A stretch of DNA of 54,505 nt, the filler included, from Bipalium vagum (lineage: Eukaryota), in assembly GCA_037834085.1 (NCBI GenBank). It is 3 parts of 3 records of this genome, joined end to end, with 100 filler letters (N's around TTAATTAATTAA, not from the genome) between each part and the next. Parts side by side here need not be neighbours in the genome. Positions count along the whole stretch, not along the records: positions 21,499 to 37,750 come from JBBMKC010120388.1; 2 more parts are not named here. One strand, 5' to 3'. Both the position numbers and the translations under genes were made by a program. Positions 1-54,505 of the stretch are shown here, in pieces. Each line of letters starts with the position of its first letter. Positions within the stretch are counted from its first letter, which is position 1. The notes under the pieces were generated by a model, which saw nothing but the letters and a program-made list of their open reading frames with translations, searched no databases and was not told the DNA's origin.

Positions 1-160
1 AAATCAAAGGGTTCATACACCAAATATTGATGGCATTTTATGTAATACTTTTGTATTAATTTTCTTTTTATACCCAATTTCATGTATCATTTATTAATAA
101 ATGTTATTATCGGATTTTTTCTGTTTTATCAGGGGGTGGACAATTCATTGGACCAAACTG
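1..160 (+). mobile_element. 3' end of a Tc1-like DNA transposon (transposase C-terminus plus right TIR)
   Basis: Positions 1-30 translate KSKGSYTKY*, resembling the typical Tc1 C-terminus (KGGxTKY*). The element ends ...GGACCAAACTG followed by TA (161-162), i.e. a CAGT-type TIR with a TA target site. Confidence 0.75.
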
Positions 161-507
161 TATCTACTGATAAACATCATTATCAATGTTAATATATCAA
201 CAAGAAACAATATTGACTAATAGAAAATCCGAGTTTCAAACTTTTAAATCGAATAATCAATCCTAGAAATAAATATGTTATAATTAAATTAATAAATCAA
301 TAAAAGTAATAAATATCATCATTTATCGAATAAATACAACGTCAAAGGACTCTTGGATCAAGTGAAGGTTTCTTTCTCGTTATCAACTCTTCACTTCTCA
401 TATATAACCTCTCACACGTTAATAAAGAAAATTGAGGTTTATTATAAGAATTAATAAATAATGATTATTAATAATTAATTAATAATCTAATAATTAAATA
501 ATAAATA

Positions 508-675
508 CAGTGAAACCTGTTAATTTGGGCACCTTTTATTTTGATCCTTTTATTTTTTGTTAATAAAAATTAAATACTGACTTTTGTTTTTATGGACCCT
601 TTATAATTTGGGCACCTTTATATTTCAGGCAAAATGTTCGGTCCCAGTGGTGCCCAACATTGACATGTTTCACTG
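508..675. mobile_element. 168-bp pogo/Tigger-type MITE in wls intron 2
   Basis: TIRs CAGTGAAACCTGTTAAT-TTGGGCACC and (reverse complement) CAGTGAAACATGTCAATGTTGGGCACC; TA on both sides (506-507, 676-677); an internal extra copy of TAATTTGGGCACCTTT. Confidence 0.85.
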
Positions 676-1315
676 TATATCACAAAAATCATCAGTAATT
701 AAGCTTATAGGAACACGATTTTTAGAATTAAAAAATTAATTAGTTTTAAGAGAAAAATCTTTTTACACATAAAACTACGATTAAGTGAAGGTGATCATTA
801 ATGCTGTGTGACATCAACCTCTGGAAGAACGGTCACAGTCAAATGAATCACAGGAACGATGAATAATAAAAACAATTTTTTCGCACCAGTGATCACCACC
901 GAAATGCGACCACTGTCTTCGGTGGGACAAATCTTTCTCATATGAGCTTCTGTTCTTCGTTAATCATTGGGAAGCGTGAAATAATTTGTGCTTTCTGGTG
1001 TCAAAAGCCAAAGCCAATGACCAGAACAGTGCGGATGGTTATCAGTAAATTTAGTGGTATAAAAAATTCGCGAAAAAATAATCATAAATATATTTTGACA
1101 TTTTTCCATCAAATCCACCCGTTCAAGTCGCTGTCATAATCGCAGAAATCGATAAGCGATAAACTGTCGAGTGGATATTTTCGTCAGATGGGAAATGTCA
1201 TTTGCCTTAGATTAAACGGAAAATCGGCTGTTGCCTGCATCTGGGAAAGTTGTGCTTTCGGGACATTTTATACATTAAGAAAATCGTTCAATTCCCAAGT
1301 ACAACTGCTACTTAC

Positions 1316-1654
1316 TATTGTAAATCCGCCATTTTGGTGGATTTCTACGACCCACAAATCTTCCAATTGTCCCAATCCTGTATTGATATTCCGTTCTCGA
1401 TCCATTGGTATTCGAATATTGAGCAAATATTCTTCGTAAAAACAGCTGCCCAACGAAAACAGCGGTAAAATTTCACAATCGTAAAAGTAGCCATCTATCG
1501 TTTGACCACTTTTCATTCTCTTTAAGGTGTCATCATCCAGTTTGCATCGAAGAGGTCTGACTTCTCTTGATCGTGCCATTTCAGTCCATCCAAAATCTCC
1601 TTTGTTTCTGTAGCCTAATCTCACATCTAAGGTTAACATAGTTTCGGTATCCAT
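1316..1654 (-). CDS. wls: Wntless/Evi (Wnt secretion factor), coding exon 2
   Basis: MDTETMLTLDVRLGYR...WTEMA...CEILPLFSLGS...YLLNIRIP...IHQNGGFTI matches the WLS lumenal domain (human WTEMAH...YLLNIRLP...IHQNGGFTKVW). AG acceptor at 1655-1656, GTAAGT donor at 1315; 339 nt, phase 0/0. Later exons were not found in 1-1315, so the gene continues outside the window. Confidence 0.95.
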
Positions 1655-1749
1655 CTAATAATAATAATAATATTATTAATATTAATATTAATAGTAACGT
1701 TGATTAAAAAATAATGTAAAAATAAAGAGATTGATTGAGACTGATAGTC

Positions 1750-2460
1750 ATTTAGGTTTTATTATAATAAGTTAGGCACAGGGAAGGTTACAATCCCCAC
1801 CACGAAGTCGGAAGAAGCAATTATAATATTTATATAATTTAAATTTGAAAAATTTTCCCATGACCAGTAAGATACCGCGAATAATAGGGAATGTACATTA
1901 AAGGCAGTTCGTGTAGGCGATAAATTTCATAAACAACTTTGTGTGAAGACCACATTCATGACATGATGTTTAATGTAAGGTCAACCAATGAATTTTTTCA
2001 CACTGTCTTGGATCTCGAGTGTTTTTAATTTAATCAGCTAATAATAACATCAACAATCGTAATAAACAAAATTGGTTCAGTGCTCGCGAAAATCTTCTGA
2101 AGATCACTTGTTAAAAGGAAGGTCATTGAAGGAAAAATTCAGAATTTATATAGATGCCAAATATAATTTAGGACCGTCATAAAGAAAAAATAGAGAATAT
2201 AAAAAAATATTTTGATAAAAGTCCTATTTTGTTAGGTGGCCCAAATAAAATAGTTCGGTTGACCAAAAGATGTTAAACCACAAGACTAAAGCTCATCGAG
2301 GAAGGTGTCCATTTAAGCAATGCTGGACCTTAGTATAAACCTTAGTATGAGCCAAAAATTATATCATTCCAATCCCAAACAGAATAGTTAGACAAGGCAG
2401 CACAATATACACTGGTGATGCAATAGTATATTGTGACTTAAACATAACATTTATACATGA
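1750..2460 (-). mobile_element. Possible degraded non-LTR retrotransposon (CR1/L2-like) 3' fragment
   Basis: Minus-strand reading LMYKCYVKSQYTIASPVY near 2410-2460 resembles the LYKxYVRPxLEYASPVW motif of CR1/L2 ORF2; the rest is heavily decayed. Confidence 0.3.
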
Positions 2461-2464
2461 GTCG

Positions 2465-2665
2465 GTTTGTCATAAATATCAGTTTATTGATTATGACCGC
2501 AATGTCCGCTCAGGACGTCGAAAGCTTCAACAACAAGATCAAAGAAAACCTGTGAACTATGCATGAAGCATATAATCACATCAGAGGTGATTTTCTTCAA
2601 GAATTCCTGTGGTTACATTACCATAATAGCTTGGAAGAAACTGTGAATTTGTTAATAAAACTGTA
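2465..2665 (+). mobile_element. Merlin (IS1595/ISXO2-like) transposase C-terminal remnant
   Basis: With one frameshift and one stop it reads VCHKYQFIDY...QDVESFNNKIKENL*TMH...RGDFLQEFLWLHY, matching the Merlin pattern H..F....G.HTQ.VES.....K.....L.EF.W. Confidence 0.65.
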
Positions 2666-3614
2666 TTTGTTGATTGTCAATTTCTCCTTATTTTTTAATT
2701 ATTGATATTCGTTTTTATTGTATGTCAAAAAACGTGATAGATAATTTTACATGTCACAAATAATACATGGGTCATAAAAAATTGTTACTTTTAGGTAAAA
2801 AATGACAAAGAAAAGTTTAGTTAAATGTAATTTTCAATTCTCCGTATTTTTATTATTTTATCAATTCTGTTGTAAAACAAGTGCGTCACACAAATGTTTT
2901 TAAGAAAAATTTTATTAATCTTATAAAAACTTCTAAAAGAAAAACGTGCTATAAAAATTACGTTTACCTCCATTCTCTAAATTTAATATCAGTTACCATG
3001 ACATTTAGGTTAATTGTGGAGATTGACATAACAGAACTAAACTAAAGGTGATTTCAAAGACTTATTTTTCATCATCAAAAGAAAAAAATAGCAAATAGTA
3101 AATACCAAAAAGTATTCTTGTGAATAAGGATAAAATATTATTTTTATGAATTTATTTTGTAAAAAATATATATTTAAAGTTAAAAATAATATATTAATTT
3201 AATAATTATTTACAAAGTCAATAAATCAATTTTAAAATCAAATCCTGAGGTGACGGTAATTTCTTCAATAAGTTAAAAATTTATAGATAATTTTATTCAA
3301 TATTTCATCGTATTTCCTTAATCTATACAATTAATTAAATAATATTGATTATAAAATTAATTGTATTTGAATTTTTATTAATTAAAATAATCTATTGTGA
3401 TTTGCTTCAATAAACCAATTTTTGGATTAAAAATTTGTATTTTAAATCTCCGTTCTTATATTAAATTCCAATTATTAATAATTTAATTATTAAGAATTAA
3501 GAATTAAACTTAATAATATAATAAATTATTTATTATTTTATTCCCAACAGGTTTTATTATTTCTGACATCTTCAATAAGTCATTTCTCATTTTTAATTAG
3601 TTCTCACCTATTTA

Positions 3615-3653
<39 letters not shown>
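3615..3653. repeat. (AAT)n microsatellite
   Basis: About 13 perfect AAT units read directly. Confidence 0.95.
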
Positions 3654-4197
3654 CACAATGGTTAATAATTCTCACTTCTGATTGAAACATGAATAACGAT
3701 GATTTGCTAAAAATTCTTATTAATTCTACATCGTTCATAAATAAATAAAAATAATATAAAAATTTTTAATCTGAAAAAAACATCCTTGGAAAGTTTTAGA
3801 AAGAAATTTTAATTAGAAAACTGTGAAAAATTAAAAAAGGCTAAGAAAAATAATTTATCTTCATTATTTATAATTCTTTCAATTTAACGCTGATAAATTT
3901 GATAGAGAAATGTGATTTAAAACAGCTGAACGGACCACTAAGCTTGTCAAGGATTATGGTGAAAGACGATGAAATATTATATCCGTTTATATATATATAT
4001 ATATTTATATTATCCAAAATATGAAATATTATTCTCAGAATATAATAAATATTTTTGTTATTATTACTATTGTAAATAAAAATCTCCTGAAATTCAGGTG
4101 GTTGTAAGAATCAAGGTAAAAAAGGTCTGACTAAACATAATTATAAAATAAATATATATAAGATCAAAACCAAAAAAGCCTATTATGGATCCATTAC

Positions 4198-4605
4198 CTC
4201 GATCTCCTTCATAAATTTGATATCCGTATTCAAAACGGCAATCAGCTGTTGAAACCATCGACTCATATTGAGACTGATTCCGTCTCGGGGCAGGGGAAAC
4301 TGGGCTGCAAATACGATTTGATCTGCAGTCAAATTTCGCCAAGGTATCGTCTTTTCCCCGGGTCCACTTTGCAATGTGTCCTTGCAAGTAATATCTCCAC
4401 CTTCCAGACGAGTGTAGAACCACTTATTGAAATTATTAGAAGGGTTTCTGTCAATACATTTCTCGGTGAGAACATTTGTATGTCCATGGGGAGTGGGAGC
4501 AATAAATCCTCCGACCAGAAAGCAGACCAACTGGCAACAAAAGACAATGCCGATAAAAATTCCCAATTTCTTCCAGCTTAACGTTTCAAGAACCACTCCA
4601 GACAT
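4198..4605 (-). CDS. wls: Wntless/Evi, coding exon 1
   Basis: ATG at 4605: MSGVVLETLSWKKL...FLVGGFIAP...KCID...MSRWFQQLIAVL..DIKF, matching the WLS N-terminus (human MAGAIIENMSTKKL...FLVGGLIAP...KCVD...MSPWFQFML). GTAATG donor at 4197; 408 nt; splices in frame to exon 2. Confidence 0.95.
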
Positions 4606-7119
4606 CGAGCGATAGAATTCGGTTTGATGATGATTCTGTGAATAATAGACTGTCAATAAAGCCGTGGGCTTTTTGATGATAAATGCAGCTCAAGTTCAGC
4701 AGAGAAAGCGCTTCCAGTCCGACGAATCCAATTGGCTTGGATGAAAAAAAATAACGAATGATCAACGCGGCATGTGTTTATCAATGATTCAGGTGGGTGT
4801 ACTAATGCATCATCAGCGTCACATCTCCATCATCGTCGGCGTCGTCATCATCATCGCCAGGCGGTGTGTGGATTTCCTGCATTACATCATTCCAAATGGA
4901 GATAATGAACGCAGTTTGGCCATTATTTGGCAACTTCATTACTTCACTGAGGAAAAAATTTCGTTTCCACTACTTTCACTTAATAAATCAATATCTCTTC
5001 GATAAGCCTCATCCAAATGCTTTTTAATCTTTACTTATACCTGTCTTCAAAGCAACACAATCCGCATTAAAGAATGATAAACCCTCTATTGATATCATCG
5101 AAATCATTCAATGAAAATAATATTCATTATTACCATTATATTATTATCATTATTGGTTGTTGTTGTTTTTAAAAATAATTTGATGACAAACCTCAGTAAT
5201 TGTCTTAAGATAACCAATACCACTTATTATTATGCAATGATCAGAGACCTAATCAAAATATTATATGAACATTTATTAAATGCAACTATGACACATAAAT
5301 ATTGCGTAATCATGATAAATGATAAAAAACTTACCGAGTAGTATAAAAAATGTTTATCAAATTTGTTTTCAAATTTTCTCAGTTAATTTAGTTGTTTCAA
5401 ATAAGTATGACCTTGAAGAGAATGTTAATAATTTATGTTGATTTAAGTTAAAAACAAACCATTTTGTTTATTTTAAATTTTAAGAATAAAATATATTTCT
5501 AATTTCATAATTTTAGAAGAAACTAACTCTTGTAAAAGATTTTTTTCCAGTTTAAGTTAATTCTTTTTATTAAACAATTATTACATAATAATTAGACTGA
5601 AATTCTATTCTTAAATATGAAACTTTAATGTTTTAAAGGACAATAAGTAACAGAATTTGATATTCTTAGAATTTTTTTATTAAAATAATATAACTAATTT
5701 AATTTCAGTTGGTTGGGTATATTTTTAGAAATTTCTTCTAGGAGAAACTTACTTTTTAATTAAAGATTTCGTTAAGGAAATAATACTAATAATAAATATT
5801 AAAAGTAATAATAATAATAATTTTATTGAAAATATAAATCAGAAATTTCATAAATTACGAAACTTAATTATTCCACAAAGCATTAATATGTCTCAGATCA
5901 TGTAGGTAGAAAATGATTTTCATAAATCTTTTTGTATCATTAAAGTGATATTAATTCTGATTAATAAGGGCTATGAAATGTTCTTAATTAATAGACTTCG
6001 CATTATTACTCTTCAGGTTTAAAAATAAATTTTATTGATACCTTAACGTCTTGCAAAAAATAGATATATCTTAAGTTAATTATTACGTAAATGGTGTAAT
6101 ATTCGCCAATGATGATTATATGACCCAAGGTAACCTTTATTACTAAATTAGTAATATTTTTAATTTTCTATTGATAATAATGAAATGGTTAATTTTGTCA
6201 ATAAAATATGATAATTTCACAACCGCATAAAAGTGTTTTGCGTTGAATAAAGAACCGAAAAGTGTTTAGAAAAATAAAAACATCTAATCAGATTAATCAA
6301 ATTCAAGTAAATTAAAAAGTTTAGGAGATTTTCAAATTTTAAAACACAAGATAATCTGAAAGATATCCATTAACATTCGCTTAACATAAGCCAAAAAATA
6401 TTATTTTTTCATAAAATAAAATTCGAACCTTATCAGCAAGGTAAAGGGAATCATCTTTTAAGTGAAAGTTCAAACCCAATACTTCATTTTAAAAGAATTG
6501 ATTCGGGCAAATAAATAATAATCAATATCAAATAATATTTCACATTTCTAAAGAAAATGTAATATTAATGATAATATATAATATAAAGAAAAATATAATA
6601 TGGTTAAGAAATATATATTTCTCATTAAAAATCACTCTTTTTTTTCTTTGATGATTATAAATAAAATATTTCTATTTTCAGCTGGTTACATAAATAGAAG
6701 TTTAACTGAAGGCTTTGGAAATGTTACTATCAAATGATGAAATGTTTAATAAACAGAAAATTATATTTAATTTACAAAATTAATAGACATTATAAAATTT
6801 ATTTTCATTTTAATTGGATTCGGATATCTTCACAACCTTGCTCTGTTTTTGATTTTTAATATTTTTTTCCTCTCCCTCTAGAAATCACCAGGAACAACAG
6901 CAAGGATAATATGGTATTCTAACAATAAAAATCAGCCACGTGAAATCATCAACAGATAAGAAACGTTCTGAGACAACTGGAATTCAAAAAGTTTAATATT
7001 CAAATGCCGGGAAGAAGATACTACTGCATTTCTGCATTAATTATTGTTTTTGATGAGACCACATGGTATCTCATAAAGAGATTAAAAGACTACCAGAGAA
7101 TTAGACTTTGATTTAAAAC

Positions 7120-7560
7120 CAGTGATCTCTAAATTTAAAAAAATTAAAGTTATAAAAAATGAAAACTACTGTCTAATTATGGATGAAATACAGTATATTG
7201 CGCATCTAGTTACAATATTATGCATTTGTTAATTGTGGTAGAAATACAGTTAAAGAATTTACTAGTCAGCAAGGTGGCGGGTCTTTTTTGTGGGGTATAT
7301 TAAGCATATAGTTTACTCACAACCAATTCTTTTATCACATTATTTGAAACTAAGAGTCATTGATAAATTTTGCCTCATGCCAATCGTATTTTTTGAAATA
7401 GCTTTCTTGCCTTATCCTGTCGATTACGTCCTTGTAATGAATATTTTGAACATATACAAATGTTGTGTGTCTTTATTTGATACTCTTAAATTAATAATCT
7501 TATATGGAGACTTCGAAAAAACTAACTTAAAAATATCCATTGATTTTTATGATTTAATAC
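7120..7560 (+). mobile_element. Highly decayed Tc1/IS630-like transposase remnant
   Basis: Across frames: CLIMDEIQ (first-D motif), SQQGGGSFLWGILS (like RQxGGGSVMVWG) and DYVLVMNILNIYK (decayed LVMDN..IH). Confidence 0.4.
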
Positions 7561-7967
7561 TAAAACATGAATAGAAACGATAATAAAAAATGCCGATGAA
7601 ATGTAAAAAAACAAATAATATTTTTTAAAATTAACATAAGTAATAAAAGAATAGTCGAACAAATTTTTTGATAATTATCCTTTTTTCTATTCAATAAAAC
7701 AAATAATATCTATTTAAATATGAAAATTATATCAAAATAAGCCTTATATATTTAATGAATTTTTCGCATCACCAAACCGATATTTTCCCTAAAAAATTGA
7801 TTTTCATATATTCATAAATGAATTTAAATGAGAATTTACCCAAAAACAGGCAAATATTATATATAAAATTTCTCTAAAATTTTATATTAATACAATAATA
7901 TTATTAAATATTAACAATTTAATCCCGTGTATTGATTTACACAATCTATTTCAACCTAAAATATGAA

Positions 7968-9626
7968 TTAACAATAATTAATGAATTCTTCAAAATTATT
8001 GAAAGCGTCGTAGTTGTTGTCTTCAATGATCGTGGAATATGAACAGGACAGTTGGTTTTCTTCGTTGATATCTTGTTGCTGAATATCAGACTCTTCAACT
8101 TTTTCGGTTTTTTGCAAAAATGAGAAATTGTCCGCCACTCCCAAAGAATTATAAAGTGTCTCAAATTCATCAATATTATAATCCACCGAACCCTTTATAT
8201 CAACATCTTCCATGACACCCAATTTCACAGCCATTTGTTGTACCGTTTCTAGTTTTATCCTCTTTGGTCGACCCCGAGGTTTAATCACTGTTATAAAAAG
8301 TTTAATGTTATAGTGTGAAGGATGATAAAACTTTTATAAAGTCTTAATAGAGATAATAACAATGAAAATCTTACTAGTCTGGGTCTCTTCCTCCTTTTCG
8401 TTGGTTACGACTTTTTTCGGTCTACCTCTTTTTCGCTTGGCAATTTCTAAGCTGGTATCTGTAGTTAATAAAGATGTCTCACTATGTGGTATCCCATCAC
8501 ACAACCTAGGCCTTCCGCGTTTTTTAACAGGAGGAGCAGTTTGGGTTTCTTGTACTGGTTGCGGATCTAATTTTGTTTGATAACGTGAGTCTTTATCGAT
8601 AACATTTCCGAAATGTTTATAAAAATGTGTCTCTGACATAATTAGGGAGTTGGTTGAAAAATTGCAGCCCAAAATCGGACAGTTAATTTTGCCGAAATCA
8701 TCTCTGGACAAATGCTTGTTTTTCAAGTCTTTGTGTTCTGTATTGATGTGGTCGCTTCTCTCTTCCTCATTATTAAAGGTCTGTTCACAGTAGCGGCACG
8801 CTGGACGCCTAGAAACTCTTTCGTTGTGGACTTTGGTTAAATGTAAGTTTAGTTTTATTTTGCATGTAAAAGAATTAAAGTCCGGACAATATGGGCATAT
8901 GATCTCCTTTTTGTGCTTATTAAAGTGGTCCTTTATTGCTTCCAGATCATGAGGCAACTTGGCAAAACATAACTCACAAGATATTGGGAGGTGGTCGAAT
9001 CTCTGACATTCTGAAATGTGATTATAAATGTCTTCAGGAGACTCGAATTCAGCTTGACATGTGATGCAGAACATTTTAATCTAAAAGGTAGAAATCGTGA
9101 AAATCATATTTGCAAATGATAAACGTACCACTTTCGATGCATTATAAGTACCAAGCTGGTGTTCCCTGGTCTCAAGATGGGACAAATAGGTGTCATATGA
9201 GTTGAACTGTTTTTCACACGGTTCACAATTGAACTGGATTTCGTTTTTCTTATGTCTGTTGAAGTGGGTTTTCATGTTAGACTTTTGCGTAAATTGCTTT
9301 TTACAAATGACACAGGTAAAGGGTTTCAAATTCAAATGAGAACGCATATGATGTCGAAACAGACCCCCATTATCAGTTTGATAGAAGCAATTTTCATGTT
9401 CGCATTGGTGCTTCTTAGGGGGCATATTGACATCTCTGTTGACATTGTGGATTTGTCTAGCATGGAGAAAAAGCTTCCCCAGATCCTCGAAATACAAAGG
9501 GCAGCTACTGCAAACAACCACTGTCACCTGGTGTATTGTCTTCATATGTTTCTTAAAAGATTCCGGACGCAAAAAAGTCATGGGACATTCGGAGCAGCAG
9601 TAAATGATCTTTTCAGAATTTTCCAT
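7968..9626 (-). CDS. Multi-C2H2 zinc-finger protein with three AT-hooks, 507 aa; exons 9129-9626, 8375-9080, 7968-8287
   Basis: Three ORF-track entries join in frame through GT-AG introns 9081-9128 (48 nt) and 8288-8374 (87 nt); total 1524 nt. About 9-10 CxxC...H...H fingers, including canonical KPFTCVICKKQFTQKSNMKTHFNRH; AT-hooks KKRGRPR, KRGRPKK, KPRGRPKR; acidic C-tail. Confidence 0.9.
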
Positions 9627-10568
9627 CTTGATAAATATTAATGATTACTTAATTTATACAAAAATAAAATCCAGACAAACTACACAATTTTATTAGAATA
9701 AATTAATAATACAATTTTTTTGTTTAAATCAATATTATTTAAACTATTTTTGTTGTTTTAAAAAGTTAAAAATTTTTTATATTTTTCACTTTACTTTACT
9801 TATAAAAACTTAACTTTTTATTTTTAAACTTAATTTTTAAGCTTTCTGTCATGATAAAAATAATAAAATAAAATTTTTACATTTAACTTTGGTTGTTTTA
9901 ATGTATTCACAATACACAAGTCTTATTTTTCACATTGACCTGGTATTATATACAATTTATTTTTGAAATAATTTCTTTTTTTAATGATAATCTTTTTAAA
10001 AAAAATCTTCTCAATATCATTTGGTGAAAAAAGGTAATTATAATTTTTAATAATAATAATAATAATAAATATTTGGGATTTGGATAATAATTTAACAAAA
10101 CTTTTCTAAAATATTAATAAATTTTTCTTTAAAAAATAACCAGTATTTAAGTTAGAAAATTATAACAAATAAACCTAACGATATTTTAGTTGAAATTATT
10201 TTATGTATAAAAATAAATTAATTAACATTTTTCCATTTATTAAAACAAAATATGAGTATCTTCATAAATATATTAAATTTCCACATTTTGCACTTAATGT
10301 ATTCTATCCCGAAATTAATAATCTTTTTATTGATAGTTAAGTATCATTTTTTCCTAAATAATGTCTTGTCCTTGATTTCCAAATATAATCATAAATTTTA
10401 TTATTATTTTTAATATCTCAAGAAACGGATTTATTTATAATAAAATTTATGACTTTTCTAATAATTATGAAAAATAATAAAATTTTATTATTATTGTGCT
10501 AATGAATTTTACAGATCACAAAAATGAAAGAACTGTCCGTTAAATGCATATTTCGGTTTTATTAAATA

Positions 10569-13033
10569 TTAGGGTGAGTCATAAGTAATGTCGTTTTCTA
10601 TAAGATCGGTAAAAACGAAATAAAATCATGAAAAATTTTATTAATTCTCAAAGTAAAGTCCTTTACATTCAATGGTTTTAAGCCATCTGTCCGCCAGTTG
10701 TTCTATTCCGAGATGATACCAATCCTTATCTTTGGAAATAAAAAAGTCTCGACACCCCGTTTACACCTTGTAGAACTCATTGAAAGTACGTCCTTCAAGG
10801 AAATGTGTCATTGCTCGGGAAAGATAATAATCCGAAGGCGCAAAATCTGGACTGTACACTGAATGTGGTTAAAGCGCAACAGATTCTAATTCTTTAATTT
10901 TTTCCATTGTTTTCTGTGCAGTGTTTGGTTTTACGTTGTTCTATTGCAGGAATACTAACTTTGTATTTATCAATGTGGGATATTTTTGTTGTAATTTTGC
11001 AAAAATGGGATCTATTTGCGCACAATAGAAGTCTGCATCTACGGCCATGCTGTTCAAAACTAATTCAAAGTGGATGCAAAATAGCCTTTTTTAAGAGCCA
11101 CTCTCTTTTTGGAACTTGATAGGCTGATTGGCCTATATTCAACCATTGATTCTTTTTGTCAGGATTGTTGTAGTACATAATTTTCATTTGAAGTAACAAT
11201 GTAGCGAATAAACCAGTCACCACGTGGATTTTGAATCAATTTTTTGTAAATGTTTCAATAAGTCGCTTTGTCTGCTTTGTTTTAACTAATTAGATACTTC
11301 TCTACAGGAACTAGTCCACGGATTAGTTTCAACAGATTCGCGTAGCGCTTCAGAAATCATTTCGTCAGGTCTGCCGGAACGTGGTTTATACTGAAGTTCG
11401 TTCTCACCGTTATTAAAGTTTTTGAAAAACTTTTGATACATACGAGTGGTAACATAACCCTCACCTATCACTTTGCATATTTTGTTTCCAATAATGTTTG
11501 AAGAGTACCAGAATTTTAATTTTTTCCATACTTGTTATAAATAAAATAAAATATTAAATTGCATTTATTAAGCATAAATTAATTTACATTGTGATAGAAT
11601 ATTAAATTACCTACAACATGATTTTTTAATCAATTAATTCAACTTTTTTTATCTATATACTTACTCCATTCCATAAAAAACCCGATTTGTTAATAAGAAG
11701 AGTATATATATTATATTTAAATTATAACAAGAATAAAACACATTATTTACAAAGTTATTAATGACCAATGTTGTGCATTAACCATTGATCCTTTCTGAAT
11801 AATAATATCTTGCAATATCCGAGATTTACATTCTAAAAGAGATTTGAACGTTTCAGGCCTAGTTAACCAAAATGTATGTTGTTATGACAGTCACAATTCA
11901 TCAAGATTTTTACAATTATTTCTATGACATCGTTTATTGAGGAAAGTGAAGAAGCCAATATCGTTGACATTTAAATCTGGAGACTGTGCCGACTGATTTA
12001 TGTCGGTAATACATGGAATAATATTTTCTTCGAAGTCATTGAAAATTTCAACACTTTTCTTTCCCACACGAGGGCGGGCATTATCAATTCGGATAGTAAA
12101 ATTCGGAAACCACTGCATTTTTTTAGAGATTTCTGGCATAATATCAGTAGTCATCAAATTGTAAAAATTATCGACTGTCATTGTGCAATCAACTTTTTAT
12201 TTATCATCTTTGTTATGATTTTTGGAAGAACGCTGAGCCTCCACATCCTTTTCTATTCTCCAGATACCTATCAACCCATTAGAATCATTTGCGATGTCAG
12301 GTTTAGCAATAGTTGACAGTATCATAATTCTTGGTGAATTACCTTTACTAAGTAATGGCTGTTTTTTCTCGGACTGTTTTCATGATATCGTTCTCGACAG
12401 AATTGATACAATTCCAACCACTTTTTATCTATGTCGACATAGGCATTTCATTTATTGTAGCGATTTTGTCTACACCATTTTAGTCTCTTCATTTTCTGAT
12501 TATCATTTAAGAGAGGACAGGTTCTTCGGGGAACAAGTTTCATTCCTTCTACCTTGATAATTCTGAAAACACTCGTTGAAGGAATATTCGTCTCCTCATA
12601 CAGACAAGCAACACTACTGGATCGCCACTTGCGAATGGCTTCGACCACTCGTTGTCGATTCTCAGCACAATCTTCCGAATTCCTTCTTCCAGATCCACTC
12701 TTTCACTCCAGTGTACCTCTTTCAAAAATGTTTTCTTAAATCGCGACTATAATCCTTATTTACATGAAATGTCTCGCATAAATGCTCGACTGTATAATAT
12801 TTGCGCTGGACCTTTCCCATTTTCATTAGGATCCTCTCATAATGGATAAGAAATAATATTTTTTGATCATTTGAAAGAGCCATCAATTCTAAAATCAATT
12901 TAATACAGATTAAGATATAACAATTATTACCTATTTTATGAAATAAAAAACCGGGTTTTTTTATAGAATGGAGTAAGTAATAAATGATTTTGAAGTAGTT
13001 AAACAAAATTACATTTCTTATGACTCACTCTAA
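10569..13033 (-). mobile_element. Degraded mariner (DD34D) element, interrupted by a nested insertion
   Basis: TIRs TTAGGGTGAGTCATAAGTAATGT and (rc) TTAGAGTGAGTCATAAGAAATGT with TA flanks. Transposase remnants: FKNFNNGENELQYKPRSGRP and YSPDFAPSDYYL...GIEQLADRWLKTIECKGLYFEN*. Confidence 0.85.
11660..12977 (-). mobile_element. Near-full-length DD39D (plant-mariner/Guest)-like transposon, pseudogenised, nested in the mariner
   Basis: TIRs CTTACTCCATTC(C/T)ATAAAAAA..CCCG with TA target-site duplication (11658-59, 12978-79). Motifs VDIDKKW, NGLIGIWRIEKDVEAQRSSKN, IRIDNARP and QSAQSPDLNVNDIGFF; 40 residues between the 2nd and 3rd catalytic D in this copy. Confidence 0.85.
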
Positions 13034-13215
13034 TATAATACAAAAAAATAATATATTTAACATTATTATTTTTTATTTGTGTTTATATAATCTTTTAGTT
13101 CTCTTGATCATTTTTTGTTTGAGAATAGATCAAGATGTAGGACTTTCCTTTCACATGTGCAGAATGTCTGTTATAGGTTATAGGAGACAATTCTTTTTTT
13201 AATTTTTAAATTTTA

Positions 13216-13500
13216 ATGACTAAGAGAGACGATAAGCTTGAAAAAGTTATTCGGAGATATCGAGGAGTATTTATGACAGATAGCTGGGATGTCGGATGCA
13301 CTATGTTGGCAGTACATAAGATAGTGACAAATGGAGAGCATATAAATACAAAGCCGTGGAGACAACCAATGAATCTAGAAGAAAAGATAAATGCAGCCAA
13401 TAAAAATTTAGCAGATAATGGCATTTTCAGAAAATGCAACTCACAGTGGAACACATCTTTGATATGTGTGTGGAAGAAAGAGAGAAAGAATGTTAAACTT
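13216..13500 (+). mobile_element. Ty3/gypsy pol fragment (region just before and entering the RT domain)
   Basis: YRGVF...DVGCT.LAVHKIVTNGEHINTKPWRQPMNLEEKI...L.DNGIFRKCNSQWNTSLICVWKKE matches the gypsy pattern GxTxxxxHxI...PYRxP...I.PS.SPWxSPxxxVxKK. Confidence 0.85.
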
Positions 13501-14399
13501 TTTTAAAATAATTTTTAAAGTAATATATTAAAATTTAATCCTTAATGTAAAAAAAGTTTTTTAATAATTTTAATAAATTGAAATCGTTTTTCAAAATTAA
13601 ATAATATAATTAATTTTAATAAAAGTTTTAGATAATTAATTTTTTTAAATAAAGGATAAAAAGAGGTCACTTATCAAATATATACAATTATTTTCTTCAA
13701 ATAAAAATGTTACAAAATCTCGATTTTTTGAATTCTGAAACTGTCGATAACGTGGTAGTAACTAACAATTACTATTATTGTTATTATTATTATTTATTAT
13801 TTATTATCACTATTATTATTATATTTCTGACACTTTCGCGACATTTTAATTCGAAAGTTTAAAAGGATGTGCCCTTGATCAACCCAACAAAAGATAACTC
13901 AAAATATAATTCAGCACAGTTTTGAAAGCAACTAAGATATTTATCTTTAGAAGAATGTACCCTGTAATAAGTCACAAAATCAATTACATTTTTTCAAATA
14001 TCAAAAATAAAACATATTCTTGTTTTTCTGAAATTTTTTGAAATTTCCCATTGAGCCAAGTTTAACGATCCAGAATCCCAGCTGTTAATTATCCAGAGAA
14101 TAAAAAGAACATATGGAGACAAAACCTTCCTATCTATGAAGCATAAAGATATATAGTAAAAAGAAATAATTGAAGACTATTTGCGTTTTAACTTTGGATA
14201 TCAGAGATTTTCATTGAATTTTGATATTTGTTCTAATTTTTTTAAACTGAACATGTGTTAAAACATTCATACAAAAATATTATTTATTTTAGAAAACTAA
14301 AATGATACACTTTCCCACAATTTCCACAAAATGATAACTAAAAAATTAATATAAATTCAATAAAATCAAAAATCAATTAAGAAAAGGTAATGATATACT

Positions 14400-14760
14400 G
14401 ATATATAATATAATATAATGTAATAATATAATATATATATATAATAATGTAATATATAATAATGTAATATATAATGTAATGTAATATATAATAATGTAAT
14501 ATATAATAATGTAATGTAATATATAATAATAANNNNNNNNNNNNNNNNNNNNNNNNNNNNNNNNNNNNNNNNNNNNNNNNNNNNNNNNNNNNNNNNNNNN
14601 NNNNNNNNNNNNNNNNNNNNNNNNNNNNNNNNNNNNNNNNNNNNNNNNNNNNNNNNNNNNNNNNNNNNTAATAATGTAATAATATAATATAATATAATGT
14701 AATATATAATATAATATAATGTAATGATATACTGATAATATATATATATATATAATACTG
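14400..14760. repeat. Degenerate AT-rich tandem repeat (ATATAATAATGTA-like) flanking a 136-N gap (14533-14668)
   Basis: Repeated TAATGTAATATATAA units on both sides of the gap. Confidence 0.8.
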
Positions 14761-15479
14761 ATATTATAATAAAAATAATATTAAAATAATAATATTAAAA
14801 TAATAATAATAAATAATAAATAATAATAATTTAAAAGATTATTAATTTAAAAATAGCAGTGGTATTTCTCAGTAAGAATATGAAAACATAAAATTAATTT
14901 CGTTACGAAAGAAATTTGTTGGAGAAGTTTTTTGCTTGAAAGATTTCATTTCACTAATTAAAATAAAAATATCTCATAATTATAAATATTAAAAATTTAG
15001 TTGCAATAAATAAAGTGAGAAAAGAATAAATTTCCTTTGGGAATATTTTTTACATATATATCTGGGATTACGTATATAGATGAAAAATAAAAAAAATTTC
15101 TATGAAAGGATTTTTCGGAAAAATCATTAATTTTTCGCTTTTTCGATGTAGAAAAACACTGTGGAAAATTAAATTGTTTTTTAAGATTCTTCAATTTTCA
15201 TTGATGTCTGAAAACGTTTAAAATAATAAAAGATAAAATAAAATAAAAGAAATATTTTTCCATTTAACTTTCATCATAGATTGAGAATAACTTACAAAGA
15301 TAAAAAGTTTCAAATTGATTTTTAATTTTCGTTTTTTGTTAAATTTTAAAAAATTAATAAAATATTAAAAAATAAATTAATATCTGAATATATAATATTT
15401 TTGTCGAGAAAAATATATTTTATTTTTATAAAATGAAAATGAAATGAATTTGGTAATATTTTATTTTAATCTAGTTGTT

Positions 15480-16330
15480 TTATCTGGTTTCCTCTCGTTA
15501 TCAAGGTTGGCTTCAACAATAATTCCGTGGGCAATAATTCACACACTAAAACAACAACTTTATTTCTTCCCAACGCTCATAAAAACAAGATTAATCCTTA
15601 AATGTTAATCCTAAATGTCAATTATTCGATCACAAAATTGTCCAAATTGTTCAAGTCGTATCTAACAAATCTACCATGGCAAATTTACTATCTCCAGTAC
15701 TTTTAAAGTGAGAATTATGGATGGATAAGACACAGGCAATTGTTACGGCAACTCCCTCTAGCATTGATAATCCATTGATAATCCACATCTAACATTGATA
15801 ATCCAAAAGACTTGATCAAAGGTCCAATTACATTTTGAAGCCTGATTCCAGGTGTGGTAAAAGCCCCATGCCTCCATTTTCTTGTAAAATGAAAATCATG
15901 GATAGGAAATTTACAAACCACTCTTAACCTTCCAACCACCAAATTGGATTATTATATTTGTAATTTACTTGACCAATAATTATTTAAAAATAAAGAAAAG
16001 ACACACAGCACCATACAACACAAAGATAAAAAATGTCTGTCAAGAAAAATCTTTATTAATTTTATACATATGGATAGAAAAAGCAATCAGTTAGGGTCCC
16101 CATGCATAGTAAACCCTACGTCTAGTCCCCTATGTTTGAATTCAATTACACTGGATTCCACATATCTTTAACCTATTGACCATAACATACGAGCTCGAGT
16201 ATTGTCTTCTAAATTTTACATGTTACTTGAGAAAACCAGAAAATAATTTTGTTACAAGTACTGACCATAACTTTTCAGTCGTCCAAAGTATATTCCCAGA
16301 TTTTTTTGTTTTGTTTTCAGGTAAAAATTT
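15480..16330 (-). mobile_element. Possible decayed LINE (L1/Tx1-like) ORF2 remnant
   Basis: Scattered minus-strand motifs KNLGIYFG (like KYLGI) and QENGGMGLLP (like GGLGL); many stops. Confidence 0.35.
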
Positions 16331-16339
16331 AAAATCTTT

Positions 16340-16962
16340 GAAATCCAACTAAGCAAGAAATGAAAGTTTACAATGAAGACTGATTTTGTAAGTATATGTC
16401 ATGTGGAGACGATAAGAATTCACTTAAATGAACTGAGTTCCAATGTGTAATGGAAGCTTCACGAGACATGATCGAGATTTATTTTGAAAAAATGTAAAGT
16501 ATCCAATGTAAAGTTGGTTAAATACACTAATCCTGATCATCGAAAGCAATGGTTATCAGCTGGATATATTCAAAAGCAGATATATTCCTTAAAAATGGTT
16601 CTATTGTCTGTTTGTTGGGATTGCTTAGGAGTCATTTATTTGAAACTCATATGAAGTCTAGCCACTTCCACAATATAACCCGGAGATCGTGGCCACAGAT
16701 TATCATCTGTGCCGCTCAATGCTTCACTTTCTTAAAGGAAAAAATTCTGAAAACCTGAACGACATAAGAAATGAATTACAAACGTGTTTTGTTCAAAAAT
16801 CTACTTAATTTTATTCTGGTGGCATTCATTCTTTGGTAAATAGATGACAGAGAGTAATGACATAGATGGAGAATATTTAATCAATTAATGTTTTTATTTT
16901 AATAATAAAATTTATTTGAAGTTTTGTTGCTTATGGGTTCATAATTAAATTGGAACGCTACT
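16340..16962 (+). mobile_element. Internally deleted mariner remnant
   Basis: YTNPDHRKQWLS, and PQYNPEIVATDYHLCRSMLHFLKGK...FYSGGIHSLVNR*QRV..DGEYL (decayed YSPDLAPSDYHLFRS...RW..V...GEY). Confidence 0.75.
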
Positions 16963-18181
16963 AGTAATATTTAAAATTAGTATTTAAATGCAAATTCAAA
17001 CAAAAATTATAAACAATGTCAAATGAAATGATGAAAATTAAAACTGACGTGACACACCCTGCATTTGTTTGAATAAATAGATTTATGTAGTCACTTTGTA
17101 ATGCTTTTATGGAATTTGGATTTCAGTGGATTATCCTGTATAGTGTTAACCAGTACTAAACATGAAACCCTTTAATCGCAATAATACATCGATTTAAATC
17201 CTTCAAAGTACGTATTACAGCAAATAGCTTCGATAATATGACACAGATATTCACCCAAAAATGCATCTTTGAGCATCAAAGCACGTTTGTTTTTGTATAA
17301 AAATAAAAACTCTAAATATATCATTTTTGTTTACTCTTCATAACCCAAAATATCATCATGGAAATGAAATTATCCATTTCGTAATATTTCAGCGTAACTG
17401 AATAAAATATTTATTTTTATCACATTATTTATATTTCGATAAGAACAGATAAATATTTTATTTTCCATTAAATACGTTGGTTGGGTAGCAGAAACTTGTG
17501 AATATATAGCAGAAAATTCTATACAGAGAGCAATATAACTCACAGATGGTACAAATAATAAAACTGTTAATATTGCTTTTATGACTTCTGTTCGCGGAGC
17601 AGAAATATTTGAGGTATTGTACAGCGATAACAAACGCAACGATTCTACCATCCATGGAACAGGATAATGAGCACCAGAACGAAGGCAAGAGGCGCAATGA
17701 ACGGCTGGTGACCTTTGACAGTGAAAGTTGATTTGCACAGTAGCAGAGCAAGAAATTGGCTAATGGAATTGTTATGCCAATAAACGCATGTGTAATTAAT
17801 AAATATAATGAAATTATATATTTGAAAATTTTTCTTGTTTACTGACATTGACAATTCGCGCGATTTACGAAGTGGCATAATTCGCCTTTGTTTATCGTCA
17901 TGGTGGACTTTTAGTTCTGTGTTTTTTTTTCAGGCAGGTTTGATTTAATTAAGCTCGAGATTCTAAAGAGTTGAATGAGTTTGCAATTTCTCTTTCCTGC
18001 TTTACCACTAATTCGACTCTCTAGAGTTTACGGCTTATTTGCTATCCTCCGCTGCCGACATGGTTAAGAGATTTGATTAATGTGGTCATGGTACCATATA
18101 TTTGACGATGGTTTTGGAATGGATAATAAAGCTAATGCAATCCGAAGGTTTATTTATTTTTATTGATTTTAAAATATTTAA

Positions 18182-18221
<40 letters not shown>

Positions 18222-18939
18222 TTTTTGAAAATATAAAATATATAATAAGATTAGTAATATGATCAGTATCTCATTAAAATACGTTAATTTTTATAAAAGG
18301 CAAAATCAATCCCTACGTAAATACTGATTTATTTATATTACATTTGCTGAAACATTCTAATTGTAAATTACTTAGGAAAATGTATCAGGACAAATAATAA
18401 AATAATAACAGTGATAAATCATTAAAATTATTTATTTATTTTTTCTCATTAATAGTTCCATGTATTTTCTTTTTCTTTCCTAATTAAGTTTTTGGAATTT
18501 ATTTATAGATTTATAATAAAACTTTCACATAATCGTCGATTATTATTGCTTTTTGTGTTTTGTGAAGGGTCCAAAATCATCAAGATAACATTTTATAAAA
18601 TAATTCTCAAATTTGGTTTTAGTTATTTTCCACTATTTTTCTAAACTTATTTCAAAAGAAAGAAATATTAATAAAAATTTTTATTGTGAAAAGACTTTTT
18701 CGTAGAAATTTTATTAATTGTCTTTTTCTGAAAACCTTGAAACTTTGGTCCTTCGTGGAGACACTCCTCTTTTTAAGACCGTTGATCTGATAGTTCAAGC
18801 GGTTCTGCTGCGTTTGGTACCTGATCAGCGGAATGGATAAATAAAGCCGGAGTGTGACAGTTAAATCAAAATAGATAGTATTTTTTTAATTACCATTTTA
18901 AATAATTATAAATATTACATAGAAAAAAAATAAAATATT

Positions 18940-19880
18940 CATTCACTGGGTCTTGAAATATTTAAATTATTTACCCAATGGAAATCAAGCTTTTGGCATT
19001 ATCAAGAAAGGAGTAATTTAGTATCTGAATTAGAATTCAACCCAGTTCCCTGCTCAGTCATCAGTCCAGACTAACACAAGGATAACATCAGGTTTGTTAA
19101 GTAACTTTTGCTTCTGATGAGATTCAACCACATAGTATCCCATATAGATAATCAATTTCATATTGGTATTATCACCCAGTTCACTGGTTAGTCATCAGGA
19201 GATTATAGTCAACCATGTTCCCATTTCTTCCTAGTGATAAGATGGTGGAGAAAATCTATGGTTACCTCCAACCTCTTGCAATATTTGAATTCATGGATGG
19301 ATAGATACAAGCGATCATTAGGAAAAATATCTTAAAGAAAATTATGATAAAATCTTGATAGGAGAAATATCGCATTTTTGAATTGTCTTTCCATATTCTC
19401 TGGAATAAGACTATAAGGTACCAATCTGCAAGTTCCTAGAATCCTTCCTAGATATTTGACTCGACCGAATCATTACCTGCTGTATCATTCCAAGTTGCAT
19501 AGCGAGTTTTGTTTGCGTTCTACATGGGCTTTTATCCAACAATTTTTCATGGCCTTCATGTTTTTGATTGATTATGGCATTTGATAGATTCAAATTTCTG
19601 CTTTTGAATCGGGTAAACCATTTTTGTTGTATAGCTTTTTCAACTAAAGTAGAAATAACCTTAGCTCTAGCCTCATATGCAACTTTCTTCAATTTAAAGG
19701 TAAATAATAAACAATGTCTTATAAGTATTTTTGGGATGTTATTTGAATTTTCATAAATTTGTTTAAAATATTAAAACAAGAATTATCGATTACCTTTAAT
19801 TTACAGCTTACTCATTAAGGAAAACCTTTCGGTTAGATTTTCAGCCATTTACTAAATAGGCACTTTAAAAGTAGACCTAA
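18940..19880 (-). mobile_element. Decayed mariner remnant (N-terminal HTH region)
   Basis: RHCLLFTFKLKKVAYEARAKV...QKWFTRFKSRNLNL...SPCRTQTKLAMQLG; boundaries approximate. Confidence 0.7.
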
Positions 19881-20125
19881 AAAATATATTTAAAATAATA
19901 TTAATTATGAAATTAATATAATTATTTATTTAAAAAATTTCAAACATCAATTTTAAGAAATTGATAAATATAAATAAATAATAAATAATAAGTGAAAAAA
20001 AGCAATCAACAACAGTTTTATTCCTTGCTTTAATGACAATAATACATTTTCCAAAGGTACAAATAACCAAAATAACGTGTTCAAACTATAATCTAATTAT
20101 TAGACACAAAACCTTATTATTATTA

Positions 20126-20530
20126 TTAAAAAGGATATTCACTAGAGGTATTGTTTCTTTTGTTGAAAATATGGCAACCGTAGTGAGAGTAGCAGAAGTT
20201 GCTCTTTCTTGACTGATAAGATTGCAAGAAGGTATTTTGATTGAGAGGAAGATGGTTTTGTGTCCGAAAAGGTGTAGTTATTGGTAAAGGCTGTCTGAAT
20301 ATCGATAATATAATACACTGAAGGCCATGCTTAAGTTTCTCACTCATAAAATAGTAAACAATTGGGTTGCAAAATGAATTAATGAAACTTATCATATGTA
20401 TTATGATAAATATGAAAAAAAAATTTTGTTTATTCAGAAAATCGGTGATGAGGGCTACCAACTGCATCGTATAAAATGGCGTCCAAGATATAACATGTAA
20501 GCAGGCAATTATTATAATCATTTTGGCTAC
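20126..20530 (-). CDS. Terminal exon of a rhodopsin-family (class A) peptide-type GPCR: TM6, TM7, helix 8, C-tail
   Basis: AG acceptor at 20531-32, then VAKMIIIIACLHVISWTPFYTMQLV (WxP of TM6) and HMISFINSFCNPIVYYFMSEKLKHGL (NPxxY); stop at 20126. Upstream exons were not recognised. Confidence 0.9.
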   Translation of the reverse strand, partial: VAKMIIIIACLHVISWTPFYTMQLVALITDFLNKQNFFFIFIIIHMISFINSFCNPIVYYFMSEKLKHGLQCIILSIFRQPLPITTPFRTQNHLPLNQNTFLQSYQSRKSNFCYSHYGCHIFNKRNNTSSEYPF

Positions 20531-21398
20531 CTAAAAATATATCACATGAGTACAAATAATGATAACAATAAAATTGATTAGAAAATAATTATTTAATTAT
20601 TTAATAAAAATAAAAATATTTAAAGCTCGACGTTAGCTTGGTGTGCAAAATAATTTTAATTAAAGAAAAATAAATAATTAATAAGACAGCATCAATAAAA
20701 TCATAACTGCACCGTCCATAACAACTTAAGGATTTATCAATTATTTTACTCAGCTTAACAATTTTTTCATGAAGTCTTTCAAATTTGAAATATTAACCAA
20801 AATGTTAAAATAATAATTATTAATAAATAATAATTTTATAAAATAATATATAGTAATAATTATAAAATAATAAATTGTGGAGATCATGTTAGTTTGAAGG
20901 GGAACATCATTTTCTTCCAAATCTATCCTTCTACTATGCAATTTAATTTTATTTGTTTATTTGATTTTGTTTCATAATTCAGGTATTCCTAGCTTTTATT
21001 TATCAGTGATTATTAATTATTAATTTAAAAAAATTTAATTAATTAATTATTCTGATCACATTTTAGTGATCTTAATCTAAGAATGCGGATTTTAAATCAT
21101 CTCTATAATTAAAGTAATTTAAAAATAATTAAAGTTTTCTATAATAAATTAATTAATTAATAGAGACCGGCATTTAGATAACGAGCTCATAAGACATTGA
21201 GTAGGTTAAAAATAACATTAGGTTAAATAAGGGTTTTCTTGAACCAAAATAATAATATATTAATTAAAAATGAAATTTGATTAATAATACAGGGTGCCCA
21301 CTGGAAAAGCGTAAAATTTTGTTTAATCAAATAAAAACTAAAACAATAAATAAATTTATGAATTTAATGGATATACAGTTACAGAATATAATTTATAC

Positions 21399-21498
21399 NN
21401 NNNNNNNNNNNNNNNNNNNNNNNNNNNNNNNNNNNNNNNNNNTTAATTAATTAANNNNNNNNNNNNNNNNNNNNNNNNNNNNNNNNNNNNNNNNNNNN
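21399..21498. other. Artificial 100-nt contig join: 44 N + TTAATTAATTAA + 44 N
   Basis: Read directly; the linker has stop codons in all six frames and the same structure recurs at 37751-37850. Confidence 0.95.
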
Positions 21499-24279
21499 TT
21501 CGATAATCAAGAGGATATAAATATAATTAATACTAAAGTAATAATAATAAATAAAAAGAAATCGTTTGTAAAAAAACATTTGTGAATATCAAATATATTT
21601 TTGAAACATTATTCGTTATCTTAGTTATTTCAGTGTTCTCTTATTATATACACTTTCTTCAAACGGGAGTTGGTGAGCCCTAAGTTTATTCGTAATTTTA
21701 AAGTAATAAATAAATCTTTGTCGGTGTACAAACCCAACAGAAGATATTTACTTGAAGTTAAAGAAGGATGAAAAATTGATTGGAATGTAGAAGAAGTTAA
21801 AATCTTGAGGAGGTGGAGATGTAAGTATTTAAAAAGATTGTAGAATTTTTTTGTCTTGTCCTCTTGACTTCAGCAATTTTTAGAATAAAATCTCAGTATT
21901 TTTGATGCCCTTAATTTCTTATATTTCTGTAAAAATAATTGTTCTGGATTTTTTATGGTTTTCAATTTTATGATAAAAGTTTTAATTTAATTTATTTTTT
22001 TAATTTTATTCTTTATATTTTTAATATCTAAAAATAAAAATTTTTATTAAATTTATATTAACATAAGAATTTATGTATAAAAAATACCTCATTTTTGAAG
22101 GTTATTAATTTTGTTTATTTGATTCAATTAGTTAATTATTATAGTTTATTATCTCTCGAAACACATCTTTGACAATTTCAAACTCCATTTTAAGGTACTT
22201 TTACGCAATTATAACTATAAACAATATTAGTTTTTGTTATAATTAAATATGAGTTTCCTAATTTATAGTTTTAAAAATTTTTTTTATGAAAATAATTAAT
22301 AAAATTATACATTAAAACAAAAAAATGAAAGAAAAATCAAACAATTATATTTTTAAAGTTATGTTTTTCATCAAAAATATCCGCTTCTAACCCTTTCACA
22401 CTGGAGCCAATTGTGATGCTTACGTCTCAATAAATTATAGGCAGATATATTCTGATTCCGTAAAATTCGATAAATAAAGTCTATGGTGTAATCTGAAAAA
22501 ATTAAATATGAAAATTTTTGTATCATAATGTTGGGAACATTTAATAATCATAAAAACTATAAAATAAACATTTTTCACGAAAGACAAATAAACTGCTGTA
22601 GGACATATTAAATTTTGTAAATCTAAATTTCTCAAATGTCAACATCGCAGTGAACTTTTTCTGGAAAAAGAAAATGAATAGAAAGGAGAGATAATATTGT
22701 TCATATTTAATCTTAATCATATCAACTAAAATGTCACTACAAATTCTACTTTGGTTGCATTCATTGTGAGGACCAACCCTTTCGAAATCGAATAACCCAT
22801 AAGTCTAAAACTTTTATTGATTGTATCACACAAGTGTCATACAATGTCAGAAGCCTTGTGTTCTCTAGATAATAAGAAAAATGTATGCGAGGCAAGTTTA
22901 GTTTTAAATTAAAATCCAATGAACAATGAGTCGAATATTGATGTGGATATTATAAATGTTTTCGTAAATTGAAGAATAAAAATTAAAAGAAAGGAATAAC
23001 GACGATCGCACCACAGCTGTAATAGATTCTTCAAATTGCTTTCAGAGCCCTAAACGATAATCAGTCACAAGTATAACTAATTCGGATCAAAGCGTGATCC
23101 TAAATACCATTTTTAATAATATGAACTTATATATTCACAATTAGAGTATAAAGTATTTGTATTTCACACCAATGTTTTATCACCTGAAAAAATACCACGT
23201 AAATAAAGTTAGGAATTTATTATATTCCAGATCTCCGGTAATTTTTATAATCTATACTCCTAATTTTAACCGAAAAATGTATTATTTCTGCGGATAATTA
23301 CTACTCTTTATGCCATTTTAAGGATGATTAATTACCAACTCTAATGGTTTATTACAAAATTTCCACGAATCAAGCTCGATATTCTGGGCACTAAATAATT
23401 CTCTAAAATATTTTTTCATGATTTTTTATTAACTATAATTATTAATTAATTATTATTATTGTTATTAATTTATAAATTCTTATTCTTTAATCTGTCAATT
23501 TCATTCCCGTCTCATTTCCAAATCTCAGCAATATTTATATCATCAAATATGATTTTATATCAAAATATGATAAGCATAAGTGAGATACCTTACCTCAAAA
23601 AAATGTTATTGGGTATTTCATAGAATATCAATAATTAACAATGTTAAATTTATAAATTGATAATAAATTAAATTAAAAAAATCACAAAACATCGAAATGT
23701 CGACTGTTGTCGTTTCCAAAATCACAGCATTTTAGTAACAGGATCTTCCATGTTAACATTAAATTAATCTTTGCTTTAATCATCCATGTTTTGAAGGATT
23801 ATTAAACCAGTTGGAGTTCCTCTATTATTTCATTTAGATAGTGCTCATAGATAATAGCTGTACCTAGAAGACCTAAAAGTCATCTGATGTCAGTGCGACT
23901 GCTCACCAGAACCCACAACAAACAGTAATTAAATCCATGTTGATGTACTTTAACTCCTTCATGTTCGCGATAAACAAAAATTCTTGGATGAATGTTAAAA
24001 TTAGCTCTTCCGTCTTTTCATAAACAAGTGATTTAAAGGACTGAAAAAAAGAATCACAAGAATAAAAACATTTCAAATTTATTATTAATTTTTATCAATA
24101 TTTATCTATATTTTTATCTCCAAACTTACAAAGAGCCCAACATCAATATAATTTTTGATATTCCTAACTCCCCTTTGCATTGGAAGGTCTATATAATTGG
24201 TTATTGATATATTAATTGTTTGTTACACTTTTAAATCTTATACTTATCTATGAAAAGAATAAGATGTATTTAATGGTAC

Positions 24280-24575
24280 AATCACCAGACCTTGCGTCAA
24301 CTGACTATCATTTCTTCCGAGCTTTGAATCATTTCTTCGTTGAAAAAATATTCAATAATGAAACGGCTGCGAAAAACGCGTTTCATGATTGCATAGCTAT
24401 TCTATCACCAGACTACTTGGCTGCTGGAATAAACAAGTTATCATTAAGGTTGCAGAACTGTGTTGATAGTTTTTGTGATTACATTGAATAAATATAAGTA
24501 TATCGTTTTTTGATTCTTATATTGTAAATCAACATGTTGATTAATAATCCGATATTATCTACTTAATGACCGAAT
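24280..24575 (+). mobile_element. mariner transposase C-terminal fragment
   Basis: SPDLASTDYHFFRALNHFF.EKIFNN...AAGINKLSLRLQNCVDSFCDYIE*. Confidence 0.8.
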
Positions 24576-24913
24576 AGATTTTACGATTTATGATTTAGAA
24601 TAAAAAAATCTTTAAAAAAAAACTTTTACTATAATTATAATATAATCAGATCGAAAAATAAGCTTTTGAGCTTTGAATTTAAAACAGTGTCATTATAGAA
24701 AATGTATAATATGAAAGAAATATTCGCTTTCCAAAAGTGATTCGAATTTATAAAGTTCAGGGCACCTTTTGAATATTTTTAATTCTTGTCAATATCATTA
24801 AAGTTCACTCACTTTATATGTGATAAACATTAACGCAACCGAAACTAGCGACTTTTTAAAATGCTCCAACACTGACTTTATTTTAATCTAAAGGTTGACG
24901 GGTGACCAGAACC

Positions 24914-25330
24914 ACATGGTGTGTATAGAAAGTAAGTAACCGATTTTAAAATATATTACCGTAAAATGCATTCAACTGTAAATTTTTGATACAATAAAAT
25001 TCATTGATTACAATTTAATATTTTCCTACAGAATTACCATTAACTTTAATACTCTTATGTAAGCGATGATTAAATTCAACATTTTGAGACATTTCTGGTG
25101 ATACTCTAGCTGCCTTCATTTATATAATATCTTTCAGGTCTTGTATATATTTTGGCTACTGTCGATGTACGTGTGCTTACAGAGGCTCATAAAAAGGAGA
25201 AATAAAGGTCTGGTGATTTGGCAGCCCAATAAAACAGTCCAGTCCTACCAATCCACCTTCCAGGTAAAATTGATTAAAAAATCTTATACAAAACATGAAT
25301 AATAAGTAGGCGCTCAATCTTATTGATAAA
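24914..25330 (-). mobile_element. rosa/DD41D-like transposon 3' remnant
   Basis: LPGRWIGRTGLFYWAAKSPDL matches the DD41D motif FPGRWIGR.G...WPPRSPDL. Confidence 0.7.
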
Positions 25331-25464
25331 CCAAAAAAGATAATAAAGTCAATCCTTGAAAAATATAATTACATTGCCCTGATAATAGAAAATTTCATTA
25401 AGAAAATAATATAATACTTTTGCAATTTCAAATCAAATTTCCTGAACTGAGATATTATCTCGCA

Positions 25465-26633
25465 TTAAGCATTTCTCCTTTCGCCTATTCTCTTCACATC
25501 CTTTAAGAGCCAGTTAAACATGTCTGCAGATTTTATGAGACTTTGATTTGTATTAAAAAGGTGAATTAATAAATAAACAACGTTTAAAGGCCCCATCACT
25601 TGAACAAATAAAATATTATTTTAATTTGATTACTTTTTAAATGCGCAGTAAATATTGGGGAACCCAGTTAAAAGTCACTTAGCAACTTAATTGAATAATT
25701 AAAAAAATGACGAGAATTATATCCCTTTCATTATTAATAATTTTTAAATTTTTTCTATTTTATGATTACATTTTATACAGGGTGTTCCAAAAGTCATTAG
25801 CAACTTGAATATCATAAAGCTCTATTAAATTTTGATTAAAAAGGTGGTGCAACACCATACTTTGCGCTTTGTGTGCCAGATTTCAAAAACCAAAACTTTA
25901 ACAAAGCATGGATTGTTCGTGCTGGGACACTCTCTTGGCTTGACACTCTCTGATTTACCTCCACTATATTTTTTTCTAAGGGGGTATTTAAAAAATAATG
26001 TTTTTATACACCAGCCAAAGAATCTGCAGCAATTGGAAACAATAATTGTATAGAAAATTTTGAAAATATCAATTATTATGTATCAAAATGTTATGACTGC
26101 TTTCATTGATTACCTTGTCAAATGTATTGAGCTTGATGTCAAACAAGTTGAGTAAAATAAAACTTGGAATGGTTTACTTGTAGTTCTTCATCAAAAATAT
26201 GTCATGATATTTTTTCTAAATTATGAAATTTTTATCATATATATTGATAATGGCTTTTGGGACACCCTGTAATATGATTCTTATGATGATTGTAATTTTT
26301 CCATAATGAAGCGTTGTATTTTATTGATAAAATCTGGTTGTCAGGGCATCAAATTTCAGCTATAAAAATAATTTACAATAATTAAAATCCAAAATAAAAA
26401 AGAATTCCATGCCTTTTGGGATTACCATTGCCAAAAGGTATCAATGGTATTTTAGGTTGAAATACTTTTGTTTCCCTTAACTATTTATCTTATTATTATT
26501 TATCTTAACATCTATCTTATTATGATCTGGGTATCACTGTTAATTATATTATTTATTTATGTAATAATAATATATAATAATAATTTTTTATAATAATATA
26601 AAAATGTGTGATAATTGACCAATTTATTAAATA

Positions 26634-26706
<73 letters not shown>

Positions 26707-27194
26707 TTAATATTAAATTATTGGTGAAAATAAAGTTCTTTCTTTTATCACAGAATTCTTGTTTGATCTTATGTAATGTGTTTTGATTAAATCTTAACGT
26801 TTTCATTATTTTCTATATTAAAATGAAAATTAATTATTTTATTAAGGAAACCTTTAGGGGAAAATGAAACGTCTATATAAACAATTAGAAATTCTTAAAA
26901 AATAATAATTAAAAATTATTAATCATTATTATTATTATTACTATTATTATTGATTATTATTATTATCATTTAATATTAATTCAATTTTATAATCATAGGC
27001 CTTAGAAATAAATTTCACCTATCATTTTTTAAAAATGAACTCATACCTTTTTTAAAATGTCTATTGACCTCATTAACGACCCTGAAGACAGGGTTTTCTC
27101 CACAAGAACCATTTACCAGGTTGGGAATAATTTGAAAGAACATTAATACTAAAACAAGTATCTCTTTCCTCGATAGAATATTTTTTAATAACAT
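25465..27194 (-). CDS. Candidate small secreted protein / prepropeptide, 68 aa; exon 1 27047-27194, putative exon 2 25465-25523
   Basis: Exon 1: MLLKNILSRKEILVLVLMFFQIIPNLVNG-SCGENPVFRVVNEVNRHFKK, signal-peptide-like, ending at a G|GTATGA donor (phase 1). A phase-1 CAG acceptor at 25524 gives DMFNWLLKDVKRIGERRNA*. The exon 2 choice is speculative. Confidence 0.4.
25778..26269 (+). mobile_element. 492-bp internally deleted rosa/DD41D-type element with both TIRs
   Basis: TIRs CAGGGTGTTCCAAAAGTCATTAGCAA and (rc) CAGGGTGTCCCAAAAGCCATTATCAA with TA flanks; internal SDLPPLYFFLRGYLKNNVF...PKNLQQL. Confidence 0.85.
26634..26705. repeat. (AAT)n microsatellite
   Basis: About 24 AAT units read directly. 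Confidence 0.95.
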
Positions 27195-28373
27195 TTTGAG
27201 CAAAAAAATCAAAAGTGAATTAAATGAAAGATATTTTTAAAAAAATATTACATAGGAAAAACATTTCAGCCAATGAGAACTAAAAATAAAAAAATAATAA
27301 GCTCTAATCAGGTTAATATTTGGACAGTTCAGTAGTCTTAAGGAAGAGATTTTGAAAAAATATTCAATTCCTTCTTTTATTAATTTAATTAACATTAATT
27401 AATTTACTACTTAATAAAAATAAAATATTTTTACCATAAATGTTAAGTTTTATTAAAAAAACAATTTTTATGAAATTATAAAACGTTCCTAAATTCTTTA
27501 TTAGAAAAAAAATTTATTTTAAAATATTCATCATCTTAAAAAGAGAATTAATTGTGTAATTAGATTAAAAGAAACCATTCCAATTATTAAGAAATTATTT
27601 ATTCCTTAAATAAACAATTTTAAAATTTGTTTAAAGATTCACATTTATAAATATTTATATTAAATAGCGATGAAGCAAGAATAAAATAATAATAATAATA
27701 ATAATATGATTACCAGGTATCTAAAAGAGTTGTCGATTTTATTAAATTGATATTTCATTAAATAGTTTATTATTTATTTCCCAGAAAATCAATTTGTTTT
27801 ATTAGATTACTTTAAGTCAAGCGTGTACTTTGATATTTAAAATATAATAACCATGATCATATAGTAACCACAATTAGTTCTTTTGTCACCAATGATATTT
27901 TAATATTCTGCAGAATTGTAATAAACAAAGTAGTCAATTTATTCTATTTAAAACAAACTTTGGAAATTATTTGATAAATAAAACAAGTTATTTTTATTTA
28001 CAAAATTTTTCAATTTACAAATTTAGATAAAGTAATTAATATTATTTTTAGTTTATTCGATAATAATAATAATAATTTATTTTTAGATAATTTTTAAAGA
28101 AAAATAATAAAATATTCTGAGAAAGCAAATATTGCATGAAATTAATTTTCTAGATTTTTCGTAATCCTTTATGAGAATGGTCCTTGAAAATACATTTTGA
28201 AATAAAATATTTAATTATCAACTTTTTTGCGAAAACAGATTTGTTTCACCAACATCGTCTTTCACATTACCTCCTATATTTTACTAGTGGACAATTGTTG
28301 AAGATTAATGGACGATTCAAATTAGAATTTTATTAAGGTCGTCTTGGATAACAATATCTTTGTCAATGTCAAA

Positions 28374-31300
28374 CTAATTAAATGAAAAATATTCTTCTGA
28401 GCGTTCCGGTTTCATTTTCGCTGATTTTTTATATCGAATCGCCACCGACGAAGAATTTGATTTTGATTCATTTTCATTATCTTTGTCCCTCGAGAGACTG
28501 AGTGATGTCCGAGGTCGGCACCCAGAAGGCGTAATCCTTATTTGAGAAGCAGACGTTAAAGGCTTCGAGTTGCAATCTGGAGATAATATTAATCGGTCAT
28601 GGTCTTTTGTCCTCACTAATGTTTCGTTCGAATAATAATCATCGAATTTCGTTCTACATGAATGAAGTGAAATCATTGATTTTTGTTTATTAAAATAAAA
28701 ATAAATATATTAGAAAACCCTTTAAGAACTATTTTATTATTATTATTATTATTTATTATTATTTAAATTAATGGATAAAAAATATCAGCTGACAACTTTC
28801 CAAAAAAATCTTTGACCAAAATAAATGAAATAATTACATAATAAAAATATTACGATTATCACTTAGGGTCAATGGCAGTGATGAAACTATAAATTTAGAG
28901 ATCTAATGTTCTTTTTCAAAAAGGGCTTTCTAAAATAAAGCCCTGGGTTTTCTGATCTTTAGACGACAGATTTATCCACATTATTTTTTATTCTTACTTT
29001 ACATTTTCCTTTTCGTTGTTGGTCATATCTTCCTTCAATTTACTTTCAAATGCTGTTTTTATAAGATTCATCACAACTCCTTTTTCTTTATCATTTGCTG
29101 TTGCAAGCCAATTTTTTATAAAGGTTTCGTCAAAAGTTTGCAAAATTTGACAAAGCAGAGAAAATATCTAAAAAAAATAAATCTATATTTTCTTTGGGTA
29201 ATAGAATTAAAACAGATTTTTTAAATAAGTAAATAATATTTTTCATTTTAAAATGTTATCAGTGCTGAGTAAGTCGACCAGATATTACAAGGCTTTCCGA
29301 AACATTTAATCCCTTTTTTCGAAATAATCAATTCTGTTTTAGTTATTTTTAGAAATATTTTGTTTAAAAAATAAAACTATAATGACAAAAAATAAACGTA
29401 AATATCAAAACGTATCTGACGAGCTCAGGAGCATGGTATGTTTGAAATATAATGATGGATAGTCACATAAGATAAATATGTAAATAAAACATCCCATTTA
29501 ATCGTTTGAATTCGATTTTTATTAGTGGACTAAATTATTTAATAAAAATAAATTATTTTTAATATCTTCACCTTTTTCTACTTATGTAGTCAATTTATGG
29601 ATGCTATCCCAAAAAACTTCTGGTTCGAGGCGAATCATCCAGAGAGCCAATTTTGTTATATCTTCGTACAATTTGAAATGCTGCTCATTAAGTCCATGTG
29701 CCATTGAACGGAACAGGCGAAAATCGGAAGGAGCAAGATCAGGTGAATAAGGCAGAAGGGTGATTACTTCCCATTTTCATATCTTTTAACATGCTTTTAA
29801 CTGCTTTAGAAGCAGTTTTTTTGCATTGTCATGTAGAAGAATTACTTTGCCATGTTTATTGAGCGATTTTGGACGTTTAACTATTAAAGACGGATTCCCT
29901 TTGGATATTCGGTTTTGGTATATCTCCTAATTAATATTTTCACCTGGTTTGAGAAGCTCATGGTACACCACGCCTTGCTGATCCTACCAGACGCAGAGCA
30001 ATTCTTTCCGAAGTTTTCGTACGTTTGGGATTTTCAGATTAAATCTACTTTTCATCTCCTGTCAATAGTCGAAGAAAGAACCTCTTAGTTGTCTTTTATT
30101 CAATTGATGAAACCTTCCTTTAAAATCTTACCCATATCATTTAAGTGCACTCTTATTGCTTACTGCACCTAATCTTATGGCAAGTTGATTTTGCGATTGA
30201 CATGCATTTTCATCCAATAAATTTTGTAAATCATGGTTTTCAAATTTGGACGGCCTATGTGTTTTTTTACACTGAAATCATTACTTCTGAAGCGGTGAAC
30301 TCAACGTTCGGACGTGTCCTGAAATACTACCTGTTTTCCATAAATATCGCATAATATCCTGCAACTTTCTGCAGCAGTTTTGTTCATTTGAAAGTAATGA
30401 ATGAGAACTTCCGGCAAGTGTTCTTTGCTTGGTGTAAATGTTGACGTATAAGTTATTAACATATGAAAATTTAAATGATTACTCTATTAATTAGATATTA
30501 TTCAAACAAATTGATTTATTATTTCAATTCACAATTATATTTCGATATCTCACTAAATCTATTTTAAATAAATTCGCATTATTTGTACCTCTTATATTAA
30601 TTGATTTACAACTATAAATATTCAAATATCACTTTATAAAGTAGACCGAAAACTCTTATTACTTACCCTAATATATATATAAAGTTTCATAATTTTAATT
30701 TTGTTGAATCAAATATGCGCACTTTGTTTTAATAATACATTTAAAATAAATTTCGAAATCAAAGTAAACTTCATTATTTAAAAATCTTAGCCTAATTAAA
30801 TTCGTTCTAAACAATCCAGGCTTTTATATCTGCAAAATTTTATCATTTATAAAAATGAAAACATTTTTACTATTACCAAAGGTTGTTAGTGTTTTTTTTT
30901 GTTTATGACACAGTCTCTATGGTTTTTGTTCTAAATATAAATAATAAATAAATTTGGAGACATTTCTAAAAATTCTAATTAAACTACCAATAAATTTAAG
31001 GATTAATTAATTACGTAAGATTTAATTAAAAGGTTTATATTTTCAATTTGAAGCACATTGTATCAGGTAGGTACAAAAAGATTTTTACATAATTTTCGTA
31101 AATTAAAATTGGGTCCAAAATTTTTTTGGCTTTCAAAAAACATCGAAAGATTTTTAAACGTATTCATTTATTTTTGACTTTCTTTTTAATGATATCAACC
31201 TTATTCCGATCTTTGAGTAAACGTAATCACGTAAATACCCAAAGATATGATAAAAAAAAATTTTATGGTTTCGTAGACTTTCACATTTAACGACGATGTT

Positions 31301-34300
31301 TCTTTAAAATATTCTCAGTTTAAGTGGGTCGTTTTATAGATTTCAACATTTTTCTAAAAGAATTATAAGTGTATTTATTTAAAGACATTGATTAAAATAA
31401 TTTTCAGAAATGTTATTGTTATTTTTTAATGTCCAAGGCTTAAAACAAAAGCCAACTTAACACAGAAAGAATTTATTTATCAGTAGGATGTATATGGTTG
31501 TAAGATTGAAGAAAGAATCAATTTGACCCTGATCGCTGATTTGAAGTCATGTAAAAGGACTTTGATATTTTACGGACTGTTTTGAAACATTTTTTTCTTA
31601 CAGTACTTGTAGTCGTGTTTATTGATTAAATAAACGTTTCAGACTTAAGCGTGTATTTATTTGATCTCGTAAACATTACTATTTATTCTCGAACACAACT
31701 ATGAGATTTATGAGTCAGGTATAAAGCTGATATTGATTAATATAAAATATTAAAAATACTTTTATTTTGAAGATATAAAAATATACTGTTTTTCAAATGG
31801 CGGGAAAATCATTAATCAAAATCACTAATTAAAATCATTAAAACTATTCTTCACATTTCTCATTCCTTCAACAAGATAAAATTATTTTAAAAAAAACTAT
31901 CTTCAACACTATAATTCCTAATTGTAAATATTCAATTGCACACATAATACAAATTACGAATATTTTCTTTCACGTTGTATTTCTATTATTATATTAAATG
32001 AAACGAGACTGCCTTTTATTGTAATAATATGTAGGCAATATTTTGTAAAAAAATTCTTCGAGAATATTTAACAGATTTTTATTTTTTAAATCATACAAAA
32101 GACTCGATATAGGGTGAAATGTTTAATTTAACGCAGTGTAATTAAGGATGTGTTTTATCAGGCTATTATAACATATCAATATTTAAATATTTTATAATTT
32201 TAATATTTATCAATAATAAAAGTAATGTTCCTTTTAGTCATGGGGTCGCAGAAAAACATTAACGGGTGAAGAAATGAACTTTTCTTTTTCGGAAATTTGT
32301 TAGGTCGGTCTGAAAGTGCCATAAGAAATTATCTGAAAAAAATGTTAACTACGGTGCCAGAAAAGGATTAAAATGTAACTCAAAACTCACTTCCTATCAG
32401 AAATGCAAGATCAAATATGAAGCGATAAAGACTAGATTAAGCGCGCTACAAATAAAGAATAAACTTATAATACCAGTTACTAAAAAAAATAATGGTAACG
32501 TATTGCGCTTAAGATAATTTCATTTATCACAATATTTTTCGATTTTAAACTATTTTCTTCACTAATTTCCACAGGTCTTTCACTTGGTTGCATCGAAAAA
32601 AATTGTTAGACAGATGAAAATTCTCGGATACAGTTATAAAAGGTGGCCTGAGATACCATATACTGAGATACCATTAAGTTGAATAATAAATTCCTTCTTA
32701 CTAGATCTCTTGAGAAATAAAATGAACCACACTGTGAAATTCCACATTTTCGTACAATTTTTGAATTAATCTAATCTGGTGCAAGTAGAAATTACAATAT
32801 TTAAACCAATAATATATTTCATATTTAAATATGATTATTATTTTACTTGGAAAATTTTATTTAAGTATCTTAAATACTTCTGGTAGAGTCCAAGTACTTT
32901 TTAGCCTTATTGTGTGTATTTTTAATTAATTTAACATTTTTAGAGAATGTAATCATTTGTAATGTTAATAATTTCGAAAAATATTGATATTATAATTTCA
33001 CCAATCAGAAATCAAGCATGACAGCTATAAATGAATTTTTTATTGCTAATTAAAAATTAACATTATAATAAATAATGGAAATAATAATTATAATTTTTAC
33101 AAAAATATTTGAAAAACCTCTATACTTCATAAAAAATTTATTTCCAACCTGGGATTCATATTCACTTGTTTGATTATCACCAGATCTATATTTTTGGAAT
33201 CTGGCTGTTGTAAGCTTTGATATTGACGTGGTAAGTCTTTCTCTTTCATTTATAAAATCTCGATGGGTTTTCGGTCTACTGATACTTAGTAGGGGTGATA
33301 TAGTTTGCCTAGACATTGGATCACACTGATTATACATGAGATTGTATGGTTGACTTTGAGATAAGCCCTTTCCCTCTAAAATATAATTAATAATATTAAA
33401 ATTTTCAATGAGATTGACTGATTACGTTATTTTCTTTATTCATAATTTCAACACACCTGGTATTTGGAAAATAATAGATTCTGTCAAAGCCCGTAATTCT
33501 CGTCTCCAAGTGTCCAAAAATGGTATATTTCCAGTTGACACTTCCTCATTTAAATTAGATTTCCTTTTTGTTCTAGAGATAGCTATCCCAGTGAGTGTAT
33601 TCACAGGATTAAGAAAATTGTCGCCTTCTATTTCTGTGCTTAAAGTTTGTTGTTTCTAGAAAATAACAAATATTATTATTAAAATTAAAACTATTATTAT
33701 TAATTATTTATTATTATTATTAACTAATTATTATTATTGCCATTGTGAGATAAATTGAAAATTTGTCGAGGGATCTAACTCAGCGGCCAGAGCAGTGCAT
33801 GCGCATGTGAAAGGTTTAATGATTTTGACTTAAAAGTTGACAATTAAAAAAATAATTATTTTTCTGATGATAATAAATAAATTTTTGATTTTCAGTTCTA
33901 CGTATTTTTATTTTTTTATTATGATAAAAATAAAATAAATATTTCAAGTCAGATTTTTAAAATTTATATTAATTTTACAAGTTTTATTAATTTAAATTAT
34001 TATTTATTATTTAAAATTTTTATTTATTATTTGAAAATTTTATTATTTAAAAATGTTTTAGAAAATCAAAAAATACTTTCGAAAATAATTAAAATATTTT
34101 CTGTTTTATATGAGAAAAAAAATTGAAAATCCATGTTAAACATTTGTTGGAAGAAATATAAATAAATAATGGAGTCATTAATACATAATTAAAAAGAATT
34201 TTTATCGAAGTCTCGTATACTTTGGAAATACTGAAGAATAAACTCATTTATGTCGGCTCTGCAAATCATTCACACTTTTCACCAGATGAATTTTGAAAAA

Positions 34301-34660
34301 ATCAAACGAACTTTATTTTTGTGTTTATTTTTTAAAACAAACAAATTTTTTTAGTTATTTAATATTATTTGGTAATATTTTATTTAAAATTGTAACATTG
34401 GTGAATTACGTGAACGTTGGTCAAATGAATTTTGTTTGAGTTTTAGGAATGGAAAAAGTTACCTTGGTTATTGGCGCATCAAAAACATGGCAAATTGGTA
34501 TGTTTTGAAGACCAAAGAAATGCTTCACTCTTCTTGGGTGCGGATTGTGTCCAACGTCATAATTCCATCTGTGTACTTTGGGCAGGCTAAATTTTTGAGA
34601 AATAGTTCGAGAGTTCGGTTCAATGCTTGAAAGTCGGAAAGCATAAGGATAATCAAACAT
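28374..34660 (-). CDS. TBATA: TBATA/SPATIAL-like protein, 357 aa; exons 34463-34660, 33457-33655, 33149-33375, 28998-29167, 28374-28653
   Basis: All introns are GT-AG with consistent phases (0,1,0,2); 1074 nt in total. Three blocks resemble vertebrate TBATA in the right order: HNPHPRRVKHFFGLQNIPICHVFD (HHPHPQHVTHIQDLTGKPVCVVRD), TWRRELRAL (AWKKELKEL) and IFSLLCQILQT...NWLATANDKEKGVVMNLIKTA (VLELLCRILET...WLLYAPPKEKDLALGLLQTA). An acceptor at 34680 suggests a further upstream exon, so the start codon is uncertain. Confidence 0.85.
29540..30672 (-). mobile_element. Decayed Mos1-like (mauritiana-type) mariner in the TBATA intron
   Basis: TFTPSKEHL..VLIHYFQMNKTAAESCRILCDIYG; LCVW*DQQGVVYHELLKPGENIN; VILLHDNA; YSPDLAPSDFRLFRSMAHGL. 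Confidence 0.85.
32110..32510 (+). mobile_element. Tc3-like transposon 5' fragment (DNA-binding region)
   Basis: GRRKTLTGEE...LGRSESAIRNYLKK..NYGARK...KLTSYQKCKIKYEA...SALQIKNKLIIPVTK, resembling Tc3 (RSRHCIRVYLKDPVSYGTSK). Confidence 0.65.
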
Positions 34661-35499
34661 TGTTAATTGTGAAAGATATCTGTTAAAATGGTTAATAGCA
34701 CTTTAATTTAACAGTATTGAAAGAACCATCAACTTTGCATACTATTTTGATAAGATAATGTGATATTTTGACTTGTGAAATTGGCTCTGCACATAAATTG
34801 ATGACATCTTCAGCTTCAACGGTACCAAACACATTCTGTCAATAAGAAAATAGCGTCGATTTTGTATAACTTACACTACAGAAATATTACCATCAGATTA
34901 AAAAGGAAATAAATCATCATTTTCATTTAGAGTAATATTTTTATTTTACATATACGCATATATACTGAATTCCTCATCTCTGATTATTTTCAAGTCTAAT
35001 CAATAACGAAATTAAATAAGTTGTGATAAAAATTCTGATAATAGGAATTCCGAAGAACATAATCCACATCAAATAACTTCAGCCATGTAATATAAAATTT
35101 TAGAAAATCGATTTCTCATTCATTGTGATGATGTGTGCTTGTTAAACATTCCTCACTATTTTTTAATTCTCTAGTAAAAAAAACCATTGGGCGAATCCCA
35201 AAAAAACAAAATTAAATAATAATTATCCTTATAAAAAGAAAAAAAAGACAAAGGAACATTATAAGTAAATAGTTCTTACAGTGATAAGTAATTCGTTACT
35301 TAAAGGCACGAGTCCATTTGGTAATGTTGAGACAGCGATTTATAAGTTGGTTGGTGAGTTGATGGATCAATCGAGGTACCGAAGCTCAGCTTAATAATTG
35401 TTAGTGTTTTCCTCAAAGAAATATGTAACTTTAGCTCAAACTTTTAACTCCTCACTTCATTACTATTGTGTTCGTTTTATTGAAACTATTACAGAAATC

Positions 35500-36272
35500 T
35501 GTACTCGGTTGAATTAAAACAATCTCAATAAAACCTTATCTCGGTTCGCTTCCAAAGTGAATCAAGACAATCACAGAAAATCTTTATTACAATTATAACA
35601 ATTTACAATAACAAAAAATATAAATCACAGAAAGTCACAATAAATGTTTGAAATTTAATAAAACACTAAAGAATCAATCAAATATCACTTAGATATATCA
35701 CTGGGTCGTCCTCTAGGTTTTGCTTGGTCCCCTATGGATTCCCAAGCTCGATGGTGCCCATTTTTAAATCCTGCAGCAAAGTGGTCATAATAAATAGTAA
35801 ATTTACAAGAAAAATCTTTTTTTTCGGAATAATCTTTTCACATTTGAAATAAGCTTCGGAAAATCTTCTTGTAAAATAAATTCTCTTCAAAATTTAATCG
35901 GAATAAAATATTAACAAAACAATCTTGATAAATCTTTCTCTTTTTGGGCGAATATCTGGAGATAGACCTCTCATTATATAATCATAGATCGCCAATCTCT
36001 ACCTTTAGAAGGCTATTCTGATTAATCAAAGAATTTTATATTTCGACGGCAAGATAAAATTACTTTTGTAATAATAATAAAGCACTATCCCGACGGCAGG
36101 GCATATTTCTTTTAATTATTATATTTTATCTTTATCTCGACGGCGATATAATATTATAATAAATTATTATTAAGTTTTTCCTAAAAGCGTTTATTTTAAT
36201 AAACTTAATTATATTATTTTTTTAACGACCTTCTAATTTTAAATCTAGGCTTCGTGTCTGGCAAACCCAACA
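35500..36272 (-). mobile_element. Probable LTR (TG...CA) with adjacent polypurine tract and decayed internal sequence to about 36800
   Basis: On the minus strand a purine run GGAGAGAGA lies just before TGTTGGG... and the unit ends ...GAGTACA; TATA-like and AATAAA signals inside; three CGACGGC repeats. No partner LTR was seen. Confidence 0.45.
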
Positions 36273-37564
36273 TAATATATCTCTCTCCTGGAATTAGCTT
36301 CATAACTTCCAATTTTCATTATAAATAAATTCTCTTTATTCGATATCAACTTATTTTTAAAAATTTAATATTTGGAATCTGGTTAATTCGTGTGTATCCA
36401 AAACTTTCCAACTGGTCTCATTGATAAGGTGCATCAATGTTATATTTTACAGCTGGTTGTATTTTTAAAGTAGGTTTTTAAAATAGCCATACCGGTAGTA
36501 CACAGAACGAGTAATCTGGATACTAGATCCCATTCCATTTTAAAGATAAAGTAATTCTTCTACATTTAAATTGAGTGGTTCAGGAGTATCACCTTACACT
36601 TGAATTTCACATTTACTTCCCGTATCAGAATGCAAAATTTTTGCAATCATTTAATATGTTAATATCAACACCATTTTAAACAAATTCTTAACTGACTCTA
36701 GGACACTACTGGATGAAGCTCGTTTTAGCCAACACAAAAAATCACTAAAATATATTATACCTATACCTGGTTACAGTAGTAACACAACAATCGGATAAAA
36801 TTCAAAATAACTAACATTCTGCTACAGTTAGGAACCTAAAAATTTACTATTTTGCTAACATAATAACTGAAGTCGATAAACAAAATTTAAAAATTAGGGG
36901 AAAATAATATATATTAAGAGATAATCAAAAAAATATTAACGTAATTTCTTCATAATTGAAATGTTTTTTAAACAAGCAGAGCTTTTTAATAGAAAAGTGT
37001 TGAAAGAAGAATAACCGATTTATTTCCGAATTTTATAAAATCCAAATACTGCAACCGATATTTTGATCTAATCCAGATTAGAAAAGATCGGAAATTGTGG
37101 ATCCACGAAAGTCTGGAAGAAGAATATTTGAAAACAGCAGAGAGCAGAGTTGAGCGATGGTTTGGCAGACTAAATAAGACATCAGGTTTTGAAGAGATGC
37201 TGAAGAATAGTCAAGGAAAAGAAGTTTTATGTTTTGGTGAACATGGGTTGATTTTATTCTATCTTTCTCTTAATTTGTGAAGGCAATATACCAATCACAA
37301 TGAATAAAGACAAATACTTTTTGAAACTTTTTTTATAATAAAAATTTTTTTAAAAGGTATTTTAAAAATAAATTCACACACTCTTAAACTCAAAAGATCA
37401 AATTGACTATTAATTAATTTAAGAAGAGTTCAATAAACAAAAAGAAATGTGCAGATGCCTTGAAGAAAAAATACCAAATCTGATATCTAGTTTATCAGAC
37501 CGTAAGTGCCGGAAATGAAGATAAAAAGAAGAAATTAGATAATTTTTATAAAGACAGAGACGGG

Positions 37565-37568
<4 letters not shown>

Positions 37569-37605
<37 letters not shown>
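37569..37605. repeat. (TA)n microsatellite
   Basis: Read directly; abuts the hammerhead-bearing repeat. Confidence 0.95.
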
Positions 37606-37609
<4 letters not shown>

Positions 37610-37702
37610 TAGTCTTGTGAACAATAATCTTTTATTTTTTAAATAAACGCCATTTAACGAATTTTTACGAAAGCACAATATTTTATTCAATAAACTAGTA
37701 TC

Positions 37703-37746
37703 TTGAAACATGTTTCGATCTTTTCATTCAGATCTTCTTCAGTCAA
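37703..37746 (-). ncRNA. Minimal type I hammerhead ribozyme (Penelope-like element terminal-repeat type)
   Basis: Minus strand: TTGA-CTGAAGA-A-GATCT-GAATGAAA-AGATC-GAAA-CATG-T-T-TCAA. This gives stem I TTGA/TCAA, core CUGANGA, a 5-bp stem II, GAAA, palindromic stem III (ACATGT) and a GUU cleavage triplet. Confidence 0.75.
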
Positions 37747-37750
37747 TTTT

Positions 37751-37850
37751 NNNNNNNNNNNNNNNNNNNNNNNNNNNNNNNNNNNNNNNNNNNNTTAATT
37801 AATTAANNNNNNNNNNNNNNNNNNNNNNNNNNNNNNNNNNNNNNNNNNNN
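37751..37850. other. Artificial 100-nt contig join: 44 N + TTAATTAATTAA + 44 N
   Basis: Read directly; same structure as 21399-21498. Confidence 0.95.
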
Positions 37851-39179
37851 ATTTCGATTATAATCTGTTCGAAAACGACGAATCCGTTAAACATTTCCAT
37901 TCATAATTATTGAATGATTGGCGTTTATTCAGTTTGAATGTAAATGAATTTAAGTGTTTAATATTAATGTATATTGATAGACAAGCAATGGGGGACAGTA
38001 TTTATAAATGAATTAAAATATTAATTAAAAATATATTCCACTAAGGAATAAATAAATAAAATAAATAAATAATAAATAATAATACTAATGATGATATTCG
38101 CTGACAAAGCGAAACCCGATTCGCGAGCTGTCAGCAATCTTCGACGAAACAACTGTGACAATTGTTTGATAATAAAAAACGATTATCTATTTTTGATAAT
38201 AATTTTAACTTAATTATTATGTTAATAATAAATTTTAAATGGGATTAGGTTTCTTTAAAGGAAATAAAACCTTGTTTAAGTTACAATATCAAGTACGCAT
38301 ATATAAATCGTGGTTATAAATTGAATATTTAATTTGTCAATATTGTAACCGTAATATTATCTTGTATTTTTTAGATAAAATTACCTTTGTCCCTCTTATC
38401 GTTTGTATGATTGAAATTGTATACTCTGTGACATAAGAGAAGTAGGCTCCTAACATTTAATTTAAATTTTATCAATCGCTTTGCCAGGCAATAAAAACAA
38501 TAATATTCATGTGAGGTTTATCCACTCTATTCACAGTATTAATGTTGGGTTCAGATTTTAATTGATTATACAATTCATCGATTGAATAATTCTGGAAATT
38601 CGATACCTTCAACTCACGAGTGTGAAAATTTGCACGCTCTTTGAATTTTCAGTTTTATTTATTTTTATTTATTTAGATTACAAATAAAATTATACTTTAT
38701 AGTGATTATTGTTTCAGAGTTTTGCTTAATGAATAATTTGATCTAGAAATTCATTCAGAACGTTTCTAATTTTTCCATTCGAATTGATTTTCTTCAATTA
38801 TTTTATTAAATTTATTGTTTAGAGTTTTTTTATTATTATTATTATTATTTAATTTTTTTGATGTATTATTATATAATTAGAAATATTTTACAATTAAAAT
38901 AAAACGGGTTAAAGTTTATTATTTTTGATGATGTACGTGTCACAATAACTATAATTACCACTGTTTATGTTTTTTATATGTAACATGAAAGAGGAATATT
39001 TAAACAAATTATGTTTGCTGATGATTGGATCTAAGTATGTCAGTCCGGGTCTTTTTTGAAGTCACCATGTACGTGTCTTGAATGTAAGCACGGAAAGAGA
39101 AATGGAAAATATAAATAAATATTTTTATAATTATAATTTATTTTCGATAATTGTCATTATTAAATGATTTTAAGAATCT

Positions 39180-40340
39180 TAGGGTTGTACATTTCAGATT
39201 AGTGTTAATAATTATATGTTCAACGAATCAATTGGCCTGTGAGGAAAGCTTAACATCCTGGAATCTTTAAAAAGGGTTATGAGAAAGTTCATTAAAAGCT
39301 GCGCGAAATGTATTAAGTGTGTAGATGTGAAGAAGGAAAAAATGATTTATTAGTGGTAGGCCTAATAGATCGATATTTAAGAGAAGACGAGGAATGCCAA
39401 GAGGAATCGCTAGGCTGTGAAGATCGCCTAAGGCATTTCTCAAAAAGAAAAGTTCAATACAAAAATAGACATACATATGAAAATGTCTATTTTTACAAGA
39501 AGTCTGAAGGATAATTGGAAAGAAACTCAACATATAAGCTGGACAAGGAATAGGTCACAAAGAAGATACTTGTTAAAAAGTTGCCGAGATTTCAGAATCC
39601 AAATAAAAGTAAAGGAAAACAAATTGAGCAATTGAGTGAGAATTTTTGAAATGATAAAACCAAATCATGAGATGAAGAACGACCTGAACAAGGAGCACAA
39701 CGTAAGTGGTGTTCCGAGCTACAGGAAGTCTGAATAGGCAGAAATCAAAGCACGACCATAGAATGTCATAGAATTCAAACCTTTAAACTTTAGAAAGGCA
39801 GAAATTAAGTGAAACGATTGCAAAGACAAATGTGATGAATCAAAATATTTTAGAAAATTAAATATATATTTCAATAATGTGGAACTTGTTTGTTACGAGC
39901 ATTTATCAAATTACGCGAGTAACAGTAAAATGATTCATGTAGAGTTAGAAATCGACAAATGCACCAAAATCTTACAATCAACCTTATTGGAAGACATGAG
40001 ACCTGATTTCGTTGGAGGAATTGATGTAGTTATCAATTAAAGGATAAAATGGACCCCTAATGAAACAACTGAAGAATCTACAACATAGACACAAACTTTG
40101 TTCGGATAATTAATAATACTGAAAGAACACAGAGAGCAAGACTTTGTAAGCTTAAAGATTATTTTATTGGGGGAATGTGAAGATATTAATTAAAAAGATA
40201 ATAATAAAATTTTAGGATATAACAAAATTATTGTCATAAATATATAAAATTTATAAAGTGTAAATGTCGTTTTTTAAATAAGTATAAAAAGGGTTTAAAA
40301 TAAATAAATAAATTTTTTATTAACTCTCAAGAGTGTTGTG
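39180..40340 (+). mobile_element. Probable decayed LTR retrotransposon (gag/protease-like remnants, PPT and short 3' LTR)
   Basis: Purine-rich broken ORFs; IHVELEID...LLEDMRPDFVGGIDV is weakly retropepsin-like; GGGGGAA is followed immediately by TGTGAAG at about 40176, then TATAAAA and AATAAA signals. Confidence 0.4.
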
Positions 40341-41841
40341 GTCATCTGTGACCATAAGCATAATTTCTGAAAGCATAACTCTCATTTCAAAAATTTCAAG
40401 TAGATATTTTCTTTCTGCGTTTACTTTTTATTACAAATACACATGTTTCAATGAACAAACCAAAAAAAGTACGCTATTTTTTTGCAAAAACGTCACACCT
40501 TAAAGACGTTTTTGTTAAAAAAATATTAAATTAATGATTTTGTGTAATTATTAAATTAGAGGATAACACTTTTAAAAGTACAAAAGAATATTTCTTAAGA
40601 TAAATGTTATGATCAATTTTGAATTATGAATTTGAAGAGTACTGATAACGTGACAGTAACTAACAATAATAATAGTACAGTAATGTATGTAGTGTGAACT
40701 ATTAATTATGACATAATTATTAATATATAATAATAATATCACTCGATATAAATAACTTCAGCACAAAAATGAAGATAAATAAGATAAGTAATTTGTTTAT
40801 CATACATTTCTTCTCTGTTTTTGTTTTCATTTGTTTGACCGATCTGATTTATTTTATCTCTTCTCTTTTCTTCAATGAGTTTTACATGCACTGAAGTTGA
40901 TAGCGTACTTATTACTCTATTTTTTTTTCGTGTTTTTATGATATATCCTGTTAATGTTTCGAATTTTATTTAAATTTATTTTGTTTCGTTTGAAGTTGTC
41001 GGAGCCGTTACTGAATATATTATTTGCGATACTTGAGACAGGAACGTATTCTATTCACATTTCTAGACTTGCTTTTTGTGATTATTGTAAGGTTAAATAA
41101 AGTTAAAGGGTTTGATTGTGATAAGAACGTAACAAAAAGTGAAGAGTTTAAAATGAGTTTGGTTATTAATTTACCTTAAATTACTCTCAGCTTTAGGCAT
41201 CTTTGTGGAAGCCTATCACAATCATTAAATAATACAGAGAAGACATATTTCACTATATATTTACTTAGTATACATTTTCCAAGTTAGGTTGGGACATTCG
41301 CCATTAGTTTCATAAAAATCTGATGTAAGTCGAAGAAATAATGCCTTTCACTGTTAATAATAGATGCACAAATGTCACTGAAAATTTAAAAACTGTTAAA
41401 ACTAGATGATATTATTAGTTTATTTATTAAAAGAAGTACAAGAATAAAATAGAAATAATTTGTAATAATTATACAATTTCTACAAACGATTTATATTATT
41501 AACAAAAAACTCACAACTTTATTGTAATAATAATATTTTGGCATTTTTATTATAATATACGACTGTTATCCAAAATAATTCTCTTTAATTTTATTTTCAA
41601 ATGGACCTACCTAATTTTGAAGAAACCTCCGAAATGTTCAAAGAACACACTTTAATAAATGTATCAATACCTAAAGAACCAACGTTTGATTATTTTCAAT
41701 GAAACCAATAAATGATATGACGCCATATAAGAAAGATTAAAAAAGAAAAAAGGTAAATTTTTTAATCAGAAATTATTAAAATCGCTCACTTTTTGCTAAG
41801 CAAATTATAATTATAATATTTCTGATTATACACATTATAAT

Positions 41842-42074
41842 TAGGACAATTTTTGTCAAAAAGTCAACCGTATTCCGCATAGTCCAAATGTTTTTTGAAA
41901 AAGTCAATAAATTAGATAATATTTTCAAACTATCCTAATTTATCAAAAATTATCATATATTTGTTTAAATAATATAATAATTTAATAATATATTTAAAAA
42001 GTCAAAAAAATTATTATCATAAAGTAAAAAAAAGTCAAAATATACTTTTTAAAAAGTCAAAAAAGATTGCCCTA
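41842..42074. mobile_element. Candidate hAT-like MITE with internal AAAAGTCAA repeats
   Basis: Imperfect TIRs TAGGACAATTTTTGTC and (rc) TAGGGCAATCTTTTTTGAC; five AAAAGTCAA copies; no intact 8-bp TSD. Confidence 0.45.
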
Positions 42075-43429
42075 ACAATCATCAATAATATATTAATAAA
42101 GATATATGCATTTTTCACCAACAAAGATTTATAGTTGTTGAGAAATACATTTATAAAGACTTATAAAATCGAAATATCTATATAAACTCTGTACGAAATA
42201 AAAAATAATTATTATCACAATTTAATTAAATATTATCAAGAGAATTATCAAAAATATATTTAAAAATAAAGTTCATTGACGCCATATTCAATGTTTTAAA
42301 ATCAGACTTTGCTATTCGAGTGAAAGCACAGATTTTTCTACCTCAAAAATAAATAAAGATCAAACAAAAGGAAATGAAAGAGAGCCAAAAGAAGCATATA
42401 GTAGCCAATTGCTTAACCTTGTAAATCATATTTCATTTGACTTAATCATTAATAATATTTCTAACCACTTATTCTAAAAGAGAAATGTTTCATACATTTA
42501 GAATATAATAAAATGCAATTATCATCAAAGGAACGAAGTTTTTGTAGAAGATATTAAATAAAAAGTTTCTTTGAAGCTCTGTTCTAATATTTCTAGCTAG
42601 CTTTATCATCTTTGATTTTAACTCTACAAAATAATAAAATCCTTTGTAAAAATATATAATTAATTTTTTTGAATTAATTACATACTCAAAAGTTATTTGG
42701 TGCGATTTTATGTCAAATGAGTTCAAGGGGTTTTAGTCTGCCTTAGAAATTAATATAATTCTTAACATATCCTTTTAGAATTTCTTTAAATTGGCTATTT
42801 CAAATAATATCAATGTGGTGCTCAAAAGCATTTCTTTTGTGGGATTCTTCACTAATACCATAGTAACAAAACATAATTTTGAGAAATATAAATAAATAAA
42901 TTTTTTTTATAAATGTATATGATGTGTTAAGAATGCATTTATGAGTTATTTTTTTTTGTGAAATGTTAAGTATTTAAAAAGCAATATTTTGTGAAAATAA
43001 AAAATAAAATTTTTCAAAACTAAAATAAATAGTAAAGAGTAAATTGAATTTAATTATAAATTTGTTTGAAATAGGCTGAAAAATTATAAAATCTTTGTTT
43101 AAATTATTAATAATTTTGTTTTAATTTCGATTTTTAAATAAAGCAAGTCATAGACTATTAATTATGACTTTTAAAAATATTTTTGAACATTTACTTTATT
43201 ATTCTAAAAGATTTTGATTATAAATGTCAATGAAATGGAACAATTCGAAAATAGAGAAACTCTAAGCATTATAAAATAAAACAAAAATTAGTAAAACAAA
43301 ACTGCATATTAAATCCGAATAAATATACCACTCTGTTTTAATATGAAAGTTTGTAATCTTAATAAAAAATTTCCAGATAAATCTTTTATTAAATTAGGTA
43401 ATGATCACTGGTCCCAAATTAGGACTTCA

Positions 43430-44704
43430 AAAATAATCCCAAAGTTACCGAACTTTATTGATAAACAGTAAAATGTACATAATATTATCCATAAAAGATT
43501 ATTATTATTCAAAATAGGTTTCATGGGATTCGATACAACACCTGGCGCGGTCAGCTAGTACATGAAAGGTTTTTCAAAGTCATTTAAAGGAATTTTCTGG
43601 AGACCTCGTGTCACGGCTTCTTGAATAGCTTGAATATCATCATAAAATACATTTTTCAAAGCCAATTTCAGTTTTGGGAATAGAATAAAGTCGTAATGGT
43701 GATAGATCAAGCGAATATGGTGGATATTCGACGACAAAAATTTCTTTTTGGTCAAAAATTTGCCATGGTCTTGTGAGGGGGGGCATTATTGTGCAATAAA
43801 ACAACTGTTTTTCCGGTTTAATTCGAACAATTCTTGACCACAAACGATGTAAAACATTTAAATAGCAGTCCCCATCAACAGTTAGACCTTATGGAAGAAA
43901 TTTCTCTTGAACTATACATTTTGAATCATAAAAAGTAATAAGTATTGTCTTAATTCTTGATTTTTAGAAACGCAATTTTTTGGGTTTCGGCTCACCTACT
44001 GACTTCCATTCACTACATTGACACTTGATTTGTGGATCATTTTTGAAACATCAAGTCTCATCACCAGTTATAACTGAGTCAATATAATCTGGATTGTATT
44101 CAACAGTATAGAGAAGGTCTTCACAATATTAAACATGAGCTGTTTTTAGGTCTTCATTTAATGCATGGGGAACAAACTTGACATAAACCTTTCTTTTACC
44201 CAAATCTTTCGATAAAATTACCAAAATAGTAAAGACACTCCTTCTGCAAACATCCTTACGGTCATTTTATCACCAGAAGCAATGATTTCATGTAATTTTT
44301 CTCCCAGATGTGGACAATTTTCAGCAGCCGGATATCCGGCTTTTCATCATAATTTAAATCATCAAGACCATTTTAAAATCGTGTAAATCATTTTCATAAA
44401 AACTTGTATACGAGACATGCAATCATCTCAATAAACTCTTCGCTGCAATTCATAAGTCTGTAATTTTTTTTCCAGATTTTAAGAGAAAATTTAATATCTG
44501 GTCTTTTTCCCATTGTAAATCTATGACATAAGCATGATATAAACCTTTATTTAAATGCAAATAGAATTTAAACCTGTTATCCGAATAAAATAGATTTTGA
44601 TGATTTTCAAACAGAAATGATGTAATTGTAAACTAAAGATTATTTTAGACAAGTGAGAATGTATGATTTAAATAAAAAGTTCGCTTACTTATATAAGATA
44701 CCGT
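43430..44704 (-). mobile_element. Near-full-length decayed mariner (mellifera/irritans-like)
   Basis: KVYVKFVPHAL, VITGDET*CFKNDPQIKCQCSEWKSVGEPKPKK, YPPYSLDLS, DFILFPKLKLALK; partially matching ends (AAGTxxCGAACTTT). Confidence 0.85.
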
Positions 44705-45569
44705 GTATGACGATCATAAGAAAATTCAAAAGTATAATTATTTATATATTTCAAAAGCTCAAACTATTTTATAAACTGATGTATCACATACTAAGACTAT
44801 AACGACTGAATTTCGCCACATCATTTAAATTTTTTATTAAATTAAAAAAACCACAGTATTTAAGTTAAATTTAATCGGGGAAAATGTTCTTTCGTATTTT
44901 ATAAAACCATTGAAATTGAATTTGGTATTTAATTAAATGTTAATGTTTTATTTTAAAATATAAAAGCAAATGATTTTTAAAAAATATTCTCATATTGGTC
45001 AGGACAATATTTTTTAAAAGTTGGTACGTTTTTGAAAATTGTATATTTCTATAGTACTAATGACAAAGTCAAAGAAAGAAAATCGATCTTTTAAAATTCT
45101 GACATTAAAAGTAAAATGCAAAAGAAATTTTACAAGAATTTGACTTTCGGATCCTTTTTGATCCACAGATATTTTTACATATGACTTTACTGAAAGTTTC
45201 TGAATTAATTTAACTAAACCAAAGGATCTTTATGGGTTTGAATATCGCAAAATTAACTTTGTTTAAATTATCAATCATGATTTAAACCATTCAAATTGAT
45301 TTAGATTAAAAATTGAAAAAAATTATAAAACCTGTTTAGCCTGAAAAACTTTAATTAATTAGAAGAAATCACACGACAGTAAAATGATGAGTTAACATAG
45401 TTCCGAAAAATCATATGAACAAAATCTCAATACTCCAGGTTGGTACATTATTTTATCAGTTGTTCTTTTGTCTCAAACAAAAATACTTTTGCCATCAACG
45501 ATGTAGGAGACATTTCTGGAAACAATTTCAAATTCTTTATAATATGAAGATGTTTTTTTCAAGGAAAAT

Positions 45570-45750
45570 CATCATTGAAATCGATGAGACCAAAATTGGA
45601 AAAACTGATGGAAAAATAATATCTAACAAGTAAATATTTAAAGAAGAGTGGATTCTTGTTAATGTGGAAGAAAATAAACTTTTTTCGAAATATCTGATCC
45701 CTCTTTGCATAATGTAAGAAATTTAATCACGAACTATGTCAAGTATGAAT
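45570..45750 (+). mobile_element. Merlin (IS1595-like) transposase remnant, catalytic N-terminal block
   Basis: IIIEIDETKIGK...EEWILVNVEE resembles VEIDESKFGKRKY...WVFGGVER. Confidence 0.55.
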
Positions 45751-45974
45751 ATAAATTAGTTTGGTCATTTTTATCGTAATATAATGCGGGACAGAGAGCG
45801 TCGATTGTGTGCGAAGCTGGCGTAAATACGTACACGTGGAAATTATTTTTAGTTCTCAATATTTTTAGTGCTTTAATAAAAAGAAATATTTCTATGGCTC
45901 TGGAAATAGTATAATATATTTCATTTTTAAAAATATTGGTGGAATTTATATTATTTGATTAATATTTTAAATAT

Positions 45975-46340
45975 TATGGTGAACATAAAGTTCGTGCGTC
46001 TTTTGAGCAAAAAGTGCAATTTATATTTAAAGAAAACAAAATGAAAATCAATTTTCAAAATAAATGCCATTTGATTCGATAGTCTGAAGCCATCTATTAG
46101 CAAGTTGTTCGATGTGATGTCTTTACTAAGCCTTGTCATATCTTTTCTCCTTGTACTTGAGTTTAAGAATTTCTGGTACCACGTTTTGACATCTTCTAAA
46201 TTATTGAAGAAACGTCTTGGAAAATGTGATAGTCAGATGGCCGGATGTCTGGACTGTAAGCTGAATACGGTAACAGTACGATTCCATTCAGTTCACTGAT
46301 TTTGTCCATCATCATTCTAGCCGAATGTGTTTTGAATTGT
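45975..46340 (-). mobile_element. mariner C-terminal fragment with one TIR
   Basis: HSARMMMDKISELNGIVLLPYSAYSPDIRPSDYHIF; terminal GGTGAACATAAAGTTCGTGCG is mariner TIR-like. Confidence 0.75.
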
Positions 46341-48364
46341 CTTACTATAAATATATTCACTTTTGGTTGATCATTGAAGTATATTTCTTGAATAAAACCG
46401 CATACATTCGGCCAAGCTAAGCACATCAATGATGTATGACCTCTCAGTTCGGAACAAATTCGAATATTAATATAATTATAATTCTTCTTTTTTTTCATTG
46501 TTCTGTATTTATTAAGAAGAGATTTTCATCTAAATACAATATTAATATTATTTCATATAGAAACTATAACAATTCTAGATAAGTTAAATAAATTTTGAAA
46601 GAGTTTTTAATTTCATCATAAATTGTTTCTAACAATTTTTTATTACAAAACCCAAAAATGAAGAGTAAAAATCATTAAGAATTTTACGAGCTGAAAAATA
46701 ATGATATTATTTTAAATTATTTTGATTAATTTAAACAAAAGGAACATTTTTAGACATTTAAATGAATCTCAGTGAAACTTTTTCTTTGAATGTCTTTCAT
46801 TCTCTAATTATAATGACAAAACACGGAAAAATTTAACTTTATTTCCCGCCTTTACAAGAAAACCGAAACGAGCATAGATGAAAGTCTCATATGAAAATAT
46901 TGTAGATATAGATAAAATGTAAAAAAAAATATAAAGAAATTAAGCTATTTTAATGTTACCGACAATTTAAAATCTCTAAAAGAATATTTTTCCCGGTTGA
47001 AGAATCAGTGTAGTCTTTTAAAAACCTTAGAACAACCCCAATTTTTTATCAATATTGCATCGATTCAAACAAAAGACCTCTCAACACTTAATTTTTTGAT
47101 TTTATTTATTTATTTCCATGGACCATGTTACGAATTTGATATGTAACGTAACATTGATTCTCGAAAATATATAGTTTGATAAAATAATAAAAATAAATAT
47201 TTTATTTTATTAAAATTATATTCAACTGACCAGATCGATATTCACTTTCGACAATTTGTAAAATAAATTTATTGGGAATTTTTGAAACACTAAAACTTCT
47301 CTAATTTTTTCCACTAATTAATTAATTTTTAGAAATTTATTAAATGTTTTAAAAAATTTATTCAATAAATATTTTTCTAAGAAAAATAAATGATCCTTCT
47401 TTCTCAATTTACATTTTAATATTGTAGAGCAACGGAATTTTTAATAAGTTTTAAAGAATCAAATGAACGTCGATGAGTTTATACTTAATATTAGGATATT
47501 TCAATACACGTTCATTTTCATTGCTTTCTTTCGAATTTCATACAGCCAGACCTCTTTAGAACCCAAGCACTGTTATACCATTTAGAGATCACGCATGACT
47601 GATGTTGAATACCTATATACAACAATACGATACTTTATAAAAGAAATTTTAAAATATTTCCAAAATATTTCTGATTAATTAAATAAAAATAATAATAATA
47701 ATAATATATTAATATTAACAATGATAATAATTGAACTATAATATTATGTTTATTTTTCTATCGATTTTCCTTTTATAGATTTATCTTTTTTCATGTATCT
47801 GTAAAAATATTTAAAACCTAAAATTCTATAAGATCTGAAATGTTAATTAAATAAAAATATTCATTTAATTTATTTCTAAAACTCGTTTAAAAGTTGAAAA
47901 TCAATATTCTTACAAGAGCGCTAATGGTTTCGGGAATTGATAATGAATATTTTACAAAAATTATTTCATCTTTACAAATAAAAATTATTTAATATCATTC
48001 AAAATTTACGAAATTAAATAACGTTTAGCAAATTAATATTCGACGAATTCATAAACTCTTTCGTTTGTCAGTAGTAATGACAACGAGCAATTGATGAAAA
48101 CGTAAAAAGGAAAACTATTTTGATTTTATAATAAATTCAATTTTAAGGCGGTTTTGTATTATTAAAATGTTGCGTTTCTCACTTTTTATTTAATGAGATA
48201 AAGTGAAAATGGTATTAAAAGATCATTTGGTTTACACTACAAGACCATGATAGTTCTTTTTGCGGAGAAAACACTCATCGATTTCAATTAGATATTTTTA
48301 TTAGGAATATTTATGATTTTTTTATTCTTTATCATCTTCTTCTTCCTCTTGTTATTATGATTAT

Positions 48365-48395
<31 letters not shown>

Positions 48396-48497
48396 TATTA
48401 TTGTAAAGAGCTTATTTTAATTAAAGTTAAATAAGAAATAAATTATAAATATTTTAAAGTAATAAGATTTGTAGCATATATCTTCTTTATTGTTACA

Positions 48498-48924
48498 CTA
48501 ATTTTTCATTTCCTTGGCGAGATCAGTCATACTTTTAGAGTCATCAGCATAAATTTTCTCTTTTAAATCGGCCATGAAAGTTTCATTCCTTTTTGAGTCA
48601 AAACGTTTGATGTGACTTGTCTCTGCATTTATATTGTCCGTGTCATTATTTTCCTTAAACCTTTTGGCGAGGTTATATACTGTTGTCTTGCTGTAACCAA
48701 ACAAATTGATAATTTGTTGGTGTATTTTTCCGGCGCAAAGCGGTTCCAATATTGCTGCTCTTCTGTCGTATTTCGAAGACATCTAAAACTTTAAAATTTA
48801 TTTTTGATCTATTGACATTATTGATATATTAGCTTACTTAAACAAGTGAAGGTCAGATGGATTTTACAAAAATATTTATATAATATTAGTTTAAAAATAT
48901 TCCCGATTTATCTCAAATAGCTTG
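48498..48924 (-). mobile_element. maT/DD37D-like transposon 5' fragment (HTH region)
   Basis: MSSKYDRRAAILEPLCAGKIHQQIINLFGYSKTTVYNLAKRF...DDSKSMTDLAKEM; truncated before the catalytic domain, so the family call rests on the N-terminus only. Confidence 0.7.
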
Positions 48925-49213
48925 TATTGAATCCTTAATTTAAAATAAATGTTTTAAATAATTTTTAATAATATAAAAGAAATTTAAAGTCTTTAAAAAA
49001 TCTAATTAATTAAATCCATCTTAATAAAACTTTTAGATAATTAATTTGTTTAAATAAATAATTAGAAAACATTTTTCATCAACCCAATTATTTTCATCAA
49101 ATAAATATTATACTCAATTTTGACTTTCTCGATTCGGAAAGTGCAGATAACGTGGAAGAATAATTCTTATCACTTAACTTTAATTATTATCACAATTATT
49201 ATTCTTCTACTTA

Positions 49214-49244
<31 letters not shown>

Positions 49245-50989
49245 TCTATAATATTTCATAATATGACTTTTAAATTTATTATTAGAGAAAAAATTGTTCC
49301 CCATTAGTAGATTCAATATTTGAGAAATTTGGCTATTATTTAAACAAAAATCATCAATTGAGTACCCTTTTATTAATAATATTATTTATTTATCTTTAAT
49401 ATTAATTACCAAATATACAATCGAGTCATTATGTAGAAATTATGCATTCAGAGATTTATCTTTTGATAGAGTAACTCGAGAAAATTATTTTTCATCTATT
49501 AACCACTGCCGGCTTATATTTACATACATTTATTATTTATTATTTAAAACAGTGATTTTCCTCTATCACGCTGCCAGTTTGATTATTTTATATTCTCAAA
49601 ATAAATCAGTCGAAATTTCTCCTGAAGAATTCCGCTGGCCTCAATGTACTTATTTTGCACTGTATTCCATTGCCATCTTTAAACATTATAACGTTGCGCA
49701 AGAAAGGTGAATAAAATGCATGTTGAATATTGGACATGATTCCTGTATACATAAAAACCTTTCCGAGGTCTCACGAAAAACGTCAATTATCATAAACTAT
49801 TTGTTATTTCAAAAATAAATTACAAGTTCACAGATGATTTATTAATAAAATTTTAAAGATAATTTTTGATTAATTAATTGATATCGTTTCTGAGACAAGT
49901 CTAAATATTAAATCAATTAATTCACAAAAGTCCTGGTGGTTAAGAATATTTATTAAAATTATTCAATTAATATTAACAGTAAACTTTGATATTTATTTAA
50001 TAATTAAAACAAATGAAATTAATTAAATTTCAGAATATTAACGTAGAGTATGGAGTAAGAGATGGGATAAAGTTTTAGAAATTATTATCATACATCATTT
50101 TAATAAAAAATTAAGTTCCATAATAAATCTTTGGAAAGAACGGTTTGCAGTACCATTAACGAATGTCCTTTTCAAAGGGGCGATGTCCGCAACAATAATT
50201 TCTTCTAAATTATTCGTGATTTTAATGAATCTTTTTTTCTTTCTCTCTCATTGAATAAAATATTAAAGCACTGTCATTATATTTGTATTTGTTTTAATAA
50301 TATAATTTAATTATAAAAGGGCTAAGTGCAAAGTAATTTATTTGATAAAACATTTCTTTGTAGATTGTAAAGGGAAAGTTACCCTTTTTTCAATGAAATC
50401 TTATTTATTTCTTCAAGAAGCAGGTTATAAAGAAAATATTTTCATTTAAAACAAATAAAAAATTCAATTTTCATAAAATTTCATATATTACTTATTCTTG
50501 TTAGGGGCAGTGCAATATATTTATTTATCTCTGTCAAATATAAAATAATATTTTCATAAAATGATCTGATCCTTTATATATTATGTTCTGGAAAATATAT
50601 TTCTCATTTAAAATATATAAAAAATAAAAATAAATAAATAATATTTTTATGGCGGAAACTGGTACGATTCTTTTCATCGTTCAGTATTTAGTAAGAAAAA
50701 ATTTTCTTAAAATTTGATTATTAATATAAATGTTTTTTACTATGAAAGTTTGCTCTCAAAAAGGTTTAATTTTCTTTGGAAATCCATCTTAATATTCAAT
50801 TGTCTCAAAATTTTGTTATTTGGAATATTCTTGAGGAATATTGTTAAAATTAGTATTATTATTGTAAACTGACTTCCTGTTTCCTCAACATCCAGCAGAT
50901 TGATATTGACGAAAACATGTTAAAGGTCCTTTTCAATTGACAGGATTCACTATGATAGCATTTTCTTGACCATACTCATCGAATATTTT

Positions 50990-51690
50990 AATTTAATGAA
51001 AGTTTCTTTCGAATCTCATCAAGTCTTAGCAAATTTAGCAGTGGTGACATGAATTTGGTAAGTAAAACCATGGAAAACCGGTTTGTTGTTTAGGTAAAGG
51101 CAGATTAAAAACAGTTTTTGAAGAAAACACTCGCAAGCAGTGAGAGAACTTGTACAAAATCTCAAAAAATTCCCTATTTCTGCTCAGCTCAAGAAGCTTA
51201 GGAAGTTAAAAAATTTCATTCAAGGGTTCCAAAAGATTTGAGTGAAAACCATCAAAAATCAAGATTAGAAATTTGTTGTTTCTTTATTATTCTGATTCAA
51301 ATTGATCTTTTTTATTCTCATTGTAACATATGATGAAAACTGGATTGCATACGATAATCAGAATAATCGATAATCAGCAGAATGGCTAGACTCTGATGAG
51401 CAGACTGAACAGATCCTGAGCGAAGCCCTCGCCTATAAAAGCCAACGATAAATCTTTGGTGGTCTGCAGTTGGATCAATCCATTATAATTTCTTAAAATC
51501 TAGTGAAACTATTACTGTACAATAATACTGTCAGGAAATTGAAACCATGCACAGAAAATCACTTGACATGCTACGGGGCTGACAAATCTAAAAGGCGTCA
51601 ATTTTGCTTCACAATAATGCAAAAAAGTACTTTTCTCAAACGAATGCACAGAAATTGCATGAATTATAATATGATGTTTTGCCTCGGGTC
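50990..51690 (+). mobile_element. Decayed cecropia-type (Hsmar1-like) mariner
   Basis: IVTYDENWIAYDN...SAEWLDSDE; LWWSAVGSIHYNFLKSSETITVQ*YCQEIETMHRK; ILLHNNA. Confidence 0.85.
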
Positions 51691-53047
51691 TTTCACCAAA
51701 AAGATTATTGACTGTTCAGGGACATGGATGCTTTTTTCAAAATGAATGATCACAGAATTAAGGCAACGTTTATCACTAAGAAAATTGGCATTATCTTGCC
51801 AGTTATAAAAATCATGGCATATTTAATGTCCATTTATTCGTTATCGTTCCGTCACCTTAAAGAAGGTGATTTTTTTTACTATTTTTATATCATCTAATGA
51901 AATATAGCTCTACTGGAACAGCAAGGACACTTTGAAATGAGCAAAAAGTTGACCAACGCATAATATTTCCAAAGGTAATCACATTGAACGTACTCCTAAT
52001 AATAAAAATAATTAAATAATATTATTTCTGTCACGGGAAAGTTATTAAGAATTTATTACCGTTTTCTTCCAATGTCTTTCTAAAACCGAAAGCCTCCATA
52101 TGTCATATGGTATATCTTCGACGTGTATTCATTTCTGTGTCAAATTTTAATATAAAAATAAAGATTATTAAAATTATCAAAAAAAAAATTTCCAAATAAT
52201 AATTTTGACTCTTAATAAAGCAGACTTTTGATATCGGAAACATCAATACGGTCAAAGATGAAATGGAAAATTATGTATAATTGAAAAATTGAAATTGTAA
52301 ATATTCTTTTTTAATATAATATTCAATATTAAACGACATCTGAAAATAAAGCTCTCTTTAATTACATGTCAAAATGATAAAAATATGTAAAGGGAAAACG
52401 TCATTTCTAAAACGATAAAAAAATTCTCTTGCTTAAAAGCGATAAATCAAACAAGATACAAGTTTCTAGTTGGATATGGATTATCAAAAGGTACTTCCGG
52501 CTGTAGTTAGTTCCTTTATGATGTAATACATATTGATTGATCTATTTCATTAAATTAAATTTCTTAATTTATATTTTACATTTTTTTTCATAATAAAACG
52601 ATTAATAATATATAATATTTTTTTCATTATAAAGTTTTCGAAAACGGTAAAAAATCTCTTTCACACGAAATTATTATTTGACGACGTTGATAATAAATAA
52701 TAAAATTTAATTCTTTTCTTCGAATATAAATTATTGATAAATCGAGAAGGACTTACGTTGTACATGAAATATTATTATTATTTTATTTATTTAAAATATG
52801 ACAATATCACTATTGAAATGGTTTTAAATTTAATTGAAAAAGTATTTAATTAAAGAAGAAAATATAAATAAATAAATTGAAAGTATCAAAATCATTGTAG
52901 AAATATATTTTTAATGTATAATTTATTTTAAAGTTTAAATAATATTTTATTCTGTTATTTTTAAATTATTTATTTTTATTTTTTTAGAGAATATTTTTGC
53001 TGCTTCTTTTTATTTCTTATTTAAAAGATAAAAAATTTCTTAAATCC

Positions 53048-54400
53048 CATACTGGTCAAAAGTTTGAAAAGACTAATGAAAAAATTAAATTCGAAGATTT
53101 TAGTCTTATTCAACTGATTTAATTTCTTTTACTTATTGATTTTTATGTCTTACTGTTTTCAAGTTAAAAAATTGACATACTTTTTATTACGATTACATTA
53201 AAGCTATTTTTACAAGCAAAATCATAAGAGTTAATTTTTATTGATGTAACCACCTTTTACTTTAATGGTGTTAACGCATATTTCACGTAGGTAATCTCTC
53301 CACAAGCGTATGTAGTTTTTCTACACTTCTTTTGTTCCAATCATCATTCAAGGAATTCAACATGTCTATTTGGCTGTTTTTCCTATATTTCTTATTTGAT
53401 GGTTAAGCTCATACAAAAGTATTTCGATTGGACTAAAATCTGGAGATTGTGGTGGCCATTTTAATATTTGAATTATTCCACCTTTTTTCTTTAAATAATT
53501 ATAACGCAACTTAGAATTGTGTTAGGGGTCGTTTTCATGTTGAAAAGTTAAACCATGGGAAAGTAGGTCAATGCCAGATGGGGTTGTGTATTTCTAAAGA
53601 ATGCGATGATATTGCCCTTTCCTCATGATGCCATCAAATTTCACTAACGTGCTAACTCCATCATAAGGAAACCAACCTTATACCATTAGTAAACCATCTC
53701 CATGTTTCAATATAGGTGATTTCACACTGGGGTTTTTATCGTTCATTAACTTTTCTTTGAAAAAATTGTCGACGATCATTCCTAAAATGTTCAAAATTTG
53801 ATCCATCAGTCCATAACACTGATTTCCATTGATGGGCTATCCAATCTTTATGCTTAATAGCAAATTCTAATCATTTTCTAATATTTTCTAGACGAATGAA
53901 TGGTTTCGCTGCTTCAATAAGTCAAAACATTCCTTTTTCTCGTAGTCGTCATTGAGTGGTTGACAGAAAAAATAGGCAAAAATAACCTTTCATTTATTTT
54001 AGCTCTGATATCAGAAGCAGATTTGAATCGGTATGCAGTACTAGTTGTTAATATCTTATCATCAGTTCTTTTTGTTTTTTCTTGTGAACAACCAGATTGA
54101 TTACTATCAATATTTTTACCTGATTCGCGGTGACGCAGTATAGTTTTCGAAATTATACCTTTTTAAACTTTCAAACTTTTGCGATTTCCTCACATGATTT
54201 GCCTTTCTCACTCAAAATAACTATTTACGGTCTTATTTTCTATTGGAATTTCTTTTGATTTACCCATTACACGTATTTTGAGGAAAAGATAAGATATCAA
54301 TAAGATTTAAACTATAGTGTGTTTTATATTTTAATTTTAATTCAAAATTATATATAGGTTGCGTGAAAAGTTCTGAAAGCAGCACATATAAAACAATGTA
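53048..54400 (-). mobile_element. Decayed Tc1 (DD34E) element
   Basis: MGKSKEIP; AAKPFI...LEFAIKHKDW...WKSVLWTDGS; KHGDGLLMV*G; FQHENDP*HNSK; LKWPPQSPDFSPIE; TIR-like TACTGGTCAAAAGTTTG at the left end. Confidence 0.85.
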
Positions 54401-54505
54401 AGGTAAAATATTTCTATGCTATTTTAAAATACCATATTTTAGCATAACACATTAAAAATTTTGTTTTAATACATCACTTTATTATTATTATATGACACAT
54501 GATTT

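Follow-up and report, generated by a model that had tools for sequence, protein, structure and literature searches.

A minimal hammerhead ribozyme in a high-copy repeat of Bipalium vagum, probably the end of a Penelope-like element beside a (TA)n microsatellite

Minimal hammerhead ribozymes (min-HHRs) occur at the ends of Penelope elements in thousands of copies per genome, and PMC4209133 names as their recurrent traits in Penelope-like elements (PLEs) an extra nucleotide, a G10.1-C11.1 pair and a palindrome at 15.2-16.2 and loop 3. The same text describes a subtype with a small palindromic helix III in Drosophila spp., rotifers, shrimps and mosquitoes, pairs of min-HHRs on opposite strands 100-700 bp apart, and an example from S. 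mansoni with no cleavage as a monomer and low cleavage as a dimer. For PAc, a Poseidon element of Anolis carolinensis, PMC11167929 reports an endonuclease that cuts AT-rich DNA, reverse transcription that starts 111-118 nt into the ORF, and ribozyme cleavage that depends on protein and that insertion in vitro can do without. A pLTR that holds the first 12 codons, or 22 with the tail, is described in PMC3846280. Naiads are biased toward (TA)n and have no canonical hammerheads, Neptune elements are biased toward microsatellites, and complex PLE insertions break short-read assemblies, according to PMC8557442. The hammerhead reported here is ordinary in this company, minimal PLE hammerheads at element ends having already been described; its architecture may already figure in the supplementary alignments of PMC4209133 (Cervera & de la Pena 2014), and its meaning goes little past annotation.

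The window is the whole stretch of Bipalium vagum DNA that was analyzed, 54,505 nucleotides long with filler included and with a GC content of ~26%. Its minus strand holds a Wntless exon (Pfam WLS_GOLD, 1268-4689), a Mos1-type (mariner-type) HTH remnant (19411-19770) and a rhodopsin-family GPCR fragment (20126-20530), contents that mark the genome as an animal's. ORFs at 8334-9644 resemble zinc-finger proteins by eye. The plus strand at 39200-40200 looks like decayed coding sequence, is skewed toward purines and has a CxxC motif; Pfam gave no match to three fragments of it. A sequence-only reading of the window had claimed that all hammerhead elements stand in order within 44 nt of the minus strand, and the sequence and a descriptor scan agree on this:

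37703..37746, minus strand: minimal type I hammerhead, 44 nt, from sequence, descriptor scan with shuffles and stem I covariation with relatives
37746-37743 and 37706-37703, minus strand: stem I, TTGA/TCAA, 4 bp, from sequence
37742-37736, minus strand: core CTGAAGA (CUGAAGA), from sequence
37735, minus strand: extra A between A9 and G10.1, from sequence; a hallmark of PLE min-HHRs in PMC4209133
37734-37730 and 37721-37717, minus strand: stem II, GATCT/AGATC, 5 bp with an 8-nt loop, from sequence
37716-37713, minus strand: core GAAA, from sequence
37709-37707, minus strand: cleavage triplet GUU, with the cut predicted to follow 37707, from sequence

The motif is type I by its CUGANGA and GAAA core, its NUH site and its stems I-III in type I order. 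Stem II is closed by G10.1-C11.1 (G37734-C37717), C-AT-G (CAUG) makes up the palindromic 15.2-16.2 and loop 3, and four of the four min-HHR features named in PMC4209133 are found in the motif. The earlier reading had suspected that the extra core A and the GUU site might lower activity. Neither suspicion was borne out: that text lists the extra nucleotide among the traits conserved in PLE min-HHRs, and at H17, which our search pattern left free, the 101 distinct relatives among the matches listed have C in 49 cases, U (thus GUU) in 43, A in nine and G in none. A limited literature search found no papers on GUU rates. Hammerhead cleavage sites follow the NUH rule, and GUU sites usually cleave slower than GUC.

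The hammerhead at 37746-37703 is the sole descriptor match on both strands of the window, and a scan permitting one core mismatch found no second copy in it. Across 400 block-wise dinucleotide shuffles, matches per window numbered 0.0275 with the loose descriptor, 0.0025 with Watson-Crick pairing and a stem II of ≥5 and 0.005 with a minimal helix III; a sequence-only pattern gave 1 match where 0.05 was expected. A check against hammerhead covariance models, which had been proposed earlier, was negative, the Rfam models giving no match to the motif at the gathering score or at E≤10, and in the minimum free energy fold of the monomer stem II alone forms (z 0.12). A chance match in AT-rich DNA would sit well with the lack of an Rfam match and of a folding z-score. 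Against it stand an expectation of just 0.0025-0.03 per window, conservation of the X1 repeat family across the motif and covariation of stem I (both described below), which effectively refute this explanation and leave it a negligible probability; the hammerhead motif is real.

Two further features overlap helix III:

37705..37716, no strand assigned: perfect 12-nt palindrome GAAACATGTTTC, predicted to form a competing inactive duplex, from two-strand folding
37708..37713, minus strand: self-complementary ACAUGU, predicted to pair between molecules as the 6-bp helix III of a double hammerhead, from sequence, a dimer model and the mechanism in PMC4209133

The proposal that a palindromic stem III allows dimeric cleavage stands for the central ACAUGU, which would be helix III, but not for the outer pairs of the 12-nt palindrome, which would tie up stem I as well as G12-A14 and U17. 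The palindrome reaches 12 nt because H17 is U and stem I begins with UC. Two-strand folding favors the 12-bp duplex over the active double hammerhead by 12.4 kcal/mol, a gap to which the weak 4-bp stem I contributes and which is given in nearest-neighbor energies that leave out Mg2+ and tertiary contacts. The 129 relative matches among those listed have a median gap of 5.2 and a 90th percentile of 11.4 kcal/mol, and the 12-nt palindrome occurs in none of them. The palindrome is a distinctive trait of the window hammerhead, one predicted from the folding model to compete with the active dimer.

The earlier reading had proposed a check of copy number, and the outcome is clear: 37610-37750 (141 bases) belongs to a high-copy repeat, on which the X1 read assembly places 434 contigs, 111 of them at 99% identity or above, 108 at 95-99%, 120 at 90-95% and 95 below 90%. 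Summed X1 depth, which does not equal copy number, is 15,208 at 37610-37614 and reaches a maximum of 103,223 over the ribozyme, against a single contig of depth 9.94 with no differences on the flank at 38100-38600. X1 contains 0.88 of the sampled words of 36900-37750 and is possibly the source of the window itself; X2 has no contigs on 37610-37750, which is uninformative either way, and X6-X8 have small shares. Allowing for overlapping contigs, we infer hundreds to thousands of element copies. Five X1 variant sites are listed, of which U17>A (51 contigs, ~5% of depth) is the only one within the motif and retains NUH, the cleavage base still being non-G; G at 37673 is almost private to the window locus. 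X1 subfamilies depart from the window sequence at 37694-37703 and 37747-37749 (six X1 loose-end rows among the 10 of 63 listed), that is, at the borders of the ribozyme, which is thus a shared block. X3 and X4, runs labeled as other organisms, each have one contig that matches 140 of the 141 letters of 37610-37750, with depths of 34.7 and 3.7, respectively; unlike the element, the single-locus flank has no cover in these runs, and a contig of low depth that occurs in both X4 and X5 is related to an X1 contig. The near-identical copies in X3 and X4 may reflect carry-over, a shared co-sampled organism or transfer.

Relatives were sought in metagenome contigs with a pattern derived from the window's own hammerhead, in which the core, outer stem II and helix III were fixed and stem I was left free. 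At least 135 matches were found in at least 117 stretches and at least 116 loci, all from organisms other than the window's and all matching the window over the ribozyme alone. This set (L001-L116) contains many minimal hammerheads with a CTCC/GGAG stem I, many of them head-to-head. Stem I has ≥4 bp in 74 of the 101 distinct relatives among the matches listed; in a loose-pattern control of 120 stretches from viral_contigs, a stem I of 4 bp was present in eight and the two stems together in none. The specific hammerhead pattern had no matches in viral_contigs, and a window-like one had none in genome_contigs. When the window was aligned with 35 relatives picked by hand from 77 distinct ones, all five stem I pairs had two-sided changes and the covariation score, which kinship among the aligned relatives inflates, was reached by 0 of 500 shuffles; the change from the relatives' CTCC/GGAG to TTGA/TCAA in the window is compensatory at three of four pairs. 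The covariation looked for by the earlier reading is thus present in stem I across relatives from other genomes, where it was measured, rather than among the copies of the window genome. Two hammerhead copies occur in 19 of the 116 loci among the matches listed (two of the 19 are one contig), all head-to-head with no direct pairs. Descriptor and one-mismatch scans found no inverted hammerhead partner in the window outside the gap.

Two nearby stretches of the plus strand were inspected in this connection. The first, at 38085-38200, is an island of nested hairpins, GC-rich within AT-rich surroundings, where one segment is at the center of two alternative pairings. By the one-mismatch scan it is not a second hammerhead, and its X1 depth is that of a single locus from 38100 on. 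The second, at ~37898-37929, has a weak inverted similarity to the element tail (top 0.3-0.9% of 2,674 windows) and was not accepted as a decayed inverted partner, since five places score higher and it was chosen post hoc.

These data bear on another possible identity of the repeat, a non-LTR retrozyme or a hammerhead satellite, whose tandem units of 150-450 bp would be cut to monomers and circularized, the window copy being the end of an array or a solo unit. The high copy number, the low GC content and the break of the contig at the motif fit such a unit, and an origin of retrozymes from pLTRs is argued in bioRxiv 2026.07.22.740005. However, no backward (tandem) or strand-change joints are listed among the 434 X1 contigs, and the 19 paired relative loci among the matches listed are all inverted. 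The 314-letter X3 contig matches the stretch just once, which disfavors units under ~270 bp, head-to-tail units above ~270 bp being still compatible. Moreover, according to PMC7229834 the retrozyme hammerheads of A. millepora are canonical, and it is PLE and Terminon hammerheads that the minimal ones resemble. We regard a retrozyme as improbable. The earlier reading had offered the end of a PLE or a retrozyme, and its first half is the one that stood, with a PLE-class minimal hammerhead in a multi-copy repeat; its retrozyme and circular-RNA half gained no support.

The boundaries of the element in the window are as follows:

37610..37711, minus strand: 3′ part of the repeat, likely pLTR end and tail, with a 34-codon open frame, possibly the start of a PLE ORF, from X1 depth, shuffling and the length shared by relatives
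37569..37609, no strand assigned: (TA)20 microsatellite at the element 3′ end, likely the AT-rich insertion target, from sequence, with the target role suggested by PMC8557442 and PMC11167929
37751..37850, no strand assigned: scaffold spacer of N44, 12 letters and N44, 100 bp, from sequence

The PLE end was likely inserted at the (TA)n microsatellite, with the 3′ junction in (TA)n, the 5′ junction in the gap and no target-site duplication identified. The window element reaches (TA)n 97 nt after the predicted cut, compared with a median of 105 nt shared past the cut site by the relatives (118 of 121 with a partner, among the matches listed) and 85-92 nt implied for PAc. The contig ends just past the motif, as first noted, at 37750, with the spacer next to it; the spacer likely conceals the pLTR upstream and may conceal an inverted partner too. 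The 314-letter X3 contig extends 163 letters beyond 37750, and 37851-37925 has no contig cover in the four runs examined. The gaps at 21399-21498 and 37751-37850 are alike (N44-12-N44), a fixed scaffolding spacer, and the 12 letters within them are probably not genomic. Exon-like stretches with AG/GT ends lie on the plus strand at 37077-37248 and 37456-37501; were they genuine exons, the element would be intronic and in antisense orientation. For protein identity at 36993-37277, Pfam gave no match and the PDB none that was convincing, with three weak matches of which the two examined were repeat proteins.

From an ATG within helix III, the frame stays open for 33 more codons, as far as (TA)n (P 0.027 in shuffles). 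Judged by eye, the candidate frame is unbroken in one end from X3 and in three related subfamily ends from X1, of 43, 23 and 11 contigs, and it meets a stop in a fourth X1 end (agreement 0.62) and in the X4 end. Relative to the window, the largest subfamily end has two Leu>Ile replacements, an Arg>Lys, a 3-nt indel and a single silent substitution, and four of the five listed X1 variants are non-silent in this frame. The 40-aa frame 37604-37723 had no homolog among longer proteins at E≤10, and the relatives among the matches listed have no open frame from the same ATG, usually meeting a stop within five codons. A coding reading of the 34 codons is no more than suggestive. Of the AATAAA signals and (TA)n tract claimed to follow the motif, both sequences are present, AATAAA at 37687 and 37636 on the minus strand, in frame as Asn-Lys. 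With 9 such hexamers per kb of the window, the two copies are uninformative and were rejected as polyA signals.

A check for linkage to PLE proteins, also proposed earlier, found no RT or GIY-YIG domain in the window (tblastn; 13 ORFs scanned in Pfam); the one link comes from another organism. There, the ORF L027:3283-3894 has a GIY-YIG match (E 1.8e-4; 22.2 bits, slightly below the Pfam cut-off of 22.6), the one ORF scanned of 57 ORFs of ≥130 aa and picked by eye. Its end is followed after 230 bp by a hammerhead on the same strand, and an inverted hammerhead copy lies upstream of the ORF. This is one of 116 loci among the matches listed; tblastn with the ORF found no match in the other listed loci or in the window, and GIY-YIG had no match among the 120 loose-pattern viral_contigs stretches. 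Another hammerhead retroelement, either endonuclease-less (Terminon/Athena-like) or a non-autonomous derivative mobilized in trans, is consistent with the finding of no ORF for the family in the window genome, and minimal hammerheads also occur in Terminons (PMC7229834). We consider it highly improbable: the locus is internal and gene-bearing, beside (TA)n and with telomeric repeats absent, and the closest architectural relative among the matches listed sits behind the GIY-YIG ORF.

The high-copy repeat is very probably the truncated 3′ end (pseudo-LTR and tail) of an endonuclease-bearing Penelope-like retrotransposon. The depth of the X1 family, the subfamily borders, stem I covariation, the head-to-head pairs, the GIY-YIG ORF of L027 and the 97-nt tail all argue for this assignment, and the architecture is common to the window and its relatives; the folding models, which disfavor the active dimer by 12.4 kcal/mol, count against it. 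A Neptune-type element is the likelier clade because Naiads have no canonical hammerheads.

From PLE biology, we infer that the element's GIY-YIG/RT protein nicked the AT-rich (TA)n DNA and that reverse transcription began ~100 nt past the point where the ribozyme cuts, a start that would have fixed the element 3′ end at ~37610. The product would be a truncated pLTR-plus-tail copy with its upstream part in the gap. In transcripts of tandem elements, two ribozyme copies could pair via ACAUGU into a double hammerhead that would cut after GUU, probably slowly or weakly and with help from protein. The lone window copy would probably not cleave as a monomer and is probably an inert passenger. We also speculated that the 12-nt palindrome, if common to most copies, could lock the core inactive until an element protein refolds it, whereupon cleavage 2 nt past the helix III start codon would decapitate the mRNA and turn message into template; the near-identical copies in runs labeled as other organisms could reflect recent interspecies spread. 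We give this reading a small chance of being right. The predicted self-blocking palindrome and the natural U17/A17 variants would make a convenient pair for asking if cleavage is selected.

Compared with the min-HHRs in pLTRs of metazoan EN+ PLEs in PMC4209133, the window hammerhead agrees in its stem I of 4 bp, the extra nucleotide that follows A9 and the G10.1-C11.1 pair; it also has the palindromic 15.2-16.2 and loop 3 and the many dispersed, variable copies in subfamilies. Its 5-bp stem II differs from the 7-8 bp of the S. mansoni min-HHR in that text, and, unlike the subtype described there, its palindrome extends to 12 nt across core and stem I; no linked ORF was found for it in the window. 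Non-LTR retrozymes (PMC7229834; bioRxiv 2026.07.22.740005) have in common with it a type I hammerhead, low GC content and high copy number, whereas no tandem organization is seen in the X1 contigs and the window ribozyme is minimal, not canonical. The (TA)n at the insertion end of the element is as in the Naiad and Neptune PLEs of PMC8557442. The likeness to PAc (PMC11167929) extends to an end ~90-100 nt past the cut, an AT-rich target and a start codon (a candidate in the window) overlapping the ribozyme. The ORF of PAc begins within stem II and 26 nt ahead of the cut, whereas in the window the predicted cut follows by 2 nt a candidate ATG that belongs to helix III, and cleavage, shown for PAc with protein, is predicted from sequence for the window hammerhead.
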